Shown here one piece after another: positions 1 through 64,000 of a DNA stretch of 64,000 nt; position 1 is the stretch's first letter; every line of letters starts with the position of its first letter. The translations under genes were made by a program, and so were the position numbers. Under the pieces are notes generated by a model. It saw only the letters and a list, made by a program, of their open reading frames with translations, was not told the origin of the DNA and did no database searches. Source of the stretch: Eledone cirrhosa (lineage: Eukaryota); NCBI GenBank assembly GCA_964016885.1, contig OZ024741.1, forward strand, positions 372,000,001-372,064,000, written 5' to 3'.

Positions 1-21
1 TTGTTAATTATATATATATAT

Positions 22-292
22 TAAAGTCAGCTCGAAAGTAGCACAGAGGAGACTGAGGTTAGCTGGACATGCTCTCCGACATCCAGAGTTGACACTGCAC
101 TCAGTGCTCCTGTGGGAGTCTCTGCATGGACACACTAGAAGATGGAGACCGAGGTTGACATATGTTGATGCCCTAAGGACAGACACGGATCTCTTGGAGA
201 CGTAGAACATGGCAGCGATGATGAGGGACAGAGACTACTGGAGAGAACTCGTCCATGGATCTCGGGAATTTTACCCGCCCTAGATAGATAGG
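22..292 (+). mobile_element. 3' end of a 5'-truncated RTE-clade LINE
   Basis: Plus-strand translation KVAQRRLRLAGHALRHPEL...LLWESLHGHTRRWRPRLTYVDAL...MMRDRDYWRELV matches the typical RTE C-terminus (RRLxxAGH...GRP...DR..W). It has an internal stop and ends in a short (TAGA)n tail. Confidence 0.7.
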
Positions 293-782
293 TATATAGT
301 AAAGCAACGAAATAACGTACCTCCAGAAATCGACTGATGAGTAGGGACTATTTGTTTTTCTGTTTCGCCCATATTTTAAATATACATATATATTTATAAA
401 AATGTACACCCTCGAACATATACACATACAATGCGTTTTTTATATCACCCATGTTGTTATCGGAGCCGCTTAATCAATATTACCTATCTCTATACTCATT
501 CAATATTTCCCCATGCATTGAGTACTCCCATGATTAGTAGTCTCCTCGGTCTCAATATATATATTATAAAGAAGAAAGGCGATTCTTTATAATATTGACA
601 TTCCATCTGATACCTTATAGCTAATACCTTAAGGCAGTGGTCGCCAACCTTTCTAAAACCGAGGAACCCTCTAAATATTTTGAATTCTTCACGGAACCTA
701 TACAAAACTTTTCAAAAAAAAATAATAAAGTATTTATTTATTTTAGTGTTTCATGCGTGTGTATGTAATCGAACACAATTAA

Positions 783-2687
783 CTAGTGGCTTTTCTGCTG
801 CTGCGCCTCATCAGTGAGTTTAGAAAATCGAGGTTCAACACTAGTTAATGCCAGTCTCATACACTCGTCAATTGCTGACAATTTTTTCATCTTCTTTGTG
901 CTGATTTCTACCAACTGCGAAAACCCTTTTTCGCACAAGTAGCTAGATGGGAATAAAGTCAAATATTTCAATGCAAGTTGGCTGATTTCATTAAACTACC
1001 CAATCAAGAATAAGTCGATCCATAGTTCTTTCTTTCTGCTTTCGAATATCACTTTCAGGTCTTCGTTTGAATTCAAATCCATCAACTGATGTAAGCACTG
1101 TGCAGGTAGTACATTTTTACAATTTCCAGCGTCATTTTCTGACACTAACTGCTCGATCTCGGTGAACGGGTTTTTTATCCATAAATTTCCGCTAACAATA
1201 TCTTTTTCCATCAAGTCAAAATAATCTGAAAAACTTGTGGAAAGCACATTTAAATGAGAAAGAATAATCTTCTTTAGATTGCTGGAGTCAAAATCTTCTC
1301 TCTTTTTAAGCTCTATTTCAAGGTTTGAAAGTAATGAGTAATTGTCCGATTCAATTCTTTTTATAAAGATGTTTAATTTTGATTGAAAATACGTAATAAA
1401 ATTGATGGAAGTAAAAATATCTGCATTGTTACCCTGAAGACACTTATTTAGTTTGTTCAGTTCACCAAAAATGTCTACTAAATAAGCGAGTTGCACATTC
1501 CATTCATTGGTTTCTAATACACTTGCTCTTTCATCATTCTGTTTTTTTAGAAAAACTATTATTTCTTCTCTCAGTTCAAAATCTCTCTTCATAGCATCCC
1601 CAAAAGACAGCCAACACACATCATTGTTCAATAACAATCTATTATAATTACTTCCAGAAGATTCACAAATAGATTCAAACATTCTAGAATTTTTTGCTCT
1701 TGCATGGATCAAATTGATAATTTTGACAATGTCTTTCAGCTGGTCATTTAATATTTGAGCATCTCTGTCTTTGAATTCTTTTGAACACAAAACCTCTCGA
1801 TGAATCATACAATGATTTGAAATACAATTTGGGGTCTGTTCTTTAATTTTGCAATCAAACCAGAATTTTTACCAGTCATTGCAGCTGCTCCATCTGTTGT
1901 TATTGAAGTCAACTTGCTCCAAGATACACCATTTTTTTAAAAATACTCTTCAATTTTATTGAATATGTCTTGACCTTTAGTTGTGAATATAGAGTTGTGA
2001 ATATAGACAAAACAAATACTCTTCTACTAATTCTTTTTTATCAAGGTCTACAAACCGTACATAGCAAATTAATTGAGCCTTGTTATTAATATCCGTAGTT
2101 TCGTCCACTTGCAGACCAAAACATATGCTTTTCTTTAGTGCAGTTAGTATCTGATTTTCTATATCAGAAGAAATATCAATTATCCTTCTTTTTACGGTAT
2201 TTGCTGACAATGGTAACTGGCTTAAATTTTCTTTGTCCTTAATACTGCAGCTTTCAAAAAGATTCTCTGTAGCAATTTTTATACTTGGCAGAATTAACTG
2301 TTCTCCTAATGTAAATGGTTTCTTGTTTTTACCAATCAAATGTGAAATTTCAAAAGGTGTTCTTGTTAAAGCTTTATTTCTATCTGACTTTTTACAAAAC
2401 AAGTCATACATATTAGCTTGTGATTTTTTGATGATGTTTTTCAACGAAGTAAAGTATTCCAGTGACTTGTTTCTATCATTGGTGTGATTAGTATCAAGGT
2501 GTCTTTTAAGTTTTACAGGATTTAAAGAGCTATTTGATAGAACTTTTGAACATAGCAAACACATGAGCTGATCTGGTGTATCTTTTTTAGTGTCAGCTTT
2601 TTGAAATCCATATCTAACATAATCATCACACCACTGTCTAACCTTACTGCTGGTATCTAACTTCAGCTTCTTTGCAGTAGACATCAT
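783..2687 (-). pseudogene. Frameshifted Buster-type hAT transposase (ZBED5/ZBED8-like)
   Basis: ORF pieces 1977-2687 (BED finger CLLC...LKRHLDTNH, LSANTVKRRI, GLQVDETTD), an intervening ITTDGAAAMTG segment, 996-1808 (HCMIHRE, LAYLVDIFGELNKLN) and 783-971 (FPSSYLCEKGFS dimerisation domain). At least two frameshifts. Confidence 0.92.
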
Positions 2688-3310
2688 ATCAATGTTATTT
2701 ATATACAGTTAACATTTTATGACATTAATAAACAAGAGAAATTAATTTTTTTTTATTACAAAAAGTACTTAAATTAACTTTAATTTTAGATATTTGGAAA
2801 AACTTAACTAGTTAAAAAAAAATTTTAATTTTAAAAAAATTGAAATTTCTCCATTTTAGGATGGCAAATATATTATTTAAAGTCTTATAATAATATTAAA
2901 ATATTAGGGGTTACTGAAAAAGGTGAAAATTTATAAACAACTAGAAGAAATTTTTTTCAGAGTCCAGCACTTCCTGCATATACTACTTTAGGGTCGTATT
3001 AAATATTATTGGTAATGTAAATATATTTAAATATCCGCCATAGGTGCAAAAAATGCAAATCAGCTGATAGTGTAGAAAATGAGACGATGGTATTGGAAAT
3101 TAATTCAGATAATCTTCTATCTATTTTGACTCAAAGTTAGATATAATATAAGAAGGCTTTAGGCTGCGTTAAACATATATTAGATTGGAACAAATAAAGT
3201 TTAGACAAATGTTTGTGGACATATATATTTATTGTATAAAGTAATTTCTCAATTGTGAATGCAGATGTCATCAAATGAATACATAATTGTGTGGCAAAGT
3301 TTATAGTGTA

Positions 3311-4201
3311 CTAGCATTAAAGCCCGGCGTTGCTCGGGGTCATTAAGTTACCAAAGTTAGGTTGCACCACCCATTTTATGGCAGCACTTTTTTGTCTGCC
3401 AGGCACTGGGTGAATGAATTGCAGACCTGGAAGCATGAGCTGCGCCAGCAGTGACAATTGTAGTTTCGCCTATGGATATTATCTCTGTGCAAAAAAGTGT
3501 TGAAATTTATTGTTTCACAGTACTTGCGTAACACACGCGTAGACGATGCCAGCCGAACAACAGAGCTGCAATGGAGTTGTTCTGCATGGTTGCCTGTGTG
3601 TTTTCTAAATTTAAGACAGTAGGGAAGGTTGTGATATGAGGGAGAGTTAGCTGTTGTTTCTAGCAGGTTTAGTGACCTCATAGAGGATATGTGTTTTCTA
3701 AATTTAAGACAGTAGGGAGTGGTGTGATATGGGGGGAGTTAACTGCTGTTTCTAACAGGTTTAGTGACCTCATAGAAGATATGTTTTCTAAATTTAAGAC
3801 AGTAGGGAGGGGTGTGATAGGGGGGGGGAGTTAGCTGCTGTTTCTAGCAGGTTTAGTAACCTCATAGAGGATATGTGTTTTCTAAATTTAAGACATTAGG
3901 GAGTGGTGTGAACGGACAGTATCACCATCAAGCTTGGAAAGAGAAAGTAGCAGAAAGTATGACGTTGTATAGATTTTGAATGGTAGTAGAAAGAGTTCAG
4001 CAGTTTAAATGAGAGAGAAAAATCGTAAAATATTGAGTTTTATCTATTTTTTGCGTAATTGTGGGTGAAATTGAAAAAATTATCTGCGTCAAGACGCAAT
4101 CGAAACTATTTCGAATACTGAATTGTAAATTTCAATTGAAGAAATTCTATATCGTAGATTTCTATAACGATGGAGCATGACCACATACTGAGCTTTATAG
4201 A
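3311..4201 (-). mobile_element. Non-autonomous Helitron nested in the hAT 5' region
   Basis: The minus strand starts A|TCTATAAAG and ends with the hairpin CCCGAGCAACGCCGGG followed by CTAG|T: canonical TC...CTAG ends inserted between A and T with no TSD. Confidence 0.8.
3598..3910. repeat. ~92-bp minisatellite, ~3.4 copies, inside the Helitron
   Basis: Unit (G)TGTTTTCTAAATTTAAGACAGTAGGG...GACCTCATAGAGGATAT recurs at ~3598, 3691, 3782 and 3875. Confidence 0.9.
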
Positions 4202-5031
4202 TTATGATGCATGGAATACAAAATTACCTTTGTTAGTAGTCGAAACTTTACAGGCGTTATATTTTCTGTGCAAAGTACAACAGAATGTAACGTGTTCTTC
4301 ATTGTCTGTGGAACTGGATGCATGTTGAAAACTACTAGTAAGCGAGTTCACTCTGTGAGGAAACTTTAGGCGACTTTAAAGCTTTTGTGAGGACAGCAGA
4401 TTAAAACGTGTTCTCTATTGAAAACATTCTACTGAACTTACGTTGTGAGAACAGCGAACTGACCCTGTCTCTCGGCTGAGAGACCTCGCTGAACTGAAGT
4501 TTTCAGTTTAAAGTTATGTTGTCGTCGACCAACATTTACTTGTTCGTGATTGGTCAATTTCTAAGTTCAATTAGTGTATTATCAGTAGTAGTCAAATTCT
4601 CGGAATTCAGAAAATTATGTCTTTCCAAGAATTGATGTGAAATTGAAAGTATTCAATTTCCACGAATCTCAGAACAGTGTTTTTCTGCTAATTCAAGTGA
4701 GAAACTGAAAGTAGTGTTTTCCACGAATTGGAGTGGAGAACCTGTGTACACTACAATAGTACTCGTTCATTTATACGTTGCACCTTTGGCATTTTCTTTG
4801 CATCTTTTTCAGAAAACCCAAAATATTAATGGTAATGTAAATATTTATTTTTTTAAGGAACCCGGAGTTTGTTTTACGGAACCCCAAGGTTCCGCGGAAT
4901 CCATGTTGGCGACCACTGCCTTAAGGGTCCCATATTGTGGAGTGCTTACGGCTTTTTACACTACAATTGGTCGTGTAATTGATTAACCAACGTTCCTTTA
5001 CTTGAATTATGTGTGTTTGTGTGTGTTAGTA

Positions 5032-5073
<42 letters not shown>

Positions 5074-5929
5074 GGAGAAAGTGAGAGAGAAAGAGAGTGA
5101 GATAGAGGAAGTGTGTGTGTGGGCATGACATATGTAAATCTTTAAAATTTACACACACAAACACACCCGCACAGACAGACAAAATGCATTTCCTATCTCA
5201 CTCATGTTGCAGCAATAAGAAGTTCCCTTTCCAATCACAAGGTTCTGGTTTCTAAACCTACGATTGTTCCAGTAAAGTTACTCACACGTTTAATCCTGTA
5301 TGTCATTTCTACATACATGATAAGCATTTACGTAATTATATCCCAGAAATAAATTATTAAAATATCATTTTTATCTTTAGTGTTAGTAATCAACATAAAC
5401 TATAGGGTTTTTCTTATGCAAACAATAAATTTATCAACATGCAACTTTCCCAGTATAGAAGTTAATTATACACCACCACCCACCCCACACATAGATACAC
5501 ACGCAAAAAAAGGATTTAGCTAACATTTTTCGTATTGAATGAGATTTTTGCTTTTGAATTTTTTCCGAAATTGCTTCAAAAGGGAGACTAAGTTGTGCTG
5601 TTAATGTAATATCGTTTTTCCATGTTGGTATGTGTTTGACATACCCGCAGTAAAACAAATTGCCACATTCTGTATTAACTATTTATCAAAAGCATTAACA
5701 TCAGCTTTGAGATAGGAAAATACAATTGAACCTAGTATTTCTCCAGTATTCTCAGCTCGATGGTAAATGTGTGTGTGTGTATTGAAGGCCCCCTTGGATG
5801 ATAACAGGTTGTTGTTTGCTTCACCAAGCCACACGTTAAGGTAGGGTGTTAGAAAAGAGTAAAGTTAGGAGAGAGAGGTGGATAGAGAGAAAAAAAAGGG
5901 TTCATCAAGATGGATGGGGTGGGCAGGCA

Positions 5930-6175
5930 AGTATTCCTGCGTGCGTGAGTATGTATTGTCCCGTAACACAAAGATGGTAAAAACGAAACGTACAAAAATG
6001 AAATTATCACGATCCACATGACAGGTGCAATGTGTTCGAACACGGAAGAGCGCATCACATCCATCTCTCTCGCCCTTCCCACCTCTCTGTATAGTGAGCA
6101 AATGGGGACCCACGTGCTGGCCGCCCTACAGCCCCGGCGGACAGAATAGAGAAGGTGTTTCTTCGGAGGATGGCA
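5930..6175 (-). mobile_element. 3' fragment of the CRE-type retrotransposon family seen at 49287-52583
   Basis: 6100-6172 is closely similar to 49500-49572 (encodes AILRRNTFSILSAGAVGRP versus TILRGNTFFILSARAVGRS). The left boundary is approximate. Confidence 0.65.
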
Positions 6176-6385
6176 GTCATCCATGTAAGATTCCCTTCTC
6201 CACGACACAAATGTTGTGCAAGGAACCAGCAAAGACCAATATTGATGCAACTCATTGAGTGAACTGGAGTAATGTGAAATAAAGCATCTTATTCAAGGAC
6301 ACAACGCATGGCCCGATCTGGGAATCAAACTCACAGCCTTATGTTCCAGGGCCCAGCACTCTAACCTCACCAGGCCACGCGCCTT
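6176..6385 (-). mobile_element. tRNA-derived SINE with CORE-like segment (related pieces at ~13805-14010 +, ~28480-28565 -, ~42440-42760 -)
   Basis: Minus strand GGCGCGTGGCCTGGTGAGGTTAG (A box)...GAGTTTGATTCCC (B box), then GTGTCCTTGAATAAG, which resembles the CORE motif GTGACCTTGGGCAAG. Confidence 0.6.
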
Positions 6386-6982
6386 TATGATACTGTTTAA
6401 AGCAAGAAATAATTTTCGACTGGGTTTATAAGATGTTTTTCGATGGAAGTTACGGTTTTATACTATGAGAGAAAGGTTTACTCTGAAGAAATTCTGTATT
6501 TGTACGACAATGAAGAATATGTGTAATTCGATGTGTGGGGTAAATTTGCAGACTGGTTATCATGTGGAACTAAAATAAAATAAAAACATTACTCAGCTTA
6601 AATAGATGTACTAAAAATGAGGTTTATGATGTATAGGGATGATGTAGGGCCGTTATAACTGTTTAAGTATCATTTCATTGACACCGGGTTCTACAGAAAA
6701 TCGGGCTAGATGTGTTTGTAAATTGTACCGAATTGTGCACAGAATAAAGTAGGTTGTTTATAAACTGTATACAGGAGTTAATGGATGTGTATTTGAAAAA
6801 AGGGTTGGAATAAATATGTTTATAGTTCTTCCTGCTCATTTTTTAACATGACATATTCAAATTGTTAATTTTATTCTTGTTCTGGTTTTGATAGTTTAAT
6901 TATATTTATGTTATTTTTTTAGCTTTTAGATGTTAGAAATAAAAACTTAGAAAAGTTTAAATATATTTCATGTAAATATAAT

Positions 6983-7171
6983 TGTTTCTACTTTTTGGCA
7001 CAAGGCCAGCAATTATGCTAGTGCATTACTGGTACTTTATTTTATCAACCCCGTAAGGATAAAAGGCAAAGTTGACCTCGGCGGGATTTGAACTCAGACT
7101 GTAAAGGGACGTAACTCTATGCTGCAAAGCATGGCGCCCGACCCTCTACCAATACTGTTAATCCACCTCAC
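6983..7171 (-). mobile_element. tRNA-derived SINE (dominant young family in this window)
   Basis: A/B-box head (B box GAGTTCAAATCCC), conserved central GCCTTT..ATCCTTACGGGG..GATAAA and tail GTAGAAACAATTAT. 16-bp TSD TTCATGTAAATATAAT at 6967-6982 and 7172-7187. Confidence 0.9.
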
Positions 7172-7296
7172 TTCATGTAAATATAATGAAGTAGAAACCA
7201 CCCTATGTAAAGAAGGACATGTAAACATTGTTTTATTATTCCCTCTATATACAGAAAAAGAACATTACAAATTATTCTTACGAGTTTTATACATTA

Positions 7297-7871
7297 CTAG
7301 CAGTGGTACCCGGCGTTGCACGGAATAAGGTATTTTGAAATATATAACCGCCTTAGCTAAGCTTAGTATTGCCATAACCACGGCTGGCAAAGATGTAAGG
7401 GTCTGGTGGTACGTAAGTAAGCAACACTGTTGGTTAAAACGTGAGGAAGAAGTTGTGTGCACTTACCAACTGTTTGGAGAATGAGTCTTGAGCAAGGGTG
7501 GCAAAATAACCGGAGGCAGCAGACATACAGACAGATATTATAAGGGCGCGTTCTGGACGCAGAGCGAATTGTAGGAAGTGACGTAATGCAGACAGCCAGA
7601 CATACAGACAGATATTATAAGGGCGCGACGTTATATGTATGTACCTATCTAAAAAGCGAAAGACTAAGAATTATAGAGAGAGATCGCTAAATCGCCTAAT
7701 GCGGTCCCTAGGGCATTGAAAATTTGAAATTCCTTTTGCTCAGAACACTCCCTGAAACATAAGTATTACATGTGTAAAGTTTGAAAACAGTCGGTTGGGT
7801 GCTTCTCTAGTTTTAGGGAATCAAACTCACACACACACACAGACAGACATCCTCAGTTTTATATATATAGA
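7297..7871 (-). mobile_element. Non-autonomous Helitron
   Basis: Minus-strand 5' TCTATATATATAAAACTGAGGATGTCTG and 3' CCGTGCAACGCCGG hairpin plus CTAG|T. The 5' end resembles the Helitron at 22304. Confidence 0.75.
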
Positions 7872-8041
7872 CAAGGCCAGCAATTAACCAGTACATTACT
7901 GGTACTTGATTTTATCGACCCCGTGAGGATGAAAGGCAAAGTTAACCTCGGCGGTATTTGAACTCAGACCGTAAAGGGACGTAACTCCATGCTATGAAGC
8001 ATGGTGTCCGACTCTCTACAGATTCTGCCAATCCACCGCCC
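7872..8041 (-). mobile_element. tRNA-derived SINE copy lacking its 3' tail
   Basis: Same family as 6983-7171; the head GGGCGGTGGATTGGCAGAATC starts at 8041. Confidence 0.85.
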
Positions 8042-8284
8042 TAATGTCTGTACGTAATGAGGGAGTGAGAGGGGAGAGAAAGAAAGGCAGAGGTGAAGTG
8101 ACGAAGTGACTCTCTCCTCCTCCTCCTCCTCCATCTCCCCATTCGTCACAGCGATAGAGGAGAGGAATGTTAGTGTGTTACAAAGAGAAAGAGTGAGAGT
8201 GAGAGAAACAGACAGACTAAAAGAGAGGGATAGCTGGAAAGAGAGAGAGAGAGATAGCAACAGATACAGTACAGTAGCTAAGGG

Positions 8285-8603
8285 ATATATATATATTTCT
8301 GTGTATATATATATACATTTCTGTGTGTGTAATATATATATATATATACACACATGGAAATATATATATATTTCTGTGTGTGTATATATATATATATATT
8401 ACACACACAGAAATGTATATATATTTCTGTGTGTGTATATATATATATTACACACACAGAAATGTATATATATTTCTGTGTGTATATATATATATATTAC
8501 ACACACAGAAATGTATATATATTTCTGTGTGTATATATATATATTTCTGTGTGTGTATATATATATATATTACACACACACAGAAATGTATATATGTTTC
8601 TGT
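8285..8603. repeat. Quasi-palindromic minisatellite (~48-bp unit)
   Basis: Repeated TTTCTGTGTGT(AT)nTACACACACAGAAATGT; each unit is self-complementary. Confidence 0.85.
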
Positions 8604-9299
8604 ATCACTCCTCAATTCCCGCCTCTCTCCCTCCCGCTATCCCCCTCTTGTATTCTGTCTCTTTCTTTCACTCTCACTCTCTCTCTCTCTCTCTACGCGT
8701 GCGCAAAAAACATTCGCACGCGCGCACGTGTTTCCACTGTCGGACAGACAGACAGAGAAATTGTTGGTTGTATATTATAAGGAGATTGTAGCTGAAGCAG
8801 AAGATAACTCTCACTATGATTCTGTCTACAAAGGGACATTGATAGCATTGCTATTTATGTCAAGCAGGGTATAGAACATAACTGAAATAGTCATCTTTAT
8901 TTGCATGATGCAGTCCTGTCAACTCTCCCCGCCAGACGAGGAGATCTCCCACCTACTTTGAGGTGGGTGAGAGATGTCTTCTCTTGTGAAAATTCGTATA
9001 GCTTTCATTGAGTAAAATCTCCCCATTTTACCTCATTTCACCCCGTTTTCAGGCACTTTTTTTCATGGTACTCCCCGTTTCGGTTTTTAGAGGTTGGCGG
9101 ATCTGATGATGTGCTTTTGTTTGGCAACGTCACTCGAAATGTTCGTAAACCGAAACTATTTTTCCTATACGAAATGTTAAGAGAGAAATACAGTGAGCGA
9201 AGGACTGTGTGTGAAAGACAAATAGATATCACCATAGTAACTAACTCCACAGCGAGTGACGCTTTCCTGTCGATATTCCAAGATTGTTACCAACCGTTG

Positions 9300-9423
9300 T
9301 TGCCGGTTTGCATCTTCGTTACTCGAGACACCATTCGTGAACTGAGATCTTTTATGTTCGGAAAAATTGTTCGTGAACAGTTTTGTTGGTGACGCTAGGT
9401 GTTCGTGAGCCGAGGTTCCACTG
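9300..9423 (-). mobile_element. End of a pogo/Tigger-like DNA element
   Basis: The minus strand begins CAGTGGAACCTCGG, a Tigger-type TIR, with subterminal TTCGTGA repeats. No partner TIR or TA TSD was found. Confidence 0.4.
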
Positions 9424-9726
9424 GTTTTGTATGTATATATATATATGGTTATTGATTAGGCGAGACCCACTGATAAAGCTACATGCGCTGATTGTGCATT
9501 GTTGCATAATAAATGCAGATAATAGATGCTGTACGCTCTCTTGCTGCATTAAGTGTGGCCGAAATTCGAGTACGGGTATAAATTTATGGTATCCATTTAC
9601 GTGTGTTGTATTAAAGCAATTAACTTTGTGTCTACTCTGGGACTTTGACATAACCTTACCTATTGAGTACGCTGTGATGCAACCGGTACTAGCAGCGAAA
9701 CTTATGCTAGTCCCGTCAACTTCTTA

Positions 9727-9867
<141 letters not shown>

Positions 9868-10068
9868 TATGTCAACACCACAATATGACATACACACACA
9901 CACATAATACCTTCTACTTTAGAAAATAAAAACCCGAACTAAATAAACCTTAACATACGTTTGCACTGGCAATACAACAGCAAACACGAAAAAGTAAGGA
10001 AAATATGTGCATTCAAAAATATTCCTACTAAAGGAATCACTTTCCTACACACACACATACACACACAC

Positions 10069-10099
<31 letters not shown>

Positions 10100-10353
10100 T
10101 CTCTTCATCTTAACATGCTAACCATACTCCCACACACATAACACCCATACACACACATAACAACCCCCACACCTACAACTCCCTCCCCATTTCTACTAAT
10201 AGAACTACTTTCCTACACACATATATATATATACACACACACAAAATATATATTCTCTCCATCTTAACATACTCGCACACACACACATAACACCCATATA
10301 CACACACACACAACTCCCTCCCCCATCTCTACTAATAGAATCATCTTCCAATA

Positions 10354-10412
<59 letters not shown>

Positions 10413-10987
10413 ACACACAAGCACACAAATAAACATACATATCTTCAGTCTCAATAGAAAATCTGAACTCTGACACCCCGGCGAGCTGGCCATATTCACT
10501 GAACCAGAACATTTCTCCCAATCCCTTTTCTCTTGACCACTATCTCTCCATTGTCATAACATTCACTATAAAGACTACAGAATAGTTTTCCAAATAAGGG
10601 CGCAAAAATGTAATAAAAACTTGTTCACGTGACAGCCAAATTTCATTTATAACCAACCAAAAAAAAGCCTTCGTGAGCCTCCTTTTTTCAAGTAAAAAGA
10701 AATTCAAACACTCATATATGAAAAAACAACCTGTGACAACCCCCCACCCCCTCTCTTATTTGAAGAACTATTGTAACGCGAACTGGCGCGAAATTTATTA
10801 TAATTATTGACAAACCAATCAAATTACTTTTCGAAAAACCTGGAATTTCGAGCCACTTTTTCCATATAAAACAACTCACCTTTTGAAAAGCAGAAGAACT
10901 GCGAAACCGGTAAAGGAACCAAATAAAAATATATATATTTTTTAAAAAAATAAGACTTCAGTTGCATTTTCGATTTCATCTCTTTTT

Positions 10988-11031
<44 letters not shown>

Positions 11032-11249
11032 ATTAAGTTAAAGTGTACATCTACATATGTATACGGAAGTATTAGTATGCATATAAATACACACATGTAT
11101 ACATCTGTACATGTACTCAGTTTTTTCACTAGACACTTTACAGTGAGTGTCAGCTAGTCTGTATGTAACCACACAGACAGACCGGGTTTTAGAGTCATAC
11201 GAGGATTCAAGGAAACACATTTCCTCTATTCTCCAGAGGGCCAGACAGG

Positions 11250-11294
11250 AATATTGGACTAGTTTCGATGTTATTACATCTCATCAGCAATATT
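11250..11294 (-). ncRNA. Minimal type I hammerhead ribozyme (array copy 1)
   Basis: Reverse complement AATATTG-CTGATGA-GATGT-AATA-ACATC-GAAA-CTAG-TC-CAATATT: intact core, 7-bp stem I, 5-bp stem II, palindromic stem III, GUC cleavage triplet. Confidence 0.9.
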
Positions 11295-11719
11295 TACCCA
11301 TCTTCCGGCTTCTCTGGAGAATTGTAAAAGCACATATCGTTATATGCTTTTTCTATGAAAATTAGTAGTGGGTAGACTAATTTGCATAGAACGTGAGTCA
11401 TTGTACGCACCGGTTCAGCGGAAACGATAAAAACAAATAACGAAACGAAATTAAATTTCGTTTCGCTTCTAACTCACTTTTGTATGACTGACGCTTAAAC
11501 AATTAAGTTAAAGTGTACATCTACATATGTATACGGAAGTATTAGTATGCATATAAATACACACATGTATACATCTGTACATGTACTCAGTTTTTTCACT
11601 AGACACTTTACAGTGAGTGTCAGCTAGTCTGTATGTAACCACACAGACGGACCGGGTTTTAGAGTCATACGAGGTTTCAAGGAAACACATTTCCTCTATT
11701 CTCCAGAGGGCCAGACAGG

Positions 11720-11764
11720 AATATTGGACTAGTTTCGATGTTATTACATCTCATCAGCAATATT
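11720..11764 (-). ncRNA. Minimal type I hammerhead ribozyme (array copy 2)
   Basis: Identical to 11250-11294, 470 bp away. Confidence 0.9.
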
Positions 11765-12189
11765 TACCCATCTTCCGGCTTCTCTGGAGAATTGTAAAAG
11801 CACATATCGTTATATGCTTTTTCTATGAAAATTAGTAGTGGGTAGACTAATTTGCATAGAACGTGAGTCATTGTACGCACCGGTTCAGCGGAAACGATAA
11901 AAACAAATAACGAAACGAAATTAAATTTCGTTTCGCTTCTAACTCACTTTTGTATGACTGACGCTTAAACAATTAAGTTAAAGTGTACATCTACATATGT
12001 ATACGGAAGTATTAGTATGCATATAAATACACACATGTATACATCTGTACATGTACTCAGTTTTTTCACTAGACACTTTACAGTGAGTGTCAGCTAGTCT
12101 GTATGTAACCACACAGACGGACCGGGTTTTAGAGTCATACGAGGTTTCAGGGAAACACATTTCCTCTATTCTCCAGAGGGCCAGACAGG

Positions 12190-12234
12190 AATATTGGACT
12201 AGTTTCGATGTTATTACATCTCATCAGCAATATT
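12190..12234 (-). ncRNA. Minimal type I hammerhead ribozyme (array copy 3)
   Basis: Identical to 11250-11294. Confidence 0.9.
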
Positions 12235-12371
12235 TACCCATCTTCCGGCTTCTCTGGAGAATTGTAAAAGCACGTTCTATGCAAATTAGTCTACCCACTA
12301 CTAATTTTCATAGAAAAAGCATATAACGATATGTGCTTTTACAATTCTCCAGAGAAGCCGGAAGATGGGTA

Positions 12372-12416
12372 AATATTGCTGATGAGATGTAATAACATCG
12401 AAACTAGTCCAATATT
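12372..12416 (+). ncRNA. Minimal type I hammerhead ribozyme (array copy 4)
   Basis: AATATTGCTGATGAGATGTAATAACATCGAAACTAGTCCAATATT; predicted cleavage after C12409. Confidence 0.9.
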
Positions 12417-12841
12417 CCTGTCTGGCCCTCTGGAGAATAGAGGAAATGTGTTTCCCTGAAACCTCGTATGACTCTAAAACCCGGTCCGTCTGTGTGGTTA
12501 CATACAGACTAGCTGACACTCACTGTAAAGTGTCTAGTGAAAAAACTGAGTACATGTACAGATGTATACATGTGTGTATTTATATGCATACTAATACTTC
12601 CGTATACATATGTAGATGTACACTTTAACTTAATTGTTTAAGCGTCAGTCATACAAAAGTGAGTTAGAAGCGAAACGAAATTTAATTTCGTTTCGTTATT
12701 TGTTTTTATAGTTTCCGCTGAACCGGTGCGTACAATGACTCACGTTCTATGCAAATTAGTCTACCCACTACTAATTTTCATAGAAAAAGCATATAACGAT
12801 ATGTGCTTTTACAATTCTCCAGAGAAGCCGGAAGATGGGTA

Positions 12842-12886
12842 AATATTGCTGATGAGATGTAATAACATCGAAACTAGTCCAATATT
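12842..12886 (+). ncRNA. Minimal type I hammerhead ribozyme (array copy 5)
   Basis: Identical to 12372-12416; predicted cleavage after C12879. Confidence 0.9.
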
Positions 12887-13172
12887 CCTGTCTGGCCCTC
12901 TGGAGAATAGAGGAAATGTGTTTCCTTGAAACCTCGTATGACTCTAAAACCCGGTCCGTCTGTGTGGTTACATACAGACTAGCTGACACTCACTGTAAAG
13001 TGTCTAGTGAAAAAACTGAGTACATGTACAGATGTATACATGTGTGTATTTATATGCATACTAATACTTCCGTATACATATGTAGATGTACACTTTAACT
13101 TAATTGTTTAAGCGTCAGTCATACAAAAGTGAGTTAGAAGCGAAACGAAATTTAATTTCGTTTCGTTATTTG

Positions 13173-13208
<36 letters not shown>

Positions 13209-13271
13209 ATGTTGATTTAAAATTGCACTATCAACAAGTGTTTTTTTTAGCCTTCATATCATGTTCTCCTG

Positions 13272-13339
13272 TTTTATCTGATGAAAACACAAATATTATT
13301 GCTTGATTGATGTTTGTTTTTGAAATGCGCATAATAAAA
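13272..13339 (+). ncRNA. Type I hammerhead ribozyme, second family
   Basis: TTTTAT-CTGATGA-AAACACAAAT...GTTTGTTTTT-GAAA-TGCGCA-TA-ATAAAA: 6-bp stem I, ~10-bp stem II with one mismatch, palindromic stem III ATGCGCAT, AUA triplet. Confidence 0.75.
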
Positions 13340-13371
13340 TATATGGAACTCCTTTAACCATCTTTTGATCT

Positions 13372-13455
<84 letters not shown>

Positions 13456-13677
13456 TGTTTTGCGAGATTTCTTATCTTCTGAAAACGTGTGTTGAAACAG
13501 ATATTGTTATACTTTGGGAGGGTCATGTTGCCAATAAAAACACCCGCACCTGTTGTTCTTTACTTCAATGTATTATAAGTTTCCGGTTGGCTGGTTGGCT
13601 GGTTGGCTGGTTCGATTAGTTAAAGTGAAAACCAACAGGTGCGTTTTTTTATTGGCAACATAACCTTCCTGAAATAT

Positions 13678-13762
<85 letters not shown>

Positions 13763-14272
13763 GAGAGGGGGGGGGGGGAAAGATGTGTTTGTTTGCGTGT
13801 GTGTATGTGGCCTAGTGTTAAAGATACGATCATAATGTCATGGGTTCGATTCTTCCAACAGGTGGTGTGTTGTGTTCTTCATAAAACACTTCATTTCATG
13901 TTCTTCCAGTACACTCACCTGAAAATGAATATTAGCAGTGGACCAGATGGTGGAAGAGTTTTGTACTCTCAGTCGCTTAACGCCGATAAAACTGGAATAA
14001 GCACTGGCCTTGGAAAAAAGAATATATATATGTGTATACATATATGTATACATGCACAAGTATAGCTCTTTTTACAAAACGGTTTTTTTTTTTTTCATTT
14101 CAGGTAGACGCGCTCCATCATCCACTTTTCTAAAAAATAAATCACACACAAAACGCCAGCACCAACAGTTTTGCAAGAGATGTCAACATGAATGGACCTG
14201 TTATTTTTATCTAAAGACATTTTTCCAATTCCAACTCGCCCGTCCCCTCAATCTATCTTATTTCTCATTCTT

Positions 14273-14308
14273 TCTTCTGATGAAGGACTAGCGTCCGAAA
14301 CGTTAAGA
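14273..14308 (+). ncRNA. Minimal hammerhead in a Penelope-type pseudo-LTR
   Basis: TCTT-CTGATGA-A-GGAC-TAGC-GTCC-GAAA-CG-TT-AAGA. It lies in a repeat (~14050-14340) that also follows GIY-YIG ORF relics at 29190-29475 and 46015-46250. Confidence 0.7.
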
Positions 14309-14366
14309 CCCTCTTTCTGCTATATCAAACGTTAACCTAATATATATAAATAGATAGATAATAGAT

Positions 14367-15774
14367 ATGTTTCTTTTATTTGCCACCGGGGCATCAAAAG
14401 TGGGACAAGTACAATGGGGGGAGTTTACAAAACAAGGCGTCCTCAATAAGGAGGAGGCAATAACAATATATAAAAATAAAATAAAATATAACAAAAAATA
14501 AAATTTATAACAAAGTCCTCAATAGAGAGGAGACGCCTTGGGGGGTCGCACCCCCCCCCCCCGAAAAAAACTGTGCAACCCTTTTCCTCGGGAGCACAGA
14601 GAAGGGGTGCTCCCTTGGTCTTTCATCTTCCTCACCTATAGTCTGATGTAGGATGAAGGCCCATTCACACGGGCCATTCTCGCCACTTTCACCCATCTTT
14701 CATAAAAACGGCTGGGGTGCAGCACCTCTCTCTCCATCCTGATCCTTCTTCCGAAATGATATCGGAAGAAACGGACCAGTTGTTGGTCAGAGAGAAAGGT
14801 GTCTGACCTCAGTCCTTTCAGACGCGTCCACCATACAACCTCTTTCGCCATGGCTATTACGCACAGAAACACCGCCTCTTCTTCGTTTTTGAAGAGGGGA
14901 GGCGGCTTGATCGTTACAATAGACTCGGTGGTCAACCGGATCGGTCCCACCCTTGACAGCAGTTGTTTGACATAGCCCCACAGATCGGCAATGCCCGAGC
15001 AGTGTACCAATGCGTGTGCAACGGTTTCCTCGTCGCACACGCATCTGGGACAGATCTTTTTCGAGGGGTCCCTACCCGGGCGCCCGTGTCTGTAGAGCCT
15101 TTCTCGAACAGGCAGAGCCCTTCTGTAGCATTGCCAGGCCAGGGACCTCTGGAAGTTATCCATGGGTCCCGGGCTGAATGTCCTACCGAACAGGTTAGCC
15201 AGTTCGTCTTCCTCCATGCCTAGGGCTTCTCCGAGGGCGTCGTCGCACCTGCTAACCACCAGCCCTCTATAGAATGACGAGGTGGATTCTCCACTGACAG
15301 CCGGGTCCGCCTGCCAGAGGGCGGTGAGCGCCTGGGCACACTCGGTGTGCCAGGCGCCCAGTTTTCTCGGTCTTTGCTTGACCCAGGATTGCAGCTCGGT
15401 GAGTGAGACGAGTCTGGGAAAGGCTCGCCTCACAAACGGGGCCCACACCGGTTGACCGGAGAGGAATACCTGAAGGTGCCGTAGCCTTAATGCGTGTTTA
15501 CGTATCATTAGCCACGGCATCCCCAGCCCTCCTTTCGAAGGGTGTTGACAGCAGATGGATCTCCTCACCATAAGAGCCCGCTTCTTCCAAAGGAATTGGA
15601 AGAGTGCGCGCTCCATTTTGGCGAGCGTTTCCCTTGGGCAAGGCACAACGGTCAGGCGGTAGTAGATGACGGACGCTATATAAGTGTTCGCCACCTCCGC
15701 CCGACCTTTCAGGGACAGTTTGCACTCGGCCCACTTCTGGGTCAGTGCAAACACCCTGTTCGTTACCTCACCCC
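14367..15774 (-). mobile_element. 5'-truncated Tx1/L1-clade LINE (younger, inner insertion)
   Basis: ORF2 C-terminus (LSLKGRAEVAN, GGLGMP, CPRC..EETVAHALVHC zinc finger), 3' UTR with AATAAA. 15-bp TSD AGATAGATAATAGAT at 14352-14366 and 15775-15789. Confidence 0.9.
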
Positions 15775-15789
15775 AGATAGATAATAGAT

Positions 15790-18781
15790 TGATTTCTTTA
15801 TTAGCCACAAGGGCGCAACAAGAAAGGGGACAATACAAAGACATGCCGGGGATTTTACATACAGTCGTGTAAAAAAATATAAAAACAAACAATTTCAACA
15901 ATCGAAATCCCCAAAAGGGGGGAGGCGCCACAAATGGGTTGTTTAATACCCCGTCGATAGAACAACCCTCAACTCAAGGAGCGTATTGTGCAAGTGCTCC
16001 TTTCTTCCTTTTGCTCTCTTCCTCAACCTACAGGCTTATAAACAGAGAAGGCCCAATCACTCGGGCCATTTTCGCTTCATTCACCCACCTTTCAGTAAAT
16101 TTACTGGGGTGCAGTGCCTCTCTTTCCACCCTGATTCTCCTAAAGTGATACTTAAAGAAGGGAATCAATTGTTGTCCGGAGAGAAAGGCATCTATCCTCA
16201 GTCCTCTCAACCACGTCCACCATATAACTTCTTTCACCATAGCCACCGTACAGAGGAATACCGCCTCTCTTTCGTTTTTGAAAGAGGCTGGCGGTTTGAT
16301 CCTTACTATGGACTCGGCAGTCATCTGGATTTGTCCCATACGCGACAGCAGTTGTTCTGCATAGTTCCACAGGTCGGTTACGCCCGGGCAGTGTACAATT
16401 GCGTGCAGAACTGTTTCAATGTCCTGCGCACATCTTGGACACGTCCTCTTGGAAGGATCCCTGCCGGGGCGTCCGTGCCTGTAGATCTTGTCACGAACAG
16501 GTAGAGCTCCTCGGTAGCACTGCCAGGCCAGGGACCTCTGGAAGTTGTCCATAGGTCCCGGGCGGAAAGTCCTACCAAACAGACTGGTGAGCTCATCGTC
16601 TTCGACGCCCAGAGTCTCTCCGAGCACGTCGTCGCCCTTGTAACGTACAATCCCTCTATAGAATGTCGAAGTGGAGTCTCCACTGATTGCTGCGCCCGCT
16701 TGCCAGAGGACTGTGAGCGCCTGAGAGCATTCAATGTGCCAGGCGCCCATCGTTTTCGGTCATTTCTTCACCCAGGAATGCAGCTCCGTTAGCGAGACGA
16801 GCTGTGGGAAATCCTGTCTCACAAACGGTGCCCACACCGGTTGGGGGTCGGTGAGGAATACCTGGAGATGCCGCAGCCTCAGCGCATGTTTGCGCATCAT
16901 CAGCCACGGCATTCCCAGCCCTCCGTTGGAAGGGTGCTGACAGCAGACGGATCTCCTCACCAGCGGAGCCTGCTTCTTCCACAGAAACTGGAAGAGCATG
17001 CGTTCCATCTTGGCGAGGTGTTCACGGGGACAAGGCACGACAGTCAAGCGGTAGTAGATGACGGACGCTATGAAAGTGTTCGCCACCTCCGCTCGACCTT
17101 TCAAGGACAGTTTGCACTCTGCCCACTTCTGAGTGAGTGCAAACACCTTGGCCGTGACCTCGTTCCAGTTTTTCTCCACCTGGAGGTCTGGACCGAACCA
17201 GACCCCGAGCAATTTCACCGGTCCGTCCGTCCAGCGTCCAACGACGCTGTCGGATGTCATCGGTTTGCCTCTCCACGTACCGAGTTGCAAACCGACAGAC
17301 TTGTCTGGGTTTAGTTTTGCTCCCGTCAGCGTTTCGTATTCTTTCAGTAAGTTGTCGATCACCCCGATTTCCGAGGTGCTCGACACCATTACCGTTACGT
17401 CGTCGGCATAAGCTGACGCCGCTTTGCGCAGTCCCGGTTCTAGGGGGGGGGGATGCCCTGCAACAACTCCAATTTCCGCAGTAGTGGCTCTAGAGTCAAT
17501 ACATTCAGAATGGAGGAGAGAGGGCATCCCTGTCGAATGGAACGCGTGATTGCGAACGGCTCCGATAGGTAGCCGTTCACCTTGACCCTCGAGCAGATGC
17601 TGGTGTGCATCGCCTCGATCCATCCTCTGAACACGGGACCGAAACCGGCCGCCTTGAGAACCGCTTCCAAGTATCGATGGTCGACCCTATCGAATGCCTT
17701 AGACTGATCCAAGTTGATCAGAGCCCCCACCGAAGCCGGGTTTACTACCCACCCTCTCTATGATGTATCGCATGAGGTGGAGGTTGTCGTGTATGGACCT
17801 GGTCGGAATTGCACACGTTTGCGCTTTCCCTACCAGGTTCTCGACGACAAGCGCCAACCTCGTCGCTAGCACCTTGGCCAAAATCTTTAACTCTGTGTTG
17901 AGCAGAGTTATGGGCCTGAAGTTGTTAATTTCGTCCCCCTTGTTCTCGTCTTTCCTGATCAGCGTTACTACGCCCTTGTCTGCAGAACTGGGAATTCTCC
18001 CGTTCTGCTGCCAATTGCAGTAGACGGCTTCGAGGACGCGAGAGAACAAGTCCGGCATGCCTATGTAAAATTCGTAGGGTAGACCATCTAGACCGGGTGA
18101 CTTGCGTTTCCCGCAGCGGCCCAGAGCGTCCCGTATCTCAGTGTCCGTGATCGGTCTTTCGCAGAACTCGGCGTCCGTGTTCGAGAGACGCGTCAGGCCG
18201 TCGAGGTATTAACTAAAGTCCATTGCCCCGTTCGGCTCACCGTCGTTCTGCTCAAACAGTCGTGCAAAGTGCCGTTGAAAGGCCGCGCACATTTGCTTGG
18301 GGTCAAGTAGCACGCGTCCGTTTTGGTCTTTCAAAGACCGAATCGTGGACTTGTTGCCACTTTTTGCCTCCGCCACTCGGGCCCAGCTGACAGCTTTCGC
18401 TCCTTCGTTTCCTAGAGCACGTGTTTTGCTTCTGACCACGCAGCCTTCGTGTTTCGCATCGAAGAACTGGTCCAGTGCCGTTCTCGACGCTAACACTCTA
18501 GCCGCGTTGCCACTTCTAAGTGCCTCCTTTACCTTGGCTACTAGTTCTCTTTCTATTCTGTTTTTCTCTAAGGCTAACTCTCTGCTATACCCTATCGATT
18601 CTATTCTAATTGCTTTCTTGAGAGAGTACCACCATCTATTGTTGACGATGGATCCCGTTAACTGTTGCTTGACTAGTCTACTTATCCGTTCACTGTAAGC
18701 TTTACGTGCCGGCAACGACACGTTCAGCTTCCAGTATCTGGGTCCTTGTCTATGTATTCTATCACGGTTGACTAAGCAGAG
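15790..18781 (-). mobile_element. 5'-truncated, frameshifted Tx1/L1-clade LINE with RT
   Basis: GPRYWKLN, NFRPITLLNTELKILAK, LDQSKAFDRVDH, IRQGCPLS, SAYADD and a CPRC zinc finger spread over ORFs 18209-18721, 17699-18058, 17440-17730, 16760-17623 and 16028-16750. TSD-like ATAAATAGATAGATA at 14346-14360 and 18782-18796. Confidence 0.92.
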
Positions 18782-19621
18782 ATAAATAGATAGATAGATA
18801 GATCGGATCTAGCTGTCGAAACGGCCGGAACTCAGCCGTCGGGGTCCTGACTCTTTTCCTAAATATATATATATATAGCGTAGAAATGTCCGTGATCTCA
18901 AGCAGACAACTGATGAAGGGTAATTATACGCCGTTCGGGCTTTCCTCTTATTTATAAATACACTTTATCCAGCAACCACACAGCCCCTGTTTCTTCTAGA
19001 AAAATCTTATCAAGTTTTGCTATGACCCGTTCTCTCTTTCTCCCTATCTACTTTGTTGCTATTAATTCTTCCCCTTTCTTTCTTTCTCTCACTTTTACCC
19101 TCCCTCTCTCTGCTAGATACCCCGCTTCTTCCGCTGTTTCTCTCGCCTATCTCTATTTCACCTACTCTTGCGATGTCAGACCTGTTTTTCTTACCGTCCA
19201 CACAGCCTCGGTCTTAAGTGCAGTAGCTGATGTTGACTTTAACTTTTTGTCTCTCTTCGGTTGCTCACATACATGTGCTTTCGGGTTCCCTTCTTCGGTA
19301 TGTTGTTTTCCATTTTTTATCGTTTTGTTTTTTTTACATTTTTTTACTTTTTTTATTCCTTTTTCTCTTCTGTTATACATTTTTTGTCTCTCTCCTTTTT
19401 TTCCCCAATAACTTCCTTTAGTTATTGACGCACTGGAGCTAGAAATATTGTCTTTAATGCGTAGAAATGTCCGTGATATCTACCAGACAACTGATGAAGA
19501 AACATTATCCGCCGTTTGTGCCTTCCTCTTACATACAGAAAAAAAGAAATATATATATATATATACGTATATATATATATATATATATAAATACGTATAT
19601 ATATATATAAATATATATATA

Positions 19622-19683
<62 letters not shown>

Positions 19684-19711
19684 CGTATATATATATATAA
19701 ATATATATATA

Positions 19712-19778
<67 letters not shown>

Positions 19779-19827
19779 GTATATATATATACATACAATA
19801 TGTAGAAAGGGTAACACGCTAGAGAGA

Positions 19828-19896
<69 letters not shown>

Positions 19897-20024
19897 TGTG
19901 CCATCAATAAAACAGGGAAACCACCAGTGTATGGAATCTATAACCTATGGAAGGCAGGGCAGACACACAATAATTAAAAATATAAATTAAAATTCGCATA
20001 CGCACCTCTATAACTATATAACAC

Positions 20025-20103
20025 ACACGTACAAATCCAAAGAGATCTGTTTCGCCAAGAAATTATTGACAGAAATGGAAGCGCCTATGGGTCATCAGCG
20101 TGT
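20025..20103 (-). ncRNA. Putative type I hammerhead with extended stems II/III
   Basis: Reverse complement ACACG-CTGATGA-cCCA...TGGc-GAAA-CAGATC-TCTTTG-GATTTG-TA-CGTGT: 5-bp stem I, 7-bp stem III, GUA triplet. C.C mismatch at the base of a weak stem II. Confidence 0.6.
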
Positions 20104-20639
20104 TTAAGACAAATACATTCCAGACAACTCTCAGAAAATATAAGATAACCGTCCTGCAACACGCGGCAGAGAGATATGACAGCGTGCATAGGACAGTGAG
20201 CCAGTGGTATCTGTGGGACGAGCTGGTAGAAATGGCAGCCCCAAACCACTCAGAGAAGTGTGCTCAACCAAACAGAGAAAGAGGAAAGACTGTTATAAGA
20301 AGCGAAATAACAAGATAAATTAACGGAGCAATAGACTCTCGTTATTCCCTGTCAATAATGTGCTCAAAGGAAAGGAATCCTGAGCTCTTTAAAATATATG
20401 TAGAAAGGATAAGACACTACAGAGAGAGAGAGCATGTGCCATCAATAAAACAGGGAAACCACCAGTGTATGGAATCTATAACCTATGAAAGGCAGGGTAG
20501 ACACAATAATTAAAAATATAAATTAAAATGCGCATACGCACCTCTATAACTATATAACACACGTACAAATTCAAAGAGATCTGTTGCAGGACGGTTATCT
20601 TATATTTTCTGAGAGTTGTCTGGAATGTATTTGTCTTAA

Positions 20640-20718
20640 ACACGCTGATGACCCATAGGCGCTTCCATTTCTGTCGATAATTTCTTGGCGAAACAGATCT
20701 CTTTGAATTTGTACGTGT
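20640..20718 (+). ncRNA. Putative type I hammerhead (inverted copy of 20025-20103)
   Basis: ACACGCTGATGACCCA...TTGGCGAAACAGATCTCTTTGAATTTGTACGTGT. Confidence 0.58.
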
Positions 20719-20857
20719 GTGTTATAGAGGTGCGTATGCGAATTTTAATTTATATTTTTAATTATTGTGTGTCTACCCTGATTTCCATAGGTTATAGATT
20801 CCATACACTGGTGGTTTCCGTTTTATTGATGGCACACGCACACTCTCTCTCTCTCTT

Positions 20858-20890
<33 letters not shown>

Positions 20891-21134
20891 CCTCTCTCTC
20901 TAGCGTGTTACTCTTTCTACATATTGTATTTTAAAGAGCTCAGGATTCCTTTTCCTTTGAGCACATAATTTACAGGGAATAACGAGTGTCTGTGGGTCCG
21001 TTAATTTATTTAGATATATATACATACATAATACATATAATCTTACGTTAACTATTTTCCCATTTTGACGCTATAGTCACTTATATATTATGGAATACTG
21101 TTGGCTTCTTGCTACAATGCTTTCTATACCTTTC

Positions 21135-21269
<135 letters not shown>

Positions 21270-21657
21270 TATATATACGTTCATATACACAGCTATGTTA
21301 TTATTAAATAACACCCTTATTTTATCTTCCGGTCAAGCTAGCCAATAGCTCTATATGCAAATGAGGCTGATCAGTCCATGTACATAGTCTTCGAAACTAT
21401 ATGTTTTCGCCTATGGTAAGTTCTAGCAGCGAACGGGGTGAGAAGCACTAGCTTGATAACGACAACGGTCAGAAATGATGACGTCATTATCGCTTGTTAC
21501 CTGTCCTTAGCTTCTGCTGGAACATGGTACATGGCGCTACACCATCAGTTTCCAAATTCATAGCTGAAGGCTTTCAAAATGTTTATTTATAAACATATCG
21601 TATATCGCCAGATATACATTTTCTTGTATTTCATATACATGTTAGAGCTAACACCCT

Positions 21658-21725
<68 letters not shown>

Positions 21726-21810
21726 AGATTCAGGACCCCGACGGCTGAGCCATCTGAATTCTTATTTGTTATAATACTAACTGCAATGTGACTTAACATT
21801 ATGAGAGAGG

Positions 21811-21893
<83 letters not shown>

Positions 21894-21990
21894 CTAAATA
21901 GCTATAACTCTCTTATTAAGTATCCAGAAAACGAATTCGGTGGTAGCTATGACATATTACGAATGACCAGATCTACCCATTGGTTAAGTC

Positions 21991-22021
<31 letters not shown>

Positions 22022-22303
22022 TGGTAAACGGAATAGAAAATGCTGACAAATTGTTCACAGTTGAAAAATGGTTTAATTAGGAATAAAAGAGTATTAGTGA
22101 TTGTATGGGTTAGTATTCAGTTGTGGTTTTAAGTTTTTAAGTTTTTACCGGTTGCACATTTCTAAATGCTTTTCAAAAATAATTTTGAGATAGAGTGTCC
22201 GTGCTGTTTGCTCTGATCTGTATATATATATATATATATATTCTATATATATAAATTATATATATTCTGTATATATATATATATATATTCTATATATATA
22301 TAT

Positions 22304-22696
22304 TCTATATATATAAAAGCGAGGATGTGTGTGTGTGGACAACTTTGGACACCTAAGGCTTTTACAATTCCCAGCCGAATTTGACCAAATTTTCTGTGCA
22401 CGTTGCGCCTGTGGCTAAGATGGTCACATCACAATTTTTAAAATCGACCCACGTTGAGCAATAAAAAAAATCGATGGCAAAATTATTTTTTCTAAAGTGT
22501 CCTGTTCAGTGTTTTCCTTCATTATCAGCATAGTTTTATGTGTACAAAGATTGCAATAAATATTCGTTTGCATTAATTATTGAAGACTTCTGCTTATTTC
22601 CACAGGCTGGGGACAAATACTTTTCTTCTTTTACTTCCTAGCTGTATATTCTTAGCATAATTTCAAACCCCGGGCAATGCCGGGTAAATCTACTAG
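22304..22696 (+). mobile_element. Non-autonomous Helitron
   Basis: 5' TCTATATATATAAAAGCGAGGATGTGTG; 3' hairpin CCCGGGCAATGCCGGG then CTAG|T. Confidence 0.8.
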
Positions 22697-23114
22697 TATT
22701 GTATATAAGAAGTATCAATATGATTTCGTTTTCGATCTTGTTTTGTTGGGTTGTTAGATATTTACCTTATTTGATTACAATCATTTACAACATACGCAAT
22801 GAGCATTTTTCTAATGAAACACACCCATGTTAAAAAATTCTCAACGTATTCCATCTTCTTGAACATCGCTCTCAACCCATATATTTATGGAATTTTCCAT
22901 AATCACTTGCTTTAAAAAAATCTGTTTTATTTTGTAAAAGAAATTTCCCTTTTTAATACTGCAAATGTACTTTTATAAGTTATTCAATATATGTAGTATC
23001 ATCAAACTGTTCACCCCAACCTCAAAAGTAAAGGAAAATACTTTAAATAAGAATGACACAATTTTGCCAGTATAAAATATGATTTTAGATACAAGAAAAC
23101 TCCGTAATTCCTGA

Positions 23115-23428
23115 TAAGGTCGTAGGGGCACCATATTGACATACGGCGTCTCTAAGGCATTTTTAAGCCTAGCGAAGCCCATCTTTTCTCCAGGTCTGAA
23201 CTCAGCAGATTTCTTCCAGAGAAGGATAGAGATTGAGAGAATGGAAGTGAGAAAAATATACAGATGAAAGATCGACACCAGTACTAGACTGGTACTTTTA
23301 TTGACTTCGGATGAAAGGCAACGTTGACCTCGGCAGAATTTGAACTCAGAGAGCAGAGAGCCAAAATGAATGAATGCCACAAAGAATTCTAACTGACGTT
23401 CTAACAACTCTGCCAATTCACCACCTTA
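23115..23428 (-). mobile_element. Older tRNA-derived SINE subfamily (other copies ~24065-24180 + partial, ~30675-31000 +)
   Basis: Head GGTGGTGAATTGGCAGAG...GAGTTCAAATTC, central GCCTTTCATCC and a different 3' part ending in a variant of ACGCCGTA...GGCGCCCCTACGAC, shared by all three copies. Confidence 0.65.
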
Positions 23429-23535
23429 TCAAATATAAATACAATGTTACTAATTGAAACTAGTAATATCATTATTTAACTTAGTAGTCTACACTCTAAA
23501 GAACGTAGAATGTGTGCCCACTCTAGCATTTAACC

Positions 23536-23826
23536 CAGACATGGGCAACCTTTTTCGATAAGCGGGCCGCATGAGATATGGCTCATCATCAGGCGGGCCG
23601 CAAGCGTTAATTTACATTCGTGCCCACATTAAAGAAAAGGGCGGTAACTCGGGTTGTTTTGATTTGTTTCTTCAGAATTCGTACACGTTGTTTTCCTCGA
23701 TCGTAAAAATGATAGAAAGATAAATTACGACTGAAAAGTTGGGGTAAAAAAATCAGAAAGATTTCACTTAAGTGACTTAGGCGAGCCATACAGAAAGCTT
23801 CGCGGGCCGCAGGTTGCCCATGACTG
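23536..23826. mobile_element. hAT MITE
   Basis: TIRs CAGACATGGGCAACC / GGTTGCCCATGACTG and a degenerate nnnTAnnn TSD. An inverted homolog lies at 41377-41668. Confidence 0.8.
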
Positions 23827-23929
23827 GTTTATGCTTGACCGGAGTGTTTTCATGTCTTTAAACAGTATCAAATATATAAAGAGCAATGAAGGTGATTATA
23901 ATGAGGACTTTCTTTTTCTCTCTCTACTC

Positions 23930-23969
<40 letters not shown>

Positions 23970-24587
23970 CCGTTTCTCTCTCTCTCTCACTCTCTTTCTC
24001 TTTTTCTCTCTCTACCCCTCTCTTTCTCTTTTTCTCTCTCTACCCCTCTCTCTCACTCCCTCTCACTGGAAGAAATCGGCTGCTAAGATGATTAAACCTA
24101 GAGAGGGTGGTGTGGGCTACCAGGATTTAAGTTGCTCAAGATACGTCGTAGCTCACGACGGCGCCCATACGACTGCATTAGGAGACTATGAGTTCAATGA
24201 TCAGTGATCAGCGATCAGTGAATCTTCCCCTCAAAGAAAGCAATCTATTTGATGTCGATGAAATATTTGTATTTATATTTACTTTCATAGCATCAGATAC
24301 TATTTAATTGATATAACGGCTGTGTGAATATATATATTCGTTGGCCCCAAAAACTATATTCTGTTAAGACCATAATATTAATCATTCTAATCGGTAGATC
24401 AGTCAGTTTCCTTCTAACTCATATATGATAGCTATGTCTATATCTAAACATATATCTATTTATGCACTATATAAGTATGTATGTATGTATGTATGTATGT
24501 ATGTATGTATGTGCATGTATGAAAATATGTATTTATGTATGTATGTAATACATTTATATGTGCGTTTCGGTCTGTGTGAGTAATATA

Positions 24588-24645
<58 letters not shown>

Positions 24646-24790
24646 TGAAAAGATTCAGGTTCCCGACGGCTGAGCTCCGGCCGTTTCGACAGCTAGATCC
24701 GGATCTTTTCATATTACCCACTCTACTACCCCAAGTATCGAGTACTCTGGTGCGTTGTGGTCCACCTGGTATCTTAACACACCCCTTTGT

Positions 24791-24857
<67 letters not shown>

Positions 24858-24888
24858 GCACACGCACACACGCGCACGCACGCACACA

Positions 24889-24969
<81 letters not shown>

Positions 24970-25420
24970 GATCTCTCCACACGAAACAAAGTATTATGAA
25001 AATTGAAACACCCCAGAGGTGAAGTACAAATATGATACACGGCATGACAGGCCTTGACAATTGGAGTAATCTAGAACACCATCCCTGCTGTGAGCGTTAC
25101 AACATTTGTATGATGTAGGAAATACTCAACAACATTGCTCTAATGATGTTGGCATCAACTTTTAATCCACCCAAGGCTTTGCTCCCATGCTAACCGCCTA
25201 CTATAAAAGTCGACCGCGCATCTCATTACAACATTATGACAGATTATTTCACCACAACTGGTCCTGATCTCTTTAATATCATACCAAAATACATCAAAAT
25301 GAGAAACAGAGTCCATAAAATTCAAATGCTCCTTGGACAAATTCTCCTAAGAAATTCTAGATAAACACCTTACATTAAGATTAGTCTCCGGTAATAACTC
25401 TTTACTTGAGTGGGCCATGA
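24970..25420 (+). mobile_element. Degenerate CR1/L2-like LINE 3' fragment
   Basis: Broken-frame motifs (CERYNICMM, YFTTTGPDLFNIIPKYIK, FKCSLDKF) resemble CR1-type ORF2 C-termini; many stops. Confidence 0.4.
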
Positions 25421-25509
25421 TTGAGATGTGAAGCATGATCTGAAAGACTTCGCTAAGTGCTGCTATTGAGTTAGTACTGGGCACTACCGGTCGAAACCTA
25501 TCAAAGTTA

Positions 25510-26878
25510 TATACATACATACATGCATACATACGTACGTACGTACATACATGCATACATACATACATACATACATACATACATACATACATACATACAT
25601 ACATACATACATACATACATACATACATACATGGTGGCTGCCAACTCGTTTTCGAGTACGGCCAATACTTTATATCCATCTAGGAGAACGCCTACCGATG
25701 CGCTGAACGAATATGACTTTTTAGTCCAGCCAGCGACTTGAAAACTCTGGTACAAACACTACACCTGTGACAATTATTGACACATAGTGCTGGGCCCATG
25801 GTACCATGTAACGACAAGTGCAGAAAGATCTCCAGATATAAAGCAATGCCTGTGCCGTGAAGCTTTTATAGTGAGCAAAGGCACTGCACAAAGCCAGTCC
25901 CACTCTCTTAACCAAGATGATATTTACCAAAAAGAAGAACAAGTCAACATCATTGGATACCATCAGGGTTGTAGGTGTTATATCAGAGTTTTCCTTCTCC
26001 TAGAATTCTGCCTTGACAAAGGCTAATGGGTCATCTCTCCCGGTGATTTTGGATGGCCATTGACTCTTGAGAGCTCCTTTGCCCTTTGACAGGTTTTGTT
26101 TTTAATCCTGCAGGATGTCCAAAGTCACCCTCCTCACCAAGAAACCTTGGTGGGGTTGTCAGTTTAGTCGCCAACGACCCGACCATGAGACAGGTTGTAC
26201 TGGGATACATGTTACCAGTAGCACCAACATACATACATACATACATACATACATACATACATACATACATACATACATACATACATACATACATACATAC
26301 ATACATACATGATGGCTGCAAATTCTGCTAAGAGTACTGCAATCGCTTGTCAGATTACAGGGCTTGGTGCACTTCTAGGCTACGACCAGCCACACAAACC
26401 TGTAACATATCCTGAACAAGCAATGCCTGTGCTTTGAAGGTTTTTTTAATCCCACTCTCTGAGCATCGAAAACACTACCCGAAAAAGAGAACTGGTCAAC
26501 ATCATTGGATGCTTCTGAAGCCGCAGGTTTTTTTCAGAGTTTCCCTCTTTTAGAAAGGTGTTCTGACAACAACTGGGGGCCTTTCACTTCCAGGTGAAAA
26601 AGAAAAAACAGTACTATTTGGATGGCTGTTGACTCTGCTGAGTTCCTCAACCCTTTGCCGGGTCTTGTATTTCATCCCCCAGAGTATCCAAATATCACCC
26701 TCCTCACCAAGCAAGCTTGGTGGAGTTGCCGGTTTAGTCACCGACGACCCGACCATGAGACAGGTTATACTGGGTTACATGTTACCAGAAGCACTCGAGA
26801 GCGACCTGACACATACATACATACATACATACATACATACATACATACATACATACATACATACATACATACATACAT

Positions 26879-26880
<2 letters not shown>
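25510..26880. repeat. Two diverged ~500-600-bp units delimited by (ATAC)n tracts
   Basis: Shared blocks, e.g. AAGCAATGCCTGTGC (~25841, ~26418) and TCACCCTCCTCACCAAG...GACCCGACCATGAGACAGG (~26125-26195, ~26696-26765); each unit is followed by (ATAC)n. Confidence 0.75.
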
Positions 26881-26911
<31 letters not shown>

Positions 26912-26996
26912 CGGGATAACAGGTTATCGTTATAGGCAGTCCACTTAGATGTAGTCCAGTTAGAGTACTCCGTGTAGTGGATGCCAATAAAATCTG

Positions 26997-27212
26997 GAAC
27001 TTAAGGACAAAAACCTTGATTACAATATTAGCTGGTCGAAATTAGCGGCCGCAAAGGCCTATAGCAGCGGTATGTCCCATTGCGGGCTCTGCAACCTTGA
27101 ATTGCTACATATCTTAAGGAACAATAAAATGCTACTCAACAGCAAAATAGAAAGGTCAATTTTCTGCAGACATAGGATTGCTACAAAATCCGCGAGATTT
27201 AAACCACCGTGA
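26997..27212 (+). mobile_element. Penelope-like element ORF C-terminus (relic), followed by ~1.1 kb of probable 3' UTR/pLTR
   Basis: Translation ELKDKNLDYNISWSKLAAAKAYSSGMSHCGLCNLELLHI...LLNSKIERSIFCRH matches the GIY-YIG C-terminal pattern (Y.I.W...C.LC..E...LLN...E....CRH) of Neptune/Naiad-type PLEs. Confidence 0.65.
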
Positions 27213-28336
27213 TTCGAACCAGCATCCCCTATGTTAATGGAATATCACTTAGTATTTAACATATGAAATCCACATTCTCACACAGCCCAGTACAGAATCA
27301 TAATCTTCTAGCCCCCCTAAATCTATACCACTAGGATGGGGCAGTAATGTCTACACTTATCTTGTCAGCCCATAAATCAATCCCATCTTTGCTGTTGTTT
27401 ACTCCTTCGGACCAAACAATTATATCTACATATCTCACATTAGCATTCATGATCTCTAACAGATGATCTTAATTCTAAGTACATTATCTTATTATTCCTA
27501 CACTCCTTGAAATCTTATTTTCCTCTTATTATTATTATGATAATCTCAATGTATCCCTAATTTTATTCATCATGTTCTCTCAATTTACCAGGCATATTTT
27601 ATTATTTTATTACTTTTATTGTATCTATTATTGTTGTTATTATTGTCTTATTTATACACTATTTGTTAGTGATGTTGTGAAAACTAACCCCCATGATTCG
27701 AACTAACAATCCCAACTTTTAGAATAGGCCACCTAAATATCGAATCTACAACTTCACTTAACACCACATAAAAACTATATATCTATATGCACCCACCCTA
27801 TCATTCTCACTAAATTAATACAACGAAAATACTTATCTGTCAAACAATAAATAAATCTCCGGTTTATTGCCAGTGTGCTTTCAGACCTACAGCACACACA
27901 TATACCTCCTAAATCCTGACTCCAAGTACATTTTATCAGTTATCTCTTCACCACCTTAACACTACATCTAATGTACCCTATAGCAGTTTTCACATGTCAA
28001 TTTCATACATCTGTATCATATTAGTTCGTTTAATATGCTGGTTCATCATTATACTCTATTTCTTACTTATTTTGATGTTATTATTTTAACTATTCAGTAT
28101 ATAGTTATTTTATTATTGATATTATTGTTCTGGTTTAATACCAAGCCTCTATAAAAGCCATGCCTTGAGTATCTTCCTCACTTTAGCACCCTCTGATGAA
28201 ACGACTGGTTATAAACAAAGTATTGGAGATCGATTGACGCAACATCAAGCGAGTAGCGAGAACTCTAGACCTACCAGATCAAAGAAACAATTGTCAGCAA
28301 TGTGAATAAAGCCAACCATGATACTCTTCTTTCTTG

Positions 28337-28422
<86 letters not shown>

Positions 28423-28569
28423 ACGCCATATGATGACGCCATCCCACGGGCTGGACGGGCAGGCCGTAAGTGTAAAGTCTGATTTAAGCCAGAAGTCTCA
28501 TTTGGCTGGTGCTTATCCCGGTTTCATGGCGTGAAGCGACTGAGAGTACAAGACTTGTCCCTGGAGTCG

Positions 28570-29475
<906 letters not shown>

Positions 29476-29538
29476 TTCCTTCCATATACTGTACCGATTG
29501 TGTTGTTATTTCTGTTTACCTTTTAAATACATACATAC

Positions 29539-29996
<458 letters not shown>

Positions 29997-31019
29997 CACT
30001 ATATACTATATAAATAGCAATTTCTGCCTGTCTGTGCGTAACCAGTTGGCGTCTAAACCAGTGATCCGATCCTGATGAAACTTTACACATATGTTAAGCT
30101 AATATTCAGAAACAGGACTGGCTAATTGGATTTCAATAAAAATCAATAATGGAATCCCTGGGGACATTAAACCCTCCCTCCCACTACTCCCCTTCCTCCT
30201 CCCACAACTCTGTCCTCCAAAACGAGGCAACAACTTCTTTGCTTTTTTGTTCTTCATTCTGTAGCGAGAGAGAGAGAGAGAGGGAATGAGAGAGAGGAGA
30301 TAAGAAAATTGACTTTTCATTGTATAATTTGCAAGTAGAATTTCTATCCCCCAAATGTAATATTTATTTTTTTTAAATGAAAGATTTAACATTTTTCTAC
30401 CTGTACCAGTTTCATAAATAATTGTTTCTATTTTTAGGCACAAGGCCAGCAATTACCCAGTACATTACTGTTACTTTATTTTATCGACCCCGTAAGGATG
30501 AAAGGCAAAGTTAACCTCGGCGCTCATAAATAATGACCTTCAGATTGTAGATAATTATTCGACCATTAACAGCATGATATCCATACAATATTCTTTAGTT
30601 CCTTGTTCACTGCATCACCATGTTATTTTCAATACCACAATTGCTCAATAAATGCCCCTTGCTGAAAGAAAAATCGGCGGCGAATTAGCAAAGTTTTTAG
30701 TACGTTGGATAGAATACTTTATTGTGTTTGTTTTGGTTGTCTATCCTATAACTACAAATCCCGCCAAAGTCAACTTTGTCTTTCATCCTTTCATGGTCGA
30801 CATCTAAAGTACCAATCAAGTACAGAGTCGATTCTTTTTTTCACTTTCTCTCTGTTTCTCTTTCACATTTTCACTTTCTCTCTATTTCTATTTCACTGAA
30901 AGAAACCGGCTGCATTCAGATCTGGAGAGGGATGGACACCATAAGGATTAAATGAGCAAGTCACGCCGTATCTCAAGACGGCGCCCCTGCGACTCTATCT
31001 ATCTTAGTTGAAGGAAAAG

Positions 31020-31950
31020 AACTGAAAATAATTGTTAGATTTGTCAACCTGGGTAACACACTCAGTCATTCTTTCTTCTTAGATGGCAAAAGGTTTTTAA
31101 GGCTTCAAAAAGCAACTGACTCCTTCAGGGCCCTTGAGTACCGACTGGTCCCAACGTAGCATCATGAGGTTTACAAAAATTGCTGTGAATTATGTGTGTA
31201 TTTACTTCTCTTCTTTACTCACCTGAAATATGGGTCCTCTACAAACATCATGTAAAGATTTTCAAGTGCTTATATCAGAGATGTTTTTAAATATTCTGAA
31301 TGCCAGCTGATTCTCACGGATTCTAGACACAAAGACTTTTGAGGCGAGCTGACATCTTGAGTATTGGATACAAGCACGGTTTGACACATTTTACGAATCA
31401 ATGATCAGTGAATCTCGAAACAGATTTTGTATGGTAAGTAGCATGCCGAAAGCAACCCCAGCACAAACCAACGTTGCAGTTTAAGGATTCAATAAAGTCC
31501 GCTTTGAAAGGATTTAAAATGCATGAGGACAACTGGGAAAGAAATGCTTTTTATTACTACCTATGAAGAAAATCAATAGAGAATAATTGTTTATACTTTA
31601 GGCATAAGGCCAGCAATTATCCCAGTACATTACTGGTGCTTTATTTTATTGACCCCGTTAGGATGAAAGGCAAAGTTAACCTCGACGGAATTTGAACTTA
31701 GAACGTAAAGGGCCATAACTCTGTACTGCTAAGAATGTTGTCCAACACTCTACCGATACTGCCAATCCACCTCCCTTCGATAGAGAATAATAGATATTTT
31801 TGAATAAATACGCATTTCTCGTGCAGAGTTTAAGCGAGCTGCAAGAAAATGCACAATTTCTGAAGTTGGAGTAAACTTGATCTGCAGTATTTGTGGTCGT
31901 AAATATCTTTCAAAATCTAACCTAATTAGTCATCGATGAATTCATACAGC
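31020..31950 (+). mobile_element. Degenerate RTE-clade LINE fragment interrupted by a SINE
   Basis: Broken-frame motifs FVNLGNTLS, KATDSFRAL, TKIAV, KQILYG, LQFKD and a terminal CSICGR...SH zinc finger. Confidence 0.6.
31588..31779 (-). mobile_element. tRNA-derived SINE with 12-bp TSD
   Basis: Same family as 6983-7171; ATAGAGAATAAT at 31576-31587 and 31780-31791. Confidence 0.88.
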
Positions 31951-32305
31951 CGGATATTAAAGATTCAATTCTATGGTACGGTGCAAGCGGTTTTCTGATC
32001 CACCTAGCTTGTTTTCCTTATATCATTTCCATTCACACAGCAGATATCTCATATATGCATGTATGTGGAATGATAGACGGAAATTCTGTATAAGTTATTT
32101 GAAGCAATTAACAAAGACCGAGTGTCTTTTTCGAACATGAAATACGAAGTATCAGATGTGCAATAGAAAGAAGAATGAAGGAGTTGTGATATTTACTTAT
32201 TTTCCATGGCAGAAAAGACAAAACATAGATAAGAAACTAAACGTTCAGCATGTATTTATTACAAGTTCATTTTAGTCGTCTTTTTTTTCATTCGTTTTAT
32301 TTTAT

Positions 32306-32690
32306 TTGGCAGTACTGATAGAGCGTCAGACACCATGCTTTGCAGCAGAGAGTTATGGCCCTTTACGTTCTAAGTTCAAATCCCGCCGAGGTTAACTTTG
32401 CCTTTCATCCTTACGGGGGTCGATAAAATAAAGCAGCAGTAATGCACTGGGGTAATTGCTGGCCTTGTGCCAAAAGTAGAAACATTATTAGTTACAGGGC
32501 GGTGGATTGGCAGTATCGGTAGAGGGTCGGACGCCATGCTTTCCAGCATAGTTACGTCCCTTTACGATCTGAGTTCAAATCCCGCCGAGGTTGACTTTGC
32601 CTTTCATCCTTACGGGGTCGATAAAATGAAGTACCAGTAATGCACTGGGTATTTGCTGGCTTTGTGCCTAAAGTAGAAACAATTATTATT
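32306..32690 (+). mobile_element. Two head-to-tail tRNA-derived SINEs
   Basis: Copies at ~32306-32490 and 32497-32690, with A box TGGCAGTA..G.TAG and B box GTTCAAATCCC. Confidence 0.88.
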
Positions 32691-33574
32691 AGTTACAAAC
32701 TTAAAAGTTGGATATTACGATGATTGATGTTTGAAAACAATCTCCCTGGGATGAGTTTTGATCAAATCTCAATTTCATATTATTAAGTCTCATGCGGTTG
32801 ACACCTTTTGAAACATCTAAAATATATATACCATAATTTGTATATTTACAGTATTAGAAAGAACTGAGTTCTACAAAGAAGGGCTTACTAGAAAAAATAA
32901 AATTTTATAGGATTTCAAACATGTGTTCGTATATATTTGTAGAGTATTTTTGCACTAGAAAATGCCCGCCAGTCATAAAAAGATTGCAATCCTAGATTTC
33001 TATTAATTTCAGTGAGCATTTAGAGTTTTAATCGCCTGTTGGGAATGTGAATTGCTTTCAGTCCATTATTCTGACGCTATCAAGAACTCTATTATAACGT
33101 CATAACAGCAAAAAAAAAGAACATTTATTTTTCATTCGTCCCGATTTTCAAATAACCAATTTGACTGCATTCAATTCATTCGAAATATATAAGAAGCAAT
33201 ATATAAGAAAAACGAAGAACCATACGGTAATCTATTATTACATAATAATATAACAACATAATAATAATTACAATTATTACATAAATACAAACTAATGTTG
33301 ATTTTATCACCTTAGAAAATGAAATATTTGACCATAATACAGTTACAATATGTTTATGAATCTATTGTTAAAATCGCTGCTGAAAGTTATAAAACGCTTA
33401 ACTCAAATAATATGTAGCTTCTATTTATACGGTTTTACAATATTCACGCGAAAATAATCCATTTTCTTTGACAAAAATCTTTTTACTGTAGACGAATTCT
33501 TTTCGACTAAATCTGTCACATTCGGGGAAATTTCAAGAATTACAATATTATCATAATAAAGTTAATTTTTGAAA

Positions 33575-33750
33575 GGGTCGTGGGAGCAAAGTCATCAAAC
33601 ACTCCCTCCAACGGGTCCTATCAGAAGTAACCATCTCCAACTGATTCGGCTGGGTCCCCAAGTGTGATCAGCCAAGCTCATTGATATTATCCAATCATCT
33701 TGCTCGGGGTCTACCGCTGGGTCTCCTACCTGTTAGTTTCACCCGGAAAA
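33575..33750 (-). mobile_element. RTE LINE 3' fragment
   Basis: Minus translation VKLTGRRPSGRPRAR*LDNI...SDRTRWRE. Confidence 0.55.
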
Positions 33751-34025
33751 ATGTTCATTATATATATACGGGGTCGATAAAATAAAGTACCAGTAATGCA
33801 CTGGGTAATTGCTGGCCTTGTGCCTAAAGTAGAAACAATTATATATATATATAAATGTTCGGTAAACCGATACGTGCATGTATATACGTGTGCATGTATG
33901 TATATATATACATACTACTGTGCGTCTGTATACACATATGTATGTATGTATACATACATACGTACTTACATTTAAGTAAGTGCCGTACTAAGAGTGAGAA
34001 ATGAAATTTCGTTTCATTCTATTCC

Positions 34026-34075
<50 letters not shown>

Positions 34076-35220
34076 AAAAAAGAGGAAATCGAAAATGCAA
34101 CTGGAGTCTTTTTTTTTTTTAACATATTTATTTGGTTCAAAAACCACAAACCTCCATCTCAATTCTACTTTTGAAAAGCACAAGAACTGCGAAACCATTA
34201 AAGGAACCAAATAAATATATTTAAAAAAAAAAACTCCAGTTGCATTTTCGATTTCATCTTTTTTCCTTATACTTTCACTCGTGTAGGACACCTCGTTTTA
34301 TTTCATTTTGTAAAAAAAAAAAAACAATCGAACTAGACAAACTGAGTTTGTGCTTGTACGTTGAACCTTCCCACTCACTCGATGATTTCACGGAATTTGC
34401 ACTTCTGAAGTGCAAGTTCGTGATTCAGAGCGTACACGTTTAGTTATTAGTGGTAAGTCCAGGATTATGGCCGGGTATTAAACAATTTTGCCCGGACCAA
34501 TCGAAATCGTTGATTTCATCTCCGTATTCTGTGCACTGTGGTGCAATATTTGCACCCAGTACACAGAAGCAACGCATCAAAACCAGAATCATCTGGAAAG
34601 AACGGATGCGAATATATTTATAATAAAAAAATAATGTTGTCTCTGATGGAGACGAAACTAGAGTGTATTTGTATACATATAAACATGAGAAAACCCATCG
34701 CTAGAACAGCCGTTTAAACAGCCAATGCTGTCCAAGACAGCGAAGGGCAAAAATGCCTCAGAGGATAGAGACCAGTGGCCAGTGGTCAACAGAGAGAGAA
34801 TACTGTTCTAACAGAAAAATTACCGAAAGGTGGTTTTTCTACTAGTATGTGTAGTGTGCATATTCAAATATATATGCATGTAGATATGATACGTCAAATA
34901 AAATCGTAATTGAGAATATGTACAGAAATTGAAGAGAGACTGTGTTACACTCTCTTCTGTAATCAGCAAAGTAATCCATGATACATTTAAAAAAGACGAT
35001 GTTATATATAAACTGCATTACGGTAAAATGTAATGAAAACGAAAAAAAGAGTAAATTAGCGACGGAAATATAAACCTTATATAACGATGCAAGTACATGA
35101 ACGTTTATATAAGCGATATGATATAACGTGTTATGATATAACGGACGCTAACGGGAAGTGTAGACATTTGAAAATTTTAAAAAGTGAATCTTAAAATACA
35201 TTGTATATAAGCATATTTAT

Positions 35221-36278
35221 ACCAGATAGAAAAATGCGTACAGCAAAAAAAAGTAATATTGTTGGAATATAAACCTTTAAAAATACAGGACAAGAAACTA
35301 AAATAAAACTTTAAAAGAATAGGACAAGAAACTAAGATAAAACTTTAAAGAATTGGACAAGAAACTAACATAAAACTTTAAAGAATTGGACAAGAAATAA
35401 AAAATGTTACAATAATATTAGTGGCAAAATTTTTATTGGTAAAAAATCGAGTTCCACATTCATAGGCTCTGGGTTCCACATTCAGAGGTCGTCGTCAGAC
35501 CGGGGGGATGATTTGATCCTGGTTTGAACACCAATTGGGCCATAACCATACCCCTATTTCATCATTCGGCGACACGCCTCATATGTCATGCATAATGTGA
35601 ATGGACCCATGGGCCCATGAGCACAGATCTTGAGCAGCAGCGGACGGCCTTGTCGTCCCGCTCATCCTTGATCTTGACCAACCCGTCCATCTTCTCCTTG
35701 CATCTTGTCCTTGAGTTCAAGTCCGGCAGTCCAGATGAATGCGTGCCACAGCTTTCTGGTACAGGAAGGGAGAGTAGGAGGACTGGAGAGATGACGGGAC
35801 AGAGGGAGGGAGGACCGGTGGTTGAGGGAGGTGCCGTAGTCGGTGGTCAGAGTCGACATCTTGTCCCGGTCGTCTTCTCCATCTTCGTCTGGTGTTGCGG
35901 GACCAGAAGTGCATTCTTGGAGGAGACCTGCAGCTGCATCGACCAATTCTTCTTGCAATGGTCATTCTGACGGAGCAGAACTGATCAGCCAACCAACCCC
36001 AACCAGAACCAACCGCTCAGGGGCAACGCACAATGAGAGCATGACAATTATTATGCACTAATCAAGAAGATACTGGGGCATAGCACAGGAAACGAATAAA
36101 AAAATTTTGCCACTAATATTATTGTAAAGTTTTTATTTCTTGTCCAATTCTTTAAAGTTTTATTTTAGTTTCTTGTCCTATTCTTTTAAAGTTTTATTTT
36201 AGTTTCTTGTCCTGTATTTTTAAAGGTTTATATTCCAACAATATTACTTTTTTTGCTGTACGCATTTTTCTATCTGGT
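35221..36278. repeat. ~185-215-bp inverted repeats (with internal ~31-bp tandem units) flanking a 657-bp GC-rich spacer
   Basis: 35221-35437 is the reverse complement of 36095-36278, apart from one extra ~31-bp unit. Confidence 0.88.
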
Positions 36279-37030
36279 CTACTATTTTTTAAGGCAATGC
36301 AAGCAACAACTATCTAATAATTAAATGACCATAGTGAATTACTGACAAGTGATTGACATTTTAAAGTTCTTTTGAGTATAATTGCAATCTAGTTGAGGCA
36401 ACTGGCTTAATGACAAAGCTACGTCATTTCTGGATTACCTCCTCTAGCGTCACGCTTACTACTCACTCACTTGAACACAAGATTTATCAGCAAACTTTGA
36501 TTATAAACTTTTTCCCGCTGGACCAAATTTTTAGATTTTTAAGCCAAAAGATGCGTAATGATCTACTGTTCATGCTCATATAAGTTTTATCTCAGTTAAA
36601 TAAAGTAGAGCCGCGCTGTACTGTCGTAAACAGACGATTGCCAACGAAAACACGACCACAACAATATTACTAAACGGACTACCGTCCGTTTAGAATTTAA
36701 CCAACAGCTACGAAATTTAGTAGATAACTTATTTTAATAACGTCTTCAGAAAAAAATATCCTTGACACAGTTCCGCAGTCATCCAATCATTATATATTAG
36801 ATATATAAGTAGTAATTATTTACCCATCCAATTACTACACTAACACAACCACTAAACATTACATAGGGCTATTTACACACCTAAGCATAACATTTTCTCT
36901 AACACATAAACATACCGACAAACTATGGTATACTCCAGGATGTTTAATGGGGGTACGTGAGATGTTTTGCATTATAAAGTTATAAATACATGCATATATG
37001 TTCCTATTCATACTCAACCACTCACACATA

Positions 37031-38055
<1,025 letters not shown>

Positions 38056-38093
38056 ATATTAACAAATGGAAACTATATTTATAAAACCATATT

Positions 38094-38159
38094 TATTTCA
38101 TTATACATATTTCAAGGGCCACCAGAGCAAACTATGGTGCGCTTTCATCAGATAAAATA
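38094..38159 (-). ncRNA. Type I hammerhead (family shared with 53012-53072)
   Basis: Reverse complement TATTTTAT-CTGATGA-AAGcgCACCA...TGGTGgccCTT-GAAA-TATGTA-TA-ATGAAATA. Confidence 0.65.
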
Positions 38160-38298
38160 TAATATAGATTAGTTTTATAAATAAATATTGACATACCCTT
38201 AAAAAATGCAACCATTCTTTATATCAGTTATAAAATGTTTTATATCAGTTATAAAAATATTTTGCTTGTTGTATCCCAACAAATTAAATATAACCTCT

Positions 38299-39280
<982 letters not shown>

Positions 39281-39967
39281 GCATGAGGAGGGTAGAGGAG
39301 AATGACAGGTGGAGGGGGCTGTGTGTCTGTGCGTGCGGCGAAGTGGTCAGAGGGTCAAAGCATAGCAGCAGTAGAGGAGAATGGCAGGTGGAGAAAGTCG
39401 GTGTGTCAGTGTGTGCGGAGGTGCGGTGGACAGGGGAGAGGATGGGTAGGTGTGAAAGGTGGAGTGGGGGGTCGTGCGGGGGGTGATATTAGTAGAGGTT
39501 TTAGTGGGATGTGTGTGTGGGTGGGTGAAGGGGTGTGGGTGGAGCGGGGAGAGGGAGAGAAAGGTGTGGGGAACGGTGGAGGGAGTGTAGTGTACTGGTG
39601 TGTGTGTGCGTGTTTGGATGTGTGTGTGTGGGGGGAAGGGGGTGTTAGTGGGTGTTAGTATACTGGTGGTGGGGAAAGGTTGAATGCGGGTGTGTTAGTG
39701 GGGGTCAGTGGTGGTAGGGTGCGTAGAGTGGGTTGTGTAAGTGGGTGTGGGTGGGTGTGGGTGTTCGTGTGCGCGGGGTCGGGGGGATGTTAGTGGTATT
39801 AGTTGTGGGGTGGTGGGAGTGGATGTGTGGGTGAGGGTTAGTGGTGGTAGTAGGGTGTGTGGATAGTGTGAGTGCGTGTATATATGTACCGGTGGGTGTG
39901 TGCGTGATAGGGGGAGGGGGAGGGGGCGGGGAGGAGATGTTAGTATTGTTAGTTGGGGAGGGTGGTC

Positions 39968-40014
<47 letters not shown>

Positions 40015-40127
40015 TTCCAGGTTTGATAAAGTACCAGTCCAGGTATTGGACTGGCTAAATTGTTAGAGCATTAGACAAGATTCTTTGCAGCATTTGTTCC
40101 AGCTGTTTGCGTTCTGAGTTCAAATTC

Positions 40128-40369
40128 TGTGGGAACAAGAATGGGCCCAAACTATACCAACTTGTTTGTTGGATACGTCGAGGCCCATATCTTCTCCCAG
40201 TACATAGGGCCTACCTCTGAGCTATACGGTCGTTACATCGACGACTGTATCAGCGCCACCTCTCTCCCTCTCGTAAACAGCTCGACTGCTTTCACTCCTT
40301 CGTCCAGTCTTTTCATCCCGCTCTCACCTTCACCACCTCCGTCTCCGATTCTTCCGTCCAATTTCTCGA

Positions 40370-40431
<62 letters not shown>

Positions 40432-41260
40432 GATCACACTCCCCATACCCTCTCTACTTCCTCGACTTGACCTCCTCCCACGCCATCCACACAATTGCTC
40501 CGTCTTCGTCGGCTCTGCAGCCAGAACCATGATTTTGAGATCCAGTCTCAATGTATGGCTTCTCGCTTCATCCAACGTGGATATCCTCCCACTGTGATTC
40601 AAACTGCCCTTACTTGCGCCCGTGATACTGACCACGCCATAGCCCTCTCACCCACTAACGCCCACTCCCCAACACCCGTCTTCCTTTCCCCCTCACCTTA
40701 CACCCGTCCACCTTACCACTACGTCACCCTATCCTTCATTGCTTCCGAACCCTAGTTTCTGACCCCGCCACTTCTCGCTTCTTTCCCAACCCACCCATCA
40801 CTGCTTTTAGTCGCGTCCGTATTCTCCGTGACCATATTGTGCACAGTTCCTCCTCCCCTAGGACCCCTCGCGGCTCCCGTCCTTGTTCTCGCCCCCGCTA
40901 TAACACCTGCCCTACATAACACACCTCACCACTCTCACAGGTACGAACCGTTCTTTTCGCATTCGCCGCTCCTTCACTTACACCTCCACCAACTTCGTCT
41001 ATGCCCTCCGGTGTTCCCTTTGTGGGTCCATTTACATCGAACAGACAGGCCACCGTCTGGTGGACCGATTCACCGAACACCTAAGGGACATACGACTAAG
41101 TAAATACACTCCTGTCGCTCGTCGCTTCCGTTTCCCCAACCACTCTACTCAACACCTCACTATCTCAAGCCTCATTTTACATTACAGATCCATATTCTCA
41201 CTAGGACAAATCAGAACTTAATTTTCCGCCTTCCTTGGAACCACTTTTCCTAAAACCTCC
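40128..41260 (+). mobile_element. Penelope-like element relic (RT + GIY-YIG)
   Basis: GTRMGPNYTNLFVGYVE...YGRYIDDCI (RT), LLRLRRLCS...FIQRGYP, YIEQTGHRLVDRFTEHLRDI; frameshifted. Confidence 0.85.
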
Positions 41261-41263
41261 TTT

Positions 41264-41326
<63 letters not shown>

Positions 41327-41376
41327 ACACTCACACATAAACACAAGATCGGTTTAAACTCTATATGGGTATAGAG

Positions 41377-41668
41377 CAGTTATGGGCAAGCTGCGACCCG
41401 CGAAGCTTTCTGAGTGGCTCGCCTAAGTCACCTAAGTGAAATCTTTCTGATTTTTTTACCCCAACTTTTCAGTCGTAATTTATCTTTCTACCATTTTTAC
41501 GATCGAGGAAAACAACGTGTACGATTCTGAAGAAACAAATCAAAACAACCTGAGTTGCCGACTCTTTTTTTTTAATGTGAGCACGAATGTAAATTTGCGC
41601 TTGCGGCCCGCCTGATGATGAGCCATATCTCATGCGTCCTGCTTCTCGAAAAATGTTGCCTGTGCCTG
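41377..41668. mobile_element. hAT MITE (inverted homolog of 23536-23826)
   Basis: Ends CAGTTATGGGCAA / TTGCCTGTGCCTG; TSD GTATAGAG / GTCTAGAG (7/8 match, central TA). Confidence 0.82.
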
Positions 41669-43797
41669 GTCTAGAGTTTATCATTCCCTCCCACTTTCTC
41701 TTACTTTCACTATTTAATTATTTTCTCTTTCTAATTTCTTTTTATTTCAAACATTATATAACCTAATTGAAGTTTGTTAAATACATATTTTAAAACAATA
41801 AATAGCATAGTGTATTTCTCAATAACATTGTGGAAGTACTTTAAGTGTGAGGGCGACATTGAAAGGACAATTAGAAAAATGGCGATTCCGGGGGGTTTTT
41901 TCAGAGGACGAAGAAGTAGTCGAGAAATATATGTTATTCTTGTAGTTGTTATTGTTGCACTTTACTACTATTTTTGTGGTGGTGATGGTGATGGGGGGGG
42001 GGTTAATGCTGTTGATGTTGTCGTTATGGCGGCAGGTGGCCAGTTGGTAGACTGGTTAGCGTCAATCTCCCCGGAAACATTTTCATGTTAAACTTAACGA
42101 TGTCTTAAAGATGCAAAAAGTGATTTTGCTCCCCTCCCCTCTACGACACGTCATTCCTCCTCATGAAGGGCAAAACAAACAAGATAAAAAGCTACAAGAT
42201 ACAGAATTTAAGAAATGCATTTTGGTTAAAATTCACTCCAGGCGTCTAAAACATAATTTCCTTTGTTATTGACCAAGAGCGGTTTATATCAGTGTCTATA
42301 GAACAAATGAATAGGAAATATCTATCAACAAACAGCAGTATTCAACAATGAAAGTGTTACATAATAAAATAAAAAACTGCGAGAGAGAAAACTTTTAATA
42401 AAGGATTGGTGAGGTTAAATAATACTTTTTTAAATAGCGCTTCTCGTCAGTGATCGAAGGTCTTACGACCTATTTTGGTCACGAAGGGTTTTGTACCTGG
42501 AAAGTTCCCATCTAAGGCACAAGCCTGCGCGAGGTAGCTTTGTGGAAGACTAGCAGTCACCCATGCACGCCCCCTCTCTCCACGCCACCAATGTTGTCCA
42601 AAGAAAAGGCAAAGACCAATGGAACTTGGCACCAGTGACGTCGCAACTAAATGAACAGGAGCAACGTGAAATAAAGTGTCTTGTTTAAGGACACAACACC
42701 CGGTCCGGAAATCAAACTCACAACCTCATGACTATGAATCTAACACTCTTACCACAAATCCTTTACAACCATTAATAAGGGAAGGGGGAAGAAGGGGGAA
42801 CTCTACACTCTTAGCTGGACGCTATATCCCTGCTGCGAGAGTATTACCACAGAGAACAACCAGTGACAGCTAGTGACACTCGCTGCATCAGCCATTTCTC
42901 CTCTGGCAGGATGTATTCCTTGCGGACATTAAACTATTAATGATGTATGTATCTTGTGATGTTTTCGACAATGAATATTCATGTTGTCCAATCAATGCAA
43001 CTACATACTTCTAGCATTGTAGTGTATGTGGTAGAGTATTCTACATCATAATATAATGAAGGGAGGAGTGCGGGACTGTGTCCTGAATATATTTTTTTAC
43101 CCCGTATGTAAAATAAGTTGGATTACATTGAATAAATAATGAATGAATATTACATAATTTATGTACTAAATTTTGTAACTCTTGATTAAATATAAATAAT
43201 TTTATTTTTCTTATTTCAAGATTCACTTCTTTAAACATTTTCAAATACTTCCGGTTATGATATAATGGACGCTATATCACATCGCTTATATTTCCGTCGC
43301 TAATTTTCTCCTTTTTCGTTTGCATAAAATGTTGCCGTGATGCAGTTTATATATAATATCGTCTTTTTTAAATGTATCATGGATTACTTTACTGATTACA
43401 GAAGAGAGCGTAACACAGTCTCTCTTCAATGTCTGTGCATATTGTCAATTACGATTTTATTTGAGGTATCATATCTACATGCATATATATTTGCATCTAA
43501 TATCAATATGCACACTACACATGATAGCAGAAAACTACCCGAAAGGTGGTTTTTCTGCTAGTCCCCTTAATGTAATAGACAGGTAGGAACAGTGTGACAT
43601 TGTGTGACAAGGATGGTCTTTTGAAATTCAAGTACAGTTCATCCGACGAGTTTACATAGAATTTGCGTCAACCAAAGGCTTAAATCAACCCAAAACTATC
43701 ATACTAAATACGTTTCAGGGGGCATCAAACCGAATAGCTCATGATTGCGTAGCAGACTTGTTAACCAAACGACCATGCCTGTGCCAAATAAAATAAT

Positions 43798-43982
43798 TGT
43801 TTCTACTTTTGGCACAAGGCCAGCAATAACTCAGTGCATTACTGGTACTTTATTTTATCGACCCCGTAAGGATGAAAGGCAAAGTTAACCTTGGTGGGAT
43901 TTGAACTCAGAATGGCAAGGGCCGTAACTCTATGCGCCAAAGCATGGCGTCCGACCCTCTACCGATACTGCCAATCCACCAC
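43798..43982 (-). mobile_element. tRNA-derived SINE
   Basis: Full-length copy of the dominant family; AATAAAATAAT on both flanks. Confidence 0.85.
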
Positions 43983-44039
43983 TCTTGTCCCCAATAAAAT
44001 AATACAACTACCAATCCAAACATATTTTATTCTTTCGGG

Positions 44040-44223
44040 ATATGATGATGGCGGTGGTAGTGGTAATGCTGGTGGTGGTGATAGTAGTAGTGGTGATAGT
44101 AGTAGAGGTAGTGGTGGTGGTGATGGTAGTAGTAATAGTAGTAGTAGTAGTAGTGGTAGTAGTACTAATAGTAGTGGTGGTAATGGCGCTAGTGGTGGTA
44201 ATGGTGGTAGTGGTGGTGGTGGG

Positions 44224-44268
<45 letters not shown>

Positions 44269-44411
44269 ATAGTAGTAGTGGTAGTAATAGTAGTAGTAGT
44301 AGTAGTAGTGGTAGTAGTAGTAGTAGTGGTGGTCGTCGTCGTCGTTGTGATAGTTATAATAATAATGGTGGTGGTGATGGTGGTAATAGAAGTAGTGGGG
44401 TGGTGTTGGAG

Positions 44412-44479
<68 letters not shown>

Positions 44480-44580
44480 GGTAGTAGTAGTAGTGGTGGT
44501 GGTCGTCGTCGTCGTCGTGATAGTTATAATAATAATGGTGGTGGTGATGGTGGTAATAGAAGTAGTGGGGTGGTGTTGGA

Positions 44581-44636
<56 letters not shown>

Positions 44637-44718
44637 GAGGAGGAGGATGAGGAGGAGGAGAAGGAGGAGGAGGATGAGGAGGGGGGAGAAGGAGGAGAAG
44701 AAGGAGGGGGGGGGGGTA
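44040..44718. repeat. (GTA)n/(GTG)n/(GGA)n trinucleotide tract with internal ~175-bp duplication
   Basis: The block GTCGTCGTC...GATAGTTATAATAATAATGGTG...GGTGTTGGAGGT occurs twice (~44332, ~44502). Confidence 0.9.
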
Positions 44719-44719
44719 A

Positions 44720-45546
44720 TTTTAGACAAACTCCCAATCATTCCAAAAAGCAATAGGATTAATCAAATCCGAGCCTGTTTGAAAAAAATTGTCACTTTAG
44801 ACTTCTATCAAAGTTTTAAAGCTCGCTATAAACATGAGGGCATATCTTGGTGGAGACGAACAATCGGAGCAGTTCACCCAGTATCTATTAATGCTTGGGG
44901 ACGGAAGTCTTCCTATAGATAGCAAGGGAGCTATTGATATAAGTCCCATAGGCACGATGGGTGAATCATTATCCATCTCATAGAAAAAATGTTCCCTAGT
45001 CTTGAATATCAGTTCGCAAGTCAAAAGTGACTCAGTAAAAGGGCTATATTGGCCCCGAAAAATGTGACTGTGGAATTGGTAAATCAAAAGCTGTTAAAAC
45101 GAATTCTAAAGGTTTAGAAGCTCTATCGATCTGTCGACACTATGGTGGAACAGTCGGAATCAGTCAATTACCCGACAGAGTTCCTCAACTCTTTAAAATC
45201 ATCAGGAATGCCTCCACATGTCCTTCACTTTAAAGAATTCCTCGTGTTATTGAGGAATTTGAACCCACCAAGGCTATGCAACGGCAGTCATTTGGTTCTG
45301 AAAAATATGTAGCTACTCGTGATTCAAGCCACCATTTCAACAGGATGGGGTAGGGAAGAGAATGTGTTCGTTCCAATAATGCCTCTTAACCCCACTGATG
45401 TCCCATTTCAATTCAAATGAATTCAATTTTCAGTGAGTCTTAGTTTTGTTATGATCATCAACAAATCACAAGAACAAACATTTTCGGTTGCCGGTTTACA
45501 CCTTGAAGAGCCCTGCTTCGCCTATGGTCAGCTTTACGTTGGATGA
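44720..45546 (+). pseudogene. Helitron PIF1-family helicase relic
   Basis: LPIIPKSNRINQIRACLK...RAILAPKN...YPTEFLNSLKSSGMPPH...LLRNLNPPRLCNG...DVPFQFK*IQF...INKSQEQTF...GQLYVG, with stops and deletions. Confidence 0.88.
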
Positions 45547-45644
45547 CCTCATCAATTCAAGATGACCTATCATTCAGGAGGGTTATGGTCTGACAAGGAA
45601 TTAAACAAATTTTGAAATAAAGGCACACTACTATAGTAATTATT

Positions 45645-45830
45645 TGTTTCTACTTTTGGCACAAGGCCAGCAATTATCCCAGTGTATTTCTGGTACTTAA
45701 TTTTATCGAACCCGTAAGGATGAAAGGCAAAGTTAACCTCGGTAGGATTTGAATTCAGACCATAAATGGCCGTAACTCTATGCTGCAAAGCATGGCGTCC
45801 GACCCTCTACTGGTACTGCCAATCCACACC
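45645..45830 (-). mobile_element. tRNA-derived SINE with 15-bp TSD
   Basis: ACTATAGTAATTATT (45630-45644) versus ACTATAGTGATTATT (45835-45849). Confidence 0.85.
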
Positions 45831-45864
45831 GGCAACTATAGTGATTATTGCCAGGGCTATTCAG

Positions 45865-45939
<75 letters not shown>

Positions 45940-46014
45940 GGCAAACAGAAATAACAAAGCAAACGACACAGTTCAATGAAGAAATATATTATTATTTTTG
46001 CGCTTGATATAGTA

Positions 46015-47460
46015 GGAAAAGAGTCTTAACGTACCGGACGCTAGTCCTTCATCAGAAAATAGAATGAGAAATTAAAGAAGAAATAGAAAGATTGAGGAGT
46101 TAGGCAGGATGGAAACGGTAAAAAAAAATGTTAGAGAAAAATAACAGGTCCAGTCATGTTGTCATCTCTTAGAAAACTGTTAATGTTGGCGTTTTGTGTT
46201 CGATATACTTTTTTTTTAAAGGTGGTGATCGAGCGCGTCTATCTGAAAGGGAAAAAAATCTGTGTGCGTATACGTGTGTGTGTGTGTGTGTGTGTTTTTT
46301 ACGTCCGTATGAAGCAAGGAGATATATGTGTATATGTAAAAGAGTTTATGTGTGTGTGTATGTGTACAGAGCTGTGAAGGTTAATATAGAGGTGTGTGTG
46401 CGTTTTTTGTATAAACTGTAAGAGTGTATGTTTCTGACCATAACAGAGCCATAGGAATCTAGAGGGTGAATGTATGCGCGTATGTGCAACAACGGACGAG
46501 GTAAAGGTGACTGTGGAAAGGGGTAGAGAAGTAAGCACGAGCGTAAGTGTGTAAGATAAAAGAAGTTGGGGAGGGGAGTTGATTCCATTGGGAAAACTGA
46601 TCCCAAGGCGGAAAATCAGACTCTGCTCAGTCATGGTGCGTGAGACCTGTGATCTTTGATGTAAAAGAACACCAAGGATTGAGACATATAGGGAAGAGTG
46701 ACCTGTGGAACGGAAATGACGAGCCATGGTGGTATCGAAGCCGAGTTGTATGTCCCTCAAATATTTAGCAAAACGGTCCGCCAAACGGCGCCCTGTTTGT
46801 CCGATCTATAAGGACCCACAAAGGGAACACCAGAGGGCATCGACTACGTAGGTGGAGGTGCAGGTGAAAGAGTGGCGGTTGCGGAATGAACCATAGGTGC
46901 CTGTGAGAATGGTGAGGTTAGAAATGAAGGGACAGGTGTTACAGCGGAGACAAGGACAGGGACGAAAACCGGGTGGAGTCCTAGGATATGAAGGGATGGA
47001 ACTACGTACCAGGAGGTCGCAGAGATTACGGACGCGCTTAAAGGCAGTGATAGATGTGTTTGGAAAAAAGCGAGAAATGTCGGGGTCAGAAGAGAGGATG
47101 TGGCAGCAAAGAGGAGAGCTAGGGTAACGGTATGGTAGATAAGGGAGAAAGGAAGGTGAGTGTTGGAAGTGTGGTGTTTGGGTGAGAGGGCTGTAATACC
47201 ATCAGTTTCACGGGCACGGGTGAGGGAAGCTTGGATCAGGATGGGGGTATATCCACACTGGATGAAGCGGGAGGCCATGTGAAGGGACTGGGTTCCGAAA
47301 TCGTGGTCTTGGCTACAGAGCCAACTAAGACGGAGTAATTGGAATTAGGGTATGGAGAGTCTGGTGTGAGTGAGATGCGAGGAGGTGAAGTCGAGGTAAG
47401 AGTGGGAATCAGTGGGCTTATAGAATATGGAGGTAGAGAGTGTGTGGTGAGTGTAGTCAA
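46015..47460 (-). mobile_element. Penelope-like element 3' half plus pseudo-LTR with mutated hammerhead
   Basis: MASRFIQCGY, LADRFAKYLRDI...EQSLIFRLGISFPNGIN. Hammerhead remnant at 46024-46059 with GAAA mutated to GGTA. Confidence 0.85.
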
Positions 47461-47486
47461 TCGACAGAGGAGAGAGAAAGAGAGAG

Positions 47487-47717
<231 letters not shown>

Positions 47718-48025
47718 CTTATAACTTATCTATCTATTGTTGATTGTTTTCTAGGATTTAATTTGTCCATAGGTTAAAGAATATTCTCATAAAAATCTTG
47801 AGTAATTATTTCGTTTCCTTTATATATTTCTTGCTTTGTACATATTGTTGTTCACTTAATCTGTCAGAGAATAACTTGCAATATTTCAAACAGGTTCTTG
47901 AACTAAAATACTTAGACACCTCTATTCTCTATCTTTTTAGAAAGTACAAAACACATTTGTGTGAACCAAAAAGCTATCTTCAAACTTTCAAAAAGTATTT
48001 CTAAGAGGCTGAAAGAAAGAAGAAA

Positions 48026-48997
48026 ATGGATAAAGTGAACGTCAACATATGTATTAGTGAAATAGAAATGATAAATAATGAAGCATTGATTGCTTATCGG
48101 CCAGTAATCATGTATCTCATAGTCAACATGATACTTGGAACAATTGGAAATAGCTTTGTAATGTATATGTACTACTACAAATATGAGAGTACGGTAACAA
48201 ATATCTTCATTATAGCACATTCTCTGAGTAATTTTCTACTGTGTATATTAGGTATACCGTTGGAAATTCTAATTTTGAGTTACCCTTATACGTTTCACAG
48301 TGATTTTGGATGCAGATCTGCCAGGTTTACTGTGACTGTATTAATACTCCATTCATCCTTGATGCTTTTCATTATAACAGCCAATAGATACATGCGTGAA
48401 TGTGAATCCTTTCAACAACAACTTTCCTTTAAAAGTTCTAAAAAATTGTTAGCATATATATTTATTTGGTCCATCATTTTAGGTTTACCAACATATTTTG
48501 TGTACGGCATACAGTTTAGAGGTATAGACGGGTGTGAAAATTTGGGACAAACGTGTTTCTTTTCCGACAGTTTAAATGATACAATCTACGCTGTAGTATA
48601 CTATTGTTCACTGTTGGGGATTGCCGCTTGCTTATTTTTTTACCACATAACACTCTACCTAGTTATTCGAAAACGTATTAAGGAAGAAGTTTTGGCAATG
48701 TTTATTTCACTTGAATCCCAATCTATTCGTAAGGAAGATGTGGAGAACTACCCAACGAAAATCAATACAACTATGTTCACCATCACTGCAATTTGGATGT
48801 TATGCGCTGCAATATATTTCATTTTACTGTTATTTAGGCTGTTTAAAAAAAATCCAAAACGCTATTCATTTCATAGTGACAGTTATAAAATACTAGCATT
48901 TAATTTTTATTTGGCCGCTTCTATTAGCCCATATGCTTACTCAATTTTCAGTCGACAGTTTCGTTACAAATTATTAACTGTTATTAAGTGTAAATAA
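48026..48997 (+). CDS. Single-exon class A (rhodopsin-like) GPCR, divergent orphan
   Basis: Intact 323-aa ORF with seven hydrophobic segments: TM1 GTIGN, TM2 NIFIIAHSLSNFLLCILGIP, TM3 Cys and ANRY, TM4 Trp/Pro, ECL2 Cys, TM7 SPYAY, helix 8 FSRQFR. Confidence 0.9.
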   Translation: MDKVNVNICISEIEMINNEALIAYRPVIMYLIVNMILGTIGNSFVMYMYYYKYESTVTNIFIIAHSLSNFLLCILGIPLEILILSYPYTFHSDFGCRSARFTVTVLILHSSLMLFIITANRYMRECESFQQQLSFKSSKKLLAYIFIWSIILGLPTYFVYGIQFRGIDGCENLGQTCFFSDSLNDTIYAVVYYCSLLGIAACLFFYHITLYLVIRKRIKEEVLAMFISLESQSIRKEDVENYPTKINTTMFTITAIWMLCAAIYFILLLFRLFKKNPKRYSFHSDSYKILAFNFYLAASISPYAYSIFSRQFRYKLLTVIKCK

Positions 48998-49050
48998 AGT
49001 ACCAGTAATAGACTGGGGTTATTGTTGGCCTTGTGCCAAAAGTAGAAACA
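48994..49050 (+). mobile_element. 5'-truncated SINE (57 bp) overlapping the GPCR stop codon
   Basis: ATAAAGTACCAGTAAT...GGCCTTGTGCCAAAAGTAGAAACA is the SINE 3' end. 14-bp TSD GTTATTAAGTGTAA at 48980-48993 and 49051-49064. Confidence 0.88.
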
Positions 49051-49286
49051 GTTATTAAGTGTAATAAATAAAATGTAGAATTTCTCGAAAGCATTTTTTT
49101 AATGTTCACATGTAATTATACTAGTCTAGTGATTTTTATTACATATATGTATATTCATAACAAACGTTATATTTTATTCTTTATTAGTTTTAGCAATTGT
49201 TCTGCAGTCATACTAGGACTCCATTTTCGAAGGTTTTAGTCATTAATGAAGGAGAAACAACGTGTCGTTTGGCATAAACGAACTTT

Positions 49287-52200
49287 GGCGATTATGAAAT
49301 CGTAGAGTGAATGAATATTTATTTATCTTTAACAAACTCCTAATTACAATTAACTGTGAATAGAATATAATAATAACAATAATATTAATAATGGTAAACA
49401 TACACATACACGTACAGCAGGTCCGAACACAGAGGAGTCGAACTTCCACTGCCATCGCCTTCATCTCTCTCGCCCTCAATATCTCTCATTATTATGAACA
49501 AATGGAGTCCCACGCACTGACCGCCCCACGGCCCTGGCGGACAGAATAAAGAAGGTGTTTCCCCGGAGGATGGTGAAGCAGATGCGCTGGAAGAGCCATT
49601 CCATATCGCGAGGCTCGCACCTGCGACTCGCCAGCTCAGCGCCTATGGTGGTAAGTAGGGGGGGTAGCCCTAGGGCCAAGGACACCAGAAGCCTCCACTG
49701 CTAGGGGCTCGACTGCAAACCTGTTGGAGAGCGACCGATACTTGGAGAGTTTACCCTCCTCAGCCCGAAGTGCAGCAAAACCTGGGTTAGTTGCAGACTG
49801 CACCAGGTTGTCGCTGGAGAATGTGTCGCTGCATGTGGCATCCCAGACGAGGTGTTTACCACTGTGGAACGGGAAGATGGTTATGCCGTCTGGCCTTTTG
49901 CCGTCCCCTCGGTCCAGCCCCACTGGCTCGAGCTGGGGAGGGGGGGAAGCATGCAGCATCCAAGCCATGCATTATGACCTCGTTGAGAGAATCATGGCAT
50001 GGAAGGCGGCCGACACTGTAGTGACAGGAAAATGGGTGGAGGTCGAAAGAGTATATGGTGGATCCGCCGCAACATTTGTGTGGCTCACAGATCCGGAGGT
50101 CGAGCCTCAGGGAAACCCCGACGCGCAAGCTATCATTGTCCAGCTGCGTGCCAGTAGAGAAGGAAGGTAAGGCATGGAGTCAGGCACCACTGTGGGGTTG
50201 CGAGGCCGCACGAAAACATGCAAGGCGGTGCTGGTCGAGCTGGCGCGCTAGCCTGTCCGAGGCCAGGCTGCACTGGATGGCATCCCAAATATTCTGGGGG
50301 GACTTGACGTCAACAGTGATAGAAAGAGAAGGGACGTCTACTGGGCTAAGTTCAAGCCGGTTCCACGTCTCGCAGGCAGCCTCGCGTTCCTCGATCACAG
50401 TAGGTTTCATTTTGTTTAGGAGAACCTTGTTGATGAGGACGCGGCATGAGATTACCGACGAAAGTAACGCCGGCAAAGATAGAGAGATCGGGGACCGGAG
50501 GCCAAGGCCACTGTTTCTAATGGGTAAGGTGGCCTGTTGCCATCCAAGGTCGTCAAACCTGACGTTGCATATCTCCTCAGCTGCCACTCGGATACAAGTA
50601 TCGAGGTCAGCAAGGACAGATGCGCGGCTGTAGCAAGGAGCGCTACGAAGAGTGTAGAGGAGCTTCGGCATGGCGAAGCAGTTCCTCAACAGGAAGAGGG
50701 CTAGGTGGGCGTCAATCAGGCTCAATCTGCTCGTGAGGATTTTGAGCTGCTGGAGCCTAGACCTGATGGTGGAGTGGATTGCCGGTGGGTGAGGAGAATA
50801 GATCGCAAGTCCGAAATGGAGACTGCAAAGCTCTCTGTATCGTGGTTGGCTTTCACCACCTCCGACTTGGACAAATTGACATCGAGTCCGATTCTCGCCA
50901 AAACAGGAACTGCTGATTGTAAGTGGTGGCAGACAATCTCCACGGGCCCGCCCAACATGGCATTATCCAGGTACCAAACGTTGAGAGGGGCAGTGATACT
51001 CCAAGCAATGTGGTCTATACTAAGAGCAAAGAGAAGGAGGCCCAAAGGGTCACCCTATTGGACCCCAGTGGCTGAAGGTATGATCGTATCAGCAGCAAGG
51101 ATCATGTTTGGGGTTCCATATGACAGGTAGGCCAGCGGGTAGGCAGAGGGGACTTGGTTGTGGCAGGTCCGGAGCTGATAGTCACGGCGTAGGCAGTTAA
51201 CGGCATTCCTCATGTCAAGCTTGACAATGAAGTGCCTGGAATCCCTGTATGCCGATTCCGGTGGGCAGCTAGTGAAGAACTTCCTGGTTGCATGTACGGC
51301 ATCCTCACAGCCACCGGTCACGCCAACCCCTAGTTGTATCGGACTGAGCTCCTCGCCCAATTCAGGTGTGATGGACCTGCAGCCTCCGGAAGACAATGCC
51401 CACAGCGATGGGGCGTATGCCACCCTCTTTCTTCCTGAGAGTGGTCACGCTGGCCGAAAAAAAGACGCCTTGGGCGTGAAGGTCCAGGGCGCCATGGATA
51501 CACCTGTTAGTGAATGCCACAATTGCGCTCAGAAGGCGGCGCCATGCCTCAGTGGAGAGAGGGGTAACAACTCCTTGAGATGGCCAGGTCGGAGGCCATC
51601 AACTCCTCCGCTGCCGCTGGCTGAGAAGGACTTGATGGCAGACATAATATCTGCATGGGAAGCCTCAAAGAGCAGGTGAGGATCAGGTGGGGGTATGGGT
51701 CTGAGATTGGCGGGTGGCTTAGGGTGCTTGAGCCGCAGGGTAGCTAGGACCTCCTCGGTGGGGTGGAGGACAGTGTCGTCCGAAGCAACCACTCTGACTG
51801 CAGCCAAGACATCATCCTCGATTAGTTTAGCGTTTACGCGGTCGTGTAAAAGCTTTGTGCTGGCCTCGGGGGTAGAGGATTGAAGGCACCTGAGAGCAGA
51901 GAGTGTATTATCCTTGGGCATACTTGGGATGGGCGCTTGCCCAAAGGACGAAACATTGGCCTTGAGAAAAAAAGCTGCCGACAGGTCGCCTCGGTCAGCG
52001 CCAGGGTTGGGGAGGCCGAGGGCGAGTGGGCGAAATAGAAAAGCGCCCCCAGTAGCTGGCTCGATTAGAGTCCAGGGCCCTCTCGATTGAAGATGCGAGG
52101 GCTTCGGCTACTGGCACCTGGATTACTCAAGGGATCTTGAGCGGAATCTTCCGGAGCCGCCTGAGCCGAGCGATGGTAACCAGTGAGGCTTCAGCATCAG

Positions 52201-52583
52201 ACGAGCTCACTATTTCATCTGGTGGTGTAGTGAACGGTCGCGGCTGAGCAGACGATGGAAAGAGACAGTTGCTGCATCTCCACGCTACGAGGGCACTGGA
52301 GGCTCAACGCGTCAAGCCAACACAAGTGGTAGAAACAGCCGCACCCCGAACAGTTACGCCCCTCTTCCGCCTGTTCGTGGTGCTGCATGCGCTGCAGGTG
52401 TCGTCTAGTGGGGATGGAGGGCGTGCGCGGAGCCGGGGACTGGAGCGTTAAGCGGCATCAAGAGTGAGTGGCTAGTTGTTACCGGCCAGGGTGCTAGGCT
52501 TAACGGAATGTGGGTGGAAGGGAAAAAACGGAATCAAGGCAGGGTAATGGGTTTTAGTCGTTAATGAACAAGAAGAACAAGTT
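49287..52583 (-). mobile_element. Near full-length, frameshifted CRE-clade non-LTR retrotransposon (RT + restriction-like endonuclease)
   Basis: GGVDGLRPGHLK, PIQLGVGVTGGCEDAVH, KLDMRNAVN, TGVQ*GDPLG.LLFAL, WYLDN, LPIRNSGLGL and the RLE motif DGKRPDGITIFPF..GKHLVWDATC. Flanked by a direct repeat. Confidence 0.85.
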
Positions 52584-52888
52584 GTTTGGCATAAACGAAC
52601 TTTATGGTACACAGATGTTAATAACATATGGCTATGAAAAACCCCGCCAGTGCACACTGATTATATAATTACGAAAACTAAGAAAAAGAAGACAACGAAA
52701 TCGATAAAAGGGCTTTTTGAAGGGGGAAACCTTAAATTTTTTTTCCCCAAAATAAAAAGACAAACGAAAGAGACAAGAACTCCAAGGTCTTCAGCCATCA
52801 AGATGGACTTCTGGCAGTCTCGACCCCCTACTAACGGTACTGCTCATTCACCCGGGGTCACACAGCTGTCCGTGGAGTACTTAGAGTA

Positions 52889-52968
<80 letters not shown>

Positions 52969-53011
52969 CAATAATATTAATAAATGGAAACTATCTTTAT
53001 AAAACCATATT

Positions 53012-53072
53012 TATTTTATTATACATATTTCAAGGGTACCAAAATTTTGGTACGCCCTCATCAGATAAAATA
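53012..53072 (-). ncRNA. Type I hammerhead
   Basis: Reverse complement TATTTTAT-CTGATGA-GGGcGTACCAAAATTTTGGTACcCTT-GAAA-TATGTA-TA-ATAAAATA: 8-bp stem I, AUA triplet. Confidence 0.7.
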
Positions 53073-53159
53073 CAAAAGTTGTTTTACAGATAATATTGTT
53101 TACAGTAACATATTCAAACTAGAACTTAATGTTGTGAGTTTTATTTGAATACATATATG

Positions 53160-53191
<32 letters not shown>

Positions 53192-53210
53192 TATATACAC
53201 ACACACACAC

Positions 53211-53318
<108 letters not shown>

Positions 53319-53459
53319 AGGGTTGACGGACCCAGCATATCAATACCAGTACCGGTGGTATCTCAACACACTCAATGGGCAATGTAAGATACATTACCAG
53401 AGTATACACATAGTTATTTGCCTCAACACAACACACGTAAAACGGGTGCCTATAAGGTT

Positions 53460-53569
53460 CCCGGACTCGAGTTTCTGCAGTACTAATGCAGCAGTAAGGT
53501 GCACTGCACCATCTGTCTGCATATATTATGCAACAATGCACAATCGGCTTATGCTGCTTCATCAGCGGG
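53460..53569 (-). ncRNA. Type I hammerhead with ~80-nt stem II domain
   Basis: Reverse complement CCCG-CTGATGA-aGCAG...CTGCa-GAAA-CTCGAG-TC-CGGG: palindromic stem III ACTCGAGT, GUC triplet. A decayed homolog lies at 9465-9577 (+). Confidence 0.7.
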
Positions 53570-53868
53570 TATCGCCTAATCAATAACCAATCGATCGACA
53601 TAATCCAAACACCGGCCCACGCCGGTCATGACTGTTTGTGACAACCGACACGGTAAAGCGATTAACTGGCAACCGATAGGACTCTATCTCTCAACTAGCC
53701 ACTGATTTATAAATTTTACGTGGGGACGGGAAGCTAAAAAGAATCAATCTATTAGTTCCTGTCAGAAGGGCTCAGCCAACGTGTCTCACACACAAGTTAT
53801 TGTTTTGTCTTGTCTTACTTCACAGACAGCGCTTTGGCTTATGTCAGACGCTGTGACCCCGAGTGGAC

Positions 53869-53908
<40 letters not shown>

Positions 53909-53965
53909 TCAAGTAAGTATGTTTTGAAACAGTGAGCAGGTTTGAAATTAGAAAATAGAATAGCT

Positions 53966-54142
53966 TTCACCGTATTTTTGACTAAAGGAATTTTAGCCTG
54001 ATAATGGGGTTTAGAACCCTCAGATAAATGGAAAAAGATGAGTATTGACGTACGTGTACGTCAATACTCATCTTTTTCCATTTATCTGAGGGTTCTAAAC
54101 CCCATTATCAGGCTAAAATTCCTTTAGTCAAAAATACGGTGA

Positions 54143-54143
<1 letters not shown>
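53966..54143. repeat. Perfect 88-bp palindrome with 2-nt spacer
   Basis: 53966-54053 is the exact reverse complement of 54056-54143. Confidence 0.95.
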
Positions 54144-54173
<30 letters not shown>

Positions 54174-54185
54174 CGTGTGTGTATT

Positions 54186-54216
<31 letters not shown>

Positions 54217-54226
54217 ATACACACAC

Positions 54227-54292
<66 letters not shown>

Positions 54293-54532
54293 TGGTCCAC
54301 TCGGGGTCACAGCGTCTGACATAAGCCAAAGCGCTGTCTGTGAAGTAAAAGACAAGACAAAACAATAACTTATAACAATTAAGCCATAACAGGTACACAG
54401 AATTTTATGAGACAACTAGAAGCTTTTGTGATTTTTTATAGCAACGATAGTCTCGTGAAAAAGGAGGTAAAGAAAGCAAAAAGGAAAAATATATACATAT
54501 GTATTCGTAAGTGAATAACAATAGTATTATAA

Positions 54533-54957
54533 TAATTGTTTCTATTTTAGGCACAAGGCCAGCAATTATCTCAGTGCATTACTGGTACTTTATTTTATCT
54601 ACCCCCTAAGGATGAAAGGTAAAATTAACCTCGGCAGGATTTGAACTCAAACCGTAAAGGGATGTAACTCTATGCTACAAAGCATGGCTACCGACCTTCT
54701 ACCGACACTGCCAATCGAGCCTCCCCATGTGTTAGATGACGTCATCCTTTTGTGGTGTTCATGAGGCTGTTTGCTTGCAAAGAAACCGAATATTAATAAT
54801 AATTGTTTCTACTTTTGGCACAAGTCCAGCAATTACCCCGTAAGGATGAAAGGCAAAGTTGATCCCGGCAGGATTTGAACTCAGAACGTAAAGGGTCATA
54901 ACTCTACGCTACAAAGCATGGTGTCCAACGCTATACCGATTCTGCCAATCCACCGCA
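54533..54957 (-). mobile_element. Two tRNA-derived SINE copies
   Basis: Copies at ~54533-54722 and ~54800-54957 (the second has an internal deletion). Confidence 0.82.
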
Positions 54958-55635
54958 GGTACGGAAATGCTGTCAGACGGACCTGCCCGAGATGCGCGCA
55001 GAGCGACGAAACCGTTCTGCACGCACTCGTCCAGTGTCCGTGCATTACTGACTTGTGGAGTTATGTCGAACAGCTGTTGTCGCGAGTAGAACGGATCCGG
55101 CTATCGGCCGAGTCCATAGTGAAGATCGACCCGCCGCATTCTTTTGGCCAGGAAGTACAGGAAATTTTCCTCTGTCTGGTGGCAGTAGCGAAAGAGGTTG
55201 TGTGGTGGACCAGGTTGAAAGGACTGAAGACAGACACTTTTCTCTTCGGCCAATCCCTCATCAACGTTTTCAAGTTTCACTTGGAAAGGAAGGTGAGGGT
55301 GGAGAGAGAAGTGCTTCCCCCCAGTTCATTTGCTGAAAGGTGGGTGAATGTGGTGAGAATGGCCCTATGAGTGGGCCTACTCTGATCATGCGCATGTAGG
55401 CGAGTGAATTTGAGGAGAGGGGTGCCCTTCCCGGGTGCTCTCGAAGCGTCGGGTCGTTCAAGATTGGTGGGGTACCTGAGTGAACCCTGGGTGGTCATCC
55501 CTCCTATTGGGGAATTTTTCTTGTATTTTTCTTGTTATTTTGTTATTGTTATATATATTGTTTACACGTTGTATATGTAAACCCCCACTGTCCCAGTCTT
55601 TTGTATATGTCGGCCCTTGTGGCCAATAAATGAAA
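54958..55635 (+). mobile_element. Tx1/L1-clade LINE 3' fragment
   Basis: RTCPRCAQSDETVLHALVQC...AKEVVWWTRLKGL, homologous to 14636-15100; AATAAA then (ATC)n/(ATT)n. Confidence 0.85.
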
Positions 55636-55669
55636 TCATCATCATCATTATTATTATTGTTATTATTAT

Positions 55670-55846
55670 GTATCGGTAGAGGGTTGGACGTCATGCTTTC
55701 TAGCATAGTTACGTCCCTTTATGGTCCGAGTTCAAATCCCGTCGAGGTTAACTTTGCCGTTCATCCTTATGATGTCGATAAAATAAAGTACCAGTAATGT
55801 ACTGGATAATAGCTGGCCTTGTGCCAAAAGTAGAAACAATTATTAT
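55670..55846 (+). mobile_element. tRNA-derived SINE
   Basis: Dominant family, slightly 5'-truncated. Confidence 0.82.
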
Positions 55847-56388
55847 TGTCGCGTGTAGAACGGATCCGGCTATCAGCTGAGTCCATTGCTTTAGCCGGGA
55901 AGGGCAGGCTGTTTTTATCTGTCTGGTGGCCATGGCGAAAGAGATAGTATGGTGGACGCGTCTGAAAGGGCTGAAAGTGAGCACTTACCTCTTCGGTGAT
56001 GCCGTGATTAACTTTTTCAAATTTCATTTGAAAAGGAAAATCAGGGTAGAGAGGGAAGTTCTCTCTTCCCAGCATTTTGTTGAAAGATGGGTGAGAGAGG
56101 CAAGAATGGCCCGAGTGAATGGGCCTACTCTGAGTATGTGCCTGTAAATTGAAGGTGGAAAACTGGGAGAGGGCACTTGCCCTGGTGGTCAAGGTTACCG
56201 TGGCTTTTTTTAATGGGCTTTCTCCTCGATGGCCCTCGGAAGTCTCCCCCTATTGGGGAATTTTTCATTGTTCCTTTTCTGTTACATCCTCTGTTTTTGT
56301 TTTTTTTACACGCAGAAATGCCCATTTGTACCGTCCTGTACTGTCCTTAATGTCTTACTTTGTGTAAACCCTTGAGGTTAATAAAGAA

Positions 56389-56390
<2 letters not shown>
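55847..56390 (+). mobile_element. Tx1/L1-clade LINE 3' fragment
   Basis: MAKEIVWWTRLKGL...FVERWVREARMARVNGP; AATAAA then (ATT)n. Confidence 0.85.
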
Positions 56391-56447
<57 letters not shown>

Positions 56448-57307
56448 CTCACGAATACATTTAGGTATCACAATGTTAAGAGCGAAAACACATTTTGTTT
56501 GTATATATGTGTGTGTGTGTATGTACATACAGTGATGGGGGTGATTGGGTGTCTGGTGGAGTGGAAAATGTATATAATTATTAAGGCTAGTTACTACAAT
56601 GGTGCCAATCCAGGTACGTACGTTTCGTTAACCAAAAGGACTAACTTGTTCAACCTGCGCCGATGAAAATGAACCGAAAAATGTTTACACAAAAAGGAAA
56701 ATACAGAACAATAGGGAAAGAGAGAAGAGCTTCAAAACCAAGGGCAGATAATCTGGAAGCTCTAGCTCAACATTTAGGGAGCAGCAAATATTATACATAA
56801 GAAACCCTATGGTTTTGCTTCACTGAAAAAGATGTTTTATAGTGATCTCTTTTCATTGAGATGTTATGTATATCGGTGACAAATTTACTTACGTATGTAT
56901 AATATTTGCTGCTCCCTAAATGTTGAACTGATAGACGGTCCATATTGACTGCTATTTCTAGTGGCAATTTAGACTTGTCACTTGGTTGGTATATACAAAT
57001 ATTTACCTTATTAGTAGACCTATGCATGCGTGTAATATTATTATTTTTTCTAACACCATGCTGGATCGATGAGAATGAACTCCTTTCACTTAACAGGTTT
57101 ATATATTTTTTCTTATACCTTACAGAAAAACGCTGATGAAAAGTTCTTCTATCAACAATGTCTGTCTGAATCTATTGGGATGGTTAGTGTTGTTCTTAAT
57201 CTGGGAAACTGCACTAAGGGAACTTAATAAAGCCTTCTAACTTTAGGTTGCTTAACTAAGACTATATCTCTAGGAAAAGTTGCTTGTGTAGTATTCTTTT
57301 TAGATTA

Positions 57308-57495
57308 CTGGATTGGCAGTATCGGTAGAGGGTCGGACGCCATGCTTTGACGCATAGAGTTACCACCCTGCTATTCTGAGTTCAAATCCCACCGAGGTTA
57401 ACTTTGCCTTTCATCCTTACAGGGTCGATAAAATAAAGTACCAGTAATGTACTGGGTAATTGCTGGCCTTGTGCCAACAAGTAGAAACAATTATT
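57308..57495 (+). mobile_element. tRNA-derived SINE
   Basis: GGATTGGCAGTATCGGTAG...GAGTTCAAATCCC...GTAGAAACAATTATT. Confidence 0.85.
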
Positions 57496-57722
57496 GTGAT
57501 TTACCTCTCAGGGATTTTGTATAAGATGTTCTATATATATATATAGAGAGAGAGAGAGAAATAGGATTTAGCTTCAAGCATAGCTGTATACAGATATGTA
57601 TAGAAATTTCGTATTTCTAAAGAAACACGGTATGTTTACAGAGCAAACATTTAGGAAGCCGTAGCTATGCAAAACACCGGGACAAACGCCCTCTCGTGGT
57701 GTCCAGCAGAAGCAAGGGGGAC

Positions 57723-57768
57723 AACCGTCGATGCATTTCAAACTTATCTGGTCATCATCAGGACGGCC
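57723..57768 (-). ncRNA. Minimal type I hammerhead
   Basis: Reverse complement GGCCGTC-CTGATGA-tGAC-CAGATAA-GTTt-GAAA-TGCA-TC-GACGGTT: stem I 5-7 bp, palindromic stem III ATGCAT, AUC triplet, weak stem II. Confidence 0.65.
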
Positions 57769-57903
57769 CTTCCATGCTTGCGACTGGTGGACTTGAGAAC
57801 AGGCGAGAATGTGTAGTTTTCTCGTCTGTGTAAATGAGGTGATTAATCTCATTGAATTGTTTATCGTGAACTCGTGCGCCGATTTTTCGATACTCGATTA
57901 TTC

Positions 57904-57939
<36 letters not shown>

Positions 57940-58140
57940 CGAAGGAGGTGTGGTAAGGAACCAGATGGACCATAACGCACCAGAGTACTCAATACTTAAG
58001 GTAGTAGAGTGGGTAATAGGAAAATGTATGACCCCGACGGCAGAGCTCAAGCCGTTTCGACGGCTATTTCTGGACTAAATTATTAAGTACGCTGAGATGC
58101 AACCGGTACTAGCAGGGAAACCTTATGCTAGTCCCGTTAA

Positions 58141-58207
<67 letters not shown>

Positions 58208-59297
58208 ATAAAAATAGTTCTTCGTCAGTGATTTTCCAACCATCATTGGTATTTCATCGCATTAAAAATCAGATACCTCAGGTTGGTGCGAGCAATAACT
58301 AAAAAATGTTATTGGGACCAGTAAATCGCGTAAAGCGAGGGGGACAAGTGAACAACATAGAAGGATAAAAGCAAACCAAAGAAAGGAAAAGAACAAGCAA
58401 CATGATTGTCCTGGTCAGCCTAATCTGGGTGGATTTCATGAGCGAAAGGTACAGACGTCCGACGTGAGTGAGATGTAAGCAAGAAGAGACCCACTGTAAG
58501 CCAAAGGGGAGGAAGTGAGAAGGGGAGAAACAGAGAGTAAGTGAGTGGAGGTGTGAGGAAGCGGTCAGTCGAGAGAAAGTGTAACTGACAGAGGGGGCGA
58601 AAGAAGGTGAGAGAAACAGAGAAAACGGGGAAGCAGTAAGAGAGAAACAGACAAACGCAGCCGAGGTAAATATATAAAAACTAAATGCGACCGCCACAAT
58701 AGACAGCTTTCAAACATTTCGTTGTCACGTGTTATTTCCAACAAAGGAAGCAACCCCCGATTTTTGACGGGTAAATTCAAAGTGTTAACAAAGGAAAAAA
58801 TATTTCCGCTCAACATTCCGAATAAAAGCTCTCAGCCAAACGTTATTAAACAAACACAAATAATGAACAAATAATTAACCAATATATATATATATGAATG
58901 TATGTATAGTATATTTGGCAATATACCGTATGTTTAATTAAAAACATTTTGAAGACTATACGCTATCGGTTTTAAAGTAGTGACTATGTCACTTACTTCT
59001 TTTCGGCGAAAGAAGGGAGAGAAGCTGTTTTCACGCTGTTTGGCGATCATCAGAGCCACGCACTCCCTGCTTCCGCCGAAAATTATAGAAGCTGGATTCT
59101 TATAGAAATCCAGTAATAACCAGGAGCTGATTATACAGAGCGATTGCCGGTCCAGCAAAAATTAGGTATTATGATAGATGCTCTGAAATAGCGATGTATA
59201 CATGAATATAGCAATATCTGTTTCAACAAACGATTTAGTACCAAGAATCTTGCAAAACAAATACATTACGTGTATATTATTATTATTATTATTATTA

Positions 59298-62200
59298 CAG
59301 TTGCATTTATCTTGCTTTATGTCCATACGAGTTATCACCAAGTCACAACCAGTGACCTCAAGAGACAACAAGGTCCGCCATGTTCAAGAAAGAACATACA
59401 TACTCACACATGCATCTTTAGTGTTTAGACTTGTGATGTACTTATATTGACAGAATCTTCCTTAGTATATGGGCAGTTCCCATTAGTACTATCTTTTGTA
59501 TTTCTCCTATACGCGGGTTTCCTGGGATTTGCGATAAGTAATCATTAGACCCCTTAGGTATCATTCCCAGAGCGCCTACAACCACTGGTATTGTTTTAGT
59601 TCTCAATTTCCACATTTTTCCAATTTCTATCTCCAGGTCCTTATACTTTCTCAATTTTTCAAATGTTTTTATAGATACATTCTTGTCTATTGGAACGGAC
59701 ATATCAATTAGCAGGCATACCCTCTTTTTAAAGTCCTTCAATATTATATCAGGTCTATTTGCATCTATTTTTCGGTCTGTTTGGATGCTAAAGTTCCACA
59801 AGATTGAGATGTGATCTTTTTCAAGTATGGGAGGTGGTTGATGCTCCCACCAATTCTTTTGATGGGGCAGTTTCTGTAGCAGTTCTTTCTTTGCAGTTAC
59901 TTTTACCTGCTTTGCTTTTTCTGTGTTTTCCATTTCAACAGTAAATGGGACTTCTGAAATTTGTAGTCCATTACTGTATCTTTGTGCATCTTTTGTAATG
60001 GAATATGATCTTTTGATGCTTTCGTGTTTCAAAACGAGTTTGATCATCCAATCATGTGATTCCCTTAGATATGTAGATAATCCAATTGTTGCAGTTTTCA
60101 ACGCAATGTCTAACTGGACTAACCCACGTCCTCCTTCTTTCCTAGGGAGATATATTCTGCCTTAGGGTGATGCATTCTGTGCATGGTTAAGAATTTTCGA
60201 ATTTTTGTATCGAGCCTACGGATCTCTGTGTTTGACTAGTTGATGACATTGTAACTGTAGGTTACTACTGGTATGGCAAGCCTGTTTATGACATCGATCC
60301 TATTCCTCGCATTCAATTCCGTTCTTAAGATTGCTCTTACTCTGCGGTAACATTTCTTCCTTATCCTTTCCCTCATTGTCGAGTGCTTGATTCCGTCTCC
60401 TTCACAAACACCTAGATATTTGTAAGTTTTTTCTTGATCAAGTTCTCTTATCACGTTCCCCCGATCAAGATTAATGTCCGAACTCTTCAGCAGCTTTCCT
60501 CTGGTGAACGTTGCTTTGGCGCATTTATCTAGTCCAAACTCCATTTTAATGTCATCACTGAACTGCTCCACAGTGGATAATAGCCCTTGCAATTGTTCAT
60601 CATTTTTTGCAAATAGTTTCAGGTCATCCATGTAGAACAAGTGATTAATGGTTTTGTCATAGACTCTATATCCATGTTTTGTTTCATTGAGCATTTTACT
60701 TAATGGTATAAGTGCGATGCAGAATAAAAGCGGTGATAAAGAGTCACCCTGAAAAATTCCACAATTAATATTAACTTCTCCAGCTTCCAGTGATTTTGTT
60801 TCACTATTCAAAAGGAGTGTCGTTTTCCATGTCTTCATACTGAATGACAAAAACCTCCTGACAACGGGGAATATTTTGAAAATCTCTAAACATTTTTCAA
60901 TCCAACTGTGTGGCAAACTATCGAATGCTTTTTTATAATTTATCCAAGCAATTGATAGATTTTTGTGTCTATTATGACAATCTTCCAGTATCATTTTGTT
61001 AACCAAAAGCTGATACTTACAGCCATATGAGCCTCGTTTGCACCCTTTCTGCTCAATGGGAAATAGGTCATTTGTTATCAGGTTGTCATATGTGTATTCA
61101 GTTAGGACTGATGTTAAAGTTTTATACATTGTGGTCAAGCAAGTTATCGGTCTGTAATTTTGGGGATTGTTTGTCTCATCATTCTTCGGAAGCAGGAATG
61201 TAATGCCGTTAACTAGCCATGATGGTATCTTTTCTGGCTCCTTAACTATTTCATTGTAAAGTTGGGCTAACAGCTCATGAGACTCTGTGAAGGCATTTAT
61301 CCAAAAATTTTGTATTTTGTCTTTTCCTGGGGATTTCCATTTGCTGGTTTTTCTTAGAGCCAAACGCAACTGTTCAACTGTTATGTTTTCCCATATTTGT
61401 TCCTCAAGGTGAGCTGTATCTTTCATTTGTCTCTCTGTCCATGGGGCATGTATGTTATGAACTTTTTCTTCGGCCCAGATCTTTTCCCAGAATTCTTGCA
61501 CTTCCTCCTTGGGTGGTATTGATTTAGCAGTTATTGTTGACTTACCAATTTTTCTGTAGAAGTTTCTTTGGTTGTTTTTGAACATATTATTGTCCTTATA
61601 GAATCTAGATCGTTTTTCAAAGCGCCTTATACGAGCAGCTTTGGCCGACACTTTTTGCTTGATTATTTCTATCAGCATGTCTATCTCACTTGTTGATTTT
61701 ATACTGTACTTTCTTTTCAATTTTCTAAGTTTAGTTTGTTTAACATGTTCACCTACTTTATAGTTTGTTAAAATTTCTATGTCAGATCGGAGAAGGTTTA
61801 TTTGGCGATTGATGTTCTCTTGCCAAGTAGATTTCTTGTGGGAATTCCTTTGTTTTTTCATCTTCACTCCACATAAGTGAGTGGTGACTTTAGCCGATGC
61901 ATAATAGAGATGATTTAAATCAGTAATGTTTAGTTTGTTTGTGATAATAATGTTTTTGAGAATTATGTTAGTCTTGTGTATTATCTTTTGGTTCTGTTTG
62001 GAGTTCTGGATCTTAGGGAGGGTGTCTCGTTGCCCCATGTCAGATTCTTTCATTTTCATCCATTCGATCATAATTTCATCCTTCAAGTTGGCAAGTTCAT
62101 TCTCATTCATTTCTTTATCATTTACGATCTCATTATTTTCATTTGGAGTTTCATACTGAGCATGCACTCCCTCCACTTTTTCGATCCTTTCTTTAATTTG

Positions 62201-62900
62201 TTCTGTTGCCAGTGATTCTGCCCCAACCCTGGGATTCGAAGTGTTACAATTTACCTCGTTTTCACTGACACATGTTTCATTTTCCCTTCGCTGACTTTGT
62301 GCTAATAGCTTGATCTGATCAATTTCTATATCAGTTAGTAACTTTTTTTTTACAATATTTCTTCGTATATTGGCTAGTTTGTTACTGTCAATATAGCCTC
62401 TGTTTTCGGGATGTTTCTTTTTCCAGTTGATATATGTCTGTTCTGTATTCGATGTATTTGATGGGTAGTATATGGCAGTGTAGAAAGCCTCAAGGACTTC
62501 TTTATTATCTTCCCTTGACCATTTTTCTCTCTTTTTCTTTGGATTTCTTGGTGGTGAGCATGGAGGGCCAACAGTAGGAGTATTCCGGTTATGGGAGGTC
62601 TCCAGCTCCGAAGTGATGGGAAGGTTTGAACCATTAGCTGATTTTTCGACCCCAGTCTGGTTCCTCTCTGAGGGACGCGGCCCTTTTTTACCCGGGTGAC
62701 GGCCGATCCGGTATGAGATTTTATCATTAGACATTTACTTTATTTTGTCGCGTTTTATCCTTAACCGCCAAGGGGTAATCATTTCGTGTTACCACTTCTA
62801 GAACGAGTGTCAACCAAGATTAGAGGGGTCGTTCTCCCCTAGAGACACGGCTATTCCCCACCGGCCGCCTTCCCGGTATTTCTTGGTCACGGGGTTTTCT
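59298..62900 (-). mobile_element. Near full-length R4/Dong-clade non-LTR retrotransposon
   Basis: ORF 60236-62734 with NYRPITCL, EQKGC, GIFQGDSLSPLLF, HLFYMDDLKLFA. A frameshifted continuation has YLPRKEGGRGL and the RLE motif ANRPDII...LIDMSVP...KLRKYKDL (59442-60101). The 3' end abuts (TAA)n. Confidence 0.9.
60236..62734 (-). pseudogene. R4/Dong reverse transcriptase ORF (832 aa, truncated before the RLE domain)
   Basis: RT motifs as above. Premature stop/frameshift near 60236; the CCHC finger expected before the RLE is missing (KELLQKL joined directly to PHQKNWWEH). Confidence 0.85.
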
Positions 62901-64000
62901 TTTTTGTTGTTTTTTTAAATTGTTATTATCATGAGTGGTTCCTTAATGTGAGCATTGCGTGGCTTAAGAATGAAATTATTAATAATAATTATTATCTCGA
63001 CTCCAGGCACAAGGCCAGCAATCACCCAGTGCATTACAATAATATAATATACTTTTTGCTGAAGTTGCCTGTTATTGTTGTTGGCTATGTCGGTGGTGGT
63101 GCTGGGGCTTTTTATATTGTTGGTGAGGAAGGGGGGAGCCAGCAGTGCCATAGTTGTTGACGTTTGGCCGGTGGCCAGGTCACTAAGTCAATCTATTTAT
63201 ATATTTTGCTAGCCTCTCCCTTGTCTAGTGATACCACCACCTTCCCCTTTCTTAAGTTAACAGGGGAATAGTGGTAGTAGCAATGAAGGAATGGTGGCGG
63301 CGGTGATGGGGTAGTGGTAGCAATGATGGATGGAGTGGTGGCGGCGGTGGCGTTGTCGTTACTGAGTTTTGTTGAGTGGACTAGTTTTTTTTTATATGTA
63401 GTATCTATGCGTTTGTGTCGCGTATGTTTAATATCTGTGTTGAATAGACTAGTTTTGTTTGATCTGTAGTATCTATGCGGTTTGTCGCGTATGTTTAATA
63501 TGTGTGTTGAGATATTCCCGTAAAATTGGAATTAAACATTTTGTTAAAACTTGAGACAATAATAATAGTAATTATTATTATGATGCTGGGATTGGTGGTG
63601 GTGGTGAAATTGCCGTTATCTGGCTGTTATATTTAGTGTACACAGCGGGGTGATGGGGTAGGTGGTGTATCAAGTTTCTGGTGTTGGTGAAATTGCTGTT
63701 ATTTGGCTGTTCTATATAGTGTAGACAGAGGGGGTTTTTCTTCCATTTATAACCATTTTCTTTTTTGAATATAAAATATATAATACAAAATTGAATATTT
63801 GAGCGATATAACAATATATTATGGATCCGAAATTTTATGCGACTTGATTCGGTGGTTTATGCATTATTTGTACTAAGAATTGTTATTTCACAATTGATTT
63901 AAATATGTTATAAATCAAAAACTTACGGGAGCGATTTCATGACCTTCTACCACCTCGTGCGTCTTCTTCCCTTATTATTATTATTATTATTATTATTATT

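What the first reader, a model, noticed from the sequence alone, without database searches (positions are those of the whole stretch)
11027..13179. 470-bp tandem repeat, each unit carrying a perfect hammerhead ribozyme: candidate cephalopod retrozyme / circular-RNA element
Seen: five identical copies of AATATTG-CTGATGA-GATGT-AATA-ACATC-GAAA-CTAG-TC-CAATATT at exact 470-bp spacing (three on -, two on +), in a non-coding unit whose copies differ by only a few bases. Stem I can extend further (CTCCAGAG/CTCTGGAG, GCCGGA/TCTGGC), and the unit has another strong hairpin (CGAAACGAAAT-TTA-ATTTCGTTTCG). Established: minimal type I hammerheads with a short palindromic stem III are the hallmark of Penelope pseudo-LTRs and of animal non-LTR retrozymes; tandem copies cleave as dimers and release unit-length RNAs that circularise. 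Inference: transcription of either strand would release 470-nt monomers (e.g. + strand cuts after 12409 and 12879). The array ends do not coincide with the cleavage site, as expected for reverse transcription rolling around a circular RNA. The near identity of copies implies a very young family.
Basis: partly seen in the sequence, partly recalled or inferred. Interest (0 to 1): 0.92.

Follow-up and report, generated by a model that had tools for sequence, protein, structure and literature searches.

The report
Ribozyme circle copied by Penelope retroelement
This is one copy of a young, non-coding 470-base repeat carrying a self-cutting ribozyme motif, spread to thousands of places in this animal genome, and its copies preserve signs that a Penelope-type jumping gene wrote them into DNA by running repeatedly around a single RNA circle, a mechanism long proposed for such elements but, in the papers searched, not yet shown.

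Summary
Observation confirmed: five identical type I hammerhead motifs, 470 bp apart, in two head-to-head arms. This is one insertion of a dispersed non-LTR retrozyme family (at least 2,302 insertions, 9,294 ribozyme cores, two subfamilies). Arms stop at one of two fixed sites about 70 nt apart and run into (TA)n. In 60 position-ordered loci, 39 pair a long end with a short end and none pair two long ends: the Penelope 'tail' rule. A very young, intact Hydra-clade Penelope element (8,078 ends) follows the same rule, shares an 11/12 motif at the same offset, and is fused to the retrozyme in one chimeric insertion. Variants fixed in every unit of one locus are A>G-biased (18 vs 2 T>C). One edited haplotype occurs only at its own locus, in both arms. 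This points to rolling reverse transcription of one edited RNA molecule, probably a circle. Not shown: self-cleavage, expression, covalent circularity, cephalopod origin. Read-through RNA from this inverted locus should mostly block its own ribozymes. The scan noted Penelope-type tandem units (tRNA-bearing, ribozyme-free) in other genomes. Known class; the mechanistic evidence and the named partner are the new part.

The parts
11027..12273 (-). Left arm, 2.65 units; 5' end at unit position 394, 3' end at position 230 (the 'short' fixed end), followed by (TA)n. Unit positions count from the predicted cleavage site (window 12410 = 1).
12271..13180 (+). Right arm, 1.94 units; 5' end at unit position 332, 3' end at about position 297-301 (the 'long' fixed end), followed by (TA)n
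12271..12273 (.). Head-to-head junction with 3-nt overlap between the arms
   Evidence: overlaps of 0-9 nt in 23 of 33 junctions
12372..12416 (+). Type I hammerhead (stem I 7 bp, stem II 5 bp, palindromic stem III); predicted cut after 12409
12842..12886 (+). Type I hammerhead; predicted cut after 12879
12190..12234 (-). Type I hammerhead; predicted cut between 12197 and 12196
11720..11764 (-). Type I hammerhead; predicted cut between 11727 and 11726
11250..11294 (-). Type I hammerhead; predicted cut between 11257 and 11256; the only one left free in a read-through fold
12410..12879 (+). One cleavage-to-cleavage monomer, 470 nt, predicted circular RNA
13106..13180 (+). 'Tail': the roughly 70-75 nt between the short and long fixed ends, the inferred two reverse-transcription start sites
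13116..13127 (+). 12-nt motif matching the autonomous Hydra-clade element at 11 of 12 positions, 10 nt after the short end in both; candidate RT recognition signal
13141..13165 (+). 11-bp hairpin with 3-nt loop just upstream of the long end; the autonomous element has an 8-bp, 3-nt-loop hairpin at a similar place
10991..11026 (.). (TA)n target, left side
13177..13210 (.). (TA)n target, right side
13207..13378 (+). Neighbouring 172-bp 3' stump of the autonomous Hydra-clade Penelope element (96% identical), with its own hammerhead (core from 13278, predicted cut after 13333), ending at that element's short end; probably a separate insertion into the same TA tract

Best explanation
The 470-bp unit is a non-coding parasite (non-LTR retrozyme) of a Hydra-clade Penelope-like element (PLE). 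Multimeric transcripts self-cleave at the hammerheads, probably as dimers, and are ligated into highly self-paired monomer circles that are sometimes A-to-I edited (inferred). The PLE protein recognises the tail region and nicks a (TA)n tract on both strands. It primes reverse transcription at two internal sites about 70 nt apart, one from each target strand, and runs round the same RNA molecule for a random number of turns. The two cDNAs are then joined at their 3' ends by microhomology. This gives the head-to-head, long-end plus short-end, 5'-truncated arrays seen here and genome-wide. Shown: structure, family, fixed ends, target, shared motif, one chimera, repeated locus-private A>G sets. 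Inferred: cleavage, ligation, editing enzyme, partner enzyme, order of steps. About 0.9 for retrozyme mobilised by PLE machinery, 0.75 for this partner, 0.75 for a covalent circle.
For: Fixed ends: of 60 position-ordered long-end loci, 33 have an inverted arm ending at the short site, 6 a micro-arm ending there, 0 a second long end. 21 of the first 39 loci also pair long with short (my count). The intact element pairs long with short in 11 of 16 loci and has the Hydra marks: DKT, CxCX5C, C-terminal GIY-YIG-like nuclease, hammerhead, (TA)n target (against the text). It is young: 150 of 150 scored hits at 95-100% identity, many with an 821-aa open frame; 8,078 long ends. Shared motif 11/12 at identical offset; 11 of 100,000 shuffles and no other of 470 rotations reach this. 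Chimera L033: the retrozyme long arm's 5' end is fused to 35 nt of PLE ORF, then to an inverted PLE arm ending at the PLE short end. Continuous template: 48 of 58 long arms cross a cleavage site; 3 of 55 5' ends lie within 5 nt of it (1.2 expected); 313 of 314 internal junctions have no indel. One molecule copied repeatedly: single-locus variants fixed in all units are 18 A>G vs 2 T>C, while unit-private variants are 14 vs 22 (Fisher p 1.7e-8). The L128 edited hairpin occurs 4 times in the genome, all at one locus and in both arms; the L129 one occurs twice, at one locus. RNA structure is kept between subfamilies: 8 pairs have compensatory changes, including hammerhead stem II A-U/U-A 23/13.
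Against: No RNA evidence either way. 7 of the 18 fixed A>G come from L129, and two of those are alleles shared with subfamily B; without L129 it is 11 vs 2 (one search list). Pooling all variants of the first locus set showed no asymmetry (15 vs 13). 32 variants are shared by only some units, with period-2, -3 or -7 patterns in long arrays (L044, L051, L068; L088), which one monomer circle cannot make; later DNA duplication or multimer templates also act. In this window T47C is shared by only the junction-proximal unit of each arm. Only 1 of 99 loci is a chimera with this PLE, and a retrozyme insertion with deletion into an older PLE copy could mimic it. Outside the 12-nt motif the unit has no significant similarity to the PLE (best E 0.045). 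One PLE locus is short+short and 4 of 16 show one end only. In vitro, 8 of 9 predicted Xenopus retrozyme dimers did not cleave, and the anole PLE used unprocessed RNA.
Confidence: 0.66

Rival explanations
1. Same element and partner, but the template is the self-cleaved linear monomer held shut by stem I; the RT jumps the nick on the same molecule each turn, so no covalent circle is needed.
For: Explains the repeated private edits equally well. The cut ends stay paired in the predicted fold. [quoted passage not shown] 2021, passage).
Against: 313 of 314 junctions are indel-free and 5' ends do not pile up at the cut (3 of 55 vs 1.2 expected). Circles are the main form in coral, mussel and axolotl retrozymes (PMC7229834).
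Confidence: 0.15
2. Arrays are copied from uncleaved linear multimeric transcripts of parent arrays and/or amplified in DNA after insertion (unequal exchange, conversion); the ribozyme is incidental to mobilisation.
For: Periodic shared variants in long arrays, and G79C in register from the 3' ends of both L056 arms. Hammerhead mutants did not affect insertion by the anole PLE. Local amplification is the model offered by Li et al. 2026.
Against: Edits on a linear multimer should differ unit to unit, yet they are identical in all units and both arms, and the haplotypes exist nowhere else in the assembly. In-situ tandem gain cannot put the same edits into the inverted arm without added conversion. 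The catalytic core is nearly invariant across subfamilies, with a compensatory stem II change.
Confidence: 0.12
3. A retrozyme as described, but driven by another PLE family of this genome, not the 821-aa Hydra element (not exclusive of the rivals above).
For: Related Hydra-like ORFs at 35-52% identity exist, as do other (TA)n-targeting two-arm families. Tail lengths differ (about 70-75 vs 89 nt). One chimera only.
Against: Motif match at the same offset, not found in other elements among 1.85 million strand-bases scanned. Chimera L033. The element is active now.
Confidence: 0.2
4. The unit is just the pseudo-LTR or 3' stump of an ORF-bearing PLE, with no life of its own.
For: Hammerhead, tail and inverted arms are PLE features; only 99 of at least 2,302 loci were read.
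Against: Units follow each other directly, up to 14.7 copies and about 31 consecutive cores at one place. No high-identity PLE ORF continues from any arm in sense (L040 has a decayed 52% relative upstream). The family has its own subfamilies and structure conservation.
Confidence: 0.03

Closest known systems
Animal non-LTR retrozymes (Cervera and de la Pena 2020, PMC7229834; parts 2-4 of 6 read, supplement not opened)
   Same: Short non-coding tandem unit with one type I hammerhead, G+C under 50%, highly self-paired; weak palindromic stem III like axolotl HHR_Amex1; coexists with PLEs.
   Different: 470 nt is above their 150-450 range. They showed cleavage and circles but only proposed PLEs as the likely mobiliser; the text read describes no fixed double ends, inverted arms, named partner or edited copies. 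Here the reverse holds: genomic mechanism evidence, no RNA data.
Li, Clavereau and Pollet 2026 (bioRxiv 10.64898/2026.07.22.740005; parts 1-3 of 5 read, supplements closed)
   Same: Retrozymes as non-autonomous PLE dependents; unit sizes 51-972 bp.
   Different: Their evidence is co-occurrence and pLTR homology, mainly in vertebrates; they suggest local amplification and call the mechanism open. This unit is not homologous to its candidate partner's pLTR beyond 12 nt, and its arrays look made at insertion.
Poseidon PAc of Anolis (Frangieh et al. 2024, PMC11167929; parts 1-2 of 4 read)
   Same: Two internal RT start sites defining the tail; nicking and extension of both strands of AT-rich DNA; predicted dimer.
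   Different: An autonomous linear RNA; tail classically 30-40 nt versus about 70 here; hammerhead cleavage not needed in vitro; no circular or trans template tested in the text read.
Hydra-clade PLEs and non-autonomous Chlamys elements such as MRC1 (Craig et al. 2021, bioRxiv 10.1101/2021.04.23.441226; passages and section 11 read)
   Same: The partner has DKT, CxCX5C, a hammerhead and (TA)n insertion. [quoted passage not shown]
   Different: The partner unit is about 3.7 kb versus under 3 kb. MRC1-type elements resemble their partner at the 3' end and belong to a clade that mostly lacks hammerheads.

Membership tests
Non-LTR retrozyme | Tandem units of a few hundred bp, each with a type I hammerhead | tested here: met
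   470 bp is above the 150-450 of PMC7229834 and inside the 51-972 of Li et al.
Non-LTR retrozyme | No protein coding; G+C under 50% | tested here: met
   longest stop-free frame 80 aa, G+C 36.8%
Non-LTR retrozyme | Highly self-paired unit RNA with the hammerhead able to form | tested here: met
   z -9.8; eight pairs with compensatory changes (few independent events, two related subfamilies)
Non-LTR retrozyme | Dispersed multi-locus family without LTR architecture | tested here: met
   PBS and PPT were not searched for separately
Non-LTR retrozyme | Self-cleavage of monomer or dimer transcripts | not testable with these tools
   needs in vitro transcription
Non-LTR retrozyme | Expressed as linear and circular unit-length RNA | tested here: inconclusive
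   no RNA-labelled run listed; indirect support from locus-fixed A>G
Non-LTR retrozyme | Target-site duplication longer than 4 bp where present | tested here: inconclusive
   insertions lie in (TA)n, so duplications cannot be read
PLE-type insertion signature | Two fixed 3' ends (tail), 5' truncation, inverted second arm, AT-rich target | tested here: met
   39 of 60 long+short, 0 long+long
Pseudo-LTR of an autonomous PLE | Contiguous in sense with an RT + GIY-YIG ORF and homologous to that element's end | tested here: not met
   99 loci read; best similarity to the partner E 0.045
Hydra-clade PLE (partner element) | DKT, CxCX5C linker, C-terminal GIY-YIG-type nuclease, hammerhead, (TA)n target | tested here: met
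   motifs at aa 144, 680, 700-716; ends; criteria. Pfam gave no match.
Hydra-clade PLE (partner element) | Phylogenetic placement with reference Hydra RTs; absence of the CCHH motif | not tested
   no named reference sequences at hand; homologues are unnamed, 30-38% identical

The most novel reading that the evidence does not exclude
A Penelope-type RT carries out twin-primed, rolling-circle target-primed reverse transcription on a ribozyme-made circular RNA, both primers reading the same circle, and ADAR edits act as a natural molecular barcode that proves it in the genome. A 12-nt motif is the address by which an unrelated RNA circle recruits the enzyme. The partial-tandem pseudo-LTRs of the autonomous element may arise the same way, from its own unit-length circle: private variants are shared by all pLTR copies of a locus in L144, L148, L151 and L155, which is suggestive only.
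Probability: 0.45. Interest if true: 0.86.

Novelty: new member of a known kind. Interest (0 to 1): 0.74.

Why it matters
How animal retrozymes get back into the genome has been a proposal (PLE enzyme, circular RNA template) resting on co-occurrence. This family supplies a named, currently active partner with intact ORFs, mapped start sites, a candidate recognition motif, a chimeric insertion and single-molecule barcodes. That turns the proposal into a defined in vitro experiment. It also bears on why PLE insertions are partial tandems with an inverted arm and a tail on one end only, and on what PLE hammerheads are for. An RT that writes multimers from a small RNA circle into (TA)n is also of interest as an RNA-templated insertion tool.

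Tried and rejected
Expression: no RNA holder listed (6 runs, 3 studies, none on record as RNA). Four contig runs laid on 12271-13180 show presence and subfamily variants only; no conclusion drawn. Rfam gathering search: nothing; the miRNA-family hits are hairpin artefacts far below cut-off. The ADAR idea was first rejected on pooled variants (15 vs 13) and revived only after fixed and unit-private variants were separated; that split was chosen after seeing the clusters. The old PLE fragments in the window as partner: the family found is diverged (61-74%) and mostly broken, rejected. Further chimeras: L038 and L121 proved to be inverted duplications of flanking DNA, and L047 is ambiguous, so none was counted. 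Related PLE ORFs near arrays (L040, L084, L115, L131) are 35-52% relatives, with no copy of the motif found. The short-end count used a pattern that fits mainly subfamily B and double-counts reverse hits; only the 778 forward matches are usable (roughly 1,500 ends). A>G bias in the partner's ORF: none (14 A>G vs 21 T>C). Pfam did not recognise the PLE proteins. A sequence look-up in earlier findings was blank. Literature searches for prior description: retrozyme+hammerhead+octopus, retrozyme+ADAR+editing+circular (63), non-autonomous+Penelope-like+hammerhead+tandem+rolling circle (64), hammerhead ribozyme+cephalopod+tandem repeat (65), Penelope+pLTR+circular RNA+template+inverted (74). None listed a paper on this family or on edited or twin-ended retrozyme insertions; subscription papers and supplements were not covered.

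Full report
Observation. They lie in two arrays of period 470, 11027-12273 and 12271-13180. Numbering the unit from the predicted cut (window 12410 = 1), the left arm reads 394 to 230 over 2.65 units on the minus strand and the right arm 332 to about 301 over 1.94 units on the plus strand. The arms overlap by 3 nt, differ from one monomer at 7 of 2,157 positions, and both run into (TA)n. Rfam gives Hammerhead_HH9 at E 2.5e-5 but below its gathering score. The unit is non-coding, 36.8% G+C and strongly self-paired (z -9.8).

Family. A genome search gave 644 candidate regions, 39 scored, 380 matches. Exact patterns count 2,302 long-end junctions and 9,294 ribozyme cores, reversed controls 0; both are lower bounds. 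I read the window, 38 best-matching loci and 60 loci taken in position order from the first 61 junctions listed (one left out because it was already held; two of the 60, L119 and L120, are duplicates of one region). Two subfamilies appear, about 97-98% and 86-89% identical to the window unit. Between them the catalytic core is kept, stem II shows a compensatory A-U/U-A change (23/13 of 36), the cut triplet is GUC or GUU, and 8 of 145 predicted pairs show two-sided changes; these are few independent events. The tail's first 48 nt differ at 2 positions, against 26 of 205 and 17 of 131 in the flanking parts.

Insertion signature. Nearly all arms end at position 226-231 (short) or about 297-301 (long), then (TA)n; 5' ends are scattered. 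Of the 60 ordered loci, 33 have an inverted arm ending at the short site, 6 a micro-arm ending there, 3 a second arm ending elsewhere, 6 run off the fetched stretch, 10 have TA alone and 2 other DNA at the 5' end; none has two long ends. This is the Penelope pattern of inverted arm plus tail on one end (Craig et al. 2021, passages), explained in the anole element by two internal RT start sites and extension of both target strands (PMC11167929).

Partner. In L033 the retrozyme long arm is joined at its 5' end to 35 nt of a PLE ORF (nt 170-204, AAA overlap), then to an inverted PLE arm from ORF nt 894 to that element's short end. That PLE is very young: all 150 scored of 41,157 first-look candidates were 95-100% identical, many with an 821-aa open frame, and it has 8,078 long ends. 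Sixteen copies show a 3.7-kb unit with a hammerhead 44 nt before a short end, an 89-nt tail and (TA)n flanks; 11 pair long with short, 1 is short+short, 4 show one end. DKT and CxCX5C motifs match the Hydra clade definition; no tree was built. The two tails share an 11/12 motif starting 10 nt after the short end (11 of 100,000 shuffles; no other of 470 rotations), and both carry a 3-nt-loop hairpin shortly before the long end; otherwise they are unrelated. A 172-bp stump of the same PLE lies beside this array at 13207-13378. One chimera in 99 loci is thin, and insertion with deletion into an older copy is not excluded.

Template. 48 of 58 long arms cross at least one cleavage site, lengths fall off roughly exponentially (mean about 850 nt) and 5' ends are not concentrated at the cut; 313 of 314 junctions have no indel. 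Both arms of a locus share one haplotype, with exceptions such as L067. Among variants seen in one locus only, those fixed in every unit are 18 A>G to 2 T>C on the ribozyme strand, 14 of 18 after T or A; unit-private ones are 14 to 22 (93 loci). L128 carries six A>G changes in a 112-nt stretch, identical in three long-arm units and the short arm, and that haplotype occurs only there in the genome. L129's occurs only at its locus, and L104 repeats three A>G changes in six units. Strand-biased clustered A>G as a mark of ADAR editing, and heavy editing in coleoid cephalopods, are recalled knowledge. The simplest reading is one edited RNA molecule copied several times from both primers. Against this: L129 supplies 7 of the 18 (11 vs 2 without it); the test was defined after seeing the clusters; pooled variants showed no bias; 32 partly shared variants and periodic patterns in long arrays need later DNA rearrangement or multimer templates; a parent locus could be missing from this assembly. 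Edits cannot separate a ligated circle from a cleaved monomer held shut by stem I; junction fidelity and published circles in three other animals (PMC7229834) favour the circle.

This locus. It carries no fixed edit of its own and shares its haplotype with L031, L032 and L037. A read-through transcript of either strand folds arm against arm and buries four of five ribozymes, so it is more likely a product than a source of circles. There is no expression evidence. Host group is unproven (mollusc lead only).

Comparison and novelty. It meets every retrozyme feature testable here and fails the pseudo-LTR test; cleavage and circular RNA are untested. Cervera and de la Pena 2020 and the 2020 review (PMC7761336, passages) name PLEs as likely mobilisers. 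Li et al. 2026 add co-occurrence and pLTR homology and leave the mechanism open. Searches listed no description of this family or of twin-ended or edit-barcoded retrozyme insertions; unseen supplements and subscription papers could hold one. Earlier scan notes describe PLE-type ends on ribozyme-free tandem units in other genomes; they were not checked and are not counted as support. Verdict: a new member of a known class with unusually direct genomic evidence on an open mechanism; interest 0.74.

Noticed in passing
window 14277-14300 (+), 38110-38151 (-), 53028-53064 (-), 23553-23592 (-), 41612-41651 (+): Further hammerhead-core matches, some with good stem II, probably ends of other Penelope-like families.
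   Followed up: no
window 57939-58019 (-); L138, L113, L090, L106, L056, L156: Abundant small two-arm palindromic element in (TA)n with its own short and long ends about 80 nt apart; 40 hits among fetched loci; looks like another PLE-dependent family. A second such family gave 18 hits (L038-type).
   Followed up: partly
L121:3325-3430; L038:3127-3187 and 3644-3704: The retrozyme's 5' end is joined to a short inverted duplicate (36 and 61 bp) of the flanking DNA across a TA tract, suggesting fold-back priming of the second target strand.
   Followed up: partly
window 12150 and 12456: T47C is present only in the junction-proximal unit of each arm, at mirror positions; arm-to-arm conversion or a mixed template; unexplained.
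   Followed up: partly
L044, L051, L056, L068, L088: Long arrays show shared variants with period 2, 3 or 7, hinting at dimer or multimer templates or later duplication.
   Followed up: partly
G000:C1:5738326-5752334: About 31 consecutive ribozyme cores on one strand, roughly 14 kb; only its end was fetched (L088).
   Followed up: no
window 48005-48997 (+): Single 330-aa open frame of a rhodopsin-family GPCR (7tm_1, E 5e-18); top Atlas cluster 'chemosensory receptor A', mostly Mollusca.
   Followed up: partly
window 60236-62734 (-), 14636-18808 (-), 996-2708 (-): An 832-aa RT frame of a LINE-type element, broken LINE-type pieces, and a BED-finger DNA-transposase-like remnant.
   Followed up: no
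window ~10600-10900 and ~14090-14105: Short GC-richer stretch with E2F-like words upstream of the array and a splice-acceptor-like run downstream (read; motifs recalled); the array may lie in an intron near a promoter.
   Followed up: no
run X1 laid on window 12271-13180: Very high contig depth (up to about 340,000) dominated by subfamily B letters; run type unknown, so no conclusion.
   Followed up: no
L153: PLE locus with two short ends and matching outer flanks, probably a later inverted duplication.
   Followed up: no
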